From: Desulfobacterales bacterium
GTDB lineage: Bacteria > Desulfobacterota > Desulfobacteria > Desulfobacterales > UBA5852
Length of the DNA: 64,000 nucleotides
NCBI GenBank assembly: GCA_963674755.2
Contig: CAXXVS010000003.1
Span: forward strand, 1,472,001 to 1,536,000
Direction: 5' to 3'
Below the pieces are notes generated by a model that was not told the origin of the DNA, did not search any database, and was given only the letters and a program-made list of their open reading frames with translations. The first letter of the stretch is position 1, and the number at the start of each line of letters is the position of its first letter. The position numbers and the translations under genes are program-made. Positions 1 through 64,000 of the stretch are shown here, in pieces.

Positions 1-533
1 CCCTGACGGACGGGATTTGCCGGGAGGGGCTGGCACGGGCGGCCCGATCTCTGGAACAGGTTTATGGCCAGGGCGACGATATTGATGCCCGGGAGGACAT
101 GGCCCTGGCCAGCCTCTTCGGCGGTTTGGCCCTGGCCAATGCCGGCCTGGGAGCGGTGCACGGGTTTGCCGGCCCTCTGGGGGGCATGCGGTCGGCGGCC
201 CACGGCATGATTTGCGCCGCGCTCCTGCCGGCGGTCATGACCGCCAATATCCGGGCTCTGGGTGAACGGCAGACGGGCCACTTGGCGTTGGAACGCTACC
301 GTGAAACCGCTGTCCTCCTGACCGGCCGGGAAGATGTCACGGCGGAGGAGGGCGTGGATTGGATTCGGCAGCTTGGCCGGCGTCTGGAAGTGCCGCCGTT
401 GGGGGCGTTGGGCTTCACGGCGGACCAGACCGCCGAAGCCGTCTCCAAGGCTCGTCAGGCCAGCAGCATGAAGGGCAATCCGGTGGCGCTGACGGAAGAA
501 GAACTGGCGGCCATATTTATGGGCGCTTTGTAG
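1..533 (+). CDS. Iron-containing alcohol dehydrogenase, C-terminal part (5' truncated by window edge)
   Basis: Frame open from nt 3; motifs GGLALANAGLGAVHGFAGPLGG and AHGMICA carry the Fe-ADH metal-binding histidines. Confidence 0.9.
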   Translation, partial: LTDGICREGLARAARSLEQVYGQGDDIDAREDMALASLFGGLALANAGLGAVHGFAGPLGGMRSAAHGMICAALLPAVMTANIRALGERQTGHLALERYRETAVLLTGREDVTAEEGVDWIRQLGRRLEVPPLGALGFTADQTAEAVSKARQASSMKGNPVALTEEELAAIFMGAL

Positions 534-645
534 AGAATGCTCGACAATAATGTGAAGAAGGCACTATTTCTCGCGATGATTTTAGCGGTCAACTTATAGT
601 GAAGAGCTCCGAAAAAAGCCTGTTTTGTTGACTTGTTTGTCCGCT

Positions 646-989
646 TGTTACTGTTCTTTCGCGTGAAAAGAAAGGTAACCAAAAGAAAAGGCCCGTGTCC
701 CGCTTAATCCTGCGCGTCGCCAAACCGGGCGAGGCCACAAGAATCATGTTGTCAGGTAAGGCGCCAAGTGCAGCGAGGCGCGCAGCAATCGTCAGATTGT
801 GAGCACCCGAGCAAGCTTGGCAACGCGACCTGGCGGCATGAGGCGCCGCTGGATCGTCCGGTTTCGGCCGGAGCACGTGGTGACTCGCCCACCTTCGCTA
901 AAGCTGCGGCGGACTCAGACAGTCCGCGCGCTTTTTACCGTTCCCTGCGGCGATGCTCGGTGCGGAACAACGGGAATTAACCCCAAAAC
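646..989. repeat. Composite REP/MITE-like intergenic element with nested hairpins
   Basis: Lies between convergent genes; 744-757 pairs with 828-841 with inner stems; 951-989 recurs at 7317-7355 (34/39 identical). Confidence 0.55.
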
Positions 990-1019
990 CTCCTCAAAAC
1001 TCGCCCTTTCTGCGGGTGG

Positions 1020-2189
1020 TCAGCGGCGGGCTTCCATTAGAATCTCCAAATCCTCGACAGGGTAGGAAACGCAGGCGTGCACATAGCCTTGGATGCGGTC
1101 CGATTGGCGCAGGGGGACTCCGGCGGGCTGGAAGACGCGGCCTTTGAGGACGCGCACCCGGCACAGGCTGCATTCCCCCGAACGGCATTGGGAGGGCGGG
1201 GCCAGGCCGGCCTGCTCGAAGGTATTCAGCAGGGGCGTGCCGGCCCGGGCCGCGATGGTGGGGCCGTCGATGATGGTGACCTTGAAACGATCGTCTTCCC
1301 CGACAGCGGCGGGCCAGCCGGGGCTTTGGGAGACCCTGGCCGGCGGGCCGAACATTTCCCGGCGGATGCGGCGGCGGGGTACGCCCCGGGCTTCCAATTC
1401 TCCGAGGCAGAAATCGTACATGGCCTGCGGGCCGCAGAGATAGAGCATGGCGCCTGGCAGGGCGCCCGCTACACGTTCTATGAGGTCGCCGTTCATGAAG
1501 CCCCGCTCCCCGGCATAATCGGACTGCGGCTGTTCGATCACCGGCACGTAGACCAAATTGGGATGTCGGGCGGCCAGGGTGCAAAGCGCCTCGTGGTAGA
1601 TGATATCGTCTTCGGAGCGGTTGCCGTAGATCAAGGTGATATGGCGGTCCAGCCCCCGGTCGCAGACCTCCCGGATCATGCTCATGAAGGGCGTAATGCC
1701 GCTGCCCCCGGCGATGAAGACCAGGCGCCGTCCGTGAATCAGGGGATTGTAGACGAAGCAACCGTCCGGACCCGAGGCCGTCAGGGCGTCGCCTTCCCTG
1801 ACGTTGTCCAACAAATGGTTGGAGACCAGGCCGCCGGGCACCCGCTTGACCGTCAGGTCGTAGTAGGCGGTCTGGGAGGGAGGGGAGGCGATGCTGAGGG
1901 GCCGGTTGGTACGGATGCCGTCCGCCTGCACGTGCAGGGCGACATACTGGCCGGCCTGGAAGGGCGGCAGTACGTCCTCGGCGGACACCATGCGGAAGGT
2001 CTTGGTGCTGGGGGTCTCCTCAAAGATCCGGCTGACGCGCAAAGAGAGGCGTTGCGGGTGCAGGCGCGCCAGGTAGGCGGCCGCGACGCCCTTCTCGCTG
2101 CGGAAGTCTTCTCCCAAGGTTTCGGCAGCCCGGACGAGCTGGAGCACCTCCTGGTAGCCTTCGAGTTGTTCGGCGATGTCGCGTTTCAT
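1020..2189 (-). CDS. FAD/NAD(P)-binding ferredoxin reductase-family oxidoreductase with C-terminal 2Fe-2S domain (PaaE/Hcr-like)
   Basis: FQAGQYV, RPLS, AGGSGITPFMSM, YLCGP, and CRSGECSLC...HAC 2Fe-2S motif. Confidence 0.88.
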   Translation of the reverse strand: MKRDIAEQLEGYQEVLQLVRAAETLGEDFRSEKGVAAAYLARLHPQRLSLRVSRIFEETPSTKTFRMVSAEDVLPPFQAGQYVALHVQADGIRTNRPLSIASPPSQTAYYDLTVKRVPGGLVSNHLLDNVREGDALTASGPDGCFVYNPLIHGRRLVFIAGGSGITPFMSMIREVCDRGLDRHITLIYGNRSEDDIIYHEALCTLAARHPNLVYVPVIEQPQSDYAGERGFMNGDLIERVAGALPGAMLYLCGPQAMYDFCLGELEARGVPRRRIRREMFGPPARVSQSPGWPAAVGEDDRFKVTIIDGPTIAARAGTPLLNTFEQAGLAPPSQCRSGECSLCRVRVLKGRVFQPAGVPLRQSDRIQGYVHACVSYPVEDLEILMEARR

Positions 2190-2219
2190 CGGCTGGCCCT
2201 TTCATATAAAAACATATTC

Positions 2220-2341
2220 ACCACGAAGAGCACGAAGGACACAAAGTTAAAAAGCGAAACGGCAATCGACCAAATGCTTATCACCATAGGGGACTCTGCC
2301 TTTTGGGTTTACCCTCCGTGCCCCTTCGTGCTCTTCGTGGT
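2220..2341. repeat. Perfect 19-bp inverted repeat pair (REP-like)
   Basis: ACCACGAAGAGCACGAAGG (2220-2238) and its exact reverse complement (2323-2341). Confidence 0.75.
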
Positions 2342-2389
2342 AAACGCTTTTGGCTTTCAAAGGATGCGGGCGCTTCGACCTGCTCCTTG

Positions 2390-3886
2390 CTATTTCTCCA
2401 GTCGTCGCAGCACGGCCTGGCCGGTTTTGAAGCCGGACTCCAGGGTGGGCTGGAACCCGTTGGCGCCCACCCAGCCCCCGGAGAGATAGAGGCCCTCGAT
2501 GTGCATGCGGTTGGGCAGGAAGACCGGGGAATCCTTGATGTGCTTTTCAAAGCCGTAGATGGCTCCCCGGGGGGTACCCAGATAGCGCATGTGGGTGATG
2601 GGGGTGGCGATTTCCATTTCCTCGATGTGATCGCGCAAGCCGGGGAAAACCCGCTCGGCCTGCTGCAGCAGGCCCTCGGCCACCCGGTATTTTTCGGCGG
2701 CATACTGGGCCGGGGGCACCTGGAGCCAGGCATCGCCGAATTTAAGCGTGATCAGGGCGGCCTGGCTGGTGCCGGTCGGGGAGAAGCCCGGATCGATGAG
2801 GGTGTAGCAGGTCATCATGAGGCTGTCGCGCTGGTCGATATCGCGGATCTTCATGCGTTCGTAAGCCTGATCGGCATCGGTGTGCCCCAGGATGAAATTG
2901 GTGGAGGAGGTGATCCCGAGCGCATCAGGCGGCTGGTCGAGACCCAGGTAGAGGGTAAAGGCCGACGGGCTCAAGGACGTGCGTTTGAGCTCGCCCCAGA
3001 CCGTCTCGGGCACCTGGTCGGGGTCCAGCATTTCCACGAAAGTGGCGATCTTGGAGGCGTTGGAGATCACTTGGCGGGCCTGGATGGTTTCGCCCCCGGC
3101 GATGGCGACCCCGGCCACCCGCCCGTCTTCCACCAGGATTCGCTCCACCGGGCAGTTGTAGCGGATCCGGCCCCCGCATTCCGTGATGCGGCCGGCCAGG
3201 GCGCCGGAAAGGGCCTGGGAGCCGCCCTTGAGATGAAAGGGCAGGAATTCGATATAGGCAAACAACATGGCGGCCATGTCGATGAAGGCCAGCCGGCTGG
3301 GGGGCAGGCCCATATAGGTCCAATAGGGGGTCAGGGCGGCCTGCAGCAGGGGGTTGCGGATATGCTCGTCCAGCACGGCTTGCAGCGGCTTCAGACCGTA
3401 TTGGAAATACAGCGGGTATTTGTCCGGGTGGATCTCCGGGTCCTTGAAATAGAAGGCGCCGATGACTTCGCCGAAGACCCGATAGACCAGGTCGAAAAAG
3501 GCCTCGATGCCGTCGGCCTCGTCGGGGAAGCGGTCCTTGAGCGCCGCGATGGCCCGGGCCCGGTCGGGTTCCAGCACGATGTCGAGGGCCCCCGGAAGCA
3601 CCACATGGTAGAGATCGGTCATGGGCACGAAATCCAGCCGGTCTGTGACCTTCAACTGGTCCAGCACCATGCGCAGGGGGCCGGGCTTGGCAGGCGTGCC
3701 GATACCGCTCAGCTGGTGCAGGGCCACCTCGAATTCGAAGCGGCCCCGGCAGAAGCTGGTGGCAGAGCCTCCCGGGATATTGTGCCGCTCCAGCACCAGG
3801 ACTTGGGCGCCGCCCTGGGCCAGGGCGGCCGCGGCGGTCAGGCCGGCATTGCCGGCGCCGATGACGACGACATCATAGGGTCCCAT
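2390..3886 (-). CDS. Phytoene dehydrogenase-family FAD-dependent oxidoreductase
   Basis: N-terminal YDVVVIGAGNAGL dinucleotide motif, LERHNIPGG, ATPITHMRY..GAIYG; GAGGAG RBS before ATG 3886. Confidence 0.85.
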   Translation of the reverse strand: MGPYDVVVIGAGNAGLTAAAALAQGGAQVLVLERHNIPGGSATSFCRGRFEFEVALHQLSGIGTPAKPGPLRMVLDQLKVTDRLDFVPMTDLYHVVLPGALDIVLEPDRARAIAALKDRFPDEADGIEAFFDLVYRVFGEVIGAFYFKDPEIHPDKYPLYFQYGLKPLQAVLDEHIRNPLLQAALTPYWTYMGLPPSRLAFIDMAAMLFAYIEFLPFHLKGGSQALSGALAGRITECGGRIRYNCPVERILVEDGRVAGVAIAGGETIQARQVISNASKIATFVEMLDPDQVPETVWGELKRTSLSPSAFTLYLGLDQPPDALGITSSTNFILGHTDADQAYERMKIRDIDQRDSLMMTCYTLIDPGFSPTGTSQAALITLKFGDAWLQVPPAQYAAEKYRVAEGLLQQAERVFPGLRDHIEEMEIATPITHMRYLGTPRGAIYGFEKHIKDSPVFLPNRMHIEGLYLSGGWVGANGFQPTLESGFKTGQAVLRRLEK

Positions 3887-4856
3887 CAGGCTCCTCTCGG
3901 GTTGGTGCGGTTCTGCGACCGGTGGCAAGAAAGGTCGCGACGGCCGGCACGAGTGCATCGAGCTCGTCCGGCGCTGTCCAGACAATCTCCGGGTCGGCGC
4001 GAAACCAGGTAAACTGGCGTTTGGCATAGCGGCGGGTGTCCCGCTTCAGCAGGCGCAGGGTCTCCTCCCAGTCCACGCCGTTTTGAAGATAGTCCACCAT
4101 ATGGCGGTAGCCGATGGACTGCATGGATTTCAGGCCGGCATGGTAGCCCCGGGCCAACAGGCGGCGGACTTCCTCCAGCAGGCCCTCGGCCACCATTTGA
4201 TCCACCCGCCGGTCAATGCGTGCGTAAAGGGCCGGGCGGGGAATGGTCAGGCCGATCTTGAAAGCGGCAAAGCGCGGTCGGGCAAAGCGGTGTTCCTGCT
4301 GTAAAGCGGATATGGGGCGCCCGGTGGCCTGGAAGGTTTCCAGGGCGCGGATGATGCGGAAGCGGTCGTTCACATGGATGTCCGCCGCCGCGGCAGGGTC
4401 CCTGGCGGACAGCCGGGCGTGCAGGTGGGCCGTGCCATGGGCCTCGGCCGACTGCTCCAGCTGCCGACGATATTCCGGATCGGGCGGCCGGCTGTCGAAG
4501 AGGCCGTAGAGCAGCGCTTTGATGTAGAGCCCGGTGCCGCCGGCCACGACGGGCACCAGCCCTCCTTGGTGGACGGCCTGTGCGACCTCGCCGGCCTCCC
4601 GGGCGTAGCGGGCGGCGTCATAGGGGACGTCGGGATCGACGATGTCCACCATATGGTGTTTAACGCGCGCCTGCTCCTCGGTCGTGGGTTTGGCGGTACC
4701 GATATCCATGGTCCGATAGATCTGCATGGAATCGGCCCCGACGATTTGCCCCTCGAACCGCCGGGCCAGATCGATGGCGGTGCGGGTCTTGCCGATCCCG
4801 GTGGGTCCGCAGACGACGATCACACGGGGGGCTGGATGGGGGGCGGAAGCAGTCAT
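3873..4856 (-). CDS. miaA: tRNA dimethylallyltransferase
   Basis: GPTGIGKT P-loop, DSMQIY, DIGTAKP, GGTGLY, TRRYAKRQFTWF; AGGAG RBS before ATG 4856. Confidence 0.97.
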   Translation of the reverse strand: MTASAPHPAPRVIVVCGPTGIGKTRTAIDLARRFEGQIVGADSMQIYRTMDIGTAKPTTEEQARVKHHMVDIVDPDVPYDAARYAREAGEVAQAVHQGGLVPVVAGGTGLYIKALLYGLFDSRPPDPEYRRQLEQSAEAHGTAHLHARLSARDPAAAADIHVNDRFRIIRALETFQATGRPISALQQEHRFARPRFAAFKIGLTIPRPALYARIDRRVDQMVAEGLLEEVRRLLARGYHAGLKSMQSIGYRHMVDYLQNGVDWEETLRLLKRDTRRYAKRQFTWFRADPEIVWTAPDELDALVPAVATFLATGRRTAPTREEPDGTL

Positions 4857-4991
4857 GGTCTCCTGCATAATCCAACTTCCTGCCGGGGGCAAGGGGCATG
4901 TACCGGCGCCGGACTGCGCTGCTGTGGCTTATCCTTCCCGGGCCTGTTTGTCCGACCGCCGTTCGGCCGTATACGAAGGCGGCTTTTCTTA

Positions 4992-5073
4992 TTGACATTA
5001 AATGGACGATGCTATAATTAGGTCCAAAATTTAAAAGGTCCGTTGTAAAACAACCCCTTAGAGTATAATTAGG
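4992..5073 (+). promoter_or_regulatory. Tandem sigma70-like promoters upstream of dsrC
   Basis: TTGACA (4992) with TGnTATAAT (5010-5018); second TATAAT at 5064; TATAATTAGG repeated twice. Confidence 0.6.
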
Positions 5074-5115
5074 CGGAACGCCGAAAATAATATTATTAAA
5101 GGAGGGTATTCGTAA

Positions 5116-5436
5116 ATGGCCACAGTTGAATACATGGGCAAGTCGTTTGAAGTTGACGAAGACGGATTCATCGGGAACTACGAAGATGGCAAGTGCGAAG
5201 AGTGGGTGCAGTATGTCAAGGCTCAGGAAGGCATCGATGAGCTCAGCGACGAACACCGCAAAGTCATCACGGTTCTCCAGGAGTACTACGAGAAAAACGG
5301 TATCGCACCGATGGTGCGGGTGCTCTCCAAGGTGACCGGCTTCAAACTGAAACACATTTATGAACTGTTCCCGTCAGGACCGGGCAAGGGAGCGTGTAAG
5401 ATGGCAGGTCTCCCCAAGCCGACCGGCTGCGTCTAA
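5116..5436 (+). CDS. dsrC: Dissimilatory sulfite reductase system protein DsrC
   Basis: VDEDGFI, IAPMVR, C-terminus GPGKGACKMAGLPKPTGCV with both conserved cysteines. Confidence 0.96.
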   Translation: MATVEYMGKSFEVDEDGFIGNYEDGKCEEWVQYVKAQEGIDELSDEHRKVITVLQEYYEKNGIAPMVRVLSKVTGFKLKHIYELFPSGPGKGACKMAGLPKPTGCV

Positions 5437-5474
5437 GCGACGATTCCTGGCGGCAACAGCACGTTGCAAATTTT

Positions 5475-5505
5475 AAAGGCCCTGCTGACGCAGCAGGGCC
5501 TTTTT
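5475..5505 (+). terminator. Rho-independent terminator after dsrC
   Basis: AAAGGCCCTGCTG-acg-CAGCAGGGCCTTTTT. Confidence 0.85.
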
Positions 5506-5525
5506 ATTTGGCAAGGGAGGCAGCT

Positions 5526-5912
5526 ATGGACATTGCGGTCAAAACCGGCGCCCGCACGGAACTGGTGGACATTACCGCCGAGGTGCAGACCGCGGTTCGC
5601 GAAGCCGGCATTCGCGACGGGCTCTGCATGGTCTTTGTGCCTCACACCACGGCCGCGGTGACCATCAATGAGAACGCCGATCCGACCGTGAAGGCCGACA
5701 TCCTGAAGGTACTCAACAAGGTCATTCCCTGGGACGACGGCTACCGCCACTTGGAAGGCAACTCGGCGGCCCACATCAAATCGAGTCTGGTGGGCGCGTC
5801 GGAGCTGGTCGCCATCGCCGGCGGCAAGCTGCAGCTCGGGACCTGGCAGGGGATTTTTTTCTGCGAATTCGACGGGCCCCGGCGACGCAAGGTACACCTC
5901 CATTTTATCTGA
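5526..5912 (+). CDS. yjbQ: YjbQ/UPF0047 family protein
   Basis: PHTTAAVTINENADP, HLEGNSAAHIKSSL, LGTWQGIFFCEFDGPR. Confidence 0.92.
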   Translation: MDIAVKTGARTELVDITAEVQTAVREAGIRDGLCMVFVPHTTAAVTINENADPTVKADILKVLNKVIPWDDGYRHLEGNSAAHIKSSLVGASELVAIAGGKLQLGTWQGIFFCEFDGPRRRKVHLHFI

Positions 5913-5955
5913 ACCGAATGCGCCGTGCCCGCATCACAAACAGACAGGACCCACG

Positions 5956-6423
5956 ATGACCTCAGCCGCCGTGTTGCTGGACGACACCGATCGTCTCATC
6001 CTAAACCGGATTCAGTCGGATTTTCCCGTAACCGCCAGGCCCTATGAGGCGATCGGCCGGGAGCTGAATCTGCCCGAAGCCGAGGTGCTTGAACGCCTCA
6101 CACGCCTCAAAGCGATCGGGATCATCAGGCGCATCGGAGGGAATTTTTCCCCCGAGAAACTGGGCTTTGTCAGCACGCTGTGCGCCGCTTCGGTGCCGCC
6201 GGACAGAGTTGACGGGTTCGCCGCCACCGTGAACCGCTACCCCGGCGTGACCCACAACTATATGCGCGACAACCACTTCAATGTCTGGTTCACGTTTATC
6301 GCGCCCTCCATGGAAGAGATCGAGGCCAACCTGGCGGCGATCATACGGGAGACGGGGGTTCACGAGATTCTCAATCTGCCGGCCACCCGCGTCTTTAAAA
6401 TCCGCGCCAAGTTCGACGTTTAA
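5956..6423 (+). CDS. ahbA: Siroheme decarboxylase alpha subunit (AsnC/Lrp-like fold, alternative heme pathway)
   Basis: IQSDFPVTARPY, IIRRIGGNF, LGFVSTLCAA, VTHNYMR..FNVWFT. Confidence 0.85.
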   Translation: MTSAAVLLDDTDRLILNRIQSDFPVTARPYEAIGRELNLPEAEVLERLTRLKAIGIIRRIGGNFSPEKLGFVSTLCAASVPPDRVDGFAATVNRYPGVTHNYMRDNHFNVWFTFIAPSMEEIEANLAAIIRETGVHEILNLPATRVFKIRAKFDV

Positions 6424-6438
6424 CCCGACGGAGACCCC

Positions 6439-7287
6439 ATGCCCACGCTCCGTATTGCCGCCACCATGCTCCGGTCGCCGGTGGGGCGGGTCGATGAAAA
6501 CCTGGCCGCGGTCGTGGCCTGGACCCGGCAGGCGCGCCGGGAAGGCGCCCGCCTGATCTGTTTCCCGGAGATGACCCTCACGGGTTACAGCACCCGGGGG
6601 GCCATCATGCGCCATGCGATGAGGGCCGATAGCCCGGCGGCCGAAAGGCTGCGGCAGCTGGCGCAGCAGGAAGACATCACGATTCTCGTGGGCGCCGCCG
6701 AACCGGCGCCGGACGGACGGATTTACGCGGCCCACTGGGTGGTGCGGCCGGGTAGGCCCATTGCCGTCTACCGTAAAACCCATATCGCCCCGCCGGAGAA
6801 ACGGCATCTATGCCCGGGCGATCAGGCGCCGGTCTTTGGGGTAGATCCCTACCGCATCGGTATCCAACTCTGCTACGATGCCCATTTCCCCGAACTCTCC
6901 GCCCACATGGCCTGGCAGGGGGCGGATATCCTCTTTTTCCCCCATGCCTCACCCCGTGGAACACCGGATGATAAGCTGGCCTCCTGGCTGCGCCATCTGA
7001 CGGCCCGGGCTTTTGACAACGGCGTTTTCGTGGTGGCCTGCAACCAGGCAGGAGAGAACGGCGAGGGGTTGTCCTTTCCGGCCACGGCGGTGGTTATCGG
7101 TCCTTCCGGGGACGTGCAGGCCCGGGACACATCGGGACGGGAAGGCTTGTTGCTGGCTGACGTGGAATCTTCCCTCCTGACCCATGTGCGCGGACATCGC
7201 ATGCGTTATTTCTTCCCGAACCGGCGGCCTGCGCTATACCGGCGGCTGCTGGACGAGCAATCCGATGCCGGATCGGATGAATCCTGA
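6439..7287 (+). CDS. Nitrilase/carbon-nitrogen hydrolase family protein
   Basis: E-K-C triad context: CFPEM, YRKTH, QLCYDAHFPE; ARAFDNG. Confidence 0.9.
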   Translation: MPTLRIAATMLRSPVGRVDENLAAVVAWTRQARREGARLICFPEMTLTGYSTRGAIMRHAMRADSPAAERLRQLAQQEDITILVGAAEPAPDGRIYAAHWVVRPGRPIAVYRKTHIAPPEKRHLCPGDQAPVFGVDPYRIGIQLCYDAHFPELSAHMAWQGADILFFPHASPRGTPDDKLASWLRHLTARAFDNGVFVVACNQAGENGEGLSFPATAVVIGPSGDVQARDTSGREGLLLADVESSLLTHVRGHRMRYFFPNRRPALYRRLLDEQSDAGSDES

Positions 7288-7316
7288 TGCCGGATCCAAC
7301 CTCCCGCCCCAGCCGC

Positions 7317-7355
7317 CGATGCTCGGTGCGGAACAAAGGGGCATAACCCCGAAAC
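7317..7355. repeat. Partial copy of the intergenic element at 951-989
   Basis: CGATGCTCGGTGCGGAACAA identical 20-mer plus similar tail; again between convergent genes. Confidence 0.7.
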
Positions 7356-7416
7356 AACCAAGACGCTAGGTCCCCTTAATGGCGTCTGCCGGGTGTTATT
7401 GTTTTGTTGACAGGGA

Positions 7417-8124
7417 TCAGGTGAGGATGGAGTGCACCAGGCGGATGCGCCCTCCGGAAGATCGCACCTGGATATGAAATCCCGGCAGGGTTTGCACGAG
7501 AGGTCTTCCCAGAAGGAAATCAAGCATGCCGGCGGGAGTATGGCCGTTTTCCACCAACAGCTGGCGCAGACTCTCATCGTATTTGACCATGTCGGTGACA
7601 GCGCCCAGCGCCGCCTTTTGGTCCGATGGCCCTTCTGACAACCGTCCGGCCAGATCGCGGATGCGGCGGTAGTCGCAGCGCCGTTCATGATCCGCGATCA
7701 GTTCCCACAAGCCTTCCACTCCCTGCAGCAGATCCCGCCGGGATAGGCGTTCCCGGTCGTAGAGCCCTTCGATGGCACGGGTATCCCAGCACTGCAAGGA
7801 CCGGCATTCCACCGGGCGATGGTCGTAGATAGTGCAGCGGTTCGTGGCATTTTCAAGAAACCGGCAGCACCAGCCGTCAGCAAGGCCTTTGATCTTGATG
7901 ATATCGTCTCCGGCGAAGGTGGGCCGCCCGGCCACATTGTCCTGCACCGGCTCACCGGGCCGGATGGTGTAGAGCGCCTCGGCGCGAATGAGGCCGTCGT
8001 CGATAAGGTGCGCATCCTGCCGATGCAGGGCGGGACCGCCCTTGCGGCAGCAGGTGCCGCAACGCCGGCAGGTTTGATGGCCGTTGGGTGGTGAATCGGG
8101 ATTTTGTGAGGCGGAAGAAGGCAT
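7417..8124 (-). CDS. YkgJ-family (CxxCxxCC) cysteine-cluster protein; start uncertain
   Basis: CRRCGTCC, CRFLE..RCTIYDHRPVECR. Confidence 0.82.
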   Translation of the reverse strand: MPSSASQNPDSPPNGHQTCRRCGTCCRKGGPALHRQDAHLIDDGLIRAEALYTIRPGEPVQDNVAGRPTFAGDDIIKIKGLADGWCCRFLENATNRCTIYDHRPVECRSLQCWDTRAIEGLYDRERLSRRDLLQGVEGLWELIADHERRCDYRRIRDLAGRLSEGPSDQKAALGAVTDMVKYDESLRQLLVENGHTPAGMLDFLLGRPLVQTLPGFHIQVRSSGGRIRLVHSILT

Positions 8125-8221
8125 AGCGGTCGCCAAGAATGAAGCCGGGGGGCGATGAAGTGAGTCTTCATGCATGCCCCCCGGGATGTGTCGGTTTCAG
8201 AACCCGCCTGGTCCGGCGGCG

Positions 8222-11893
<3,672 letters not shown>

Positions 11894-12009
11894 TTAGTAT
11901 TTGCTAAACCCTTGCCCGGCGTGAGTTTGCCGTTGTCTCCATGCGAAAGGATAAGATGAAATGCATATTAGAATCCGGCCTTTTTGTAAAGGCCAAATAT
12001 CGCCGAGAT

Positions 12010-14184
12010 TTAGTCGTGAATGTCTCCTGTGGACGCTGTCAAGCGTTCGGCCAAGACTTCGGCGATATGGCGGACGCTGAGCTTAAGGTTGTCGCTTTGG
12101 GCGCCGCCGCGCAGCTGCATGACGCAGCCCGGGCACTCGGTGACCAGGAGGTCGGCGCCGGTGGCCATGACGTCATCGAGCTTGCGCGCGAGGATTTGGG
12201 CCGAGATCTGGGGGAACTTGCCGGAATAGGTCCCCCCGAACCCGCAGCAGGTCTCCTCTTCGGCGGCCGGAAGGAAGTCGAACCCGGCGCTGGCGATGAG
12301 ACCGTGGGGGGCTTCGCGCTCCCCCAGCCCCCGGCACAGGTGGCAGGGGGCATGGTAGGTGACCTTGCGCCCGTCGGCCTGAAAGGCGTTTCGGTCGAGC
12401 TTGAGCACCCGGTGAGCGAACTGGCTAAACGTGAGCACCTTGGCCCCGAAGGCCTCTACCTCGGCCGCCTCCTTGGGATCGGCTGCCAAAGCCCGGGCAT
12501 AGCCGTGCTTTAAATGGGAGGCGCAGGAGGCGCACAGGGTCACGATATAATCAAAGGCCCGGTGGTCCACGGCGGCCATGTTCCGGCGGGCCACCTCCCG
12601 GGCGGCCGCCTTCTCCCCCATCATCTGCACCGGCAGCCCGCAGCAGGACTGCTCTTCCGGGAACGCCAGGGCGACCCCGTGACGGGCCAATAAGGTTACT
12701 GCCGCCTCCAGCTGCTCCGGATAGACAAAATCCTGCACGCAGCCGGCAAACAGCGCCACCCTAAAGCGGGGCTGGGCAACCTCCGGTTTAATGGCCGGCC
12801 AGCGGTCCCGAAAGGCCTGCTCGGCAATGGCCGGCAAGGCCCGGAAGTTGTGCTCGGCGGAAAACACCATGGGCAGGTGCCGCAGATAGGGTGTGCCCCC
12901 GGTGACCGGCTTCTGGGCCTGGCGGGCCGAGCGCAGCAGGCCGTGGAACAGCTTGCGGTTCTTGAGCGTCAGGGCCAGCATGCGGCCTGAGACCGAATGG
13001 CCCTCCTCGTCCTGGATGCGGGCGTGGATCTCCTTGATCAGATAGGGCAGGTCGATACCCGCCGCGCAGACCTCCTTGCAGGCCCCGCAGTTGATGCAGT
13101 TCTGCACCAGGTTTTTAGCCTTCTCCCGTCCGTGGAAGAAATAGGTGGCGATCAGCCCGATGGCCCCGATGTAGATATGCCCGTACTGGTGGCCCCCCAC
13201 CATGCGGTAGACCGGACAGACATTGGCACAGGCCCCGCAGCGCACGCAGCGCAGCACCTGGGAAAATTCCGGATCCCGGGCCAGGGCTCGCCGGCCGTTG
13301 TCCAGGAAAACGATGTGCATTGCCTTGCGGCCCTCCGGGGCGGCGGCGCAGGCGCTGGGTCCCGTGATCCAGGTCACATACGAGGTGATGGTCTGGCCGG
13401 TGGCGTTGCGCGGCAGGGCCCGGTTGATCCGAAGGGCGTCGTGTAAGGTCGGCACGAGTTTGTCCAGGCCGATCAGGGCCACGTGTACCCGCGGCAGGGT
13501 GGTCACCAGCCGCGCATTGCCCTCGTTGGTGGTCAGCCCGATGGTGCCCGTCGCGGCGATGGCGAAATTGGCGCCTGTAATTCCCATGTCGGCTTCCACG
13601 TACTTGCGCCGCAGCTCCCGGCGGGCCACCTTGACCAGACGCTCGATCTCGCTGTCCTGGGCCCTGCCGGTGACATCGGTAAACAGATCCGCCACCTGGT
13701 AGCGGGATAGATGGATAGCCGGCATCACCATGTGGGAGGGCCCCTCGTGGCGTAATTGGATGATCCATTCCCCCAGGTCGGTCTCGGTGACCTCCAGGCC
13801 TTCGGCCTCCAGGTGGTGGTTGAGAAGGGTCTCCTCGGCGGTCATGGACTTGGATTTGACGATGCGCCGGGAGTTGGTCTCCCGCGCGATATCGGCGATG
13901 ATGCGGTTGGCCGCATCGGCCGTTTCGGCCAGGTGCACCGTGACGCCGGCCTTTTCCGCGTTGGCCTTGAAGGTGGCATACAGGGCGTCCAACTGGCCGA
14001 TGGACTGGTCCTTTGCTTCAGCGATCTCATTCACCAGCGCTTTGATATCGATAGCGCCAAAGGCCTTGGCCCGCCCGCTGCGGTAGGCCACGGCGAACTT
14101 GTCCAGGGTCTCCCGCAGAAAGGTATTGTCCAGGGCGCCCCGGACCTCTTTCTTATAGGCTTTCAGGTTGCGCGCGGTCTGCAT
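12010..14184 (-). CDS. L-lactate dehydrogenase large subunit, LutB/LldF + CCG (LldE) fusion (LldH type)
   Basis: VKSKSMTAEE, ETDLGE, NEGNAR, CVRCGACANVCPVY, two CCG domains. Confidence 0.9.
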   Translation of the reverse strand: MQTARNLKAYKKEVRGALDNTFLRETLDKFAVAYRSGRAKAFGAIDIKALVNEIAEAKDQSIGQLDALYATFKANAEKAGVTVHLAETADAANRIIADIARETNSRRIVKSKSMTAEETLLNHHLEAEGLEVTETDLGEWIIQLRHEGPSHMVMPAIHLSRYQVADLFTDVTGRAQDSEIERLVKVARRELRRKYVEADMGITGANFAIAATGTIGLTTNEGNARLVTTLPRVHVALIGLDKLVPTLHDALRINRALPRNATGQTITSYVTWITGPSACAAAPEGRKAMHIVFLDNGRRALARDPEFSQVLRCVRCGACANVCPVYRMVGGHQYGHIYIGAIGLIATYFFHGREKAKNLVQNCINCGACKEVCAAGIDLPYLIKEIHARIQDEEGHSVSGRMLALTLKNRKLFHGLLRSARQAQKPVTGGTPYLRHLPMVFSAEHNFRALPAIAEQAFRDRWPAIKPEVAQPRFRVALFAGCVQDFVYPEQLEAAVTLLARHGVALAFPEEQSCCGLPVQMMGEKAAAREVARRNMAAVDHRAFDYIVTLCASCASHLKHGYARALAADPKEAAEVEAFGAKVLTFSQFAHRVLKLDRNAFQADGRKVTYHAPCHLCRGLGEREAPHGLIASAGFDFLPAAEEETCCGFGGTYSGKFPQISAQILARKLDDVMATGADLLVTECPGCVMQLRGGAQSDNLKLSVRHIAEVLAERLTASTGDIHD

Positions 14185-14813
14185 CAGGCGTCCTCCCGGA
14201 TTAAGATGTGAAGTTCAAGGGGGCCGTGGACCCCCAGGGCCAGCACCCGCTCGATGTCCGCCGTGCGGCTGGCCCCGGTGATAAAGGCCGTGTAGTCGGG
14301 CGCCTGCTGCATGCGCCGGGTAAGATCGGCTTCCACGTCATAGGCGGATGCCCACAGGCAGGAGCGAGGCAGCACCGCCACGTGGATTTCGCTGATCATG
14401 GTGGCCAGGCGGATGTCCTCATTGCGGGAGTCGATCACCAGGGTGCCGGTATCGGCCAGGCCGAAGTCCGCATAGGTCAGGCCGATGTCGATGCCGGCCA
14501 GATGCGCCCGCAGCCCCTCCGTGGTGACCCGGATGCCGCTGGCGGCGCAGCGTTCGCTCAAAAGGCCCACCTCCTCCCGGGGCAGGCCCGGGGCTGCGAT
14601 CACCTTGGTTTGTTTGGTCTCGCAAAGCGTTTCGGCCGGAGGTGAAAGGGATGTCTCGCAGCCCGCCATCAACAGCTGGCAGGCTTCCTTGCCCTCGCAT
14701 AAATCCACCACGTAATCCAAGACCGCATCCGCCGAGGATACCCGGCGCACCACCGCCGATACCGATTCGGCCTTCTGAATGAAAAGCGTCATCATTTCAT
14801 CATGTTGATGCAT
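14184..14813 (-). CDS. Lactate utilization protein LutC/LldG
   Basis: LADTGTLV, FITGASRTADIERVLALGVHGP; AAGGAG RBS before ATG 14813. Confidence 0.9.
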   Translation of the reverse strand: MHQHDEMMTLFIQKAESVSAVVRRVSSADAVLDYVVDLCEGKEACQLLMAGCETSLSPPAETLCETKQTKVIAAPGLPREEVGLLSERCAASGIRVTTEGLRAHLAGIDIGLTYADFGLADTGTLVIDSRNEDIRLATMISEIHVAVLPRSCLWASAYDVEADLTRRMQQAPDYTAFITGASRTADIERVLALGVHGPLELHILIREDA

Positions 14814-14875
14814 CGTCTTGCTCTCCTTTGTCAGTAGACGGTGGCCGCCTGCGCGGCCACCGTAAAAGAGGTCGC

Positions 14876-16591
14876 CTATTTCGCGGCCGCCTGGAGAAAG
14901 GCGCTCAGCGGATCCTGGTAGCCAAAGACATAGATGGCCAACAGGCCGATGATGCCGGTCAACGTGCAGTAATAGATCGTAGGAATAATCGTTCGACGCA
15001 AGGTGATCCCTTCCTGACCTAGCAGCCCCACCGTCGCCGAAGCGGCCACGACGTTGTGAATACAGAACATGTTGCCGGCCGCCGCTCCCACCGCTTGCAA
15101 CGCCACCACCAGGGAGCCGGAGATCATCAGGTTCTCGGCCACCCCGTGCTGGAAGAGGCTGAACATCAGGTTGCTGACCGTGTTGCTGCCGGCGATAAAC
15201 GCGCCCAGGGCGCCGATAAAGGGGGCGAAAAAGGGCCACACATAACCGACATTGGCCGCCACCCACTGGGCCATGGCAAGCGGCATGCTGGCATAGCCCG
15301 CCGTGTTGACCCCCGAATTGATGTAGACCCGCACCATGGGAATTGTAAAGATCAAAACGAAACCCGCCCCCAGCAGGATCTTGCTGGATTCTTTGACCGC
15401 CGCGCCCAGTTCCTTACTGCTCATGTGGTGCAGGAAAAAGGTGATGATGACCACGAAGAGCAGCATGGCGCCGGGCAGGTAGAGGGGGGCGCTGGAGCCG
15501 GTGATGCCGGTGCCCAGAATATCGCTCCATTTGATGGCGACACTGCTGAGCCAGCCCCCCAAAGGCAACTGCCGCAGGCGGCTCAACACCAGAACGAGGG
15601 CCACCAGCACATAGGGGGTCCAGGCCAGGATAAGATTCATCGGCTTCTTGGCGGTCAGGGACTCCAGGCTGATTTCCATATCCGATACCCAGCCCTTCTG
15701 CCACTCCTCCCGCGGCGGAAAATCCCAGACGTCCTTGGGCACCAGAAACCCTTTCACTGCGCAGAAAGACATAATGGCCAGGCCCACCAGAGCCCCGATC
15801 AGGGATGGAAATTCCGGTCCTAGAAAAATGCCTGTCAACACATAGGGCACCGTGAAGGCCAGACCGCCCAGAATGGTGAAAGGCAAAATCGAAAGACCCT
15901 CGGTCCAGGATTTGTTCTTACCGAAAAAGCGCGTCATCATGATCACCATGAAGGTCGGAATCAGGGTGCCGCAAATGGCATGGATGATAGCACTCTGGGC
16001 GGTAATCAGCTGCAGGTAGTCGTTGAAATTCATGCCCACCTGGGCCAGCTGGGCCGTCAGTTCGGGGCTCTCCAGCCCGCCCTTGACCCCGATCAGAATC
16101 GGCGTTCCCACCGCTCCGAAGGTCACCGGTGTGCTCTGGATCATCATTCCGATCATGACCGCGGCCATGGCCGGAAAACCGACCGCCACCATGAGGGGCG
16201 CGGCAATCGCCGCCGGCGTGCCGAAACCCGAGGAGCCCTCGATAAAGGCCCCGAACAGCCAGGCGATCAGGACGAGCTGCACCCGCCGGTCCGGGCTGAT
16301 GTTGGCAAAACCGGAACGGATGGCGGTAATGGCCCCCGAATGCTTGAGGGTGTTGAGCAGCAGAATGGCGCCGAAGATGATGTACAAAATGTTGACCGTC
16401 AGAAAGAGACCCTGGATGGTGGAGGCCACCACACGCACCGTATCCACCTTCCAGAAACCGATGGCCACCACCACCGCCACCACGTAACAAATGGGCATGG
16501 CCCGCTTGGCCGGCCAGCGAAATCCCACCAGGAGCACGGCCGCCGTCAAAATCGGCAACACCGCTAAAAATGATTGTAGTCCTAGACTCAT
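14876..16591 (-). CDS. lctP: L-lactate permease (LctP family)
   Basis: Multi-TM protein with FIEGSSGFGTP, FGAVGTPI, GSNTVSNLMF motifs. Confidence 0.93.
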   Translation of the reverse strand: MSLGLQSFLAVLPILTAAVLLVGFRWPAKRAMPICYVVAVVVAIGFWKVDTVRVVASTIQGLFLTVNILYIIFGAILLLNTLKHSGAITAIRSGFANISPDRRVQLVLIAWLFGAFIEGSSGFGTPAAIAAPLMVAVGFPAMAAVMIGMMIQSTPVTFGAVGTPILIGVKGGLESPELTAQLAQVGMNFNDYLQLITAQSAIIHAICGTLIPTFMVIMMTRFFGKNKSWTEGLSILPFTILGGLAFTVPYVLTGIFLGPEFPSLIGALVGLAIMSFCAVKGFLVPKDVWDFPPREEWQKGWVSDMEISLESLTAKKPMNLILAWTPYVLVALVLVLSRLRQLPLGGWLSSVAIKWSDILGTGITGSSAPLYLPGAMLLFVVIITFFLHHMSSKELGAAVKESSKILLGAGFVLIFTIPMVRVYINSGVNTAGYASMPLAMAQWVAANVGYVWPFFAPFIGALGAFIAGSNTVSNLMFSLFQHGVAENLMISGSLVVALQAVGAAAGNMFCIHNVVAASATVGLLGQEGITLRRTIIPTIYYCTLTGIIGLLAIYVFGYQDPLSAFLQAAAK

Positions 16592-16750
16592 GGATGACCT
16601 CCTTAGGTAAAGAAATTTTGCTTAACCTCTCCTATGTGCCATTTGACAGCCGTCAGTGGGCTGCCTCTTCTGTGCCATGGCAGGGGGGATGCGGCCGGTG
16701 CCCATAACCCAGGAAAAATCCACAAAAAATATCCATATGGTTTTATGGTT

Positions 16751-16765
16751 ATTGGTATGACCTTT
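16751..16765. promoter_or_regulatory. FadR/LldR-type operator 1
   Basis: ATTGGTATGACCTTT, GGT-N3-ACC core typical of LldR/PdhR boxes. Confidence 0.65.
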
Positions 16766-16904
16766 ATTACGACTATTTTTAATAGCCTGTCAATAACATT
16801 AAAATAAGGTTGCAATAATATATTAAAATAATATATATCAAGGATATACCGCATAATTCTTATTTTTCGGCAATATTGCCGCCGCCCATAAAGGATTAGT
16901 GGAT

Positions 16905-16919
16905 ATAGGTAATACCAAT
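16905..16919. promoter_or_regulatory. FadR/LldR-type operator 2
   Basis: ATAGGTAATACCAAT; its reverse complement matches operator 1 at 13/15. Confidence 0.65.
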
Positions 16920-16935
16920 AAATTCAGGAGGCGTT

Positions 16936-18324
16936 ATGGCACTAAAATCGGTTGTAAAGGAATTTTCAGCGATCGTTGGGGCAGAGAATGTTTTTACCGC
17001 TTCGGCCGACTTGGCCACCTATGCTTACGATGCAGCGGTTTTGGATCAGGTGGTTCCCTCACTGGTGGTCCGCCCTACGAACAGCGAAAGTCTTGGCAAG
17101 GTGGTGCGCCTTTGCAATGAAAACCGGCTTCCCCTTACCGTGCGGGGTGCCGGCACCAACCTGAGCGGTGGAACGATTCCCCAGCGCGAGGGGGTGGTGG
17201 TGCTGACCAACGGCCTCAATCGAATTCTTGAAATCAATGAGGCGGATCTTTACGCCCGGGTTCAGCCCGGCGTGGTCACCGCCAAACTGGCGGCCGCCGT
17301 GGAAGCTAAGGGGTTGTTCTACCCGCCGGACCCCGGCAGCATGGCGGTGTCGACCCTGGGCGGGAATGTGGCGGAGAACGCCGGCGGGCTGCGGGGCCTT
17401 AAATATGGGGTTACCCGGGATTATGTCATGGGGCTCGATTTTTTCGACGTGGACGGCGGACTGGTGAAAACCGGCGGACGTACTGTGAAGTGCGTCAGTG
17501 GTTACAATCTGACCGGGCTGATGGTCGCTTCGGAGGGCACCCTGGGCGTATTCAACGAGATCATTCTTAAACTGATTCCCCTGCCGACCTACCGCAAGGC
17601 CCTGATGGCGGTATTCGATTCCATGGGGCAGGCGTCCGAAGCGGTGGCGGCCATCATTGCCAATCGGGTGGTGCCGGCCACCCTGGAATTCCTCGATAAC
17701 TTCACGATCCGGGCCGTGGAGGATTTCAGCCACGTGGGGCTGCCCCTGGATGCCGGGGCCATCCTGCTGGTCGAGTGCGACGGATATCCCGGGCAGGTGG
17801 ACGAGGATTCCGCCAAGGTGGAGAAAATTTGTCAGGAGCTTGGCGCCACCTCGATTCGGGCGGCCAAGGATGCCAAGGAACGGGACGATGTGTGGGCGGC
17901 CCGGCGGGCGGCCTTGTCGGCTCTGGCCAAGCTCAAGCCCACCCTGGTGCTGGAGGATGCCACCGTGCCGAGGAGCAAAATTCCGGCCATGATCCATGCG
18001 CTCGAGCAGATCAGCAAGGAGTTCGATCTGACCATCGGTACCTTCGGCCATGCCGGCGACGGCAACCTGCATCCGACCATTTTGACCGATCGCCGGGACA
18101 CCCGGGAATGGGCGCGGGTGGAAGCCGCCATCGAAGCGATTTTCGACCGGGCCCTGGCCCTGGGCGGCACGCTGTCCGGTGAGCATGGGATCGGGATTGC
18201 CAAGTCGAAATTCCTGGAGCAGGAGACCAGCGCGGCCACCATCGTGTACTCCCGGCGCATCAAGGCGGCCCTGGACCCCAGGAACATCCTCAACCCCGGC
18301 AAGATCATAGGAGGCAAGGCATGA
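16936..18324 (+). CDS. FAD-linked oxidase GlcD-type, probable D-lactate dehydrogenase flavin subunit
   Basis: RGAGTNLSGG, YPPDPGS, NAGGLRGLKYG, GHAGDGNLH, SGEHGIG, LNPGK. Confidence 0.9.
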   Translation: MALKSVVKEFSAIVGAENVFTASADLATYAYDAAVLDQVVPSLVVRPTNSESLGKVVRLCNENRLPLTVRGAGTNLSGGTIPQREGVVVLTNGLNRILEINEADLYARVQPGVVTAKLAAAVEAKGLFYPPDPGSMAVSTLGGNVAENAGGLRGLKYGVTRDYVMGLDFFDVDGGLVKTGGRTVKCVSGYNLTGLMVASEGTLGVFNEIILKLIPLPTYRKALMAVFDSMGQASEAVAAIIANRVVPATLEFLDNFTIRAVEDFSHVGLPLDAGAILLVECDGYPGQVDEDSAKVEKICQELGATSIRAAKDAKERDDVWAARRAALSALAKLKPTLVLEDATVPRSKIPAMIHALEQISKEFDLTIGTFGHAGDGNLHPTILTDRRDTREWARVEAAIEAIFDRALALGGTLSGEHGIGIAKSKFLEQETSAATIVYSRRIKAALDPRNILNPGKIIGGKA

Positions 18325-19616
18325 ATCGCATGAATGAGCTGGCCCGCATGATGAAGGAACTCGAAGACCAGATGACGGTCTGCATGAAATGCGGCATGTG
18401 CCAGGCGGTTTGCCCACTGTTTGCGGATACCGGACGCGAAGCGGACGTGGCCCGGGGCAAGCTGGCGCTGCTGGACGGTTTGCTGCATGAAATGTTCGAG
18501 GATCCCGAAGGGGTTTCCGACCGTCTGAATAAATGTCTGCTTTGCGGTTCTTGTGCCGCCAATTGCCCCAGTGGTGTCAATGTGTTGGAGATTTTCATTA
18601 AGGCCCGGGCGATCCTGGCGGGCTTTCAGGGGCTGCCTCCGGCCAAGAAGGTCATTTTCCGGGGGATGTTGGCCCACCCGGAACTGTTTGACAAAGTAGG
18701 GGAGTGGGGCGCCAGATTCCAGAAACTGTTCACCAAGCCCGCCAACGAGGTGATCGGTACCTCCTGCGCGCGGATCCGGTCCCCGCTGATCGGCGACCGG
18801 CACTTCCGCCCCCTGGCCGAAACGCCCTTTCACAATAAACTGCCGGAATTGCACACGGCAACCGGCTCCTCCGGCCTCAAGGTGGCTTTTTATGTAGGCT
18901 GTCTGGCCGACAAGATCTTCCCGTCCCTGGCCCAGGCCACGGTGGATGTTCTGGCCCACCACGGGGTGGGGGTCTTTATGCCCGCCAATCAGGCCTGCTG
19001 CGGCATTCCGGCCGTTTCTTCGGGAGACACGGACACCTTCCAGAAGCTGGTGCGCCATAATCTCCGGCAGTTGGCCGCCGAGGAGTTCGACTATCTGGTG
19101 ACCTCCTGCGCCACCTGCACCTCCACCATCAAGGAAATCTGGCCCATGATGGCCCGGGCGGATCACGGACTCCGGGAAGCCGCCCGGCACCTGGCAGATA
19201 AGACTTTAGATATTCACCAGTTTCTGGTATCCAAGGTCGGTGTCCGAGATGTGGCGCCCGGCAATGGTGACCGGACGGTCACCTACCATGATCCCTGCCA
19301 TTTGAAAAAATCGCTCAAGGTTTTTGCCGAACCCCGCGCCATTCTCAACGCCAGCCGCGGGTATCGCCTCAAGGAGATGAGCGAATCCGACTGGTGCTGC
19401 GGCATGGGCGGCAGCTTCAATGTCCAGTATTACGAAATTTCCAGCCATATCGGAGAACGCAAGCGGAACAACATCGTGGCCACCGGCTGCGATGTTGTGG
19501 CCACGGGCTGCCCGGCCTGCATGATGCAGATTTCCGACGCGCTCTCCCAGGCCGGAGATCGGATCGCGGTGAAGCATCCGATAGAAATTTATGCGGAGTC
19601 GTTAAACGCTCAATGA
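18321..19616 (+). CDS. GlcF-type Fe-S/CCG subunit of D-lactate dehydrogenase
   Basis: CMKCGMCQAVCP, CLLCGSCAANCP, two CCG domains; ATGA overlap with the upstream gene. Confidence 0.9.
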   Translation: MNRMNELARMMKELEDQMTVCMKCGMCQAVCPLFADTGREADVARGKLALLDGLLHEMFEDPEGVSDRLNKCLLCGSCAANCPSGVNVLEIFIKARAILAGFQGLPPAKKVIFRGMLAHPELFDKVGEWGARFQKLFTKPANEVIGTSCARIRSPLIGDRHFRPLAETPFHNKLPELHTATGSSGLKVAFYVGCLADKIFPSLAQATVDVLAHHGVGVFMPANQACCGIPAVSSGDTDTFQKLVRHNLRQLAAEEFDYLVTSCATCTSTIKEIWPMMARADHGLREAARHLADKTLDIHQFLVSKVGVRDVAPGNGDRTVTYHDPCHLKKSLKVFAEPRAILNASRGYRLKEMSESDWCCGMGGSFNVQYYEISSHIGERKRNNIVATGCDVVATGCPACMMQISDALSQAGDRIAVKHPIEIYAESLNAQ

Positions 19617-20371
19617 AGACATCCCTAAAACCGATCAAGCCCAAAAACATTTCCGATCAGGTGTTCGAACAGCTGCGGGACCTCATTTACCGCGGCGAAT
19701 TGCGCCCCGGCGACCAAGTGCTGCCCGAAAGAGATCTTTCCCTGGCGTTGGGCGTGAGTCGCACCACGGTGCGCAACGCCATCAACAAATTGGTGGTGCT
19801 GGGGCTCCTGGAACACAAGCAGGGCCAGGGAACGTTCGTGCGTCATCCCGATACCCGGACCCGACATCCCCTGGCTGAGGCCCTGCGGATGGAGATGGAA
19901 GGGGCGACCTTCGAGGACCTCCTGGAAGTACGCATGGGGCTGGAGTGCAATGCCGCGATGCTGGCCGGCAAGCGTGCGGACGAAGAAGACATCAATCATA
20001 TGATCGACTGCCTGGAGGCCATGGAAGAGGATTTTCGCCAGCATGGAAAGAACATCAATCCGGATGTGGATGCCGATTTTCACATGGCCATCGCTTACGC
20101 CACCAAGAATCCGGTGCATATTTACGTCATGAAGAATTTTCATGATTTTCTTTTTGTGGGCATCCAGGAAAACCTGCGCCTGCTATATGAGGACGCCAAA
20201 AACATCGAGGAGGTCTTGGCCCAGCACCGCAAAGTATTCGACGCGATCCAGCGCCGCGACCCGGAGATGGCCTTCAGCGCCATGAAGCTGCACATCCGCT
20301 ACGTCTTGCTGTTTTTCCGGGATCACAATAGCAAAACCTGGCTGGATAAGATCCGTGTGACAGACTCCTGA
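19613..20371 (+). CDS. GntR/FadR-family transcriptional regulator (probable lactate regulator)
   Basis: LPERDL..LGVSRTTVR wHTH, QGQGTFV, FCD domain DADFH..N. Confidence 0.92.
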   Translation: MKTSLKPIKPKNISDQVFEQLRDLIYRGELRPGDQVLPERDLSLALGVSRTTVRNAINKLVVLGLLEHKQGQGTFVRHPDTRTRHPLAEALRMEMEGATFEDLLEVRMGLECNAAMLAGKRADEEDINHMIDCLEAMEEDFRQHGKNINPDVDADFHMAIAYATKNPVHIYVMKNFHDFLFVGIQENLRLLYEDAKNIEEVLAQHRKVFDAIQRRDPEMAFSAMKLHIRYVLLFFRDHNSKTWLDKIRVTDS

Positions 20372-20392
20372 TCCCAATTGCGTTTCAGACCA

Positions 20393-20436
20393 AAACCATA
20401 CGGCTTGCCGGCGATTGCCGGCAGGCCGTATGGTTT
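20393..20436. terminator. Bidirectional terminator hairpin
   Basis: AAACCATACGGCTTGCCGGC-gatt-GCCGGCAGGCCGTATGGTTT between convergent genes. Confidence 0.8.
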
Positions 20437-20466
20437 ATCAGGGCAAGATTGCGTGGGGGGAGAAGC

Positions 20467-22077
20467 CTAAAGCAAGCTCTCGAAGAAATCGTTGCCCTTG
20501 TCGTCGATCAGGATGAAGGCCGGGAAGTCTTTGACCGTGATCATGTAGATGGCCTCCATGCCCAGCTCCGGGAAGGCCACGACCTCCACGTTGGTGATGC
20601 ATTCCTTGCCCAGACGGGCGGCCGGACCGCCGATGGAGCCCAGGTAGAAGCCGCCGTATTGCTGGCAGGCGTCCAGGACCTGCCTGGAGCGGTTGCCCTT
20701 GGCCAGCATGACCATGGAAGCCCCGCGGGCCTGAAAGAGGGGCACATAGGGATCCATGCGGGCGGCCGTGGTGGGACCGAAAGCGCCGGAAGCATAGCCC
20801 GGCGGGGTTTTGGCCGGTCCGGCATAGTAGATGATGTGGTTCCTGATGTAGTCCGGCAGGTCCTCGCCCCGATCGAGCATCTCCTTGAGTTTGGCATGGG
20901 CGATGTCCCGGGCCACCACGATTTTGCCGGTCAGCAAGAGGGGGGTGGCCACCGGGTATTGGGTGAGGGTGGCGCGGATGGCCTCCATGGGTTGGTCGAG
21001 GTCGATGGCCACGGCGTCGTTCATGGCCAGGCCGGGTTCCGGCAGAAAACGGGCCGGATCGGTGTCGAGCTTTTCGAGGAAGACGCCCGCGGGGGTGATC
21101 TTGGCCTTGATGTTGCGGTCGGCGCTGCAGCTGACGCCGATGCCGATGGGGCAGGAGGCGCCATGGCGCGGCAGGCGGACGATACGCACGTCGTGGCAGA
21201 AGTATTTGCCGCCGAACTGGGCGCCGATGCCCAGATCCCGGGAAATCTGCAGAACTTCTTCCTCCAGGGCCATATCCCGGAAGGCGTGGCCGCCGGCACT
21301 GCCCTGGGTGGGCAGGGCATCGAGGTAGCCGGCCGAGGCCAGTTTGACGGTTTTAAGGGTCATCTCGGCCGAGGTGCCGCCGATCACGATGGCCAGGTGG
21401 TAGGGCGGGCAGGCGGCCGTTCCCAGGCTTTTCATCTTGGCGGTGATAAAGGGGATCAGGGTGTCGGGGTTCAGGACAGCCTTGGTCTCCTGGTAGAGGT
21501 AGGTCTTGTTGGCCGAACCGCCGCCCTTGGCCACGAAGAGAAATTTGTAGCTGTCCCCGGGGGTGGCGTAGAGCTCGATCTGGGCCGGCAGGTTGCAGGC
21601 CGTATTTTTTTCATCGAACATGCTCAAGGGGGCGTTCTGGGAATAGCGCAGGTTGTTGCGCGTATAGGCATTGAAAACGCCCCGGGCGATGGCCGCTTCA
21701 TCGGCGTCGCCGGTGGTCCACACCTGCTGGCCCTTTTTCCCCATGACGATGGCTGTTCCGGTATCCTGGCACATGGGAAATTCTCCCTCGGCCGAAATGA
21801 CGGCGTTCTTCAGCATCTCCAGGGCCACGAAGCGGTCGTTCTGGGAGGCTTCCGGATCATCCAGAATGCGCCGCAGGGATTCGAGATGGCGGGTCCGGTA
21901 CAGGTGGGACACGTCTCGGAAGGCTTCTTCCGTCAGGGCGGTCAGGGCCTCCGGTTGAATGATGGTCATATCCCGACCCTCGAAACTGGCTTGCGTGATT
22001 CCGTCCTGGGTGATGAGGCGGTATTCGGTGTCGTCCTTTCCCAGCGGGAACATGTCCTGGTAGCTGAATTCGGTCAT
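20467..22077 (-). CDS. Class I (Fe-S) fumarate hydratase
   Basis: [62 protein letters not shown]. Confidence 0.95.
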
Positions 22078-22230
22078 CGCGAGAACTCCTCCTTGTAAAA
22101 AAGCCCCCGCATCGTGCGGCGGCTGAATTTCGGGATAAGGCCGACTCCGCCGATCGTTCCATCGGCAAAACCCCGCCTTCGGCAGGGCCAAGTTAGCTGT
22201 GCCGGATGTTATGGCCCTGCGGCGGATCCG

Positions 22231-24015
22231 TCAGGCGGCATCCAAAATATGGCGCATTTTTTCGCTGAGCTGTTTCATGTTAAAGGGTTTTTGGATAAAG
22301 TCATTGCAGCCCCGTTCCAGGATCTCCGAGGCCTCGCCGCTGATGCTGTAGCCGCTGGAGAGAAGCACCTTGATATCCGGGTTGATTTTTTTCAATTCGT
22401 CGTAGGTTTTGCCCCCGCCCATATCCGGCATGATCATGTCCAGGATGACGAGATCGATTTCCTTCTCGTGGTCTTTGTAGGCCGCCAGGGCTTCCAGGCC
22501 GTTGCGGGCCGTGATGACTTTGTAGCCCAGCTCGTGCAATATCTCTTCGCCCACTTCCATGGTGATGTCCTCGTCATCCACCAGAAGAATAGTTTCACTG
22601 CCCTGCCGCAGTTCGCGCGGCTTCCGGGCCTCTTGTTCGACAATCTTGTCGGAGGCCGGCAGATAGAGGTTGAAGGTCGTGCCACGTCCCTTTTCGCTGT
22701 AGACGTTGATGTGGCCGCCATGGTTCTTGATGATGCCGTAGGCCGAGGCCAGCCCTAAGCCGGTGCCGCGTCCCATCTCCTTGGTGGTGAAGAAAGGCTC
22801 GAAAATGCGCTCCTGGGTGGCCTGGTCCATGCCGACGCCGGTGTCGACCACCGAGAGCTTGACATAGCGGCCGGGCTTCACCTTGTAAGGCGTTTTGTAG
22901 GTGTCGTCCAATTCCACGTCTTCGCTCAGCAGATGCAGATCGCCGCCGCCCGGCATGGCCTGCCAGGCGTTGACAAAAAGGTTGAGGAAGACCTGTTCCA
23001 TCTGGCCGCGATCCACGTCCACCGGCCAGGTGTCCCGAAGATACGCGGTGTGGATGCGGATTTCCTTCTTGGTGCGGCCGAACATCTGGGCGCTCTGGCT
23101 CACAAGCGCCCCCAGGGCAGTGGTTTTCACATTGTATTTGCCGCCCCGGGCAAACCCCAGCAGCTGTTTGGTCAGCTCCGACCCGTTCTGGATGTATTTT
23201 TCGATATTTTTCAGCTTCTCGTAGTGGGCGTGATCCGGCTCGATGCGGGCCAGCATGAGGGAGGCATTGCCCAGGATGCCCATCATGATGTTGTTGAAGT
23301 CATGGGCGATGCCGCTGGCCAGGGTGCCGACGGCTTCCATCTTCTGGGCCTGCTGCAGCTGGGCCTCCAGGCGCCGTTTTTCCTTTTCCACCCGCAGGCG
23401 CTCGGACACGTCCCGGCCCACGACCCGGAACCCGGCCGGCTCCCCTTTCTGGTCGCGCATGAGGGAAATGGAGAGTTCCAGAACCACTTCCGATGCATCG
23501 GGCCGGATGATTTCATAATTCGAAACGGGTTGGGATTCCCCGGTGAGGTAAATGTGGTTGAAGGCGTGGGAGAGCCGATCGGCGCTTTTGGGGCCTGCCA
23601 GGTCGCGGTTGTTCATTCCGATCAGTTTGGCGGTCGGGCGGTCGGCCATGCGGCAGAGGGCGCCGTTGACGAAAGTCAGCGTGCCCTGCAGATCGACCTC
23701 GAAATACCCCTCCTCCATGCTCTCGATGATGGTGCGATACTTGGCTTCGCTGTCCTGCAGTTGGGCATCCGATTCCCGGCGCTTGTTTATGGTGTACTGG
23801 ACGTGGGAACCGAAGATGGCAAACAGGCACAATACGAAGATGCGGCTCCAGCTGTTGTAGGAATCGGTCCCGGTCAAACGCTGGAGGAAATCGGCGCCTG
23901 GTGTGGAGAAAAAGTAGAAGAGGGATTCCAGCAGCCAATAAACCGCGGCCAGGGCGATGCCGGTCAGCACCATGGATTCGGAGAGGTTTTTGCTTTTGGG
24001 GAATTTCAGTGCCAT
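22231..24015 (-). CDS. Membrane hybrid sensor histidine kinase (PAS-HisKA-HATPase-REC)
   Basis: Two N-terminal TM segments, PAS, AHDFNN H-box, DTGVGM, FFTTK, GTGLGL, C-terminal receiver. Confidence 0.93.
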   Translation of the reverse strand: MALKFPKSKNLSESMVLTGIALAAVYWLLESLFYFFSTPGADFLQRLTGTDSYNSWSRIFVLCLFAIFGSHVQYTINKRRESDAQLQDSEAKYRTIIESMEEGYFEVDLQGTLTFVNGALCRMADRPTAKLIGMNNRDLAGPKSADRLSHAFNHIYLTGESQPVSNYEIIRPDASEVVLELSISLMRDQKGEPAGFRVVGRDVSERLRVEKEKRRLEAQLQQAQKMEAVGTLASGIAHDFNNIMMGILGNASLMLARIEPDHAHYEKLKNIEKYIQNGSELTKQLLGFARGGKYNVKTTALGALVSQSAQMFGRTKKEIRIHTAYLRDTWPVDVDRGQMEQVFLNLFVNAWQAMPGGGDLHLLSEDVELDDTYKTPYKVKPGRYVKLSVVDTGVGMDQATQERIFEPFFTTKEMGRGTGLGLASAYGIIKNHGGHINVYSEKGRGTTFNLYLPASDKIVEQEARKPRELRQGSETILLVDDEDITMEVGEEILHELGYKVITARNGLEALAAYKDHEKEIDLVILDMIMPDMGGGKTYDELKKINPDIKVLLSSGYSISGEASEILERGCNDFIQKPFNMKQLSEKMRHILDAA

Positions 24016-24119
24016 GCCGTCGCCAGTTCAGGATGAGGATCATTCATTTTATAGGCAAAAGTCCGGGGTGAGTCAATCATTGCCGCGCGATTGATCATTG
24101 GCCCCGTGTCGGGGGGGAC

Positions 24120-24815
24120 TCACAGATCTGCCAGGCGTCCATGCTCGGCCAGGGAGGCCAACTGGTCCCGGTCCAGAAGGCCGATTTCCCTGCCGTTGAC
24201 GCGGATCAGTCCCTTGGACGACATGCGGTTCAGGATCCGTGACAGGGTCTCGGGAATCGTGCCGATAATGCTGGCCAGCTGGGCTTTGGAGATGTTGAGC
24301 GCCAGGCGTTCCGCGCCCTGCTTCTCGTCGCTGAGATAGAGCAGATAGGACGCCAGACGGGCCGGGACTTCCTTGAGAGAGATGCTTTCGATCTGCACCG
24401 TAAATTCCCGCAGGCGGTTGGACAGGATGGCCAGCATGTTGAGGGCCAGGGTGGGGCGGGCCCGGATCAGGTCCACAAAAGCCCGGCGCGGGAAAAACAG
24501 CAGGCGGCTTTCGGTGATGGCCTGGGCGTTGGCCGGAAAGGAATCGCCGGCAAAGACCGCCACCTGCCCCAGGGGTTCTCCGCTGCCCAGGATGTGCAGG
24601 ATCTGTTCCTTGCCCTCGGGGGACATCTTGAACACCTTTATTTGGCCGCTGAGGATCAGAAAAAAACCGCGGCCCTCCTCGCCGTCGCTGAAGACCAACT
24701 GGTTGCGCTGATAGGTGCGCTCGGAGGCAATCTGCTGGATACGCTCCAGCTCCCCGTCGGGCAATCCCCTGAAAAACAAGACGTTGGCAAGCAATTGGCG
24801 GATATCCGTTTCCAT
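24120..24815 (-). CDS. hcpR: Crp/Fnr-family regulator, HcpR type
   Basis: cNMP-binding fold plus HTH LASIIGTIPETLSR, no Fnr N-terminal Cys cluster; divergent from the hcp cluster; TTGAC-N4-GTCAA boxes nearby. Confidence 0.8.
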   Translation of the reverse strand: METDIRQLLANVLFFRGLPDGELERIQQIASERTYQRNQLVFSDGEEGRGFFLILSGQIKVFKMSPEGKEQILHILGSGEPLGQVAVFAGDSFPANAQAITESRLLFFPRRAFVDLIRARPTLALNMLAILSNRLREFTVQIESISLKEVPARLASYLLYLSDEKQGAERLALNISKAQLASIIGTIPETLSRILNRMSSKGLIRVNGREIGLLDRDQLASLAEHGRLADL

Positions 24816-24888
24816 GGTGCTCCTCGCTGGGGCGGCGTTTGAGGGACCGTGTCGTGCCGATGATGCCCCACGCCTTAGATCAAAAAGA

Positions 24889-24902
24889 TTGACCTAAGTC
24901 AA
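24889..24902. promoter_or_regulatory. HcpR/Crp-Fnr box
   Basis: TTGACCTAAGTCAA between hcpR and the cytochrome operon. Confidence 0.8.
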
Positions 24903-25185
24903 TTTTTGAGGTTGCCCGCTATGGTACCATAAAAAATGAATGCTATTTATCTATTGACAGTCCATCGGTGAGAAAGATACGCATGACGATACAGACAATT
25001 GCCTTCACGCAGATCCAACTCGCCCGTCGCTTTACCGGATCCCGGGGTACTGCACTTCCATAGCGCCTGTTGGCCCTCTTATTGCCGCCGAATGAAATGA
25101 CCGCCTAACGGAACGTTTTCAGAGCCGCAGGACACCCCATAAAATGTTTTGAACGGATTTACCGACACCACGGCAGGCACGGATC

Positions 25186-25716
25186 ATGAAAAAAAAGTAT
25201 ATTATTGCAGGATCCCTCATTGTCCTGGGCGTTCTTATCGCGTTTCCCCTTTTCAGCATGACCTACTACACCATGGTGCGTACCTCCACCCCGCAGTTTT
25301 GCTCGTCCTGCCACGAAATCGGTTTTGCTTACAATACCTGGAGAACCTCCACCCACGTCAACAACGGCCAGGGGTTCGTCGCCGTTTGCATGGACTGCCA
25401 TCTTCCCGCCCCACAAAACACGTTCGACTTTTTTTACGCCAAGACCTTCCACGGTCTCAAAGACGTGGCGGCACATTTCTTCGCGGGCCCGTACAATCAC
25501 GAGGAGAGTCGGGAGAAAGCCTACGCCTCCATCAAAAACGATCAATGCCTGAAATGTCACCAAAACCTCATCTATATGCCCTATAAACGCGGGGCCATGC
25601 TGGCCCATCGGTCGGTCCTCTATCCCCGGCCGGGGTATGAGCTGAGCTGTTTTGATTGCCACCGGAACCTGGTGCATAACGAGAAGCCTTATTACAACTA
25701 TAAAACGTGTGGTTAG
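25186..25716 (+). CDS. NapC/NirT/NrfH-family tetraheme quinol dehydrogenase
   Basis: N-terminal TM; CSSCH, CMDCH, CLKCH, CFDCH. Confidence 0.9.
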   Translation: MKKKYIIAGSLIVLGVLIAFPLFSMTYYTMVRTSTPQFCSSCHEIGFAYNTWRTSTHVNNGQGFVAVCMDCHLPAPQNTFDFFYAKTFHGLKDVAAHFFAGPYNHEESREKAYASIKNDQCLKCHQNLIYMPYKRGAMLAHRSVLYPRPGYELSCFDCHRNLVHNEKPYYNYKTCG

Positions 25717-25808
25717 CGGCTGTTCTCAAAAGCATTTTGGGCACACGCGTCCGATCAGGCGCTTTAACTGCGGTGGGCTTTTATCCAGCATACAAGGAGG
25801 GGCGAGCA

Positions 25809-27215
25809 GTGAAAAAGGAACGCATAGCAATGATGTGGGTGGCGATGCTTCTGATTTTGGGGAGTTGGCACCCCCAAGTCGCCGCTGAGGAACCGCAAGC
25901 CACGAATTTCCCCAAAGCCAAAGCGTTTCGTATCGAGCGCGGCATGTCCCCGGCGGCCCAAGCCTGTATCGAATGTCACAAGGCGGAAAGCCCCGCGATT
26001 TTCGTGGATTGGTCCATGAGTCTTCACGCCAAGGCCAATATCACCTGTCTGGACTGCCATCAGGCCGAAGCGACCGACGCGGATGTAAGCCAGCAGCACT
26101 TCAAGCAGTATGAACGGACCGACACGCCCTGGGGCACAGCCGATTATCGGGCGCCGGTGTCCGCGGTGGTGACCCCCAAGGATTGCTCTCGCTGTCATCC
26201 GGATGAAGTCAAGCAGTACGGCCAAAGCAAGCATGCGCACACCCTGGAGATCATTTGGAAAATAGACCCCTGGCTGAATGCCGGCCTGAACAGCGATGTC
26301 GAGCGGGCAACCGGCTGCTTTCATTGCCATGGCACGGTATTGAAGACAAAAGACGGCCAGTTGGACCCCTTGACATGGCCCAACGTGGGGGTGGGAAGGC
26401 GCAACATGGACGGCAGCCTCGGCAGTTGCAGCAGCTGTCATACCCGGCACCGGTTCTCCGTCATGGACGCCCGCAAACCGGAAGCCTGCGGCCAGTGCCA
26501 CCTCGGCCCCGACCATCCCCAAATCGAGATTTTCAAGGAATCCAAACATGGCGACATTTATGACGCCTTCGGCCAGGATTATAACTGGGACGCCGCACCG
26601 GGGACCTGGACGCCGGGCGTGGACTACCGCGGTCCCACCTGCGCGTCGTGCCACATGTCAGGGTCCGGCAAGGTGTTGACCTCCCACAACGTGGGCGAAC
26701 GCCTTTCCTGGGAACTCCAGGCGCCGCTCACGATTCGTCCGTCGGAGTTCAAACCCTTTCCATCGCCCACCAACTGGGAAGTGGAACGCAACAAAATGAA
26801 AGACGTCTGCCTTCAGTGCCATGGACCTGAGTGGGTGAACGACCACTTTATCAAGCTGGACAAGGTGGTCATGGACTATAATGACGTTTACTTCAAACCG
26901 ATGAAGAAGAAGCTGGACGAACTCTATGCCAAGAAACTGATGGATCCCCAAAAGTTTTTTACGGAGCCGCTCTTTTTCGAGTTCTATGAGTTGTGGCACC
27001 ATGAAGGCCGACGGGCCCGCATGGGGACGGCCATGATGGCCCCGGACTATACCTGGTGGCATGGTTTTTATGAATGCAAGAAGCGCTATGTCCACTTCAT
27101 GAAGGAAGCCGACGACTTGCTGAAAAATAACCAAAAGGCCTATGAGGCCCCGGTGTTTCCGGGATCCGGCGGCAACACCCAGAAACCGCCCGAGATTTTC
27201 GGCAAAGCCGAATAG
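25809..27215 (+). CDS. Periplasmic octaheme cytochrome c, hydroxylamine oxidoreductase (epsilon-Hao)-like
   Basis: Signal peptide; 8 CxxCH; CSSCHTRHRFS, CGQCHLGPDHPQ, PTCASCHM, WHHEGRRARMG..PDYTWWHG; GTG start after AAGGAGG. Confidence 0.85.
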   Translation: MKKERIAMMWVAMLLILGSWHPQVAAEEPQATNFPKAKAFRIERGMSPAAQACIECHKAESPAIFVDWSMSLHAKANITCLDCHQAEATDADVSQQHFKQYERTDTPWGTADYRAPVSAVVTPKDCSRCHPDEVKQYGQSKHAHTLEIIWKIDPWLNAGLNSDVERATGCFHCHGTVLKTKDGQLDPLTWPNVGVGRRNMDGSLGSCSSCHTRHRFSVMDARKPEACGQCHLGPDHPQIEIFKESKHGDIYDAFGQDYNWDAAPGTWTPGVDYRGPTCASCHMSGSGKVLTSHNVGERLSWELQAPLTIRPSEFKPFPSPTNWEVERNKMKDVCLQCHGPEWVNDHFIKLDKVVMDYNDVYFKPMKKKLDELYAKKLMDPQKFFTEPLFFEFYELWHHEGRRARMGTAMMAPDYTWWHGFYECKKRYVHFMKEADDLLKNNQKAYEAPVFPGSGGNTQKPPEIFGKAE

Positions 27216-27517
27216 AACCGGGGCCGTATCCGGTTTGACAAGGGTAACCATAAACGCGTGGGGGGGCAGGGGCGTAACGCTTCGGCCCCCCATGCGTTGG
27301 TTCGTGTGGCGTTTCCCTCTGGCGATCACTGGGCGGAGACGCGATGCGTATTCATCCGCCTGCTGGCCAGCGCGAGAAACCGGCACCCTATACTTCCCCG
27401 TACCCCGCCCGTACCCCTCCTGATGCGACCGGGTAGGAGCGCTTGCCCCCCCCAGCGCCCTGATTACCCCGTCGCTACCCAAGCCTTTCCCGTTTTTTTG
27501 AGGATCTGAAGGGAAAG

Positions 27518-27531
27518 TTGACTTACGTCAA
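27518..27531. promoter_or_regulatory. HcpR box upstream of hcp
   Basis: TTGACTTACGTCAA, about 95 nt before the hcp ATG. Confidence 0.82.
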
Positions 27532-27626
27532 TGCGCATTTACGGTCATGGGGATAGATAGGCGGACAGGATGAACGAAAAGGACGACAGTCAAAGCGGTT
27601 AACCCATATCCTCAAGGAGGCATTCC

Positions 27627-29255
27627 ATGTTTTGTTTTCAATGCGAACAGACGGCCAAAGGCGAAGGCTGCACCAAACTCGGCGTGTGCGGCAAACAGCC
27701 GGATACGGCGGCCTTGCAGGATCTTTTGATTTACGCGGTAAAAGGGCTTTCGATGGTGGCCCGGGCCGGCCTCAAGGTTGGCGTACGGGCCGGCGCCGTG
27801 GACCAATTTGTCTGCGAGGCGATTTTCTCCACCCTGACCAATGTGGATTTCGATCCGGACCGCTTCGTGGCCCTGATCAACGAATGTGTGGCCCTGCGGA
27901 GCCGGTTGGCGACCAAGGTCAAAGCGGCCGGCGGGCAGGTGGACGAGGGCCAGGCGGCGGTCACCTTCACGCCGGAAGCCACCCGCGAAGGCATGGTGGC
28001 CCAAGGCGGGACGGTGGGCGTTCCCACGGGGCCGGAGATCAACGTGGATATCCGTTCCCTGCGGGAACTTTTGGTCTACGGCACCAAAGGTCTGGCCGCC
28101 TACGCGGATCATGCCCGGATCCTGGGACAGGAAGACCCGGCCATCTATGATTTCATTTACGAGGCCATGGCCGCCACCCTGGACGAGAGCCTCGGGGTGG
28201 ACGAGCTGGTGGGCCTGGCCCTCAAGTGCGGGGAGGTGAACCTGCGGGCCATGGAACTCCTGGATGCCGGCAACACCGGCACTTACGGCCACCCGGTGCC
28301 CACCAAGGTGCCCCTGGGGGCCAAACAGGGCAAGGCCATCCTCGTTTCGGGGCACGATCTCAAGGATCTCGAGGAGATCCTCAAACAGACTGCAGGCAAG
28401 GGCATCAACGTCTATACCCACGGCGAGATGCTGCCCTGCCACGGGTATCCGGGGTTGAAAAAATATTCCCATTTCTACGGGCACTACGGCACCGCCTGGC
28501 AGAACCAGGCCAAGGAATTCGCCGCTTTCCCGGGCGCCATTCTGATGACCACCAATTGCATCCAGCGGCCGGCGGAAAGTTATAAGGATAACATTTTCAC
28601 CACCGGCCTGGTGGGCTGGCCCGGAGTGTCGCATATCGCCGACAAGAACTTTGCCCCGGTGATCGCGAAAGCCCTGGACATGCCGGGTTTCAGCGCGGAT
28701 GCGCCCGGTAAGGAAGTCCTGGTGGGCTTCGGCCACAATGCCGTCCTGGGGGTGGCCGGACAAGTTGTCGAGGCCGTCAAGAACAAGGCCATCCGGCACT
28801 TTTTCCTGGTGGGGGGCTGCGACGGGGCCAAGACCGGCCGCAACTACTACACCGAACTGGTGGAGAAGATCCCTGGGGACTGCGTCGTGCTGACCCTGGC
28901 CTGCGGCAAGTTCCGTTTCTTCGACAAGGATCTGGGGGACATCGGCGGCATTCCACGCCTGCTCGATATCGGCCAGTGCAACGATGCCCATTCGGCGATT
29001 CAGATTGCGGTGGCCCTGGCCGGGGCGTTTGACTGCGGCGTGAACGATTTGCCCCTGTCCATGATTTTGTCCTGGTACGAGCAGAAAGCCTGTGTGATTC
29101 TGCTCTCCCTGTTGCATCTGGGGATCCGGGACATCCGCCTGGGACCCAGCCTGCCGGCCTTCATTTCGCCCAACGTGCTGGATGTACTGGTGAAAAACTT
29201 CAACATCATGCCCATCGGCTCCCCGGACGAGGATCTGAAGGCCATCCTGGGGTAG
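27627..29255 (+). CDS. hcp: Hybrid cluster protein (hydroxylamine/NO reductase)
   Basis: MFCFQCEQT..GCTKLGVCGK, SGHDL, THGEMLP, TTNC, GGCDG, LACGKF, GQCNDA, WYEQKA. Confidence 0.98.
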   Translation: MFCFQCEQTAKGEGCTKLGVCGKQPDTAALQDLLIYAVKGLSMVARAGLKVGVRAGAVDQFVCEAIFSTLTNVDFDPDRFVALINECVALRSRLATKVKAAGGQVDEGQAAVTFTPEATREGMVAQGGTVGVPTGPEINVDIRSLRELLVYGTKGLAAYADHARILGQEDPAIYDFIYEAMAATLDESLGVDELVGLALKCGEVNLRAMELLDAGNTGTYGHPVPTKVPLGAKQGKAILVSGHDLKDLEEILKQTAGKGINVYTHGEMLPCHGYPGLKKYSHFYGHYGTAWQNQAKEFAAFPGAILMTTNCIQRPAESYKDNIFTTGLVGWPGVSHIADKNFAPVIAKALDMPGFSADAPGKEVLVGFGHNAVLGVAGQVVEAVKNKAIRHFFLVGGCDGAKTGRNYYTELVEKIPGDCVVLTLACGKFRFFDKDLGDIGGIPRLLDIGQCNDAHSAIQIAVALAGAFDCGVNDLPLSMILSWYEQKACVILLSLLHLGIRDIRLGPSLPAFISPNVLDVLVKNFNIMPIGSPDEDLKAILG

Positions 29256-29359
29256 CGGGATCGGACTGGCTATCCGTTTGATCGGCATTATCCTAGACGG
29301 GCGGTCGGCCAACGTTTCCGGCCGCCCGCCAGGCGCACGTTCAACGGGAGGATACAGCG

Positions 29360-30085
29360 ATGAAATGCCCGGGACAGGATATGCAATTCTGGAAAGCAGG
29401 GGATATTTTCGAAGTGGAATGCCCCCATTGCGGCCGTACCGTGGAGTTTTTCAAAGACGACACGGCCCGGCGCTGCGGCCACTGCGGCCATCGTTTTGCC
29501 AATCCCAAAATGGATTTCGGCTGTGCCGCCTATTGCCCCTTTGCCGAACAATGCATCGGCGATCTGCCGCCCGAGGTGGCCGCCCAGCAGGAAAATCTGC
29601 TGAAGGACAAGGTGGCCGTGGCTGTCAAACAATACTATGGCCGGGATTTCCGGCGCATTGGCCATACTTCCCGCGTAGCCCGTTATGCCGAACAGCTGGC
29701 CCGGGCGGAAAACGCCAACCTGGCGGTGGTGTTGGCGGCGGCCTTTCTACTGGATGTGGATCAGGCCGGACCGTCCCAGACGCCCGGCGATAAGGACGGG
29801 ACCGGCCGCGGCAATGGGGGGACGGCGGTGGCACGGGCCATTTTGGACCGGGTCCATGCCCGCCAGGACATGACGGACGCGGTTTGTGATGTGATCCAAC
29901 AGGTCCAGGGCGGCAACGGCGATGCCTCCCGCGAGGTGGGGGTTGTGCGCGATGCCATGCTCCTGGCCGGGTTGGAAGAACAGAAAAGAGACGGGAATCT
30001 GCAAGCGGACAGCCTGTCCAGGATGTCGACGGCCTGTCATACCGCCGCCTGTCAGCAGCAAGCCGAAACTCTCCTGAATGCGTGA
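29360..30085 (+). CDS. Zn/Fe-ribbon (CPG..CxxC..CxxC..CxxxC..C) domain fused to a degenerate HD-like domain
   Basis: MKCPGQD..CPHCG..VEFFKDD..CGHCG..FGCAAYCPFAEQC; RRIGH..AAFLLDVD where HD is expected. Confidence 0.7.
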   Translation: MKCPGQDMQFWKAGDIFEVECPHCGRTVEFFKDDTARRCGHCGHRFANPKMDFGCAAYCPFAEQCIGDLPPEVAAQQENLLKDKVAVAVKQYYGRDFRRIGHTSRVARYAEQLARAENANLAVVLAAAFLLDVDQAGPSQTPGDKDGTGRGNGGTAVARAILDRVHARQDMTDAVCDVIQQVQGGNGDASREVGVVRDAMLLAGLEEQKRDGNLQADSLSRMSTACHTAACQQQAETLLNA

Positions 30086-30111
30086 AAACGGAACTAATGA
30101 GGTAAGCATCA

Positions 30112-30870
30112 ATGAAAGTCGTGCGAAAGATCATCGAAATCGACGAAGAACTCTGCGACGGCTGCGGCCAGTGCGTCACCGGGTGTGCGGAAGGGGCGCT
30201 CGCCATTATCGACCACAAGGCGCGTGTCATTTCGGACAATCTGTGTGATGGCCTGGGCGCCTGCATCGGGGAGTGTCCCACCGGCGCCCTGCAGATCGTG
30301 GAGCGCGAAGCCGAGGAGTTCGACGAGAACGCGGTCGAGAATCACCTGGCGCAGCAGCCCCGCGAACAAGCGGTCAGCACACCGGCCATGGGGGGCGGGT
30401 GCCCGTCGGCCGGCATCCAAATGTTCACCCCGCAGGCTCCGGATGCCGGGCCGCGCCACAAGGCGGCCAAGGACGATGAAATGCCTTCCGCCCTGTCCCA
30501 CTGGCCGATCAAACTGCGCCTGGTACCGCCCCATGCGCCGTTTTTAAAGGAGGCGGATTTGCTGGTATTGGCCGATTGCGGCGCCATTGCTTTTCCTACG
30601 CTGCATCGCGACTTGCTGCAGGGCCGCGTGGTGCTGGCGGGCTGTCCTAAATTTGATGATGTGGCCCTGTACGAAGAGCGGCTCACCCAGATTTTCAGGC
30701 AGGCGCACATCCGGACCGTTACCGTGGTCCGCATGGAGGTCCCCTGTTGCGCCGGGCTGCAAGCCCTGGTGCTGAAATGCCTCCGGTCGTCCGGTGCAGA
30801 CATCCCGGTGGAAGAAATCGTGATTTCCGCCACGGGCCGGCGGGTGGACCCCTCCCGCCGTTTATCCTGA
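30112..30870 (+). CDS. 2[4Fe-4S] ferredoxin-domain protein (hcp-associated FrdX type)
   Basis: CDGCGQCVTGC, CDGLGACIGECP, WPIKL, ADC, GCPKFD, MEVPCC. Confidence 0.85.
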   Translation: MKVVRKIIEIDEELCDGCGQCVTGCAEGALAIIDHKARVISDNLCDGLGACIGECPTGALQIVEREAEEFDENAVENHLAQQPREQAVSTPAMGGGCPSAGIQMFTPQAPDAGPRHKAAKDDEMPSALSHWPIKLRLVPPHAPFLKEADLLVLADCGAIAFPTLHRDLLQGRVVLAGCPKFDDVALYEERLTQIFRQAHIRTVTVVRMEVPCCAGLQALVLKCLRSSGADIPVEEIVISATGRRVDPSRRLS

Positions 30871-31315
30871 GCTGCCGGGGATCAGGGGCATGGTGGCCCC
30901 CGGTCCCGATGTGCCAAAACGCAAAACTTGCAAGTCCGGCACGAGTCTGCTATCACTTGCCTTGCTTGGAAGCCTACTGCGCAGCGGGTGTTAACACCCG
31001 TTACTTGGCGCCATCCCCTCGAATCCCTATTGCATCTTCAAGCAGTGTGTTCAGGCTTCTGATTTTCCGTAGCAATTGCCTCATATTTTTTATTTTATGA
31101 GACAGTCTGTCTCAGATTAACGCCCTTATGCCTATCGATCCCTGATCGGCTGGCCTGGTGTCGGGTTTTGGGTTCTGTCTCACGACGGCGATGGCCGCAG
31201 CGGTTGGCCTTGTGTATCACAAAGACAGTGTCGCGGTTTGGCGATCGTTTTCCCGGATTGCGGTATGCTGAAATAAATTTATAGAATTCAATGGGTTGTA
31301 AATTTTCGCATTCAA

Positions 31316-31331
31316 TGGCATGCCATTTGAA
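31316..31331 (+). promoter_or_regulatory. Possible sigma54 promoter for the rbr-dfx-cyd operon
   Basis: TGGCATGCCATTTGAA (GG-N10-GA, non-canonical -12), AT-rich tract upstream. Confidence 0.4.
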
Positions 31332-31407
31332 ATAGAAACAGGCACAATGACGACCGATAGCACCCCAGGGGGAACTACCGGGAGTATCTATAGGAGCCTG
31401 TTCAGCC

Positions 31408-31617
31408 TTGAAACCTTGCGACCAGAACATTCTAAAGACGCTGCACCTCGTGGATGAGATGATCGCCCTGGCGAACCGCGGCGACGAAGACCGCGAGGAC
31501 GTGGGATGCGGCGTCTTGTACGGTGTCCTCAGAGATACGGCCTATAAGCTGAAGCGTATGGCCGAGGAAGAAAAGCGTTCCCATCAGGAAAAGGGGTGGT
31601 GGCCCCTGGAGCAATGA
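31408..31617 (+). CDS. Small hypothetical helical protein
   Basis: 69-aa ORF with host-like codons (GDEDREDVGCGVLYG), TTG start, AGGAG upstream, first gene before rbr. Confidence 0.7.
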   Translation: MKPCDQNILKTLHLVDEMIALANRGDEDREDVGCGVLYGVLRDTAYKLKRMAEEEKRSHQEKGWWPLEQ

Positions 31618-31689
31618 TACCCTGATCGATTTCAACCGTGGTTTTTTGTTAAATTATTTCACCTTAATTTTTTTAAAGGAGGATGACGA

Positions 31690-32265
31690 GTGTCAACGTT
31701 AAAAGGAAGCCAGACCGAGAAGAACTTGCTCGCCTCGTTTGCCGGGGAATCCCAGGCGCGTAATCGCTATACCTATTTCGCCAAACAGGCCCAAAAAGAC
31801 GGTTACGTTCAGATTGCGCGCATTTTTGAAGAAACGGCCAATCAGGAAAAGGAGCATGCCAAACGGCTGTTCAAGTTTCTCGAAGGGGGCGAAGTCGAGG
31901 TGGTGGCCGCCTTCCCGGCCGGTGTTATCGGTGGAACCTACGACAATTTGATGGCCTCCGCCGATGGTGAGCGTTACGAACACACGGAAATGTATCCGGG
32001 GTTTGCCAAAGTGGCTCGCGAAGAGGGCTTCGATGCGATCGGCATGGTCATGGAAATGATTGCGGTGGCCGAGAAACAGCACGAAAAACGCTATGTCGAA
32101 TTGGCCGGCAACCTGAAGGCCGACCGGGTCTTCAAGCGGGAACAGACCGCCAAGTGGCGTTGTTTGAACTGCGGTTACGTAACCGAGGGCGTCCAGGCGC
32201 CTGAGATGTGCCCGGCCTGCGCCCACCCCCAGGCCTATTTCGAACTGCTGGGCGAGAACTGGTAG
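31690..32265 (+). CDS. rbr: Rubrerythrin
   Basis: [21 protein letters not shown] diiron ligands; CLNCGY..CPACAHP; GTG start with AGGAGG RBS. Confidence 0.97.
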
Positions 32266-32360
32266 CCATCACCCACCGCCCCCTGCATCCCTGCCCGGCC
32301 GGGGGGATGCGGGCGGCCCCAACGGGGTCGTCGAAGATCCCAAGCCATAAGGAGAGAAAA

Positions 32361-32735
32361 ATGGCCGAACGCTATGAAATTTACAAGTGCGAACTTTGTG
32401 GCAACATCGTCGAAGTCCTGCATGGCGGTGCCGGTGAGCTGGTTTGCTGCGGACAGCCCATGAAGTTGTTTACCGAAAATACGGTCGATGCCGCCAAAGA
32501 AAAGCACGTGCCGGTGGTTGAAAAAGTCGACGGTGGCTTTAAGGTCAAGGTGGGCTCGGTGGCGCACCCCATGGAAGAGAAACATTACATTGAATTTATC
32601 GAAATCATCGCCGACGGCAAGATTTACCGGCAGTATCTCAATCCGGGCGACGCCCCCGAGGCGGTGTTCAATATTGCGGCCAGCAACGTGACGGCCAGGG
32701 AGTATTGCAATCTGCACGGGCTGTGGAAGGCCTAA
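32361..32735 (+). CDS. dfx: Desulfoferrodoxin (2Fe superoxide reductase)
   Basis: [35 protein letters not shown]. Confidence 0.97.
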
Positions 32736-32862
32736 GCGCTCCGTCCGCAGCTACGTCTGCGTAAACGCCGGCGGGGTCGGCCCGATCAGGCGGGGCGCAC
32801 TCCGGCATGGTCGGGTGGGTGCCGGATGCCCAGCCGACGACCCCGCAGCGGGGAGGTGGCTC

Positions 32863-33018
32863 ATGACCATATGGAAATGTTCCAACTGCGGCTATACCGT
32901 CAAGCAGGAAAAACCCCCGGAACCGTGTCCGTCCTGCGGCGAGAAGTGCGAGTTTCTCAACGCCACGTGCTATACGCCCGACTGCCGCGACCAGGAGATC
33001 GACAAGCGGATCCGTTAA
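32863..33018 (+). CDS. Small rubredoxin-like protein with extra C-terminal Cys pair (not separately in ORF track)
   Basis: MTIWKCSNCGY..PCPSCGEKCEFLNATCYTPDC; GGAGG RBS. Confidence 0.8.
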   Translation: MTIWKCSNCGYTVKQEKPPEPCPSCGEKCEFLNATCYTPDCRDQEIDKRIR

Positions 33019-33034
33019 GAAGGAGAATGATACC

Positions 33035-33469
33035 ATGGGCAGGGCATTGATCGTCTACACCACCCGTACGCAGGAAACCCGGCAGATCGCGGATCTGATC
33101 GCGGAGGGGATTCGTTTTTCCGGCCATGAGGCTGTTGTCCAGGATGTGAAGGACATCAAAAAGGAAGGGGACCTGGCAGGTTACGACGCCTATCTCTTCG
33201 GCTCGCCGACCTATCACGGGGAGATGATCCAGCCCATGAAGACCTTTCTTTTCCTGGCGGAAAAGGCGGATCTGGCCGACAAGGTGGGGGGGGCCTTCGG
33301 CGCTCACGGATGGAGCACGGAAGCCCAGGAACGGATCTACCAGACCATGAAAACAGTTTTCAAGATGGATATGGTCAGCGGCCCGCTCCTTTTGAAATCC
33401 GCCAGTCTCGGGGGCGGCCTCCAGATGGCCCAGGACTACGGGCGCGACATTGCCAAGAAGATGACCTGA
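33035..33469 (+). CDS. Flavodoxin-domain protein
   Basis: LIVYTTRTQET, FGSPTYHG, AFGAHGWSTEA. Confidence 0.88.
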   Translation: MGRALIVYTTRTQETRQIADLIAEGIRFSGHEAVVQDVKDIKKEGDLAGYDAYLFGSPTYHGEMIQPMKTFLFLAEKADLADKVGGAFGAHGWSTEAQERIYQTMKTVFKMDMVSGPLLLKSASLGGGLQMAQDYGRDIAKKMT

Positions 33470-33536
33470 ACTTCTATTCCTGCACGGGCGGTGACGTCTT
33501 CCCGACCGGCAGACACCACGACCACAAGGAGGCATC

Positions 33537-33740
33537 ATGACAACACCTCAACATTGTCCAGGCTACGAAAACTTTCGCAATCTGAAATCCTTTACCTGCA
33601 AATGCTCCGAATGCGGCGCCGAGATTGAGATTTTTTCAGATGAATTTGACCGCAAGCACCAATGCAAAGGGTGTGGCAAACCGATCGATTTTACCCAGTG
33701 TGAACTGACCGGCGAGGCCCAAAGCCTGTCTCCCCGCTGA
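33537..33740 (+). CDS. Small Zn/Fe-ribbon protein
   Basis: HCPG..CSECG..EIFSDE..CKGCG; AAGGAGG RBS. Confidence 0.78.
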   Translation: MTTPQHCPGYENFRNLKSFTCKCSECGAEIEIFSDEFDRKHQCKGCGKPIDFTQCELTGEAQSLSPR

Positions 33741-33875
33741 CGCTGATCTATAGCCCGCCGTGAAGGCACTTTTTCCCGGCGGAGGATGCCCATGCTATCG
33801 CCCAACCGGCGGGTCGGAATACGGCCTGCATCCGGTACAGGGGATGTGTCACCCTGATTTACGGAGGAATTGTCA

Positions 33876-35186
33876 ATGGATGTGGTCACCCTATCGCGTT
33901 TGCAATTTTATGCAACATCGGCCTTTCACTTCCTTTTTGTCCCCCTGACATTAGGGCTGAGCTGGATCGTCGCCTATATGGAAACCAAGTACGTCCGCAC
34001 CGGCGATGAGACCTACCTGACCATGACCAAGTTCTGGGGAAAGATCTTTCTCATCAATTTTGCCGTAGGGGTTGTCACCGGCATTACCCTGGAATTTCAG
34101 TTCGGCACCAACTGGTCAGGCTATTCGGCCTATGTGGGCGATATTTTCGGCTCCCTGCTGGCCATCGAGGCCACGGCCGCCTTTTTCCTGGAATCCACTT
34201 TCATCGGGGTCTGGATCTTTGGCTGGCAGAAGCTGGCGCCCAAAACCCACGCCATCGTCGCCTGGTTGGTGGCCATCGGTTCCAATGTGTCGGCGGTCTG
34301 GATCCTGATCGCCAACTCCTGGATGCAGCACCCGGTGGGCTACACCATGCGCAACGGCCGGGCCGAACTGACCGACTTTCTGGCGGTGGTCACCCAGCCC
34401 TTCGCGGTCACGCAAATCGTTCACGTGTTGAGCAGCGCCCTCCTTCTGGCCGGCTTTCTCATCATGGGAATCAGTGCCTATCACCTTCTGAAAAAGCAGA
34501 ACATTGACTTTTTCACCCGCTCTTTCCGGATCGGCGTGGTGTGCGGCCTGGTGGGGTCCCTGGCGGTCGCCATTTTAGGCGATTTCCATGCCAAGGAAGT
34601 TACCGAAAAGCAGCCGGTCAAACTGGCCGCCATGGAATCGCTGTGGAAAACCACCCGGCAGGCACCGATTTATCTATTTGCGATTCCGGATGAGGAGAAC
34701 GGCCGCAATGCGGTGGAATTCCTGTCCATCCCGGGCGCGCTGAGTTTTCTGGGCTATGGCAACTTCAACGCCGAGGTCAAGGGGCTGAATGACTTCCCCC
34801 GGGATGAACGGCCGCCGGTTCTGCCCGTTTTTCTGGCGTTTCGGGGCATGGTGGCGCTGGGAACTTACTTTATTTTGATCACGATCGTGGCCTTTATCCG
34901 GCGCAACAAATTATTGGAAAGCCCGCTGCTGCTGAAGATCCTGCTGTTCTCGATCCCCCTGCCTTACCTGGCCACCCAATTGGGATGGGTGGTGACCGAA
35001 CTGGGGCGCCAGCCCTGGATCGTCTGGGGGATGCTGCGCACGAGTGCCGCGGGCTCACCGATCGCCGTCAGCCAGGTGGTCACAACCCTCGTGGGTTTCA
35101 GCCTGGTTTACACGTTGCTGGGCGTTGCCGGCTATTATCTGATTATTCAGCACGCCAAACGGGGGCCGGCGGCCACGGCGGCCTAG
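33876..35186 (+). CDS. cydA: Cytochrome bd oxidase subunit I (short Q-loop)
   Basis: FHFLFVP, EFQFGTNW, ANSWMQHP, QPVKLAAME, ELGRQPW. Confidence 0.96.
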   Translation: MDVVTLSRLQFYATSAFHFLFVPLTLGLSWIVAYMETKYVRTGDETYLTMTKFWGKIFLINFAVGVVTGITLEFQFGTNWSGYSAYVGDIFGSLLAIEATAAFFLESTFIGVWIFGWQKLAPKTHAIVAWLVAIGSNVSAVWILIANSWMQHPVGYTMRNGRAELTDFLAVVTQPFAVTQIVHVLSSALLLAGFLIMGISAYHLLKKQNIDFFTRSFRIGVVCGLVGSLAVAILGDFHAKEVTEKQPVKLAAMESLWKTTRQAPIYLFAIPDEENGRNAVEFLSIPGALSFLGYGNFNAEVKGLNDFPRDERPPVLPVFLAFRGMVALGTYFILITIVAFIRRNKLLESPLLLKILLFSIPLPYLATQLGWVVTELGRQPWIVWGMLRTSAAGSPIAVSQVVTTLVGFSLVYTLLGVAGYYLIIQHAKRGPAATAA

Positions 35187-35250
35187 ACAGGCCAACGGCA
35201 TCGGTGTAGAGCTGCAAGTCATCTGAACTACTTTCGTTTGAGAGGGCGCA

Positions 35251-36279
35251 ATGGATCTACAGGCTATTTGGTTTTTTCTCTGGGGATTATTATGGGCGGT
35301 TTTTTTCATGACCGACGGATTCGATTTTGGTGTCGGCACCCTATACCCTTTTCTGGGCAAGACGGATGAAGAAAAGCATACCATGATCGCGGCCATCGGG
35401 CCCTTGTGGGATGGCAACGAGGTCTGGCTGATATCGGCCGGCGGCGTCACCTTTGCCGCCTTTCCCCTGGTCTATGCAGTCATGTTCTCCACACTCTATT
35501 CCGCCTTGATGCTGATTCTCTTCACCCTGATCCTGCGGGGGGTATCCTTCGAGTTTCGCAACCAGGTGGAAGATCCGCGTTGGAAGCGCATCTGGGATAC
35601 CTGCATTTTTATCGGTAGTGCCGGGCCGGCACTGCTTTTCGGGGTGGCTTTCGCCAATATTTTCCAAGGCATTCCCTTTGACGGCGCAGGCGTCTACCAT
35701 GGTTCCTTGTTTACCCTTTTAAATCCCTACGGCTTGTTGGGGGGCGTTCTTTTCCTGGTACTTTTTCTCCAGCACGGCGCATTGTGGCTGGGGATCAGAA
35801 CCGGCGGAGCCCTCCAGGTACGCGCAACACGACTGGCCGCCCTGCTGTGGCCCTTGGTGGTCGTGGTGGCGGTGGTCTTTCTGGTGGCCAGTTGGTTCAA
35901 AACCAATCTTTACGTCAACTACCTGGCCCATCCGGCCCTGTTTATCGTCATCGCCGTGACCGTATCGGCCCTCTTGGCCGTGAGGGTTTTCATCGCCCGC
36001 CAAGCCTGGTTTACGGCCTGGTTCGCTTCGGCCCTGACCATCGTCGGCGCCACCTTTTTCGGTGTCATCGGGTTGTTCCCGAATCTCTTTCCTTCCAGCC
36101 TGGACGCGGTCTTCAATCTGACGGCCCGCAATGCCAGCTCCAGCCCGTTGACCCTGAAGATCATGCTGGTGGTGGCCATTATCTTCGTTCCGATCGTCCT
36201 GGTTTATCAGGCCTGGTCTTACAATCTGTTCAAACACAGGGTATTGCCCGCCGACCTGGCACATGAGGAAACCTATTGA
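35251..36279 (+). CDS. cydB: Cytochrome bd oxidase subunit II
   Basis: TDGFDFG, IGPLWDGNEVWL, FAAFP, LRGVSFEFR. Confidence 0.96.
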   Translation: MDLQAIWFFLWGLLWAVFFMTDGFDFGVGTLYPFLGKTDEEKHTMIAAIGPLWDGNEVWLISAGGVTFAAFPLVYAVMFSTLYSALMLILFTLILRGVSFEFRNQVEDPRWKRIWDTCIFIGSAGPALLFGVAFANIFQGIPFDGAGVYHGSLFTLLNPYGLLGGVLFLVLFLQHGALWLGIRTGGALQVRATRLAALLWPLVVVVAVVFLVASWFKTNLYVNYLAHPALFIVIAVTVSALLAVRVFIARQAWFTAWFASALTIVGATFFGVIGLFPNLFPSSLDAVFNLTARNASSSPLTLKIMLVVAIIFVPIVLVYQAWSYNLFKHRVLPADLAHEETY

Positions 36280-36317
36280 GCAGGGAAGGAACGCGGCTTT
36301 TCCAAAGGAGATGTGCC

Positions 36318-36674
36318 ATGCAAACGGTGAAAGTGCTTGTCGTGATGCTGGTGTTAATGGGGTTTGTCGGACTGGCGGGGGCTTACACCATCCAGACGGA
36401 AAACAAGGGGGAGGCCCGGATTACCCTGGACGGCGGCCGGAGCGGTCCGGTGCCCTTTCCCCACCGGGTCCACCAGACGGCCCTGGACGACTGCAAGGTT
36501 TGTCACGACCTCTTCCCGCAGCAGGCCGGCGCTATCGATACCCTGAAAGCCAGCGGCACGTTGAAAGCCAAGCAAATCATGAACAAAAGCTGTATCAAGT
36601 GCCATAAGGAATTGAAAAAAGAGGGCAAGAAAACGGGACCGACCACTTGCAAAACCTGCCACGCCAAAAAATGA
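36318..36674 (+). CDS. Periplasmic triheme cytochrome c7/c3-like protein
   Basis: Signal peptide; PFPHRVH; CKVCH, CIKCH, GPTTCKTCH. Confidence 0.88.
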   Translation: MQTVKVLVVMLVLMGFVGLAGAYTIQTENKGEARITLDGGRSGPVPFPHRVHQTALDDCKVCHDLFPQQAGAIDTLKASGTLKAKQIMNKSCIKCHKELKKEGKKTGPTTCKTCHAKK

Positions 36675-36712
36675 GGGTTTAGGGCCGGCGGATAGACAAA
36701 GGAGCATTGCGC

Positions 36713-37669
36713 ATGTTGGTTGTCGGATTACAGGGGAGCCCGCGACGCAAGGGCAACAGCCGCTATCTGCTGGAGAATTTCCTGCAGGCCGCGGCTTCGT
36801 TCGGCGCCCAGACGCGCATGATCGAGGTGGACCGCTGTGATATTCGCCCCTGTAAGGAATACACCGTATGCGAGAAGAAGGGCTACTGCCCCATCGAAGA
36901 TGACATGCTGCGGGAAGTCTACGGTCTGATTCGCCGGGCCGATCTGGTGGTGGCGGCCACGCCGGTGTTTTTTTATAATATGACGGCCCAGCTCAAGGCG
37001 CTTATCGACCGTTGCCAAACCTTCTGGGCGCGCAAGTATCGCCTGCGCTGGCGCGATCCCCGTCGCAAAATCAAGAAAGGGTATTTGCTTTCGGTGGCGG
37101 CCACCCGGGGCAATACGCTGTTTGACGCCATCCACTTGACCATGCAGTATTTTTATGATGCCATCGATGCCGAATATGCCGGCCATTTGACCTATCGCGG
37201 CATCGAAGGCCCCAAGGATATGGCCCACCACACCACGGTCCTCGACGATATTCAGCGCGCCGTGGCCGGCCTCATGGGGCCCCTGGCGGAGCGCAAGCGA
37301 CTGCTGATCCTGGGCCCCCGCGGCACCTGTGCCACGCAGTTGACGGCGGCCCTGGTGCGGGCCAGGGCCGCCGAGCGTTTCGACGTGCGCGTGGCCGGCC
37401 TGGAACCGGGTGCGGGGGTTGACGGCGACGCTGTACGGGTCATGGCGGTGCGCGGTTGGGACATCGAATATGAACACCCCCTTTCCGTCGATACCGCCCT
37501 CGACGGCTGGCGGCCCGACCTGACCCTGGCTTTGGGCGCCGATATGCCGGTATCCGGCAGGGGCGAGGTCATCCAGTGGGAGTTGCCCGCCGGGCGGCCG
37601 GAGGGTGCCGACCATCTGGGGGCCTTATGTGATCTGCTCGATGAACGAATTGCCGCCTTGATCCATTGA
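36713..37669 (+). CDS. Iron-sulfur flavoprotein/FMN reductase domain fused to a degenerate ArsC/LMW-PTP-like domain
   Basis: GSPRRKGNS, CKEYTVCEKKGYC, ATPVFFY..LKALIDR; C-terminal VAGLEPG..AVRVMA..GWDI. Confidence 0.75.
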   Translation: MLVVGLQGSPRRKGNSRYLLENFLQAAASFGAQTRMIEVDRCDIRPCKEYTVCEKKGYCPIEDDMLREVYGLIRRADLVVAATPVFFYNMTAQLKALIDRCQTFWARKYRLRWRDPRRKIKKGYLLSVAATRGNTLFDAIHLTMQYFYDAIDAEYAGHLTYRGIEGPKDMAHHTTVLDDIQRAVAGLMGPLAERKRLLILGPRGTCATQLTAALVRARAAERFDVRVAGLEPGAGVDGDAVRVMAVRGWDIEYEHPLSVDTALDGWRPDLTLALGADMPVSGRGEVIQWELPAGRPEGADHLGALCDLLDERIAALIH

Positions 37670-37735
37670 TCAAAGATCGGTATAACCTCGGAGACAAGTG
37701 TAACGATATCTTGAAGGCAAAGGAGGAAGCGTTCC

Positions 37736-37897
37736 ATGGACAAGTATGTGTGCACGATTTGCGGTTATGTCTACGACCCGGCCCAGGGTGATCCCGACAA
37801 CGATGTGGCTCCCGGTACCGCCTGGGAGGATGTGCCCGAAGACTGGGTCTGCCCGATTTGCGGGGCCGGCAAGGACGATTTCGAAAAAGAAGAGTAG
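37736..37897 (+). CDS. rub: Rubredoxin (53 aa; below ORF-track cutoff)
   Basis: [52 protein letters not shown]. Confidence 0.97.
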
Positions 37898-37928
37898 TCA
37901 CCGTCTATCCGCACCAGCGAAGCTTGTT

Positions 37929-37975
37929 TCAATGCCCTTTTCAACCGCCGCAGGATTGGAAAGGGCATTGATTTT
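37929..37975 (+). terminator. Hairpin after rubredoxin
   Basis: TCAATGCCCTTTTCAA..TTGGAAAGGGCATTGA followed by TTTT. Confidence 0.55.
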
Positions 37976-38217
37976 GCTGCGCGGCGTCTTATCTTTTCAC
38001 TCTGGTTCGGGCAGGCGGTGGCTCACGCCGCAGCGTTGCCCAGCGATCCCCGAAGCGTCGTTGCCATTACCATGAACACCGGTAGCCAACCCGCCAACCG
38101 TAACCGGCGGCCTTGGCGGATGGCCTTCAACGTCCCAATATCCTCTTCCGCCGACAAATGCCCATTGGCATTAGGGGCGGGGAGCCAATAGCAACCACCA
38201 CTTTTTGAGGGAGTAAC

Positions 38218-39402
38218 ATGCGACCCATCGAAATTGCGGAAGGAATCTACGACGTCGGCGTGAAGGACTGGAACATCAGGGATTTTCACGGCTACAGCAC
38301 CCATCAGGGATCGACCTACAACGCCTTTCTGGTGATGGATGAAAAAATCGCCCTGATCGACGCGGTCAAAAAGGATTTTGCGGACCAGCTGCTGGATAAC
38401 ATTGCTCAGATCGTAGACCCCCGGAAGATCGATCTGGTGGTCAGCAACCATACCGAGATGGACCATTCCGGCGCCCTGCCGCGGGTCATGCACCGCATCG
38501 GCGAAGCCAAGCCCCTTTACTGTTCCCAAATGGGCGCCAAGAACCTCAAACAGCATTTCTTTCCCGCCTGGAACTACCAGCCGGTCGCAAACGGCGACGA
38601 GCTCAGCCTGGGGCGCCGCACCCTGACCTTCTTGGAAACGCGCATGCTGCATTGGCCGGACAGCATGTTTACCTATCTCAAGGAAGACCAGATCCTGTTT
38701 TCCAGCGACGCCTTCGGACAGCACTATGCCGGTCCCGAAAAATTTGACGACGAAATCGGCGACCGGATCATGCCCCATGCCAAAAAGTATTATGCCAACA
38801 TTCTCCTGCTCTATGCGGCCAAAACCCTCAAGCTGCTCGAAAAAGTGCAGGCGATGGGGCTTGCCTTCAAAATGATCTGCCCCGACCATGGCATCCTCTG
38901 GCGCAAGGACATCGACAAGATCCTGGGCGCCTACCAACGCTGGTCCAAGCAGGAGACCAAAAACAAGGCCCTGGTGGTCTATGACACCATGTGGCACAGC
39001 ACCCAGCTCATGGCCGAAGCCATCACCGCCGGGCTGGCGGAAGCCGGCGTCTACGCGGTTCCCATGGATCTGCGTCGCACCGACCGCAGCGACGTGATGA
39101 CCGAAGTGCTCGATGCCCGGGCCGTACTCGTGGGGTCGCCCACCCTCAACAACCAGATCTTTCCCACGGTCAGCGACTTTCTGACCTATATGAAGGGCCT
39201 CAAGCCGAAGAACCGCATCGGGGCGGCCTTCGGTTCCTACGGCTGGAGCGGGGAAGCCGTGCGGCAGATCACCGGCGAACTTGATGCCATGAAGTTCGAC
39301 CTGGTCGAACCGGGTCTGCGCATTCAGTACGTACCGGACAAGGAAGGCCTGGCCGCCTGCGAAGACTTCGGTCGCAAGGTGGCCGCTGCCATGCAGGCCT
39401 GA
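38218..39402 (+). CDS. Flavodiiron protein (rubredoxin:oxygen/NO oxidoreductase, FprA/Roo)
   Basis: NHTEMDHSG, LHWPDSM, SSDAFGQH, PDHG, flavodoxin domain AFGSYGWSGEA. Confidence 0.95.
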   Translation: MRPIEIAEGIYDVGVKDWNIRDFHGYSTHQGSTYNAFLVMDEKIALIDAVKKDFADQLLDNIAQIVDPRKIDLVVSNHTEMDHSGALPRVMHRIGEAKPLYCSQMGAKNLKQHFFPAWNYQPVANGDELSLGRRTLTFLETRMLHWPDSMFTYLKEDQILFSSDAFGQHYAGPEKFDDEIGDRIMPHAKKYYANILLLYAAKTLKLLEKVQAMGLAFKMICPDHGILWRKDIDKILGAYQRWSKQETKNKALVVYDTMWHSTQLMAEAITAGLAEAGVYAVPMDLRRTDRSDVMTEVLDARAVLVGSPTLNNQIFPTVSDFLTYMKGLKPKNRIGAAFGSYGWSGEAVRQITGELDAMKFDLVEPGLRIQYVPDKEGLAACEDFGRKVAAAMQA

Positions 39403-39449
39403 TACCCGTCCCGGTCTTCCGGAGACCACCAGATTAAGGAGCGCAAGGG

Positions 39450-39641
39450 ATGAAAGTGCCGGTCATCGATATCAGCGATTGCACCTTGTGTGCCGGCTGC
39501 TATGACATGTATCCCGAGCTGTTCCGCCTGAACGATGCCGGTTTCGTGGAAGTGGTCGATAGGGAATGCTATCCGCAGGCGGAAGTGGACGATGCCATCA
39601 AGAACTGCCCCCAGGACTGTATCCACTGGGAGGATGTCTGA
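39450..39641 (+). CDS. Monocluster ferredoxin
   Basis: CTLCAGC..NCPQDCI. Confidence 0.88.
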   Translation: MKVPVIDISDCTLCAGCYDMYPELFRLNDAGFVEVVDRECYPQAEVDDAIKNCPQDCIHWEDV

Positions 39642-39700
39642 TCCGCCGGCGCCGTGTTTTTGCTCACGTACCGCCTGTCACCCCAACGAGGAGATCAAGA

Positions 39701-40048
39701 ATGTCTAAAGTCGCCATGTTTGTCTTCAATGGCTCGCCCATGTGCTTCGTGCATGTCCTGCTGAACGCCCTGGACATGCACGGGCGCGGGGACGCGGTGC
39801 AAATCGTCATGGAAGGCGAAGCAACCAAGCTGGTGGGCGAACTGGCCAAGCCGGACAACTGGCTTCACGGCCTGTGGCAGAAAGCCCGCGGCACAAATCT
39901 GGTGGCCGGCGCCTGCAAGGCCTGCGCCCAGAAGCTGGGCGCCAAAGCCGGCATTGAAGCCGAGGAACTGCCGTTTCTGGACGATATGAACGGACACCCC
40001 GGCATGGCGGCCTTTCGCGACCGGGGCTATGAGATCATGACATTCTAA
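39701..40048 (+). CDS. DsrE/F-like cytoplasmic protein
   Basis: FVHVLLNALDM, IVMEGEAT, GACKACA, GYEIMTF. Confidence 0.75.
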   Translation: MSKVAMFVFNGSPMCFVHVLLNALDMHGRGDAVQIVMEGEATKLVGELAKPDNWLHGLWQKARGTNLVAGACKACAQKLGAKAGIEAEELPFLDDMNGHPGMAAFRDRGYEIMTF

Positions 40049-40103
40049 TTTCCAAGCACCCGGCCGCACGTTTTTGTTGGTTTTTGGGGAAAAGGGGGAG
40101 CGC

Positions 40104-40799
40104 ATGCCGAATCAGGACGCATCCCATCGCGCACTTAAACGCCGCATGCACGACCTCCTGCTGGATGACGATTTCGGGCGGGCCATGGCCGAGCTGACGA
40201 CCTTGCCCCCGCGGCGGGCGGTGAATCCCCTGTTCGCCTTTTTTTGCAGCTTAACCCCGCTGTTGCGCTGGCGCGCCGTGAGCGGCATGGGGGTGGTGGT
40301 CAGCCGGCTGGCGGAGACCCGGATGGAATCCGCCCGGGTGGTGATGCGCCGCCTCATGTGGACCCTGAACGACGAATCCGGCGGCATCGGGTGGGGGGCC
40401 CCGGAGGCCATGGGCGAGATCACCGCCCGGCATGCCCGCCTGGCCGGGGAATTCGCTCATATCCTGGTGTCCTATATTCGCCCGGACGGCAATTTCCTGG
40501 AACACCCCACCCTTCAGCGCGGTCTGCTATGGGGCCTCGGACGCCTGGCCCACGCACGGCCTGAGGCAGCCGTTGAGGCGGAACCCCTTGTAAGGCCGTT
40601 CCTGACATCGACGGATGCCTGCCACCGGGGCCATGCCGCCTGGTTCGTGGGTGCCTTCACCAGCGGCACAGCCGATCCTGATCTCCGGCGTCTGGCGGGC
40701 GACGATGCCCTTTTCCCATTCTACCAGGCAGGTGCCTTGACAGAGGTCACGGTGGCGGATGCCGCCCATGGGAGACTCGCCCCCGCCACCAAGCAGTGA
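40104..40799 (+). CDS. HEAT-repeat-like protein (DVU0298-like family)
   Basis: MESARVVMRRLMWTLNDESGGIGWGAPEAMGEI, LQRGLLWGLGRL. Confidence 0.75.
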   Translation: MPNQDASHRALKRRMHDLLLDDDFGRAMAELTTLPPRRAVNPLFAFFCSLTPLLRWRAVSGMGVVVSRLAETRMESARVVMRRLMWTLNDESGGIGWGAPEAMGEITARHARLAGEFAHILVSYIRPDGNFLEHPTLQRGLLWGLGRLAHARPEAAVEAEPLVRPFLTSTDACHRGHAAWFVGAFTSGTADPDLRRLAGDDALFPFYQAGALTEVTVADAAHGRLAPATKQ

Positions 40800-40827
40800 A
40801 AAGCGGGACCTGGAAGGAGCATTTGAC

Positions 40828-41328
40828 ATGACCAACACGATCACCCCCCAAAAAATCGCAACGGCGGATCTTTGTGACGCCCATGCCGATCAGCTTCAAA
40901 TCGCGCAACCCCTCTTTCGTTCCTACGGCGGCTGCCGGCAGTTCGGCGGACGGATTGCCACCGTCCAGGTGTTTAAGGACAATGTACTCGTGCGCCGCCA
41001 GCTGGAACAAACCGTCGCCGGGGCCGTTCTGGTGATCGACGGCGGAAGGTCCCTCGAATGCGCCCTGGTGGGCGACATCCTGGCGGGACTGGCCGTGGAA
41101 AACGGCTGGCAGGGCATCGTGGTCAACGGCTGCATCCGGGATGCGGCGGCCATGGCTGATTTGAAGATCGGTATCCGGGCTCTCAATACCCACCCCCTCA
41201 AAAGCGGGAAAAGGGGCACCGGTCAGGAAAACCTGCCAGTCACCTTCGCCGGAGTCACCTTTCGGCCGGGTGACTATCTTTACGCCGATGAGGACGGCAT
41301 GGTCACTTCCGCCACCCCATTGATCTGA
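40828..41328 (+). CDS. rraA: RraA-family protein (RNase E regulator / HMG aldolase-like)
   Basis: TADLCDAH, VLVIDGG..ALVGD, NGCIRD, YADEDG. Confidence 0.88.
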   Translation: MTNTITPQKIATADLCDAHADQLQIAQPLFRSYGGCRQFGGRIATVQVFKDNVLVRRQLEQTVAGAVLVIDGGRSLECALVGDILAGLAVENGWQGIVVNGCIRDAAAMADLKIGIRALNTHPLKSGKRGTGQENLPVTFAGVTFRPGDYLYADEDGMVTSATPLI

Positions 41329-41571
41329 GCGCCGCCGGACAGGACGTTTTTTCGACGGTTGGGGCCGCGCATCCACCGCTGTGGCGCCCGTCTCTCCTTA
41401 CGGGATGCTTGTCCGCTAGCCGCTTCGACGTCCCTTTGCCGTCCGGACGCCAGGCAGGCCCCCTAATCTTGTGTTAGATCAATGTCAAGTCGCACCGCAT
41501 GGGTTATCGTCGTCCATGATGAATCACCTGAAAAACATGGAAAATATGACCGGCGGAAGGGAGGTGCCGCT

Positions 41572-42396
41572 ATGAAATGGGCCCCCGAAGCGGAAAAGGC
41601 TATCAGAAAAGTCCCCTTTTTTGTACGTAAGCGCGTGCGGGCCAGAGTCGAGCGCGAAGCCGCGGCCGCGGGTAAGCCGGTGGTGACCCTGGCGGAGGTC
41701 CAGGCCACCCAGCGGTGCTACCTGAACACGATGGAAACGGAGATGCTCGGCTACCAGCTGGACAATTGTTTCGGACCCAGCGGATGCCCCAACCGCGCCG
41801 TCGAGAGCGATCAGCTTGTGCCGCGTATCCAGACCTTGCTGGAGGAGGCCGACCTGCTGGGATTCCTCAAGGACACCGTCCGCGGAAAACTGCGGTTTCA
41901 CCACGAGCTGCGGATTGCCGTGGCCGACTGTCCCAATGCCTGCTCACAACCCCAGATCAAGGATATCGGCGTCATCGGCGCCTGCCATCCAGGGGTGACC
42001 ACAAACGAATGCACCTGCTGCGGTGCCTGCGAGGCGGCCTGCCCCGAGGCGGCTGTCACGATCGATAACGCCGCGGCAGGGCCCTGCATTGCCGAACAAT
42101 GCATGGCCTGCGGCAAATGCGTGGCCGCCTGCCCCACCGGCACGCTGGCCGCCGGCTGTACCGGCTACCGCGTGCAATTGGGCGGCAAGTTGGGCCGCCA
42201 TCCGCGTTTGGCCGCCGAACTGCCGGGTATTTACGACGCTGATAGCGTGCTCGCCATCATCCGCGATTGCCTTGCCCTATACAAATCACGCAGCCGCAAC
42301 GGCCGGCGTTTCGCCGAACTGCTGACAGCGGCGGATATCGAGTGCTATGGACGCCACGGACGCTTCCCGGAGGAAGACGCCGTTAACCGATCCTGA
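41572..42396 (+). CDS. Nitrite/sulfite reductase-like 4Fe-4S domain protein with ferredoxin insert and N-terminal PCP_red-like domain
   Basis: WAPEAE..KVPFFVRKRVR; CFGPSGC, DCPNACSQPQIKDIG; CTCCGAC..CP, CMACGKC..CP; GGKLGRHP. Confidence 0.78.
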   Translation: MKWAPEAEKAIRKVPFFVRKRVRARVEREAAAAGKPVVTLAEVQATQRCYLNTMETEMLGYQLDNCFGPSGCPNRAVESDQLVPRIQTLLEEADLLGFLKDTVRGKLRFHHELRIAVADCPNACSQPQIKDIGVIGACHPGVTTNECTCCGACEAACPEAAVTIDNAAAGPCIAEQCMACGKCVAACPTGTLAAGCTGYRVQLGGKLGRHPRLAAELPGIYDADSVLAIIRDCLALYKSRSRNGRRFAELLTAADIECYGRHGRFPEEDAVNRS

Positions 42397-42519
42397 ATTG
42401 ACTTGTCACGGCATGGCCTTATCCTGTGGGGCAGGGAACAGGCCCAACGCCTGCCATCAGGCCGGGAGGGCAGGGAACTGCCCCGGCCGGCAACAACCCT
42501 ATGGATCGGAGGAATCACC

Positions 42520-42690
42520 ATGAGAAATGTCGATAAACAAACCTTGAACTGCCTGAATTCGGAAAGGCAGCAATTGATCGATGAGGTCCGCCGCTGTGAT
42601 TTCTGCTCTGCGAACATGGAAGACCACAGCCGCTGTTACGAGGACGCGGCCCGCGAGAGCGGCGCACGTTCCAAGAGCTGTTTTATTTGA
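42520..42690 (+). CDS. Small Cys-rich hypothetical protein (56 aa)
   Basis: GGAGG RBS; MRNVDK..RCDFCS..HSRCY..KSCFI. Confidence 0.6.
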   Translation: MRNVDKQTLNCLNSERQQLIDEVRRCDFCSANMEDHSRCYEDAARESGARSKSCFI

Positions 42691-42727
42691 GCCGTGGTTG
42701 CGTCTAACCAGGCCAGCGGGATTCACC

Positions 42728-42758
42728 ATCGAAAGTCCGGCTATGCCGGACTTTCGAT
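42728..42758. terminator. Perfect 14-bp hairpin upstream of copZ-like gene
   Basis: ATCGAAAGTCCGGC-tat-GCCGGACTTTCGAT. Confidence 0.5.
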
Positions 42759-42798
42759 TTCCCAACGGGCCAGCGGACAGGGAAATCAGGAGGTCGCC

Positions 42799-43002
42799 AT
42801 GTCCAAACAAACATTTCATATCCCCAATATTTCCTGTGGTCATTGTGTCATGACCATCAAAAACGAATTAGGTGAACTGACGGGCGTCCAGTCGGTGGAC
42901 GGCACCCCGGATACCAAAACCGTGGTGGTCGAATGGGAGGCCCCGGCCTCGGAGGAGGCCATCCGCGACTGTCTGCGGGAAATCAATTACCCCGCCGAGT
43001 GA
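42799..43002 (+). CDS. Heavy-metal-associated (CopZ-like) chaperone
   Basis: IPNISCGHC HMA motif; AGGAGG RBS. Confidence 0.88.
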   Translation: MSKQTFHIPNISCGHCVMTIKNELGELTGVQSVDGTPDTKTVVVEWEAPASEEAIRDCLREINYPAE

Positions 43003-43437
43003 GTTCAAGCAGGGTCGTTGCGCCGTCCCCTGGCGGTATGGCCTCAGGCCAACGGTGCCATGAGTCCGGCGTGGTGGCTTGCGGCGACTGGAGCGGGGCG
43101 TTACCCCATTGCCCGCCGGGAGCCTGCCTACCTTACTGGATATGGGGCGGCGCCAGCGGCGTTTCATCCCGGTTTTTTTGGCCATGGTGTTCATCAGGAA
43201 TTTGGTATGGACGCCCCCGTCCCCCGCTTCCAATGTTTCGACGCCCATGATTAAATTCCCTGGCCGACCGGCGCAAACCCAAGCATGAAGGCCAGCGATG
43301 GGCAGGATTCGGTTGACTTGCCCGCGCATCTCTATTTATATGGTCCGCACCGGAAATGGATGCCCATCGATGCTGTCAGTCGTTTTGATGAGAAGCGCCC
43401 TGGCGTGTAGTCTGCGCCTTTCACGGATTGCCGACGA

Positions 43438-44820
43438 ATGCTATTCAACTCTTACGTTTTTATCGGCCTGTTTCTGCCGGCCTGCCTGATCGTTTACTAC
43501 CTTTTTTACCGGAAAAGAACCGAGCGGCTTCTCGTCCTCCTGGTGGCGAGCTTCATCTTCTATGGTTATTGGGACTACCGTCTTTTGCCCTTGTTTGCCG
43601 GTTCCATATTAGGCAACTGGCTCATCGCCAAATGGTATTACCGCACAGCCCACAAATTCGCTATTCCGTTGGGCGTCTTTTTCAACGTTCTGCTGATTGC
43701 CATTTTTAAGTATGCGGATTTCCTGGCGGATTCCTTCGCCTACGTCACCGGGGCCAACCGGACGCCATGGGAGATCATCCTCCCCCTGGGGATCAGTTTC
43801 TTCACCTTTCAGCAGATTTCCTACCTGGTCGACCTGAAAAGAGCACGAGAAAATTTTCGCCCGTTGCACGAATACGCCCTGTACGTATCGTTTTTTCCGC
43901 AACTAATTGCCGGCCCCATCGTGCGGTGTTCGGAAATTGTGACCCAGTACGATCTCAACCCCATGCGCTCCGGTCTGTACGAGCGTCTCTCCAAGGGCTC
44001 CATGCTGTTTATTATCGGCCTGATGAAAAAGGTCTTTATCGCTGATCCGTTGGCGAGCACCGTGACGCCTATTTTTAACCATACCGCGGTTTCCGGGGCG
44101 GTATCGATGGCCGATGCGTGGCTGGCCAGCATCAACTATATGGCACAACTTTATTTCGATTTCTCCGGGTATTCGGACATGGCCGTGGGGCTCGGCCTCC
44201 TCTTTGGGTTTCAATTGCCCTTTAATTTCAACATTCCCTACATTTCCAAGTCGATCAGCGAGTTCTGGCTACGATGGCATTTGACCCTGTCCCGGTTTTT
44301 GCGGGATTATCTGTATATTCCGCTGGGCGGCAGCCGTCACGGTCTGCAACGGCAGATGCTGGCCCTGTTTATCACGATGTTCCTGGCCGGTTTATGGCAC
44401 GGGGCCGGCTGGGTCTATGCCGTGTTCGGCATCCTTCACGGATTGGCGCTTTGTATCAATCATTTGTGGCGCAAGGCCGGGTTCCGGCTCCCGACATTGC
44501 TGGCGTGGCTTACATTCATGATTTTTTTCATTACGTCACTGGCCATCTTTCGCTCTGCCAATATCGCTACTTCGCTGGTAATGGTGAAATCCATGTTTGG
44601 CCTGGATGGGTTTTCCTTTGCAACCAAAGGCGATTATAATGAAGGGTTATTGATTGCGGGTATTCTCATATCCATGGTGGGACCCACCAGCCAGGATGTG
44701 GTCCTTCGCGATCTACGCCCCTCCCCTCTGCTGGCAATAGCGATGTCGGCGGCGATGATCTATACGGTTTTGACGATTGGGAACCATGGCTATTCGGAAT
44801 TTATTTACTTTCAGTTCTGA
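43438..44820 (+). CDS. MBOAT-family O-acyltransferase (AlgI/DltB/PatA-like)
   Basis: MLFNS, LPLGISFFTFQ, FFPQLIAGPI, YFDFSGYSDMA, WHLTLS, GLWHGA, FIYFQF. Confidence 0.93.
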   Translation: MLFNSYVFIGLFLPACLIVYYLFYRKRTERLLVLLVASFIFYGYWDYRLLPLFAGSILGNWLIAKWYYRTAHKFAIPLGVFFNVLLIAIFKYADFLADSFAYVTGANRTPWEIILPLGISFFTFQQISYLVDLKRARENFRPLHEYALYVSFFPQLIAGPIVRCSEIVTQYDLNPMRSGLYERLSKGSMLFIIGLMKKVFIADPLASTVTPIFNHTAVSGAVSMADAWLASINYMAQLYFDFSGYSDMAVGLGLLFGFQLPFNFNIPYISKSISEFWLRWHLTLSRFLRDYLYIPLGGSRHGLQRQMLALFITMFLAGLWHGAGWVYAVFGILHGLALCINHLWRKAGFRLPTLLAWLTFMIFFITSLAIFRSANIATSLVMVKSMFGLDGFSFATKGDYNEGLLIAGILISMVGPTSQDVVLRDLRPSPLLAIAMSAAMIYTVLTIGNHGYSEFIYFQF

Positions 44821-45949
44821 GGACGGCTGGAAGTCTTACTGGAAAACCTTTCTGCTGACCGGCCTAAGCGTCACCCTGCTGATTTACGGGTCGTTTTATA
44901 TTATCGATCCTTATGACTGCTACCCGTTTTCCATCGAGGGCGAAAGGGTGCCGGTATCCAGCGACGCACGCTATTTTCACACCCTGCTGGCCCGCAGCGA
45001 CCGTTTCGACAGCGCCATCATCGGTGCCTCTACCAGCCGTAACCTGCAACCCCATCAACTGAATCCCCTTTTTCAGTCGGCGTTTGTTAACCTGGCCTTT
45101 AATTCGGCATCGGCCTACGAGCAGGACCGGATGCTCGATCTTTTCATCCGTCACCATGCCAACGTCAAAACCATCATCTGGGGTTTGGACATGGTCTGGT
45201 ACACGACCCAGGATGAGTATCGCCGGTTCACTAGACCAGACGAAGATTTTCCGGAGTGGCTCTATCTACCGGATGCCGACCGCTGGAAGCAGCCCCTGGC
45301 GTTTAATCTGAAAAATATCGAACACAGTTTCAATCAACTCTTGTTCATGCTGGGCCTTAAACAGTTCGAATATGGGTTGGACGGTTTCACGCCTTATCAC
45401 AGGAGGAAACCAATGACATTGGAGCAAAAACGGATGAGGATCTATGGCTCAAAGTCGCCCAAGGTGAAAAAGGCTGTTTATCCTCCGACGGTGTTGTCAC
45501 CGGAAAAGCTGGCCAGCCTCGTTTTCCCGGCGGAGGTGATCCTGAAGGCCGGTCTGGACCGCCTCCCGGATCGAACGGAAAAAATCCTTTTTTTCCCGCC
45601 CTACCACTATTATCACCAACCTGCGGAGGGCAGCCGTGAGGCGCTCGTCCTGGCGGAATTTCAACGCCGGGTGGCCCGTTTGGCCGAGCGTTACCATAAT
45701 ATTTACGTCTTGGATTTTATGATCCGATCGCCTTTCACCACCAACGATGATTTATATTTCGATAATATCCACACCACCCCGAAAGGCGGCCTGGAACTGG
45801 GCGATCAATTGTTTCAAGCAACCCAGCACGACGACCGGCCGGATAGTCGTGTATTATACCGGGTGCACCCACCGAAAAGCGCCCCCAGCGATCATCAACT
45901 GAAAGCCAGCTTCCGCAAAAACGGCGCTCTTTCCCGGAAGTCCCCCTGA
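44786..45949 (+). CDS. Membrane-anchored SGNH-like partner of the MBOAT (acyl-transfer accessory); start uncertain
   Basis: N-terminal TM then DPY, IIGASTS, NLAFNSA, C-terminal DNIH (DxxH); overlaps MBOAT stop. Confidence 0.65.
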   Translation: MAIRNLFTFSSEDGWKSYWKTFLLTGLSVTLLIYGSFYIIDPYDCYPFSIEGERVPVSSDARYFHTLLARSDRFDSAIIGASTSRNLQPHQLNPLFQSAFVNLAFNSASAYEQDRMLDLFIRHHANVKTIIWGLDMVWYTTQDEYRRFTRPDEDFPEWLYLPDADRWKQPLAFNLKNIEHSFNQLLFMLGLKQFEYGLDGFTPYHRRKPMTLEQKRMRIYGSKSPKVKKAVYPPTVLSPEKLASLVFPAEVILKAGLDRLPDRTEKILFFPPYHYYHQPAEGSREALVLAEFQRRVARLAERYHNIYVLDFMIRSPFTTNDDLYFDNIHTTPKGGLELGDQLFQATQHDDRPDSRVLYRVHPPKSAPSDHQLKASFRKNGALSRKSP

Positions 45950-46009
45950 CGCAACCGTTCCCGGATTCCATCTTCCCCTTCTGCCCGCGATGTCCCCATC
46001 GGGAAAATT

Positions 46010-46037
46010 TGTAACCAAAAAGGGCGATAGCGGTCTA
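46010..46037 (+). promoter_or_regulatory. ECF sigma-type promoter
   Basis: TGTAACC-N15-GGTCTA upstream of the small ORF/ECF/anti-sigma operon. Confidence 0.6.
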
Positions 46038-46206
46038 TATCCCTGTTATGGCAACATTCGTTTTATAGAGAAGGGCCTTTCCCATTCCTGGACATCCTGC
46101 ATCGGGCCGCCGTGAGGCTTTTTCTCCTGATGGGGTTCTGGGGCCTGGACACCAAAAAACGGTGGACAAAACTACGCCAAATCATTATGGATAAGGAGTT
46201 AATGCG

Positions 46207-46374
46207 ATGGGAGAATTATTGCTGCCGCTGATTGTGCTGGGCGTGTGGTTCGTGCTGCAAATCTATATCCTGCCCAAATTCGGCGTCTCGACGTGAATGC
46301 GCAATGCTTGTCAGTTGACAAGCAAGGATGAGCCGACAGGAGACCATGAAGGGGAAGACCACCGTACGGGATGA
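46207..46374 (+). CDS. Putative small single-TM selenoprotein (55 aa, in-frame TGA 46294-46296); 29 aa if TGA is a stop
   Basis: AAGGAG RBS; MGELLLPLIVLGVWFVLQIYILPKFGVST-TGA-MRNACQLTSKDEPTGDHEGEDHRTG; SECIS-like hairpin 3' of TGA. Confidence 0.62.
46305..46324 (+). promoter_or_regulatory. Bacterial SECIS-like stem-loop
   Basis: TGCTTGTC-AGTT-GACAAGCA, 8-bp perfect stem, GU in loop, 16 nt between TGA and loop. Confidence 0.6.
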
Positions 46375-46960
46375 GGATTTCGAACTGGTCCAGGCCATCA
46401 ACAGCGGCCGGACCGAGCTGTTTTCAAAGCTGGTGGAGAAATACCAGCAAAAGCTCTACAATTTCGGTATGCGCATGTGTGGGGAACCCCGCGATGCGGA
46501 AGATCTCGTCCAGGAGACCTTTCTGACGGTCTATCGCTACTTGAGCGGGTTTCGCTATGAAACCAAATTCAAGAACTGGATGTACCGGGTCGCCACCACG
46601 ACGTGCATCAAAGCCAAACGCAAGCCCAAACATGCCCCGGATTACGAATTGTCGCTGGAGGATTATTTGCCTGGCGAGGGGGAGGATCTCCCCGACCAGG
46701 CTCCCGGCTGGGCCCAGCGCCCTCTGGACCAGCTTTTGAACGAAGAACTGGCCCGCCGCATCGAACAGGCGGTCTTAGAATTACCCAAAAAATACCGCAT
46801 GGTGGCGGTGTTAAGAGATCAGGAGGGCTTTTCCACCGAAGAAACCGCTCAGATACTCGACATCTCCGTAGCCAACACCAAGGTCCGTTTGCATCGGGCC
46901 CGCCTTTTCCTGCGGGAGAAACTCAAAGGATATTTCGATCATGAGCCAACACCGGCATGA
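46346..46960 (+). CDS. ECF RNA polymerase sigma factor
   Basis: DAEDLVQETFL, FKNWMYRVA (region 2); LPKKYR..FSTEETAQIL..TKVRLHRAR (region 4); AGGAG RBS. Confidence 0.94.
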   Translation: MKGKTTVRDEDFELVQAINSGRTELFSKLVEKYQQKLYNFGMRMCGEPRDAEDLVQETFLTVYRYLSGFRYETKFKNWMYRVATTTCIKAKRKPKHAPDYELSLEDYLPGEGEDLPDQAPGWAQRPLDQLLNEELARRIEQAVLELPKKYRMVAVLRDQEGFSTEETAQILDISVANTKVRLHRARLFLREKLKGYFDHEPTPA

Positions 46961-47195
46961 CCATCACAATTGCATGGCGTTGTTCGAGAAGATGTCGGAG
47001 TATATCGATCGTGAACTGAGCGCTGAGGACCGGGCCCAGGTCGAAGCCCACATTCGGGCCTGCTGCCAGTGCCAGGCCTGCTACGAGACGCTGCAGCGCA
47101 CGGTGGACCTGTGCCGCTCGTCTACCCAGGATTACCCCATGCCCGACACCCTTACCGCCAAGCTGCGCGCGTTGATCGAAGCGGGTGGTCACTGA
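46941..47195 (+). CDS. Soluble zinc-binding anti-sigma factor (zf-HC2/ZAS)
   Basis: C..MSEYIDREL..EAHIRACCQC (HxxxCxxC); no TM; overlaps sigma gene. Confidence 0.9.
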   Translation: MSQHRHDHHNCMALFEKMSEYIDRELSAEDRAQVEAHIRACCQCQACYETLQRTVDLCRSSTQDYPMPDTLTAKLRALIEAGGH

Positions 47196-47317
47196 GGTCT
47201 ATGCGCCATCGGCAGGTTATCCCAAGCCCACCCCCTGGGATGTTTTTGGGGCCTGCTTTTCGCCACGGCCTTAAGGCCTCTTATCGATTGGTTCCGGGAT
47301 TGGCGGCTGAGAGGGAT

Positions 47318-48079
47318 TCAGGTCCCGGAGCGTTCCACCAGAATTTTCGCCGCTTCTTCGGTGCTGAGGGAGAGGCGGTAACCCCGCACCTTGATGTCGA
47401 TGGCACCGGTATCGGTGTCGGTCCGCAGGACTTCCACGATCCCGCCGGGCGTGATTTCCAGATCGGCCAGCTTTTTGCTGATTCCCCCCCGGCCCCTGAT
47501 TTTGACGATCTTGCCGCGTTGATGGCGGCGCAGGTCGTTCAGGGGGATGGTGTCCAGCTGGTCCCCCTCGATATCCTTCTGGCGTTGCCTTAGGTCTTCG
47601 AGACAGCGGGCCAGGGAATCCTGGCAGGTGACAGCGCCTTCCTGGCGGCAGTGATTGTTGAAGCCCTGGATCAGACTTTCACCGCCCCGGGGACAGATTT
47701 CGATAAATTCCACGAACCGGATGAGACGGTCCAGAATGGTGCGGGATACGGCATGCTCCATTTTGCATGCGGCCTCCGAAGCCTCGGCTTTGTCGACGCA
47801 GAGTACTTTGGTGAAGAAGTCCATCAGGGCTTCATGCCGTCGGACCACGTCTTCGGCGTGTTTGTGTCCCTTGGAAGTCAGGGTGATGACATCATAAGGG
47901 GCGTAATTGATGTAGCCCCTCTCGGAGAGGGTGCGCAGGGCTCCGGTGACCGATGAATTATTGACACGCAGCCGTTTGGCGATGTCTTTGGCACGGGCGG
48001 CTTGTTTGGCCATGACAATGTGGTAAATTGCCTCCAGGTAATCTTCCATGCTCGCGCTGAGTTCGTCCACCGGGCTCAT
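47318..48079 (-). CDS. DtxR/MntR-family metal-dependent regulator with C-terminal FeoA domain
   Basis: SMEDYLEAIY, SSVTGAL, RRHE..EACKMEHA, FeoA-like KLADLEITPG. Confidence 0.92.
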   Translation of the reverse strand: MSPVDELSASMEDYLEAIYHIVMAKQAARAKDIAKRLRVNNSSVTGALRTLSERGYINYAPYDVITLTSKGHKHAEDVVRRHEALMDFFTKVLCVDKAEASEAACKMEHAVSRTILDRLIRFVEFIEICPRGGESLIQGFNNHCRQEGAVTCQDSLARCLEDLRQRQKDIEGDQLDTIPLNDLRRHQRGKIVKIRGRGGISKKLADLEITPGGIVEVLRTDTDTGAIDIKVRGYRLSLSTEEAAKILVERSGT

Positions 48080-48360
48080 GGCTCTTTTCCTCTATAGGGG
48101 TAAAAAATTTTGGCATTCCGAAGGTTACTTGATCGGACGATGACCTGTCAAATCCTTTCTATGATAGCCATTTGCCCGCCTTTGGCCCCGATCGCTTTCC
48201 GAGCGACCCTTGGCAGGAGTGGCGTTTAGTGTTAATTTGATGACGGTAAATTTCCGCGTGCGTGTTGCCGCGGCCGCTTTCGGGGTAGCGAGGCGCCCGA
48301 AGGGCGGACCGGCGGTTTCGGAATTTCTCCCCATTTTTTTCAACCGGCAAGGAGGACAGG

Positions 48361-48933
48361 TTGCGCAAGACAGTGATGATGTTGATGGCAGGACTAATGC
48401 TGGCGGTGGCGGGCAGTGCCTGGGCGGCCAGCCCGCGGGTCAAATTGGAAACCAGTATGGGGGTCATCGTGCTGGAGCTGGCGCCCCATCGGGCACCCAA
48501 GACGGTGGACAATTTCCTGCAGTATGTCAAAGACGGGTTTTACGACGGCACGATTTTTCACCGGGTGATCAAGGGCTTCATGATACAGGGCGGCGGTCTG
48601 ACGGAAGCCATGGAGACCAAGCCGACCCGGGCGCCCATCCCGAATGAGGCCGACAACGGCCTCAAAAACCGGCGGGGCAGTATTGCCATGGCGCGCACCG
48701 GCGATCCCCAATCGGCTACGGCCCAGTTTTTTATCAACACCGTCGACAACCCTGCGCTGAATTTCCGGGACAAGACTGTTCAGGGGTGGGGTTATTGCGT
48801 TTTCGGGCGGGTGGTGCAGGGCATGGATGTGGTCGATGCCATCGCCGGGGTTCATACGGGCCGGCGCGCGGGCTACCAGGATGTGCCGCGGAAACCTGTG
48901 CTGATCCAAAAGGCCACGCTTGTCACACCGTGA
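48361..48933 (+). CDS. ppiA: Periplasmic cyclophilin-type peptidyl-prolyl isomerase
   Basis: Signal peptide; FYDGTIFHRVIKGFMIQGGG, AMART, QFFIN. Confidence 0.9.
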   Translation: MRKTVMMLMAGLMLAVAGSAWAASPRVKLETSMGVIVLELAPHRAPKTVDNFLQYVKDGFYDGTIFHRVIKGFMIQGGGLTEAMETKPTRAPIPNEADNGLKNRRGSIAMARTGDPQSATAQFFINTVDNPALNFRDKTVQGWGYCVFGRVVQGMDVVDAIAGVHTGRRAGYQDVPRKPVLIQKATLVTP

Positions 48934-48994
48934 GATGCGGCGGCCGTTTTGACGGGATCGGACGATAGTTGGCCAGGAAAGCGACGGATGTTCC

Positions 48995-49894
48995 ATGATG
49001 ATGAAGCAGAAGAAGAGACAGGATAAAATCGGGCGCAACGACCCATGTCCCTGCGGGAGCGGGAAGAAATACAAAAATTGCTGCATGGACCGATCGGCGC
49101 CCTCCCCCGATGCCTTTAGACAGCTTTACCAGAAACGTTACAATATCCGGTTGAAGACCCCCGCCGACGTCGAAAAGATCCGGCAGGCCGGCCAACTGGT
49201 CATGGCGACGTTCAAAGAGGTGGAGGCGGTGCTGCGACCCGGCCTCGTCACCGACGAGATCAATACCATCGTGCACGACTTCACGATTCGCCACGGGGCG
49301 ACGCCGGCACCGTTGAACTACCGCGGTTTTCCCAAAAGCGTCTGCGTTTCCATCAACGAGGTGATCTGCCACGGCATTCCCGGCCCGCGGGAGCTCAAGG
49401 ACGGCGATATCGTCAATATCGATATCACCTCCATCCTGGACGGCTACTATGCGGATGCCAACCAGACCTATTTTATTGGCACCCCCGGGGAAGACGCGCT
49501 GAAAATCGTGCGGGTGGCGCGGATCTGCCTGAAAGAGGGCCTGGCCATGGTGCGTCCCGGCAACAGCATCGGCGATATCGGCTGGGCCATTCAGCAATAC
49601 GCCGAAAGTCAGGGCTGTTCCGTGGTGCGTGAATTCGTAGGCCACGGCGTGGGTTTCACTTTTCACGAAGCCCCCCAGGTGCCGCATTTCGGGCGCAGGA
49701 ACACCGGAGTACCCCTGGCCCCCGGCATGGTATTTACCGTGGAACCCATGATCAATCTGGGGGACCATCGGCTGCGTATCCTGGCGGATAAATGGACCGC
49801 GGTCACGGCCGACGGCGCTCTATCGGCCCAGTTCGAGCAGACGGTGCTGGTGACCGAGGACGGCTACGAAAGCCTGACCCCCTATGCGCTCTGA
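48995..49894 (+). CDS. map: Type I methionine aminopeptidase with N-terminal SEC-C motif
   Basis: GRNDPCPCGSGKKYKNCC; CVSINEVICHGIP, GHGVG..FHE, EPMIN, SAQFEQT. Confidence 0.95.
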   Translation: MMMKQKKRQDKIGRNDPCPCGSGKKYKNCCMDRSAPSPDAFRQLYQKRYNIRLKTPADVEKIRQAGQLVMATFKEVEAVLRPGLVTDEINTIVHDFTIRHGATPAPLNYRGFPKSVCVSINEVICHGIPGPRELKDGDIVNIDITSILDGYYADANQTYFIGTPGEDALKIVRVARICLKEGLAMVRPGNSIGDIGWAIQQYAESQGCSVVREFVGHGVGFTFHEAPQVPHFGRRNTGVPLAPGMVFTVEPMINLGDHRLRILADKWTAVTADGALSAQFEQTVLVTEDGYESLTPYAL

Positions 49895-49996
49895 ACCCAT
49901 GGCGCGGGCTCTGATGGGTCAGACCCGCATCCCGTTGGATCATACCGAACGGCAGGTTACGGTTTTGCGCTGTAAAACCGCCCGGAAAGGAGCCCC

Positions 49997-50467
49997 ATGA
50001 TTCAGGTGGATATCCCCGGATACCGGGAGCTGCAACTGACACAGCTCGTTATGGACTACAACGGTACCCTGGCCGTGGACGGCCAGTTGGAACCCGGTGT
50101 CAAGGAGGCGCTTGCGGCCTTGACCCCCCACATCGCGATCCATGTGATCACGGCCGATACTTTCGGCCGGGCGGCCTCGCAACTCAAGGATACGCCCACC
50201 GAACTGTCGATCCTGCCGCCGGGCCACCAGGATGTGGCCAAACGCGATTTCGTCAACCGGCTGGGCTGTGCCGGAACCGTTGCCGTGGGCAACGGCCGCA
50301 ACGACCGGCTGATGCTGCAAACTGCGGAATTGGGCATCGCCGTGATCCTGCGGGAGGGGGCCGCCGCCGGAACCCTGGCCGCTGCCGATATCGTCTGCCA
50401 TGGCATCCTGCCGGCCCTGGAACTCCTGTTACACCCCCTGCGACTCACCGCGACGTTGCGTTCATGA
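49997..50467 (+). CDS. HAD-family hydrolase (soluble P-type ATPase-like)
   Basis: DYNGTLAVDG, TADTFG, VGNGRND. Confidence 0.88.
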   Translation: MIQVDIPGYRELQLTQLVMDYNGTLAVDGQLEPGVKEALAALTPHIAIHVITADTFGRAASQLKDTPTELSILPPGHQDVAKRDFVNRLGCAGTVAVGNGRNDRLMLQTAELGIAVILREGAAAGTLAAADIVCHGILPALELLLHPLRLTATLRS

Positions 50468-50480
50468 GAAGGGAAATCCC

Positions 50481-51380
50481 GTGGCGATAATCGGTGCGGC
50501 TTTCCTGATGGTCGTTGGCCTGGTTTGCGGCGGGGTGGGGGTATACCGCTGGCTGCAATACCAGAGCGATCGGCGGCCGGCCAACGCACCGGAACGGACG
50601 GCGGCCCGGATCGATGTGGACGCGGCGCCTACGGTGGTGTGCATCGGCGACAGCCTCACCCACGGCCGGACCAGCAGCGACTATGTGGCCCTGCTGCAGA
50701 AGCGCTTCCGCCCCAAGGGCTACCGCTTTGTCAATGCCGGCTTGAATGGCGAGCTGGCCTACAACGTTCTGCAGCGGCTGGATGCCGTGATTGCCTGCCG
50801 GCCGTCTTGGATTACCCTCATGATCGGGACCAACGATGCCTATGCCGCCCTCAGCACGTCCAATGCCCATGAAACCATGGAGCAGATGGGGTTGCCGGAG
50901 CGGCCCACCCGGGATACCTTCCGGCGCTATTTGACGGAGATCTGCCTGCAGCTGCGCACGGCCACGGCCGCCCCCCTGGCGCTGCTCTCCCTGCCGCCGC
51001 TCGGGGAGGATCCGGCCCACCGGGCCTTCGAGCTGACTGCGGCTTACAGCTGCATCATTCAGTCCGTGGCCCACGAGACCGGCAATGCCTATCTGCCTGT
51101 CCATGAACGGATGTGCGCCTACCTCGATCGCCATGCCGGAAGTGTGCGGCGCTCGTTCGCGGCGTACCGGGACGGGATGGGGTTGGCGGTCAAGATACGG
51201 CGTTTTCTGCTGCACCAGTCGTTCGATGCCATATCCCAACGCAACGGATTCACCCTCTTGACGGATTTCTTCCACCTGAACGCCATTGGTGCGACCATTG
51301 TGGCCGATGCGGTGGCGGAATTCATTACCTCCGGAGGAGCCCATGATTCGATCGGCGCGTCGCGACGCCCCTGCCTATGA
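50481..51380 (+). CDS. SGNH/GDSL hydrolase with N-terminal TM; start uncertain
   Basis: CIGDSLT, NAGLNG, IGTND, DFFHLN. Confidence 0.88.
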   Translation: MAIIGAAFLMVVGLVCGGVGVYRWLQYQSDRRPANAPERTAARIDVDAAPTVVCIGDSLTHGRTSSDYVALLQKRFRPKGYRFVNAGLNGELAYNVLQRLDAVIACRPSWITLMIGTNDAYAALSTSNAHETMEQMGLPERPTRDTFRRYLTEICLQLRTATAAPLALLSLPPLGEDPAHRAFELTAAYSCIIQSVAHETGNAYLPVHERMCAYLDRHAGSVRRSFAAYRDGMGLAVKIRRFLLHQSFDAISQRNGFTLLTDFFHLNAIGATIVADAVAEFITSGGAHDSIGASRRPCL

Positions 51381-51708
51381 AACCCGCGACGGTTACCTGA
51401 TCCGGGAGTTGATGCATCCCGACGTGCACGGCAACCGTCGCCAGAGCCTGGCCGAGGCCACCCTCCGTTCGGGTCAGACGACCCTTACCCATCGCCACGC
51501 CCGCACAGAAGAGCTTTACTATGTTTTACAGGGCGAGGGCCTGATGACGGTGGATCAAGAGAAAAAGGCGGTTGGCCGGGGGGATGCCGTCCTCATCCCT
51601 CCGGGCAGTTGGCATTGCATCACGAACAGCGGTGACAGCGACCTGGTGTTTCTGTGCTGCTGTGCTCCGGCTTATCGTCACGAGGATACGCAATTGCAGC
51701 GGCCTTGA
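51343..51708 (+). CDS. Cupin-domain protein
   Basis: HRHARTEELYYV..G, IPPGSWH. Confidence 0.88.
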   Translation: MIRSARRDAPAYETRDGYLIRELMHPDVHGNRRQSLAEATLRSGQTTLTHRHARTEELYYVLQGEGLMTVDQEKKAVGRGDAVLIPPGSWHCITNSGDSDLVFLCCCAPAYRHEDTQLQRP

Positions 51709-51770
51709 CGGGATGACGTGCCAAGGCGTTCCATACTGCAAACGCTTGATGGGAGACCGTCGAGGAATCG

Positions 51771-52424
51771 ATGATGAATCGTTATCGTTTCAGACAACTG
51801 TGGGCCACCCTTTTGTTGCTGCTGCTTTTCTTCCCCTTCATCAGATATTTCGAATTGACGGGACTGGAGATTGCGCTGAATGCCATCATCACCTTGATTC
51901 TGATCGCCAGCATCCATGCCGTCAGCGATAATCGCCGACACTTGTTGCTGGCCCTGGCCATGATCGCACCGGCGATTGTTTTGAGTTGGACGGATCAATT
52001 CTTCCCGTCGCAGATCTATCAACTGGTCGCTCCCATTTTCCTGGCGATGGCCTTCGGTTTCGTGGCCGTTCACATTCTGCGGTTTGCCTTGCAAACCGGA
52101 CGCGTCGATGCCGCCAAGGTGGATGCCGCCATATGCGTCTACCTGCTCATCGGCGTGATCTGGCAGTATTTTTTTATTCTCGTCAACAGCGTCATTCCGG
52201 GGTCCTTCGCGAACCCCCGGCTTGCTTATGGCGATTTTCTCTATTTCAGTTTTGTCACCCTCACGACCCTGGGCTATGGGGACATCACCCCGCTCAACGG
52301 ACCGGCCCAGGCCCTGGCCTATACGGAAGCCATCCTGGGGCAACTCTACCTCACGATCCTGGTGGCGCGGCTGGTGGGGCTCTACATCGCCTATACCAAT
52401 TTTGAGGGCCGGCAGGACGATTGA
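51771..52424 (+). CDS. Potassium channel family protein (Ion_trans_2)
   Basis: YFSFVTLTTLGYGDITP selectivity filter; multiple TMs. Confidence 0.9.
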   Translation: MMNRYRFRQLWATLLLLLLFFPFIRYFELTGLEIALNAIITLILIASIHAVSDNRRHLLLALAMIAPAIVLSWTDQFFPSQIYQLVAPIFLAMAFGFVAVHILRFALQTGRVDAAKVDAAICVYLLIGVIWQYFFILVNSVIPGSFANPRLAYGDFLYFSFVTLTTLGYGDITPLNGPAQALAYTEAILGQLYLTILVARLVGLYIAYTNFEGRQDD

Positions 52425-52574
52425 AGCCGAACGGGATCCCGGGTGCTGCCCCATAGATTTGAAAATGCCTCTGAAAAAGAGTATGAACACCGATTGTAAA
52501 AGCCCGTACGGCATCGGACCGCCATACGGGCCGCCCATCTGTGAAGAACTCTGTGAGCATGAAAGGAACCGCGA

Positions 52575-53234
52575 ATGCTGAAGTTGGGAGAAAAGGGTAC
52601 TATTCTGCAGCGTGACAAGGAAACCTATGCCATTGCACCGCATATTCCCTGCGGTGTCATAACGCCGGCGCAGTTGCGCATCATTGCCGACGTGGCTGAA
52701 AAATACCATTGCCAGGCCTTGAAATTGACCAGCGCGGCCCGCATCGCCTTGGTGGGGCTTCGCGAGGAGGACGTGGACGCCGTGTGGGCCGAACTGGGGA
52801 TGTCGCCCGGTCACGCGGTGGGGCTTTGCGTGCGCAGTATCAAGGCCTGCCCCGGGATCCAGTTCTGCCGGCTGGCCCTGCAGGACAGCCTGGCCATGGG
52901 GATGAAGCTGGACGAAAAGTTCCACGGCTATCAACTGCCGGGCAAACTGAAAATGGGGGTCAGCGGGTGCACGAATACGTGTGCTGAAAACTGCATCAAA
53001 GACATATCCCTGCTGGGCAAGAAGAAGGGCTGGACGGTCATGGCCGGCGGCAACGGTGCCCGCAAACCCCGGCTGGCCGAAGTGGTGGCCGAGGATCTGG
53101 ATGATCAACAGGCCTTGAAGGTCATCGAAAAAATGGTGGACTACTACGCCCAAAACGGCCAGAAGAACGAACGCCTGGGGGCCATGATCGACCGCATCGG
53201 ACTGGAAACCCTGTGCACGGCCGTGGCGTGCTGA
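52575..53234 (+). CDS. Low-molecular-weight assimilatory-type siroheme sulfite/nitrite reductase (alSir-like)
   Basis: 219 aa; ACPGIQFC and GVSGCTNTCAE siroheme-[4Fe-4S] ligand motifs. Confidence 0.8.
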   Translation: MLKLGEKGTILQRDKETYAIAPHIPCGVITPAQLRIIADVAEKYHCQALKLTSAARIALVGLREEDVDAVWAELGMSPGHAVGLCVRSIKACPGIQFCRLALQDSLAMGMKLDEKFHGYQLPGKLKMGVSGCTNTCAENCIKDISLLGKKKGWTVMAGGNGARKPRLAEVVAEDLDDQQALKVIEKMVDYYAQNGQKNERLGAMIDRIGLETLCTAVAC

Positions 53235-53296
53235 TATCTGCGGGCCAATTCGTACGCCGGGTTGTGATCGTGCCGGCCGGCTAAAGGAAGATCGCC

Positions 53297-53974
53297 ATGA
53301 GGCTTCTCCTGATCGAAGATGATGTCAAGATCGCCTCTTTCGTCATCAAGGGATTGAAGGCGGAGGGCTTTGCCGTAGACCACGCCTCGGAAGGTGAAAG
53401 CGGTCTGCACCTGGCGCTGACCGAGCCCTACGACCTGGCGATCGTCGACATCATGCTGCCCCAGATGGACGGCTTCGAGATTATCGCGGCGATCCGCCGG
53501 GATAAGATCCACCTGCCGGTGATCATCCTGAGTGCCCGGGGCGCCACGGAGGACAAGGTGAAGGGGCTGCAACTGGGCAGCGATGATTATCTGACCAAGC
53601 CCTTTGCCTTCTCCGAGCTGCTGGCCCGCATCCAGGCCCTCCTGCGCAGGAGCAGCGGCGCTGCCGAGCCCACCAAGCTGGAGCTGGGCGATCTGTCCAT
53701 GAATCTGATCACCCGCGAAGTGGTGCGTCGGGGCCGCAAGATAGACCTCCAGCCCCTTGAATTTTCCCTGCTGGAATACCTGTTGCGCAATGCCGGCAAG
53801 GTGGTGTCCAAGACCATGATCATGGAGCATGTCTGGGATTACCACTTCGACCCCCAGACCAATGTGGTGGAATCCCGGATTTACCATTTGCGGGAAAAAA
53901 TCGACAAAGGATTCGAGACTAAACTGATCCATACCGTGCGCGGGGTCGGCTATGTTCTTAAAACGATTGACTAG
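53297..53974 (+). CDS. OmpR-family response regulator (CusR/CzcR-like)
   Basis: LLIEDD, DIMLP, DDYLTKPF, TNVVE, IHTVRGVGY. Confidence 0.94.
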   Translation: MRLLLIEDDVKIASFVIKGLKAEGFAVDHASEGESGLHLALTEPYDLAIVDIMLPQMDGFEIIAAIRRDKIHLPVIILSARGATEDKVKGLQLGSDDYLTKPFAFSELLARIQALLRRSSGAAEPTKLELGDLSMNLITREVVRRGRKIDLQPLEFSLLEYLLRNAGKVVSKTMIMEHVWDYHFDPQTNVVESRIYHLREKIDKGFETKLIHTVRGVGYVLKTID

Positions 53975-55385
53975 GCTGCGGCGTTCCCTGGCCTTTCGGC
54001 TGACCCTCTGGTATGCGGCGATCTTTTCCATCTCGGCCTTTCTGGCCTTCGTCTTTTTCTATTTTCAGATGATCGAGGTGCTGCGCAGCCAGGTGGATGA
54101 TGATCTGACCCGCCAAATGCGGGCCCTGGCCGGAATCATGCAGGTTGACGGGCTGACCGGGGTGCGCCAGGTGGCCTTGCAGGAAGCCCAGGCCGGCGGT
54201 GAAAAGGCGCGTTTCATCCGGCTGCTGTCCCGGTTCGGGACGGAGTTTTCGGTATCCGATCAGGCCCGCGGACGGGAAATCGGAGTAAACAGCGAAGCCA
54301 TTCGCCGGCTGCTGATGAACGGGCGCCCCGTGTTCGAAACCGTCGGTCTGCCCGGCGGCGGCGGCCTGCGCATCATCTACGGCTTTATCGGCCCCGGCAT
54401 CATCCTGCAGCTGGGCCAGCCCCTGGCCCTTCAAACCCGGCTGGTCCAGGCGTTCCAACGCCGTTTTACAACGACGATGCTGGTGGTGATGGGGCTGGCC
54501 GCCGTGATCGGCTGGTTTCTGGCCCGCCGCGCTCTTTCCGGGGTGGCGGGCATTGCCCATACCGCCCGGCGGATCACAAGCGGCGATCTGGCCGTCCGGG
54601 CGCCTGTCAGCCGCCGGGGTGACGAAATCGATCAACTGGCGGGCAACATCAACCAGATGCTGGATCGGATCCTGGATCTGATTACCGGCATCCGGGAGAT
54701 GAGCGACAATATCGCCCACGATTTGAAAAGCCCCATCACGCGGATCCGCGGCCTGGCGGAAGTCACCTTGACCACGGCGGCCCATCAGGACGACTATGAG
54801 GCCATGGCGGCCAGCACCATCGAAGAGTGCGACCGTCTGCTGGACATGATCAACACCATGCTGGTCATATCGCGAACCGAGGCGGGGGTTCTGGAGCTGG
54901 ACTGGCAGCCGGTGGACATGGCCGGCCTTGTGCGCGACGCGGGCCGCCTTTTCGAAACCACCGCCCGGGACAACGGTCTGCAGCTGGCCATTACGGCCGA
55001 GGGGGCCTTTACCATCAACGGGGATGCCCGCATGCTGCAGCGCATGATCGCCAACCTGCTGGACAATGCCATTCGGTATACCCGGTCCGGCGGGCATGTT
55101 GCGGTGGCCGTGCAGGGCCATCCCTCCAGGGAGGTGGAAGTGACCTTCCAGGACGACGGTATCGGCATCCGGCCGGATGATGTTCCGCGCATTTTTGAGC
55201 GCTTTTACCGCTGCGATCCGAGCCGTTCCCAGTCCGGCACCGGCCTGGGGCTCAGCCTGGCCCAGGCCGTGGCCCAGGCCCACGGCGGGAAGATTGCGGT
55301 TCGTAGCGCACCGAACGAGGGCAGTATCTTCAGGGTCGTCCTGCCGCGTAACGAAAATAAATTGGGGTCAGGTCGGCCCACTTGA
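53952..55385 (+). CDS. HAMP-domain sensor histidine kinase
   Basis: Two TMs, HAMP, IAHDLKSP, NLLDNAIRY, DDGIGI, GTGLGL. Confidence 0.94.
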   Translation: MFLKRLTRLRRSLAFRLTLWYAAIFSISAFLAFVFFYFQMIEVLRSQVDDDLTRQMRALAGIMQVDGLTGVRQVALQEAQAGGEKARFIRLLSRFGTEFSVSDQARGREIGVNSEAIRRLLMNGRPVFETVGLPGGGGLRIIYGFIGPGIILQLGQPLALQTRLVQAFQRRFTTTMLVVMGLAAVIGWFLARRALSGVAGIAHTARRITSGDLAVRAPVSRRGDEIDQLAGNINQMLDRILDLITGIREMSDNIAHDLKSPITRIRGLAEVTLTTAAHQDDYEAMAASTIEECDRLLDMINTMLVISRTEAGVLELDWQPVDMAGLVRDAGRLFETTARDNGLQLAITAEGAFTINGDARMLQRMIANLLDNAIRYTRSGGHVAVAVQGHPSREVEVTFQDDGIGIRPDDVPRIFERFYRCDPSRSQSGTGLGLSLAQAVAQAHGGKIAVRSAPNEGSIFRVVLPRNENKLGSGRPT

Positions 55386-55418
55386 CTCCATACGGCATCA
55401 AAAGGGGGAAAGACCATT

Positions 55419-55844
55419 ATGACGCACACCTTGCAGGAAGGGTTGGAATTCGAATTCGGCTATACCGTTCCGCAGGACAAGACCGTCCCGCATCTTTTTC
55501 CGGAATTTCCCGAAGGCCGGGCGATGCCCGAGGTGTTCGCCACCGGTTATATGGTGGGGTTGTTCGAGTTTGCCTGCATTAAGGCCATCAATGCCCACAT
55601 CGACTGGCCCCGCCAGCAGACCGTAGGCATCCATATCAATGTCAGCCACACGGCGGCTACGCCGCCCGGATTCACGGTGACGGTGAAAGGCCGTCTGGAT
55701 AAAATCGACGGGCGCAAACTTTCCTTCACCCTGGAAGCCCATGACGGCGTGGATACCATCTCAAAGGGCAACCACGAGCGCTTCCTGATCGATGCCGACA
55801 AGTTCAACACCGCCGTGGCTGAAAAAACGGCCGCCGGCGGCTGA
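55419..55844 (+). CDS. Fluoroacetyl-CoA thioesterase (FlK)-like hotdog thioesterase
   Basis: VFATGYMVGLFE, TVG..HTAATPPG (Thr-Glu-His triad context). Confidence 0.85.
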   Translation: MTHTLQEGLEFEFGYTVPQDKTVPHLFPEFPEGRAMPEVFATGYMVGLFEFACIKAINAHIDWPRQQTVGIHINVSHTAATPPGFTVTVKGRLDKIDGRKLSFTLEAHDGVDTISKGNHERFLIDADKFNTAVAEKTAAGG

Positions 55845-55846
55845 TC

Positions 55847-56998
55847 TCAGGAGGGGGAGGCCCCCGGCGCCGTATCGCGCCCGGGGAAAAAACGCCGGTA
55901 GAGTCCGTGGCCCGCCACGCCGATGCCGCCCCCCAGCGTATTGAGGATCAGATCGAGCATCTGCGAACTGCGGGACGGGATCCAGGCCTGAGCCAGTTCG
56001 ATGGTGAGGCTGATGGTCCCACAGGCCAGCATGACGAAAAGCAGCCGTTTGCGAAACGGCTGCTGCCAGTGCCCCAGCAGGGCGCTCAGCAAAAATCCCA
56101 TGGGGATAAAGCCGGTGATATTAATCACCATGTCCTGGAAAAGCGACAGATTGAATTCTTCGCCGGACAACGGCGCGGCCAGGAATTCCTTGGTAAGAAT
56201 GGCCATCCGGTGCGGCAGGTGCAGGTCGTTGCCGCCCGGGGCATGGTCGACCACCCTTGCCCCCCGGCCTTCGTCGAACAGATAGAGCCCGAGAGGAGTT
56301 TCCGTCCGGGCGAAGGCAAACGTCCGCTCGGCGGTCCATTGCCGGTAATGGGTTTTGATGGCTTGCCCGGTCAGTTGGCGATCGAAATAGGCCAGGCCGT
56401 AGATTTCCCCGGCCCAGGGGTGCCGCCCGTAGATGGAGTTCCCCAAAACGAGCCGTGTCGATCCATTTCCACGCGGAATGTGCAGGTGCAAATCGCTTCT
56501 GCGGCGGACCGGCTCCCCGTCCAGGAAGACTGCCGTACCGCCCGGACCGGAGGTGATCGTCAGAAAACGTTCCCCCGGGGGGGGGGAGGCGTTGACCGCG
56601 ATCCGGGCCCGCCGGCGTTTGGCATCGTAGTCGTCCCCGTGCATGACAACCAGCCAGGATTTCCACTGCCCGATCACCAGCTGGGTGTCATCGTCGTCGC
56701 CATGCAGCAGGAGAAGAAAGCGGAAATGGCCGTCGCCGGTCGCGCCGGGTTTCAAGGCGATTTCAATGGAGAGCGGTGCCTGATCCGGGGCCGTTTCAGC
56801 GGCGGGGACGGCCGCCTTCCCATAGGCGATCCCGTAGTTGCCGAAACGGAGGCCGGGGCGGGCATCGAGCCAGGCGACCTCGTTGGTGATGGCCGCCCCC
56901 TTGAAGCGCAGACCGGCATAGAGGATCAGCACCAGCATGGCGGCGGTTGATACCAGCAGCAGCCAGGGAAGGGGTTTATTTCGCGGGGTGATTCTCAC
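55847..56998 (-). CDS. Membrane protein with LamG-like domain and C-terminal VanZ domain; start uncertain
   Basis: N-terminal TM, VFLDG..LVLGN..WAGEI..LYLFDEG; INITGFIPMG..IELAQAWIPSR..DLILNTLG. Confidence 0.78.
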   Translation of the reverse strand: MRITPRNKPLPWLLLVSTAAMLVLILYAGLRFKGAAITNEVAWLDARPGLRFGNYGIAYGKAAVPAAETAPDQAPLSIEIALKPGATGDGHFRFLLLLHGDDDDTQLVIGQWKSWLVVMHGDDYDAKRRRARIAVNASPPPGERFLTITSGPGGTAVFLDGEPVRRRSDLHLHIPRGNGSTRLVLGNSIYGRHPWAGEIYGLAYFDRQLTGQAIKTHYRQWTAERTFAFARTETPLGLYLFDEGRGARVVDHAPGGNDLHLPHRMAILTKEFLAAPLSGEEFNLSLFQDMVINITGFIPMGFLLSALLGHWQQPFRKRLLFVMLACGTISLTIELAQAWIPSRSSQMLDLILNTLGGGIGVAGHGLYRRFFPGRDTAPGASPS

Positions 56999-57171
56999 GG
57001 CGATGGGCGATCGTTTGGGCTGTTTGGCATGCGAAACGGCATGGGTCGTATTAGGGCGACTATAGTATTCCCGGCTGCCGGGGTAAAGCGCTAATTGAAT
57101 CCCCGCTGGGCGGTGGCTCCGGACGGGCCTTGCCGACCGACCCGGTCCGGGATGGTCCGGCACAAACATAA

Positions 57172-57230
57172 CATTTTGATCATCTTCAGACCATCTTCCC
57201 GTGAACTTGGTGTCGTATCGTGTCCGTCAA
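57172..57230 (+). promoter_or_regulatory. Shared 15-bp motif, 11-bp direct repeat and RpoE-like promoter upstream of degP
   Basis: CATTTTGATCATCTT (also at 62185); GATCATCTTCA/GACCATCTTCC; GAACTT-N17-GTCAA. Confidence 0.45.
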
Positions 57231-57533
57231 GCATTAGCATTACTACCGTGCCCGTTCATAGATGACATCTTTTGGCCCCCGGCCCGCCGTCGGTGGATCA
57301 ATCCATCTTTGGCGGACAAGTCGGCGTTTTCGCCTCCTGTCGGTCCTCGGTGTCACCATGCTACGCCCGTGGGCGCCAGTCGGCTGCGCTTTGTTGAACA
57401 CCGATATGTTTAAAGACCAGACGTTGAAATCCCGCGCTGTGCGGCGGGACCAGGAGCCAACATCTACCATCTCTGGATGGGCACTATCTAACCTGCTTTT
57501 TATCGACATCCGAGGACACAAGGAGGACTTGCC

Positions 57534-59003
57534 ATGAACAACCGATTAGGACGTTGGATGATGACGGCCGCTATTGCCATGGGACTGTTAGTGGCCGGCA
57601 CCCTGCCGCTGCCGTCCGTACAAGCCGCCGGCCAGGGTTCGCTATCAAATGTCCTGGCACCGGCCGGCAATGCGGTCATGGTGCCGGTGAACTTTACCAA
57701 TCTGGCGGAGCACGCCAAACCCGGTGTCGTAAATATCCGCACCGTCAAGACGGTCAACGGCGGCGGGCCGGTATTCCGTCACTTTTTCGGGCGCACCCCC
57801 CGGGGACAGGAAGATCCCTTCCGTGATTTTTTCGGCATGGGACCCCAGCGGGAATTTAAGCAGCGCAGCCTGGGGTCGGGCTTCCTGATCGATAAGGACG
57901 GGTATATCGTCACCAACAACCATGTCGTGGAGGATGCCGATCAGATCAAAGTGCGTCTTTTCGATGAAAGCGAATTCGATGCCACCGTGATCGGACGCGA
58001 CCCCAAGACCGACATCGCGTTGATCAAAATCGACGCCGGTTCCACCAAACTGCAGCCCCTGAAACTGGGGGATTCCGACAATCTCAAGGTGGGCAGCTGG
58101 GTAGTGGCCATCGGCAGTCCCTTCGGTCTGGAACAGACGGTCACGGCGGGCATCGTCAGCGCCAAGGGCCGCATTATCGGCTCCGGCCCCTACGACGATT
58201 TCATCCAGACGGACGCTTCCATCAACCCCGGCAACAGCGGCGGTCCCCTGTTGAATCTCAATGGTGAAGTGGTGGGCATCAACACGGCCATCGTGGCCAG
58301 CGGTCAGGGTATCGGCTTCGCAATTCCCGTCAACATGGCCGACGGCATCATCAAGCAACTCAAGGACACCGGCGAAGTCTCCCGCGGCTGGCTGGGCGTG
58401 GGCATTCAGAATCTGACCCCCGAACTGGCGGAATACTACGGTATCAAAGCCCGCGAAGGCGTTCTGGTGACCCAGACCTATAAGGACGATCCGGCCGATA
58501 AAGCCGGCATCAAGGAGGGCGATATCATCATTGCCGTCGACGGCAAGCCCATCGCCACCAGCCACGAATTATCCCGTACCGTAGCGGAGGCCGGCGTGGG
58601 CAACAAGATGACCATCACCCTGTTGCGGGACGGCCGCGAAAAGGAGGTCCGCGTCAAACTGGCCAAGCGGCCTGACACCGAACCCACCATGGCCCGCTCA
58701 GAAGAAACCCGCTCGGATGATCTCGGCTTGCAGGTGCGCGCGATCAACCCGGAAATCGCCGATCGTCTGGGGCTGGACGAAAACACCCGGGGGGTCATCG
58801 TAACCGCGGTGGACCCGGGCAGCAAAGCCGCCGAGACGGATATCCGCCAGGGCGACCTGATCGTCGAGATCAATCGCAAGCCCATCGAGTCGATGGACGA
58901 CTACCGCAGCCAGATAGAACGCATTGAAAAGGGCGATACCGTCCAGATGCTGCTGCGGCGCGGCGGCAACGGCGGATTGCTGGCCGTAAAGTTCACCCGG
59001 TAA
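57534..59003 (+). CDS. degP: DegP/DegQ (HtrA) serine protease with two PDZ domains
   Basis: Signal peptide; TNNHV, DIAL, QTDASINPGNSGG, RGWLGV. Confidence 0.9.
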   Translation: MNNRLGRWMMTAAIAMGLLVAGTLPLPSVQAAGQGSLSNVLAPAGNAVMVPVNFTNLAEHAKPGVVNIRTVKTVNGGGPVFRHFFGRTPRGQEDPFRDFFGMGPQREFKQRSLGSGFLIDKDGYIVTNNHVVEDADQIKVRLFDESEFDATVIGRDPKTDIALIKIDAGSTKLQPLKLGDSDNLKVGSWVVAIGSPFGLEQTVTAGIVSAKGRIIGSGPYDDFIQTDASINPGNSGGPLLNLNGEVVGINTAIVASGQGIGFAIPVNMADGIIKQLKDTGEVSRGWLGVGIQNLTPELAEYYGIKAREGVLVTQTYKDDPADKAGIKEGDIIIAVDGKPIATSHELSRTVAEAGVGNKMTITLLRDGREKEVRVKLAKRPDTEPTMARSEETRSDDLGLQVRAINPEIADRLGLDENTRGVIVTAVDPGSKAAETDIRQGDLIVEINRKPIESMDDYRSQIERIEKGDTVQMLLRRGGNGGLLAVKFTR

Positions 59004-59043
59004 TCGGCCGATCCGCTAAAACGGCGGCTTTGCCAGGCATCAC

Positions 59044-59088
59044 AACACCCGGAGTGGGGATCTCAAAGGTTCCACTCCGGGTGTTTTT
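59044..59088 (+). terminator. Rho-independent terminator after degP
   Basis: AACACCCGGAGTGG..CCACTCCGGGTGTTTTT. Confidence 0.8.
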
Positions 59089-59098
59089 ATAGAAAACG

Positions 59099-59144
59099 GG
59101 GGTCGCAACATTTGACAATCTATCTTGTCAAATGTTGCGACCCC
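59099..59144. repeat. Perfect 20-bp inverted repeat beginning GGGGTC
   Basis: GGGGTCGCAACATTTGACAA-tctatc-TTGTCAAATGTTGCGACCCC. Confidence 0.8.
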
Positions 59145-59158
59145 TCCATTACCCTTGG

Positions 59159-60142
59159 TTACATGCCGGTCGCCGGGGGCCAGATGTAGAAAAACCCGCT
59201 GCCCAACTCGTCCATCGACCCTACCAGATCGATATGGATCAGATCCGGCTGGCCGATCGCGCTTTTGGTGCCGACCTCATTGTAGACCGTGTCGTCCGGG
59301 AATTCCGCCCGGCGGTAGGTGACGATTTTGGCATCCGCCGGTAGGCCGGCCAGGGTTTTGGCGGATTGGATGGCATCCTCGACATAGCCGATCTGGTCCA
59401 CCAGGCCCACTTGGCGGGCCTCTTCCGCCAGGAAAATGCGCGCCGAGCGGACCTGAACCAGGGCCTCGGGGGAAATTTTCCGATGCTGGGTCACCAGATC
59501 GACGAAGCGCTTCCCCAGCTGGTCGGTCAGGTCTTGCAGCAGGCGGGTTTCCTCCGGTGTGCTGGCCCGGAAGGGGGAGCCCATATCCTTTTTGTCGCCG
59601 CTTTTGCTGACATTCACCCCCACCCCGATTTTTTCCATCAATCCCTCCACCTTGGGCTGCAGGAAAATGACACCCACCGAACCGGTGATGGTGGTGGGGT
59701 GGGCCACGATACGGTCGGCCGGCAGGGCGATATAGTAGCCGCCGGAGGCGGCCACGCCCATCAGGACGGCCACCAGCTTGTTGCCGGATTTTTCTTTATA
59801 GGCCGTCAGTTCGTGATAGAGGATGTCGCTGGCCGTGACGGTTCCGCCGGGTGAGTTGATTTTTAGGACGACCGCGCCGATCTCGTCATCCTTGGCGGCC
59901 AGCCTGAGTTGGGCCACGATATCGGGCACCATGCCGGGGCGGTCCCGTAAAAGACCCCTGGAAGGGCCCTCCTCGATGGTTCCATTGGCCTGGATAACCA
60001 GTACCTTGGGCGTCTGGGTCCCGCTCAGGGTATATTCCTTGTAAGGATCGGTGCTGTCGGTAAAGAGGTTGACTTTGGGGGCGGCGCAGCCTTGGGCGAT
60101 CACGAGCCCGGCGGCCAAGAGCAGCCATAGGGATTTCTTCAT
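59159..60142 (-). CDS. sppA: Signal peptide peptidase SppA (36K type), probable lipoprotein
   Basis: IAQGC lipobox-like, INSPGG, AASGGYY, TGSVGV, KSGDKKD. Confidence 0.92.
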   Translation of the reverse strand: MKKSLWLLLAAGLVIAQGCAAPKVNLFTDSTDPYKEYTLSGTQTPKVLVIQANGTIEEGPSRGLLRDRPGMVPDIVAQLRLAAKDDEIGAVVLKINSPGGTVTASDILYHELTAYKEKSGNKLVAVLMGVAASGGYYIALPADRIVAHPTTITGSVGVIFLQPKVEGLMEKIGVGVNVSKSGDKKDMGSPFRASTPEETRLLQDLTDQLGKRFVDLVTQHRKISPEALVQVRSARIFLAEEARQVGLVDQIGYVEDAIQSAKTLAGLPADAKIVTYRRAEFPDDTVYNEVGTKSAIGQPDLIHIDLVGSMDELGSGFFYIWPPATGM

Positions 60143-60395
60143 GGACATATCCTCCTGTGTGTGTGGATGGGGTAGCGGCGCTCAGCGCGTTGAAGGGCAG
60201 GGGCCGGTTTCATCGGCCTGCAAAATACTAAATAGTGCCCATCCATAAATGGCATCTTTCGGCCCCGGTCGGCGTTCTCAGTCATTGGAAATCCTCGCCG
60301 TAGCCCAGTTAGGCCTGTGGTTTCCAATTCCCTGCGGCCTTGGCCGGAGCCAAAATCTACCACTTCTGGATAAACATTTAATAAGGAGCGTCCTA

Positions 60396-62093
60396 TTGAA
60401 AGTCAAAACCAAAGCCGCTATTCAGGTTGTCGACAGCGATGCGGCGCCGGCCGCTTTTTCCGGCACGAGTCCCCCGAAGGCAAAGGACGCTAATGTGACG
60501 CCCCTGGCGTATTTCAGCCGCTCCCTTTTAGAGGCCGATCAGGATTTCGGCACGGCCTTCATGGTCGTCAACCGGATTCAGGAGCTCCTGAAGAAGGAGC
60601 GCCACGTGCCGGCGGACAGTGTTTTGCAGGCCTGTGAGCGGGTGTGGCAAACCCCGGCCTACCGGGACCAGAAACAGGCCTATTTTCTCTACCGCTCCGT
60701 GTCGGATACCGCGCAGCAGGTGATGATGGGCGCCCTTCACAAGGAAGAAGCCGTTGCGCGGCGGGTGCTCGATCTGCTTTTGTCCGGTCTGGCCTCTCCC
60801 CACGAAAGTCTCCGCCGGGCGGCCTGCGAAGGGCTGGGGATGCTGCCCCTGGCGGTTGACCGCCGCCTGCCGCCCGAACCGGAGACAAGGCCCTCCCTGC
60901 CGGCGGCGCTGCCGGTGCTCGACCAGGACTGGCTGGCCAGGCGCAACATCCGGACCATAAACGGCTGGTCCTGGGCGGGCCGCAGCCTGCGTGCGCCGAC
61001 CCGATCAGGGGCGATCCTGGTGGTCAAGTGCCTGCGCAAGGGTGAAGATCCCGCTGCACTGCAGCGGGAAGCCGCCTGGATGCAGCATCTGGCCGGTTGC
61101 GCACATCGGCTGAAGCGTCCCTTTCACATCCCCCAGCCTTTGGAACACAGGGACGGCTGGCTGGTGCGCACCCCCCGGTCCCTTGCCCGGGGCGGGACCG
61201 AAGCCTCCCTGCATCCCAAAGGGTATGCCCTGGCGTTTCTGGCCCCGTCCGATTATTTTAGCTATCCCAACGAAGCCTCGCCGGACCGCCGCCTGGGGGC
61301 GGCGGCGATTTGCGAAGTTTTGGGCCGCAATGCCTACCTCATGGGCCGGCTCACGGCCCTGGGCATCGCCCATACGGCGCCGATCCCCCTGTTTCACAAC
61401 CGGGCCCAGGGTCATCGGCGGGAAGATGAGGGGCACTATCGCTGGACCCACCGTGGACGGCTGGACCGCTGGCTGGCCTCCTGCCGCCACCCCAATTTCG
61501 GGGTGAGCGGTCTGCGGGATTTCGAACACTTCGCTGCCGTGGCGGGGCGCCGCCGCTACGAGGTCATCGGCAGCCACCTGATCAGCCTGCTCCTGGTGGC
61601 CGGCAGCTATTTCCGCCAGAAAGCGCCCCGGCGGGTGGGTTTCGATACCGCCGGCCGGCCGGTGGATGCCCGGGATCTCTTCGACCGCGGTCTTCTGAAG
61701 ACGATCGTCGCGGAAATCTGGCAGAGCTATGCCGAAGGCTTCAGCGGCGCGGCCCCGGCGGAGAGCCCCCCTCACATCCCCGCGAATCTCATCGATCGCA
61801 TGATCGACGAGATGGGCGTGGACCGGCACATGGAAGAGATTCTCAGAGTGGCGGACCAGGAGGCCATGAGCCGTCCCATGTTTTTATCCTTTCTCCAGTC
61901 CCGGGGCTTTTCCCTCGCCCAGTCCCAGGGGCTTACCCAGGGCCGGGCCGATATCCCACTGATGACCGGTCCCCACCTGGGGGGATTCAACCAGCCGATC
62001 TCACTGCCGGAACTGATCGATTTCGCTGCCGCCGGGGCGGCGCACTGCGTAGCGGAACGGTTTCGCAACGAGAACGTTCTGGCAAGCAGGTGA
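60396..62093 (+). CDS. SidJ-related pseudokinase-fold protein; start uncertain (TTG 60396 or GTG 60495)
   Basis: LVVK, IPLFHNR..RREDEGHY, GRLDRWLASC..NFGVSGLRDFEH, GPHLGGFNQPISLPEL. Confidence 0.75.
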   Translation: MKVKTKAAIQVVDSDAAPAAFSGTSPPKAKDANVTPLAYFSRSLLEADQDFGTAFMVVNRIQELLKKERHVPADSVLQACERVWQTPAYRDQKQAYFLYRSVSDTAQQVMMGALHKEEAVARRVLDLLLSGLASPHESLRRAACEGLGMLPLAVDRRLPPEPETRPSLPAALPVLDQDWLARRNIRTINGWSWAGRSLRAPTRSGAILVVKCLRKGEDPAALQREAAWMQHLAGCAHRLKRPFHIPQPLEHRDGWLVRTPRSLARGGTEASLHPKGYALAFLAPSDYFSYPNEASPDRRLGAAAICEVLGRNAYLMGRLTALGIAHTAPIPLFHNRAQGHRREDEGHYRWTHRGRLDRWLASCRHPNFGVSGLRDFEHFAAVAGRRRYEVIGSHLISLLLVAGSYFRQKAPRRVGFDTAGRPVDARDLFDRGLLKTIVAEIWQSYAEGFSGAAPAESPPHIPANLIDRMIDEMGVDRHMEEILRVADQEAMSRPMFLSFLQSRGFSLAQSQGLTQGRADIPLMTGPHLGGFNQPISLPELIDFAAAGAAHCVAERFRNENVLASR

Positions 62094-62282
62094 CATCCAT
62101 TTCTTCCTTGCCCAAACCAAGGCGCGCTCAACCCGCTAATAGTATTTGACAGACAGAAAAGCGCCTTATAACGTTCAGGAAAACCATTTTGATCATCTTT
62201 TGATGCGCTTTGTTTTCACCGGAAAGACCGGCTGCCACGAGAAGAAACGCGACCTTGCCAACCGAAAAGATGTGAATACGTC

Positions 62283-63728
62283 ATGAAAAATTGTTCGCGA
62301 AACGCAAAGCGCGGCATCGGAACGCTTATAACAGCGGTGGTGGTGTTGATGGGCCTGACGGGCTGTACCCTGGGGCCGAATTTCGTCAAACCGGACATGA
62401 CCCCGCCGGAAGCCTATCGGACCGACATCATGCCCGCCACGTCGGCCGACGATTTGAAATGGTGGGAGCTGTTCGACGATCCGATGCTCTACGACCTGGT
62501 CACCACCGCCCTGGCCAACAACAAGGATATCGGGATCGCCGTCAGCCGGATGGAAGAGGCCCGGGCCTCCCTGGGGTTCACCCGCGCCGACCAGTTCCCC
62601 CAGCTGGATCTGCAGGGCGGCGCCAACCGCGGCACCTTTTCGGGAGGGGTGCGCAGCGAGGATACCAACTACTACGCCTATATCGCACCGGTTTTGAGCT
62701 GGGAGATCGATTTCTGGGGCAAATACCGGCGGGCCACCGAATCGGCCCGGGCGACCCTGCTCGCTTCGGAATATGCGGTCAAAACCGTGCAGCTGGCCCT
62801 GGTTTCCGAAGTGGCCTCGGCCTATTATATCCTGCTCGACTTTCACCAGCGGCTGGCCATTTCCAGGGCAACGCTGGAATCGCGTAAGGAGAGCCTGCGC
62901 ATCATCCGGCTGCGGTTTGAAAAGGGCACCGTGCCGGAAATCGACCTGAATCAGGCCCAGATTCAACTGGAGGTCGCCGTGGAGGCCATCCCCCTCTACG
63001 AACGCCAGATCGCCAATACGGAAAACGCGTTGAGCATCCTGCTGGGTCGGATGCCCGCCGCAGTCCCCACCGGAGCGAAGCTGCAGGATCAGGCCCTGCC
63101 GCCGGACATACCGGCCGGTATTCCTGCGGCGGTCTTGACCCGCCGGCCGGATATCGCCCAGGCCATGTATGCCCTGCAAGCCCAGAACGCCCGAATCGGG
63201 GTGGCCCAGGCCCTGCGCCTGCCGGCCGTCAGCCTGACCGGGCTGCTGGGGCTGGCCACCAGCGAGGTGTCCGGTATCCAGTCGGACGGGGGTGTCTGGG
63301 CGGTGGGGGGCAGCCTGCTGGGCCCCATCTACGACTTCGGCAAGAGCCGCAGCCGGGTGGACATCGAGAAGGCGCTTACGCAGCAGTCGCGCTATACCTA
63401 TGAAAAGGCCGTGCTGACGGCCTTTCGCGAAGTGGATGACGCCTTGACGGATATCGATTCCCTTAAACGGCAGACCGCCTCCATCGAGCGGCGTCTGAAG
63501 GCGGCCACCAACGCCAATTTTCTATCCAAGGCGCGCTATGACAGGGGGGTTACCAGCTACCTCGAGGTCCTGGACAGCGAGCGTGCCCTGTTTGAGGTGG
63601 AATTGGGAAATTCGGAGCGGCGCCGGCAGCTCTTTAACGCCTACGTGCAGCTCTACAAGGCGCTGGGCGGCGGTTGGCTGACGAAGGAGGCCATGACCGA
63701 GGCGGAAGCGGTGCCGGCCGGTCCCTAA
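62283..63728 (+). CDS. Efflux outer-membrane factor lipoprotein (NodT/OprM family)
   Basis: LTGC lipobox, WWELFDDP, SWEIDFWG, RRPDI, YLEVLD, LYKALGGGW. Confidence 0.93.
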   Translation: MKNCSRNAKRGIGTLITAVVVLMGLTGCTLGPNFVKPDMTPPEAYRTDIMPATSADDLKWWELFDDPMLYDLVTTALANNKDIGIAVSRMEEARASLGFTRADQFPQLDLQGGANRGTFSGGVRSEDTNYYAYIAPVLSWEIDFWGKYRRATESARATLLASEYAVKTVQLALVSEVASAYYILLDFHQRLAISRATLESRKESLRIIRLRFEKGTVPEIDLNQAQIQLEVAVEAIPLYERQIANTENALSILLGRMPAAVPTGAKLQDQALPPDIPAGIPAAVLTRRPDIAQAMYALQAQNARIGVAQALRLPAVSLTGLLGLATSEVSGIQSDGGVWAVGGSLLGPIYDFGKSRSRVDIEKALTQQSRYTYEKAVLTAFREVDDALTDIDSLKRQTASIERRLKAATNANFLSKARYDRGVTSYLEVLDSERALFEVELGNSERRRQLFNAYVQLYKALGGGWLTKEAMTEAEAVPAGP

Positions 63729-63799
63729 AACCTAAAGCTTATTGACCATAGAAGTGTTGAGCGTAGCGGTCTGTTCGCTGGACAGGCCGCTGCTTTTGT

Positions 63800-64000
63800 T
63801 CAGGAGTACTGGAAGTTCTTCGAATTGAAAAGGGTCAGGCAGGCCTGCACCCCATGGGGGTCGTAGAGCCGGCCGCTGTTCTGGCGGATTTCCGCCAGGG
63901 CCACGTCGCGCCCGCGCCCCGGCCGGTAGGGCCGATGAGATTCGATGGTTTCCACCACATCCGCGATGCACAGGATGCGGGCCTCCAGCAGGATGTTCTC
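63800..64000 (-). CDS. HD-GYP domain protein, C-terminal end (5' truncated; not in ORF track)
   Basis: ILLEARILCIADVVETIESHRPYRPG..EIRQNSGRLYDP. Confidence 0.88.
   Translation of the reverse strand, partial: ENILLEARILCIADVVETIESHRPYRPGRGRDVALAEIRQNSGRLYDPHGVQACLTLFNSKNFQYS

What the first reader, a model, noticed from the sequence alone, without database searches (positions are those of the whole stretch)
24120..30870. HcpR-controlled NapC + octaheme Hao-like + Hcp module: possible NrfA-independent nitrite-to-ammonia route
Seen: a tetraheme quinol dehydrogenase and an 8xCxxCH Hao-like cytochrome directly upstream of hcp, with perfect TTGAC-N4-GTCAA boxes before both units. No CxxCK (NrfA-type) heme is present. 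Established: epsilon-Hao lacking the Tyr cross-link acts reductively, and a Hao/NapC-like/Hcp route was proposed for Nautilia. Inference: a sulfate reducer uses it to detoxify or ammonify nitrite, which inhibits DsrAB.
Basis: partly seen in the sequence, partly recalled or inferred. Interest (0 to 1): 0.72.

Follow-up and report, generated by a model that had tools for sequence, protein, structure and literature searches.

The report
Octaheme stand-in for NrfHA nitrite reductase
A sulfate-reducing bacterium that lacks the usual nitrite reductase carries, beside its nitric-oxide-stress genes, a common two-gene heme enzyme unit that across related genomes appears instead of that reductase, which suggests an overlooked second way for these bacteria to remove toxic nitrite.

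Summary
Observation confirmed: hcpR, a NapC-type tetraheme, an octaheme Hao-family cytochrome, hcp, and two perfect TTGAC-N4-GTCAA boxes. The cross-link Tyr position is Trp417 and a His ligand position is Met409, as in epsilon-Hao. The genome has dsrA and narGHJI; nrfA, nirS and nirK were not found.

The conserved unit is napC+hao (67 of 67 loci), not the whole module: hcp lies within 7 kb in 9 of 37 loci, and a perfect box precedes napC in 3 of 69.

New evidence: the pair and nrfA rarely share a genome (0 of 96 in the own order, 15.8 expected; 3 of 37 in family f47, 22.3 expected). The tetrathionate-reductase control shows no such avoidance (26 observed, 21.8 expected). In genus g311 napC-hao fills the exact slot of nrfH-nrfA.

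Best reading: a quinol-fed periplasmic nitrite reductase replacing NrfHA, mainly for detoxification, with Hcp a parallel NO scavenger. Activity and product are untested. This scan noted the same pair on other DNA three times, and the clade and the Hao/Hcp route are in print; the exclusion pattern was not found in ten paper searches.

The parts
24120..24815 (-). hcpR, Crp/Fnr-family regulator; recognition helix has Pro-Glu at the two specificity positions
   Evidence: PF00027 + PF13545; helix read; rule that Ser/Pro there goes with TTGAC-N4-GTCAA from PMC1274295 passages
24889..24902 (.). HcpR box 1 (perfect palindrome), centred at -41.5 of a candidate promoter facing napC; may also autoregulate hcpR
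   Evidence: kept in L037 and same-genus G581
24922..24930 (+). candidate extended -10 element (TG-n-TAnnnT), hexamer 22 nt after box 1
   Evidence: same spacing, TG and TAnnnT in G000, L037 and G581 while the spacer diverges; not tested experimentally
24954..24983 (+). possible second, regulator-independent promoter (TTGACA, 18 nt, TAYGYA)
   Evidence: read by eye; kept in three genomes; weak
25186..25716 (+). napC-like membrane tetraheme cytochrome, inferred quinol dehydrogenase; one N-terminal hydrophobic helix; Ile in place of the NrfH heme-1 Met
   Evidence: 4 CxxCH; PF03264 114 bits; below the NrfH and NapC equivalog cut-offs; conservation
25809..27215 (+). octaheme Hao-family cytochrome, 468 aa with a signal-peptide-like N-terminus; Asp235-His236 kept, Trp416/Trp417 at the cross-link Tyr site, Met409 at a His-ligand site
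   Evidence: 8 CxxCH; PF13447; PDB best hits 4qo5, 6h5l, then N. europaea HAO by sequence and fold; residues invariant in 120 of 120
27242..27302 (+). GC-rich hairpin after hao, possible transcript end
   Evidence: z -1.56 for the region, 7 of 100 shuffles fold as well; not listed by the terminator scan; weak
27518..27531 (.). HcpR box 2 (perfect palindrome) before hcp, with TA at the same 22-nt spacing
   Evidence: kept in L037, G581, G661
27627..29255 (+). hcp, hybrid cluster protein
   Evidence: TIGR01703 and NF003658 over cut-off
29360..30085 (+). 241-aa protein with weak zinc-ribbon and HD-like matches; travels with hcp-frdX
   Evidence: all Pfam matches below cut-off; beside hcp in relatives
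30112..30870 (+). frdX-like 4Fe-4S protein, usual hcp partner
   Evidence: Fer4 domains; hcp-frdX as core HcpR regulon in PMC1274295; the name frdX is my assignment

Best explanation
napC-hao is a two-gene, quinol-fed periplasmic nitrite reductase that takes the place of NrfH-NrfA. The membrane tetraheme draws electrons from menaquinol and passes them to the octaheme enzyme, whose heme 4 lacks the Tyr cross-link and so works reductively on nitrite, and probably on NO and hydroxylamine. Its main use is to protect sulfate respiration from nitrite; in this genome it could also clear nitrite made by NarGHI. In this genus the cassette sits in an HcpR-controlled slot, so nitrosative stress would switch it on together with hcp-orf-frdX; Hcp would remove NO in the cytoplasm in parallel and is not an obligatory second step. 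Shown: gene content, residues, operon pairing, reciprocal distribution with nrfA, same-slot swap, promoter geometry. Inferred: quinol oxidation, binding of the two proteins, substrate, product, induction.
For: Tyr site is Trp, His-ligand site is Met, as in the epsilon-Hao rows of a published alignment; Tyr-less HAOs that were assayed reduce nitrite and hardly oxidise hydroxylamine (PMC8042395 passages). napC directly upstream in 67 of 67 loci with room for it. Co-occurrence with PF02335: 0 of 96 NapC-type genomes among 201 of the own order, 15.8 expected; 3 of 37 among 151 of family f47, 22.3 expected; 1 of 41 among 400 of the phylum, 12.7 expected. Within-genus strata agree: 3 against 6.4-6.7 and 0 against 3.4-5.3 (some genus sizes assumed). 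Control: the tetrathionate-reductase family does not avoid nrfA, 26 observed, 21.8 expected. Genus g311: napC-hao of G484 fills the slot of nrfH-nrfA of G501 and G455, flanks 70-86% identical on both sides; g372 shares the upstream side. Neighbours: hcp within 7 kb in 9 of 37 loci against 0.7% of random windows; beside norR/norB on a Desulfosarcina plasmid, directly before a box-led napA operon in G598, directly after nrfHA in G119; the second copy in G000 lies in a qNor-narGHJI-narK-hcp island.
Against: No activity or expression data; the one RNA run was uninformative. 72 of 201 genomes of the order have neither unit, and 8 of 16 napA genomes have neither, so it is not required; G000 also has two tetrathionate-reductase-family octahemes and an IhOCC-like one that could do the job. 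napA was found in only 6 of 96 carriers (4 candidates scored per genome, nar not surveyed), which weighs against respiration. The same-slot swap was seen in 1 of 13 genera on both sides and 1 on one side. Kin are not independent. The split into NapC-type and fused type was made after the six overlaps were seen; without it the overlap is 6 of 105 against 17.2. NrfA also reduces NO, hydroxylamine and sulfite (PMC8840924 passage), so exclusion does not fix the substrate. A sulfur-substrate role was proposed for some Desulfobacterota HAOs (PMC9213671).
Confidence: 0.62

Rival explanations
1. Reverse-HURM relay: Hao releases hydroxylamine, which enters the cytoplasm and is reduced to ammonium by Hcp with electrons from FrdX; the three genes form one pathway.
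For: hcp is the most frequent of the neighbours that were queried (9 of 37); both units carry HcpR boxes here and in G581; the route was proposed with transcript data for Nautilia (PMC3701875 passages) and suggested for this clade in mats (PMC8940962).
Against: 28 of 37 full-flank loci have no hcp within 7 kb (genome-wide hcp presence was not surveyed); the cassette swaps with nrfHA without hcp; Hcp is described as a high-affinity NO reductase.
Confidence: 0.14
2. Partial reductase: nitrite to NO like the anammox HAOr, or an NO/hydroxylamine scavenger only, with qNor, flavodiiron proteins or Hcp finishing to N2O.
For: 6h5l (HAOr) is the second-best solved relative and makes NO; norB/qNor neighbours in the Desulfosarcina plasmid, L069 and the G000 island; HcpR regulons respond to NO.
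Against: HAOr has His where this protein has Met409, and epsilon-Hao shares the Met; qNor is adjacent in only 1 of 37 loci; replacing a six-electron reductase fits a full reduction better (inference).
Confidence: 0.12
3. The enzyme reduces a sulfur species (sulfite, thiosulfate, tetrathionate) or is a general electron sink; exclusion with nrfA reflects NrfA's side activity, habitat or heme cost.
For: The family is common in sulfate reducers that lack napA; a sulfur role was hypothesised for clade I Desulfobacterota HAOs (PMC9213671); tetrathionate-reductase genes are neighbours in 4 of 37 loci.
Against: Neighbours and the regulator box point to nitrogen oxides (sulfur-reductase genes other than the tetrathionate-reductase family were not among the queries); the same-slot swap; the tetrathionate-reductase control does not avoid nrfA.
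Confidence: 0.1
4. An oxidative hydroxylamine dehydrogenase, as the database label suggests, using invariant Tyr414 or Tyr421 for the cross-link.
For: Relatives are labelled hydroxylamine dehydrogenase; Tyr414 and Tyr421 are invariant in 120 of 120; the 3D position of Tyr414 could not be checked.
Against: The cross-link column holds Trp in both registers; epsilon-Hao proteins have the same PDY tyrosine and are reductive.
Confidence: 0.02

Closest known systems
epsilon-Hao and the reverse-HURM route (Nautilia profundicola, Caminibacter, Campylobacter; Campbell 2009, Hanson 2013; Haase 2017 known only through citations)
   Same: Eight CxxCH; Trp at the Tyr site, Met at the His site, WHHxGRR and PDYxxWHG segments; NapC-type donor; seldom together with NrfAH (Hanson: one genome).
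   Different: Separate Desulfobacterota clade; napC and hao are adjacent here, while the Nautilia locus tags are far apart (0559 and 1280); HcpR boxes; host is a sulfate reducer, mostly without napA.
NrfH-NrfA cytochrome c nitrite reductase
   Same: Membrane tetraheme gene followed by a periplasmic multiheme gene; same chromosomal slot in genus g311; in the HcpR regulon of some delta-proteobacteria.
   Different: Eight hemes, no CxxCK, no PF02335 match; the tetraheme lacks the CxxCHxM Met (Ile in 71 of 73) and scores 76.5 against the NrfH cut-off 134.2.
IhOCC of Ignicoccus (PDB 4qo5) and Kuenenia HAOr Kustc0458 (PDB 6h5l)
   Same: Best solved relatives by sequence (E 8e-43, 1e-22) and by fold (TM 0.61, 0.55); no Tyr at the aligned site.
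   Different: About 21-24% identity in the fold alignment; IhOCC has Val for His236; HAOr keeps the His ligand, uses a diheme partner and makes NO.
Oxidative HAO (Nitrosomonas europaea; Ruegeria pomeroyi HaoA)
   Same: Fold, heme motifs, Asp-His pair after heme 6.
   Different: Cross-link Tyr absent; no haoB beside it; His ligand replaced by Met.
HcpR regulon of delta-proteobacteria (Rodionov 2005)
   Same: TTGAC-N4-GTCAA boxes, divergent hcpR, hcp and frdX.
   Different: A Hao-family member is not named in the passages read (0 occurrences of 'hydroxylamine oxidoreductase' in the main text; its Table S1 was not read).

Membership tests
HAO family (octaheme) | eight CxxCH motifs and HAO fold | tested here: met
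   (model mean pLDDT 74.9, low around hemes 5-7)
Oxidative HAO | cross-linking Tyr (N. europaea WTY motif) | tested here: not met
   Trp416/Trp417 against Ruegeria HaoA and in the published alignment with N. europaea HAO; 120 of 120
Oxidative HAO | P460 band and covalent trimer | not testable with these tools
   needs purified protein
epsilon-Hao type reductive HAO | Trp in place of the Tyr and Met in place of the His ligand | tested here: met
   rows of the Campylobacterota proteins named in the legend; that the Met is a heme ligand is recalled, not from a call
epsilon-Hao type reductive HAO | member of the Campylobacterota lineage in a tree | not tested
   no epsilon-Hao sequence was held as a stored protein; PMC9213671 calls that lineage distinct
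epsilon-Hao type reductive HAO | nitrite and hydroxylamine reductase activity | not testable with these tools
   needs assay
NrfA / ONR | CxxCK catalytic heme and PF02335 match | tested here: not met
NapC/NirT family | four CxxCH, N-terminal membrane helix, PF03264 | tested here: met
NrfH | CxxCHxM heme-1 ligand and TIGR03153 cut-off | tested here: not met
   Ile45 in 71 of 73; 76.5 below 134.2; motif from PMC8840924
Reverse-HURM pathway | nitrate reductase, Hao, NapC-type cytochrome and Hcp all in the genome, no nrfA/nirS/nirK | tested here: met
   narGHJI, not Nap
Reverse-HURM pathway | free hydroxylamine passed to Hcp | not testable with these tools
   linkage to hcp is loose
HcpR regulon | box at an activating position and matching recognition helix | tested here: met
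   holds for this lineage only (3 of 69 across the family)
HcpR regulon | binding and induction by NO or nitrite | not testable with these tools
   RNA run uninformative

The most novel reading that the evidence does not exclude
The NapC-Hao pair is a second, unrecognised ammonia-forming nitrite reductase of sulfate reducers, a true drop-in replacement for NrfHA that is more common than NrfHA in this order (96 against 33 of 201 genomes) and is exchanged with it as a cassette; nrfA-based surveys then miss much of the nitrite resistance and ammonification capacity of these bacteria.
Probability: 0.4. Interest if true: 0.75.

Novelty: new member of a known kind. Interest (0 to 1): 0.55.

Why it matters
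Reductive HAO-family proteins are most common in Desulfobacterota and their physiological role is open (PMC9213671 passages). The reciprocal distribution with nrfA and the same-slot swap give a specific prediction that can be tested in cultured strains. If it holds, absence of nrfA does not mean nitrite sensitivity in sulfate reducers, which bears on nitrate/nitrite treatment of sulfide production and on gene-based estimates of ammonification; database labels of these genes as hydroxylamine dehydrogenase would be wrong in direction.

Tried and rejected
PDB sequence searches did not reach the Tyr region of N. europaea HAO; the site was fixed with Ruegeria HaoA and a published alignment instead. 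A family-wide HcpR or sigma-54 site upstream of napC was rejected: FNR-type box with up to 1 mismatch in 6 of 70, sigma-54 pattern in 1 of 70. A sigma-70-like promoter at 25116-25145 is not kept in L037. Same-slot swaps were not seen in 11 of 13 genera; five of the loci were short contigs. RNA evidence: run X1 holds 7% of the words as low-depth contigs, no conclusion. Whether nitrite-sensitive, nrfHA-less D. alaskensis G20 (PMC5701242) carries the pair is open: it was not among the named rows of 120 listed out of 1190 hits. Complex prediction for the two proteins was not available, so binding has no verdict. A comparative-genomics paper on sulfate-reducer cytochromes (Pereira 2011, recalled) was not held and may already list this pair. 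Of six PF03063 hits only three are Hcp-sized; three are longer and probably CO dehydrogenases. The tree has a very long outgroup branch, so no root or donor is claimed.
Full report
Observation. The window is G000:C3:1472001-1536000. Perfect TTGAC-N4-GTCAA boxes are at 24889 and 27518; 6 matches with up to one mismatch stand against 1.24 expected, and 0 of 100 shuffles reach 6. Three DNA runs support the assembly.

The host. dsrA is over its cut-off. nrfA (PF02335; tblastn), nirS, nirK and napA were not found in this 97%-complete genome. It does have narGHJI over cut-offs with a NarK-like transporter below cut-off, in an island with qNor, hemerythrin, a second Crp/Fnr gene behind a perfect box, HPP, a flavodiiron protein, a second hcp and a second napC-hao whose hao is frameshifted. 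It also has an IhOCC-like octaheme and two tetrathionate-reductase-family octahemes. Named relatives of the octaheme are mostly Desulfobacterales and other Desulfobacterota.

The octaheme. Best solved relatives are IhOCC (4qo5), Kuenenia HAOr (6h5l) and N. europaea HAO, by sequence and by fold (the model is weak around hemes 5-7). Against Ruegeria HaoA the cross-link Tyr falls on Trp416, or on Trp417 without the gap. The supplementary alignment of PMC8940962 (file 1, part 10 and search hits read) puts the N. europaea Tyr on the second Trp of this clade's PDYxWWHG segment and its His on Met409; the Campylobacterota rows have the same Trp and Met. These residues are invariant in 120 of 120 aligned proteins (the window protein and 119 of the 120 listed hits). 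PMC8042395 (passages) reports that Tyr-less epsilon-Hao proteins reduce nitrite and hydroxylamine, and that HAOr makes NO. The family is very common: 7023 of 8000 scored candidates.

What is conserved. In 80 related loci napC lies directly upstream in 67 of 67 with at least 1300 bp of flank. In the 37 loci with full 7-kb flanks, hcp is present in 9, frdX in 4 and hcpR in 2. A perfect box precedes napC in 3 of 69. The conserved unit is therefore the two-gene pair. Its neighbours still point to nitrogen oxides: hcp in 9 of 37 against 0.7% of 5000 random windows of G000, any of 12 chosen N-oxide or stress genes in 12 of 37 against 1.6% (one genome as background, queries chosen by me); norR/norB on a Desulfosarcina ovata plasmid; a box-led napA operon directly downstream in G598. 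The tetraheme is NapC/NirT-family but not NrfH: Ile replaces the CxxCHxM Met in 71 of 73.

Regulation here. The HcpR helix has Pro-Glu, the type tied to TTGAC boxes in PMC1274295 (passages). Box 1 is centred at -41.5 of a candidate extended -10 facing napC; the 22-nt spacing, the TG and TAnnnT are kept in L037 and in same-genus G581 although the spacer differs. Box 2 shows TA at the same spacing in four genomes. G581 and G661 have the same layout (the G661 contig ends inside napC), but their hao is only 62-63% identical while hcp is 88-90%, and it falls in another subclade: the cassette seems to have been exchanged inside a fixed regulated slot. Binding and induction are inferred.

Reciprocal distribution with nrfA. 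Phylum sample: 41 of 400 genomes have a close homologue (E at most 1e-150), 124 have PF02335, 1 has both, 12.7 expected; in that genome hao follows nrfH-nrfA directly. Family f47: 37 and 91 of 151, both in 3, 22.3 expected. Own order: 105 and 33 of 201, both in 6, 17.2 expected. All 6 carry only a fused nine-heme form without napC; I fetched all 9 such genomes and confirmed it. Setting these 9 aside, a step taken after seeing the overlap, gives 0 of 96 against 15.8; the napC partner was checked only in the loci fetched, not in all 96. Within-genus strata give 3 against 6.4-6.7 (8 genera) and 0 against 3.4-5.3 (8 genera), with some genus sizes assumed and strata limited to genera showing both genes. 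The control family TIGR04315 is in 26 of the 33 nrfA genomes, 21.8 expected. Kin are not independent, so the P values overstate.

Same-slot swap. Genus g311 has three genomes, one with hao only and two with nrfA only. napC-hao of G484 (L142) lies between the same flanks as nrfH-nrfA of G501 and G455, 70-86% identical in DNA on both sides: box-led cupin and siroheme-domain genes upstream, a tRNA-synthetase-like gene and pyruvate kinase downstream. In g372 the upstream side is shared. In 11 of 13 genera tested no shared flank was seen.

Against. 72 of 201 genomes have neither unit, and 8 of 16 napA genomes have neither. napA was found in 6 of 96 carriers (one search scored 4 candidates a genome; nar was not surveyed), which favours detoxification over respiration. 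NrfA has side activities that include sulfite (PMC8840924 passage), and a sulfur substrate was hypothesised for some Desulfobacterota HAOs (PMC9213671 passages).

Mechanism. Most likely (0.62) menaquinol feeds the tetraheme, which feeds the periplasmic octaheme, which reduces nitrite in place of NrfA; Hcp removes NO in parallel (PMC5701242 passages). Rivals: hydroxylamine relay to Hcp (0.14), partial reduction to NO (0.12), sulfur substrate (0.10), oxidative HAO (0.02).

What is known. The Hao/NapC/Hcp route was proposed for Nautilia (PMC2628731, PMC3701875, passages), considered for Dissulfuribacter and Thermosulfurimonas (PMC5276818), Deferribacter (PMC6896113) and for this clade in microbial mats (PMC8940962). 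Hanson 2013 noted that NrfAH and reverse-HURM coexist in one genome only. PMC12758564 (passages) infers most such proteins to be reductive. Haase 2017 was not read. Three earlier notes of this scan describe the same pair on other DNA and one describes the fusion; a word search for exclusion with nrfA found none. Ten paper searches (open-licence library only) showed no test of this clade and no report of exclusion or swap in sulfate reducers; subscription papers, Pereira 2011 (not held) and unread supplements may hold one.

Verdict. A real locus and a new member of a known kind. It works like NrfHA, resembles epsilon-Hao in the tested residues, and is neither NrfA nor an oxidative HAO. The added value is the comparative evidence, which turns an open question into a direct complementation test. 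Interest 0.55.

Noticed in passing
G000:C3:1217623-1220184 (L120): Tetrathionate-reductase-family octaheme with an in-frame TGA where the paralog at C1:346271 has Cys; many homologues in the order also show one in-frame TGA, which fits selenocysteine rather than a broken gene. It has an N-terminal c3-type heme domain.
   Followed up: partly
G000:C3:1824203-1851852 (L117, L118): Nitrate island: qNor, hemerythrin, narGHJI, NarK-like transporter, second Crp/Fnr gene behind a perfect box, HPP, flavodiiron protein, hcp, and a second napC-hao. A sulfate reducer with Nar and qNor in which no nrfA, nirS or nirK was found.
   Followed up: partly
G000:C3:1849837-1851575: Second hao copy (62% identical) is frameshifted near 1850270; pseudogene or assembly error was not resolved.
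   Followed up: partly
L123-L127, L155-L157, L176-L184: Fused nine-heme forms: N-terminal monoheme and membrane region joined to the same Hao domain, no napC; 6 of 9 fusion-only genomes also have nrfA; 3 of 9 lie beside hcp-orf-frdX; some genomes carry fusion and napC-hao in tandem.
   Followed up: partly
window 31683-31696: One-mismatch HcpR-type box overlapping the start of the rubrerythrin gene (31690), a possible repression site.
   Followed up: no
window 31690-39402: Oxygen-defence cluster directly downstream: rubrerythrin, desulfoferrodoxin, flavodoxin, cydAB, a c3-type cytochrome, a flavodiiron protein.
   Followed up: no
window 52575-53234: 219-aa stand-alone siroheme-domain protein like the C-terminal part of NirB; a similar gene lies upstream of the swap slot in genus g311.
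   Followed up: no
L172 (G581), L173 (G661): Same-genus genomes keep the boxes and hcp-orf-frdX layout but carry a different napC-hao subclade in the slot.
   Followed up: partly
window 24954-24983: TTGACA-18-TAYGYA kept in three genomes downstream of the box-1 promoter; possible second promoter.
   Followed up: partly

Follow-up and report, generated by a model that had tools for sequence, protein, structure and literature searches.

The locus lies on the forward strand of the window, a stretch of 64,000 nucleotides from the genome of a Desulfobacterales bacterium, and begins with an ECF-type promoter candidate (46010..46039; -35 TGTAACC, 46010-46016; -10 GGTCTATA, 46032-46039) that is recognisable by a motif found in relatives. 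A remnant at 46085..46177 follows, the translation of which resembles by eye the C-terminus of an L267 protein (FLDILH...KKRWT), and which corresponds to the 3' end of a gene that encodes a 160-aa membrane protein in relatives. Most of that gene and a 4Fe-4S protein gene are deleted in the window, the pair being intact in 13 of 20 extended loci. The next gene (46207..46374) is small and encodes 55 residues. Its Shine-Dalgarno sequence AAGGAG (46193..46198) precedes an ATG at 46207, a hydrophobic stretch is followed by LPKFGVST, an in-frame TGA (46294-46296, codon 30) and MRNAC, which includes C35, and the next in-frame stop is a TGA at 46372-46374. An ECF sigma factor gene (46328..46960) starts with ATG 46328 or 46346, in both cases inside the read-through tail of the small gene. 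The features of the small gene, including its overlap with the ECF start, had been claimed in a preliminary description and could be verified on the sequence. The ECF protein exceeds the cut-offs of Pfam Sigma70_r2 and r4_2 and of TIGR02937. The last gene (46941..47195) encodes a soluble zinc anti-sigma factor (ZAS) with a zf-HC2 domain (Pfam, E 1.2e-8), an HxxxCxxC motif, no transmembrane helix and the ECF gene next door; the earlier description of the anti-sigma factor as TM-less holds, and in 69/69 related proteins the motif is present and a transmembrane stretch absent. One RNA library contains a contig with about 89% likeness to 46152-47182, together with a 230-nt piece that covers the small gene, but contigs of this kind cannot demonstrate transcription of the locus.

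The small gene product is almost certainly a single-pass selenoprotein of the type TM-LPKxGxST-U-x4-C, and selenocysteine decoding of TGA30, taken for itself, is highly probable. The preliminary description had proposed a selenoprotein, and codon 30, the x4-C segment, the SECIS geometry and the Sec machinery each support this. Codon 30 is TGA in all 130 examined loci of the phylum and in 28/28 close copies, never TAA or TAG, while the next stop in the 130 loci is TAA in 48, TGA in 46 and TAG in 36 cases. Among the best 150 library proteins, 71 carry a cysteine in place of U30 and continue with the same motif, and such Cys forms make up 8 of 22 myxococcal loci and 49 of 80 metagenome loci, the latter collected with a query that was itself made from Cys forms. 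The segment after the TGA is conserved as well: in the 130 phylum copies, a second cysteine follows U30 at +5 in 101, at +6 in 15 and at +9 or +10 in 3, and is absent within 12 residues in 11, with the insertions before it (offsets 5, 6, 9, 10) preserving the frame. These data bear directly on the very unlikely alternative that TGA30 is an ordinary stop, in which case a 29-aa peptide would be made and the hairpin be used otherwise, or a second mini-ORF would begin at the following ATG. The ATG directly after TGA30 in 83/130 copies and the 29-aa form carried by databases would fit such a stop, as would G431, a genome with a TGA copy in which selA, selB, SelB wing and tRNA-Sec were nevertheless undetected (genome completeness not given). 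Against it stand the absence of other stops at codon 30 despite the use of all three at the next stop, the replacement of the ATG by non-start codons (CTG, ATA, CTC, ATC, GCT and others), the frame kept across insertions, and the 71 Cys forms.

The predicted bacterial SECIS hairpin (46305..46324) consists of an 8-bp stem (46305-46312 / 46317-46324), the 5' arm of which also encodes C35 (46309-46311), and a 4-nt loop 16 nt past the TGA with G as second base; stem and loop are as previously noted. The claimed fit to the bacterial consensus was borne out with the bSECIS model of PMC13188914 (loop 3-9 nt, stem 4-16 bp, G among the first two loop positions, 16-37 nt from the UGA, MFE at most -7.5), the corresponding values of the window hairpin being loop 4, stem 8, 16 nt and -11.4 to -12.8 kcal/mol. 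Re-coded here, the model is passed by 101/130 phylum and 23/28 close copies, and in metagenomes by 31/31 TGA copies versus 18/49 Cys copies. The window hairpin alone is unremarkable (z -1.69; 13 of 200 shuffles fold equally well), although, among the 3109 long ORFs of the source genome that end in TGA, only 33 have an equally strong one; the selenoprotein case rests on the homologues, not on this hairpin. In the phylum, a hairpin follows TGA30 in 122/130 loci, compared to 27.7 +/- 4.4 after synonymous recoding, 18/130 after the true stop and 22/130 in the upstream coding sequence. It tracks TGA copies rather than Cys copies (31/31 versus 19/49 in metagenomes, at similar G+C), which again speaks against an ordinary stop, and stem pair 5 changes on both sides (C-G 21 and T-A 21 of 45). 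RNAalifold found no consensus for 30 ungapped SECIS regions because the hairpin is at +16 in some lineages and at +22/23 in others, and per-sequence hairpin tests were used instead.

The source genome has all four Sec components asked for by the preliminary description, selA, selB, selC and selD, with matches over cut-off for selA (1), selB (2) and selD (2, each with 1 TGA), and two tRNA-Sec. Since selA is nearly universal in the phylum sample (371/401 genomes; missing in 11/172 peptide-positive and 19/229 peptide-negative ones), it has no power to separate the two groups; the 11 peptide-positive genomes that lack a selA match all have selB over cut-off or a SelB wing. SelB likewise gave no separation in the myxococcal set (12/14 with TGA copies versus 6/8 with Cys copies).

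The helix of the small protein (residues 4-22, 46216..46272) has a mean Kyte-Doolittle value of 2.52, and AlphaFold predicts a helix at residues 5-29 with a disordered tail (pTM 0.34). As K/R are richer on the C-side of the helix in 124/124 phylum and 27/28 close copies, an N-out/C-in topology is predicted, and the U-x4-C pair would thus face the cytoplasm. No solved structure matches the peptide, the window protein had no match at E<=1 to any family of Pfam and NCBIfam 20.0, and 30 homologues gave just weak unrelated matches with no curated selenoprotein model over cut-off; the DF family model has no match at the small-gene locus either. An alignment by hhalign with PF11127 (YgaP-like TM, DUF2892) is weak (probability 20%, 16 columns only). 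YgaP is a frequent neighbour, and its C-terminal W-I-L-x-R-L-G-L-x-P-C aligns with the residues ending at U30, but it has two helices where the peptide has one and the peptide has no Pfam match, so that this likeness is a lead only. A word search with the single window sequence returned zero homologues, which reflects the sensitivity limit for a short recoded protein. Three matches were discarded as chance: two viral ones (L001 and L002) cover residues 27-43 only, with a frame in L001 that has no membrane helix, and in L134 (Bacteroidales) stops lie upstream.

The family is widespread, with copies in at least 172 of 401 sampled phylum genomes and 1299 protein clusters at E<=0.001. As had been expected of gene callers, public collections carry the 29-residue stub, or a form mis-read with Trp. 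That the selenoprotein is hidden or new holds only partly, because the family is already listed among known predicted selenoproteins in PMC12013277 Data S1, by label and sequences only. The window protein belongs to this family: comparison by eye with six of the supplement entries indicates the same N-terminal helix, LP[KR][LM]G[IV]xT-U-[ML]xxxC and a charged tail, and it conforms to the pattern of a TM helix followed by LPxxGxxT-U-xxxx-C in 50-60 aa. The family is absent from the text and Table S1 of PMC12013277, the table of a 2022 review, the text and Table 1 of a 2026 review, and a 2026 inventory of 119 prokaryotic selenoprotein families, and neither an account of its distribution, Cys forms, topology, genomic neighbours or regulation nor the original source of the label was found. 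The term 'lovleyi' occurs neither in the main text of PMC5029168 nor in the text and supplements of PMC2398784.

A function may be approached through the promoter and the neighbours. The bipartite promoter motif heads the operon in 18/20 extended relative loci, and the window candidate ranks 4th in the source genome (matrix trained on relatives). Thirty sites with the promoter pattern were inspected in relatives, of which 11 head the peptide operon, 7 precede YeeE/YedE, 4 rhodanese/metallo-beta-lactamase fusions, 2 YgaP and 1 thioredoxin, the other 5 preceding unrelated genes or falling in coding sequence. The pattern was derived from the operon sites themselves, and its 32 matches compare to 20 for a reversed-pattern control. 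In the 125 phylum copies that have no ECF/ZAS genes nearby, a TGTAAC-type site lies upstream in 9, which equals the reverse-strand count, so that no shared promoter is indicated for these; a sigma-70 promoter scan gave nothing above chance upstream. Within 1.5 kb, the 80 metagenome loci have YgaP (30), cytochrome bd-like (20), ArsR (13), thioredoxin (12) and TauE (7) genes, and the 130 phylum loci have FmdB zinc ribbon (32), thioredoxin (17), ArsR (11) and YgaP (4) genes. Any of eight neighbour families occurs in 53/130 phylum loci versus 1.1% of random source-genome windows, an enrichment that is overstated because the families were picked after viewing the loci, which also supplied the sequences for the profiles, and 72/130 loci have neither such neighbours nor ECF/ZAS genes. 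Further neighbours are MerR, heavy-metal chelation domain and CusB/HlyD-type efflux genes.

The sigma/anti-sigma pair resembles the SigR/RsrA type (ECF12, and ECF270, ECF271 and ECF293 as described in the relevant passages of PMC7826278), in which an ECF gene is likewise followed by that of a short soluble HxxxCxxC anti-sigma factor, and shares with it a weak TIGR03988 match, predicted autoregulation and thiol-type targets, although the window anti-sigma factor (38.3 bits) is below the RsrA cut-off of 62.5 bits. By description alone, ECF270 is the best fit, a group of deltaproteobacteria and planctomycetes with a soluble ZAS at +1, as in the window; its description denies it a conserved context or promoter, whereas both are conserved around the window ECF. 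The passages of that paper on these groups mention no selenoprotein partner. The predicted targets are similar to those of ArsR-type persulfide regulons (BigR, SqrR and YgaV in the relevant part of PMC9774590), which comprise YeeE/YedE, rhodanese, dioxygenase-like proteins, YgaP and TauE, but the predicted regulator here is an ECF sigma factor with a zinc anti-sigma factor instead of a repressor, and the regulon includes a selenopeptide.

The evidence tilts slightly in favour of an explanation that, taken as a whole, combines the selenoprotein with an ECF-driven regulon and a membrane relay. The peptide would be made as one member of a predicted reactive-sulfur or thiol-stress regulon (sulfur is not separable from metal or oxidative stress here), which in the source order would be under the control of the neighbouring ECF sigma factor, with the soluble zinc anti-sigma factor holding the latter back. 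In the SigR/RsrA model, the zinc anti-sigma factor frees its sigma factor upon cysteine oxidation, and by analogy the anti-sigma factor may release the sigma factor once its cysteines are oxidised or persulfidated. The freed sigma factor is predicted to transcribe from TGTAACC-type promoters its own operon, normally comprising a TAT-type 4Fe-4S protein, a membrane partner, the peptide, sigma and anti-sigma factor, as well as YeeE/YedE, rhodanese-dioxygenase fusions, YgaP and thioredoxin. The peptide itself would most likely be anchored in the membrane as a relay for sulfane sulfur or disulfides. Its selenol may attack S-S or S-SH groups, the cysteine five residues on would resolve the adduct, and the peptide would be recycled by thioredoxin or the Fe-S/membrane module. 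It is best read as an effector that is often found beside the regulator, and not as an obligatory third subunit.

Such a third subunit was part of the preliminary description, in which the peptide, as a sensor of redox state or metal, would act on the soluble anti-sigma factor itself, by oxidation, reduction or binding, in a three-part ECF switch. The link to ECF/ZAS genes did hold, as it is seen in three lineages that differ in gene order: the ECF gene adjoins the peptide gene downstream in 18/27 close loci, and an anti-sigma or ECF gene is directly upstream in 38/80 metagenome and 5/22 myxococcal loci, where in most metagenome loci the anti-sigma gene stays beside the peptide gene and no sigma gene is seen there. 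Both proteins would also present thiols or selenols in the cytoplasm. An obligatory partnership did not hold, as ECF/ZAS genes are absent from the fetched flank in 125/130 phylum loci, close ECF orthologues occur in 9/401 phylum genomes versus 172 with the peptide, and in none of 12 other related ECF-ZAS loci does a peptide gene lie within about 1.5 kb, 8 of these loci being in genomes without the peptide by single-sequence query. Co-transcription from one promoter accounts for the adjacency without any contact, and a complex prediction of the window anti-sigma factor with a Cys-form alignment scored 0.00, which is no evidence either way. A direct switch is thus unlikely, and the peptide is better understood as a co-regulated effector than as a sensor subunit dedicated to the switch. 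It is quite improbable, too, that metals or metalloids (Hg, Cu, Cd, As) are the stress to which the module responds, with the U-x4-C pair binding metal at the membrane. Zinc anti-sigma factors can be displaced by soft metals, and the neighbours include ArsR, MerR, chelation and efflux genes. The PMC7826278 supplement gives GTAACC as the -35 element of SigF (ECF16), a sigma factor that responds to heavy metals, but the predicted promoter targets here are sulfur-handling genes and not metal pumps or reductases, and the second cysteine varies in spacing and is sometimes lost.

Compatible with the preferred regulon-and-relay explanation is a possible role of selenium in sigma factor synthesis, as the ECF gene begins within the read-through tail, shortly after the SECIS. 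Only ribosomes that insert selenocysteine would unwind the hairpin and be delivered to the ECF start, and upon selenium shortage termination at UGA30 would lower ECF translation or transcription. In all 23 ECF-adjacent copies the ECF gene is in the +1 frame relative to the small gene, and in 22 its ATG is inside the read-through tail at +34 to +52 from the UGA, past the hairpin end at +29 to +31 and before the read-through stop at +72 to +108; in the remaining one, L259, the expected span contains no start codon, which counts against the idea. The Shine-Dalgarno sequence of the small gene is strong in 28/28 close homologues (-4.3 to -11.6 kcal/mol) while that of the ECF gene is weak, with most starts between 0 and -3.8 kcal/mol and a single one at -5.1; the +52 start of the source genome's genus, where AGGAG is just 3 nt before the ATG, reaches -6.2. 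There is a precedent in Treponema primitia, where selenium controls fdhF transcription via translation of its SECIS (as described in part of PMC3892789) and UGA/SECIS decoding likewise sets downstream expression, although that control acts on the selenoenzyme's own transcript and the target proposed here is a sigma factor. On the other hand, the ECF-adjacent copies of the source order form one clade in a quick ECF tree with long branches (SH-aLRT 96), and hence represent about one evolutionary event; the tree leaves the orthology of metagenome and myxococcal ECFs unsettled, and in those loci the layout is absent, sigma or anti-sigma genes being upstream. Copies without an ECF gene have tails of similar length (median 22), so that the overlap may be plain operon packing. 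This selenium dependence is possible but improbable, and it is doubtful that a selenocysteine-containing leader gates the ECF and the peptide in addition passes sulfane sulfur to the anti-sigma factor or accepts it from there.

With the regulon-and-relay explanation, a barely described selenoprotein family obtains its first functional context, an ECF stress sigma factor and sulfur-detoxification genes, and the peptide would, judged from published tables, rank among the smallest bacterial selenoproteins. The ECF/ZAS pair, so far uncharacterised and from anaerobes that live with sulfide, acquires a candidate promoter and a predicted sulfur-detoxification regulon. If the selenium dependence should be true, a sigma factor would be under selenium control via UGA decoding, and the ECF-driven reactive-sulfur regulon would have a built-in selenium input, with selenium supply setting the strength of the persulfide response.

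The small gene of the window (46207..46374, plus strand) has a Shine-Dalgarno sequence at 46193-46198, an ATG at 46207, one hydrophobic helix followed by LPKFGVST, an in-frame TGA at 46294-46296 followed by MRNAC, and a read-through frame that stays open to a TGA at 46372-46374. An 8-bp hairpin lies 3' of the first TGA, its 4-nt loop beginning 16 nt past the TGA with G as second base, and all these statements of the preliminary description proved correct on re-reading. Taken on its own, the hairpin is unremarkable against shuffled sequences (z -1.69), and among the genome's 3109 long ORFs that end in TGA, 33 have an equally strong one and 578 satisfy a looser rule.

That TGA30 is decoded as selenocysteine is nevertheless very likely from the comparison of homologues. 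The first 40 residues of the peptide match in 172 of 401 sampled genomes of the phylum (E<=0.1), with one TGA in each of the 150 listed among 189 matches. The set examined comprised 130 of the 189, namely the 30 best (window included) and 100 picked from the list, and codon 30 is TGA in every one, while the next in-frame stop is TAA in 48, TGA in 46 and TAG in 36. A hairpin with G at the loop start is present in 122 of the 130, as compared to 27.7 +/- 4.4 after synonymous recoding (maximum 37 in 100 rounds), 18 past the true stop and 22 in upstream coding sequence. Its position depends on the lineage (+16 in some, +22/23 in others), and pairs not used for selecting the set have changed on both sides, pair 5 being C-G in 21 and T-A in 21 (n=45), with T-A in 20, G-C in 18 and C-G in 12 for n=57. 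Of the 1299 clusters found by profile search (E<=0.001), the best 150 have Cys in 71, an exact end in 44, Trp in 28 and another residue in 7 at this position, the Trp forms being probably TGA rendered as Trp by gene callers. TGA or Cys had been expected here, and so had a conserved MxxxC segment; of the 130 phylum copies, 101 have the next cysteine at +5, 15 at +6 and 3 at +9/+10, and 11 have none within 12 residues. A Cys-form query retrieved 80 metagenome loci, in which 31 of 31 TGA copies (23 distinct) have the hairpin as compared to 19 of 49 Cys copies of similar G+C.

The Sec machinery, the presence of which had been made a check, is complete in the window's genome (G000, contigs C1 to C3), with a single selA as compared to two each of selB (C1:790172, C2:1902839), selD (C1:776949, C3:2083622, both with internal TGA) and tRNA-Sec (C1:791274, C2:1226048). 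In G431, a genome of the myxococcal phylum of unstated completeness, the hairpin behind the TGA copy (L217) is weak, and selA, selB, the SelB wing and tRNA-Sec were all undetected; this copy may be a relic after Sec loss. The Cys-form genome G401 also has no Sec machinery, as expected. At L133:3088-3135, where the genome likewise has no Sec machinery, a Cys form still shows a weak hairpin in the place of the SECIS, as would be expected if Sec had been exchanged for Cys recently. Four genomes of one genus (G008, G050, G087, G121; 61-79% complete) gave no selA at E<=1e-60, and selB or a TGA-bearing selD is nonetheless present, so that a divergent SelA is possible.

Conserved positions of the peptide are W14, P23, G26, T29 and the U/C pair, and from roughly residue 38 onwards the tail varies and is predicted to be disordered. 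As Lys/Arg are commoner on the C-side of the helix than on the N-side (124 of 124 copies from the phylum, 27 of 28 from the close set), the positive-inside rule predicts U30 and C35 to be at the cytoplasmic face. In a weak profile match (probability 20%), useful as a lead only, U30 falls on the C-terminal cysteine of YgaP. The family occurs in 48 of the 61 nearest genomes and in 23 of 201 genomes of the myxococcal phylum. A relative of the window's genome has a QmoC-like gene, in keeping with the Desulfobacterota of the preliminary description. The ESM Atlas cluster nearest a Cys form is named 'hypothetical protein', and since its commonest phylum is Planctomycetota (5 members with record), the metagenome loci may come from planctomycetes. 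The family has no matching model in Pfam or NCBIfam. The family was predicted earlier, as it stands under a label among the predicted selenoproteins in Data S1 of PMC12013277, but no description was found in the literature searched: the label is absent from the main text and Table S1 of that paper, from the accessible part of the 2022 review table PMC9312934, from the main text of PMC5029168 and from the text and supplements of PMC2398784, and neither such a family nor 'lovleyi' appears in PMC13188914, the 2026 review (Table 1, section 7).

The small gene is followed by an ECF sigma factor gene (46328..46960, plus strand) and a gene for an 84-aa zf-HC2 protein, the zinc anti-sigma (46941..47195, plus strand), and 69 of 69 related anti-sigmas keep HxxxCxxC and have no transmembrane stretch. 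The pair would act in the manner of SigR/RsrA, although it scores under the RsrA cut-off. By its text description the ECF270 group fits best, but PMC7826278 calls its context and promoter not conserved. Gene order, like family range and Sec decoding, is shown by sequence comparison. The ECF gene is directly downstream of the peptide in only 5 of 130 phylum loci (window included), which otherwise have diverse neighbours, and in 18 of 27 further close loci; an anti-sigma or sigma gene is directly upstream in 38 of 80 metagenome loci, many on short contigs, and in 5 of the 22 loci of the myxococcal set. Of the 401 genomes, 9 have a close ECF orthologue (E<=1e-52), and all 9 have the peptide somewhere, but some 160 genomes carry the peptide without such an ECF. 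Of the other related ECF-ZAS loci, 12 of 12 have no gene for it within about 1.5 kb. The proposed association thus recurs in differing gene orders, yet it is not obligatory. At one locus, two tandem selenopeptide genes (L252:1588, L252:1813) stand ahead of the ECF gene. Four myxococcal Cys forms (L225, L226, L231, L228) have no second cysteine and a C-terminal extension of 144-148 residues, and three stand behind ECF and ZAS.

Of 20 extended close loci, 13 carry, in this order, genes for a 4Fe-4S dicluster protein (HmcB/HybA-like, under cut-offs), a 160-aa membrane protein, the peptide, the ECF and the ZAS, and the first two proteins may form a small quinone-linked module; the membrane protein (e.g. 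L267:6071-6550, minus strand) matches no family over cut-off. A motif, TGTAACC, 14-15 nt, GG(C/T/G)TC-AT-rich, heads the operon in 18 of the 20. The window has this candidate promoter at 46010-46039 (plus strand), and 46085-46177 (plus strand), judged by eye from its translation, is a 3' remnant of the membrane-protein gene, the first two genes being otherwise deleted. Upstream of the metagenome copies, TGTAAC with G(C/G)(A/G)TC at a distance of 16-19 nt behind it is found in 12 of 80 loci (reverse strand 0), and YgaP and cytochrome bd-like genes come after the peptide. Directly before the window's promoter are an MBOAT acyltransferase (DltB/AlgI-like) and an SGNH-like 390-aa gene (43438-45949), unrelated to the module in relatives. 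Further upstream (41482-43002) are a sulfite-reductase-type 4Fe-4S protein with PCP_red domain, a CopZ-like chaperone and a small Cys-rich ORF without family (42403-42690), and a DtxR/MntR-type regulator with FeoA domain (47318-48079, minus strand) converges on the anti-sigma gene.

To predict targets of this promoter, 17 related genomes were searched for the pattern, which gave 32 sites as compared to 20 for the reversed pattern. Among 30 sites examined, 11 head the peptide operon, which is circular as the pattern was derived from those, and the others precede YeeE/YedE (7), rhodanese/metallo-beta-lactamase fusions (4), YgaP (2), thioredoxin (1), DUF6125 (3, probably inside coding sequence) and unrelated genes (2). 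In the window's genome a YeeE/YedE pair lies behind a near copy of the promoter (G000 C1:1133209-1134400), an arrangement that 7 genomes of the genus share. Of the top five matrix sites, two stand before genes resembling by eye the same two fusion types. Target genes of these kinds are those of persulfide-response regulons (compare PMC9774590). Eight families connected with thiols, sulfur or metals were picked after inspection, and the related genomes are not independent; 53 of 130 phylum copies and 58 of 80 metagenome copies have a member of one of them within 1.5 kb (random windows 1.1%), which in 32 of the phylum loci is an FmdB zinc ribbon. Seven loci (L021, L022, L030, L031, L036, L040, L061) have a 3D-domain gene upstream and an unclassified 143-aa gene downstream of the peptide, and L053, of another lineage, has a GSU2086-family gene upstream.

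We consider it somewhat probable that the anti-sigma releases the sigma factor when it senses that thiols are oxidised or persulfidated, and that the peptide, one of the products then made, uses its selenol and thiol at the membrane to relay sulfane sulfur or disulfides. The preliminary description had the peptide itself act as a sensor in a three-part switch; that it senses for, or acts on, the anti-sigma directly is possible but less likely, and an answer of the module to metal stress is improbable. It is also conceivable, although rather doubtful, that selenocysteine insertion gates sigma synthesis, because the ECF start lies just behind the hairpin in the read-through tail: all 23 ECF-adjacent copies have the ECF gene in the +1 frame, and 22 of them have its ATG at +34 to +52 from the UGA, behind the hairpin end (+29 to +31) and ahead of the read-through stop (+72 to +108), with a mostly weak Shine-Dalgarno sequence. 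A precedent for a selenium gate is fdhF transcription in Treponema primitia (PMC3892789). All 23 copies, however, belong to a single related group, and the overlap could be no more than packing.

The literature searched gave no earlier account of the ECF/ZAS link, the candidate promoter, the predicted sulfur-handling regulon or the possible selenium gate, and the overlap of ECF start and SECIS may matter more than a sensor or metal role. The peptide itself, judged by comparative evidence, is a real, widespread and under-annotated selenoprotein that had been predicted before.
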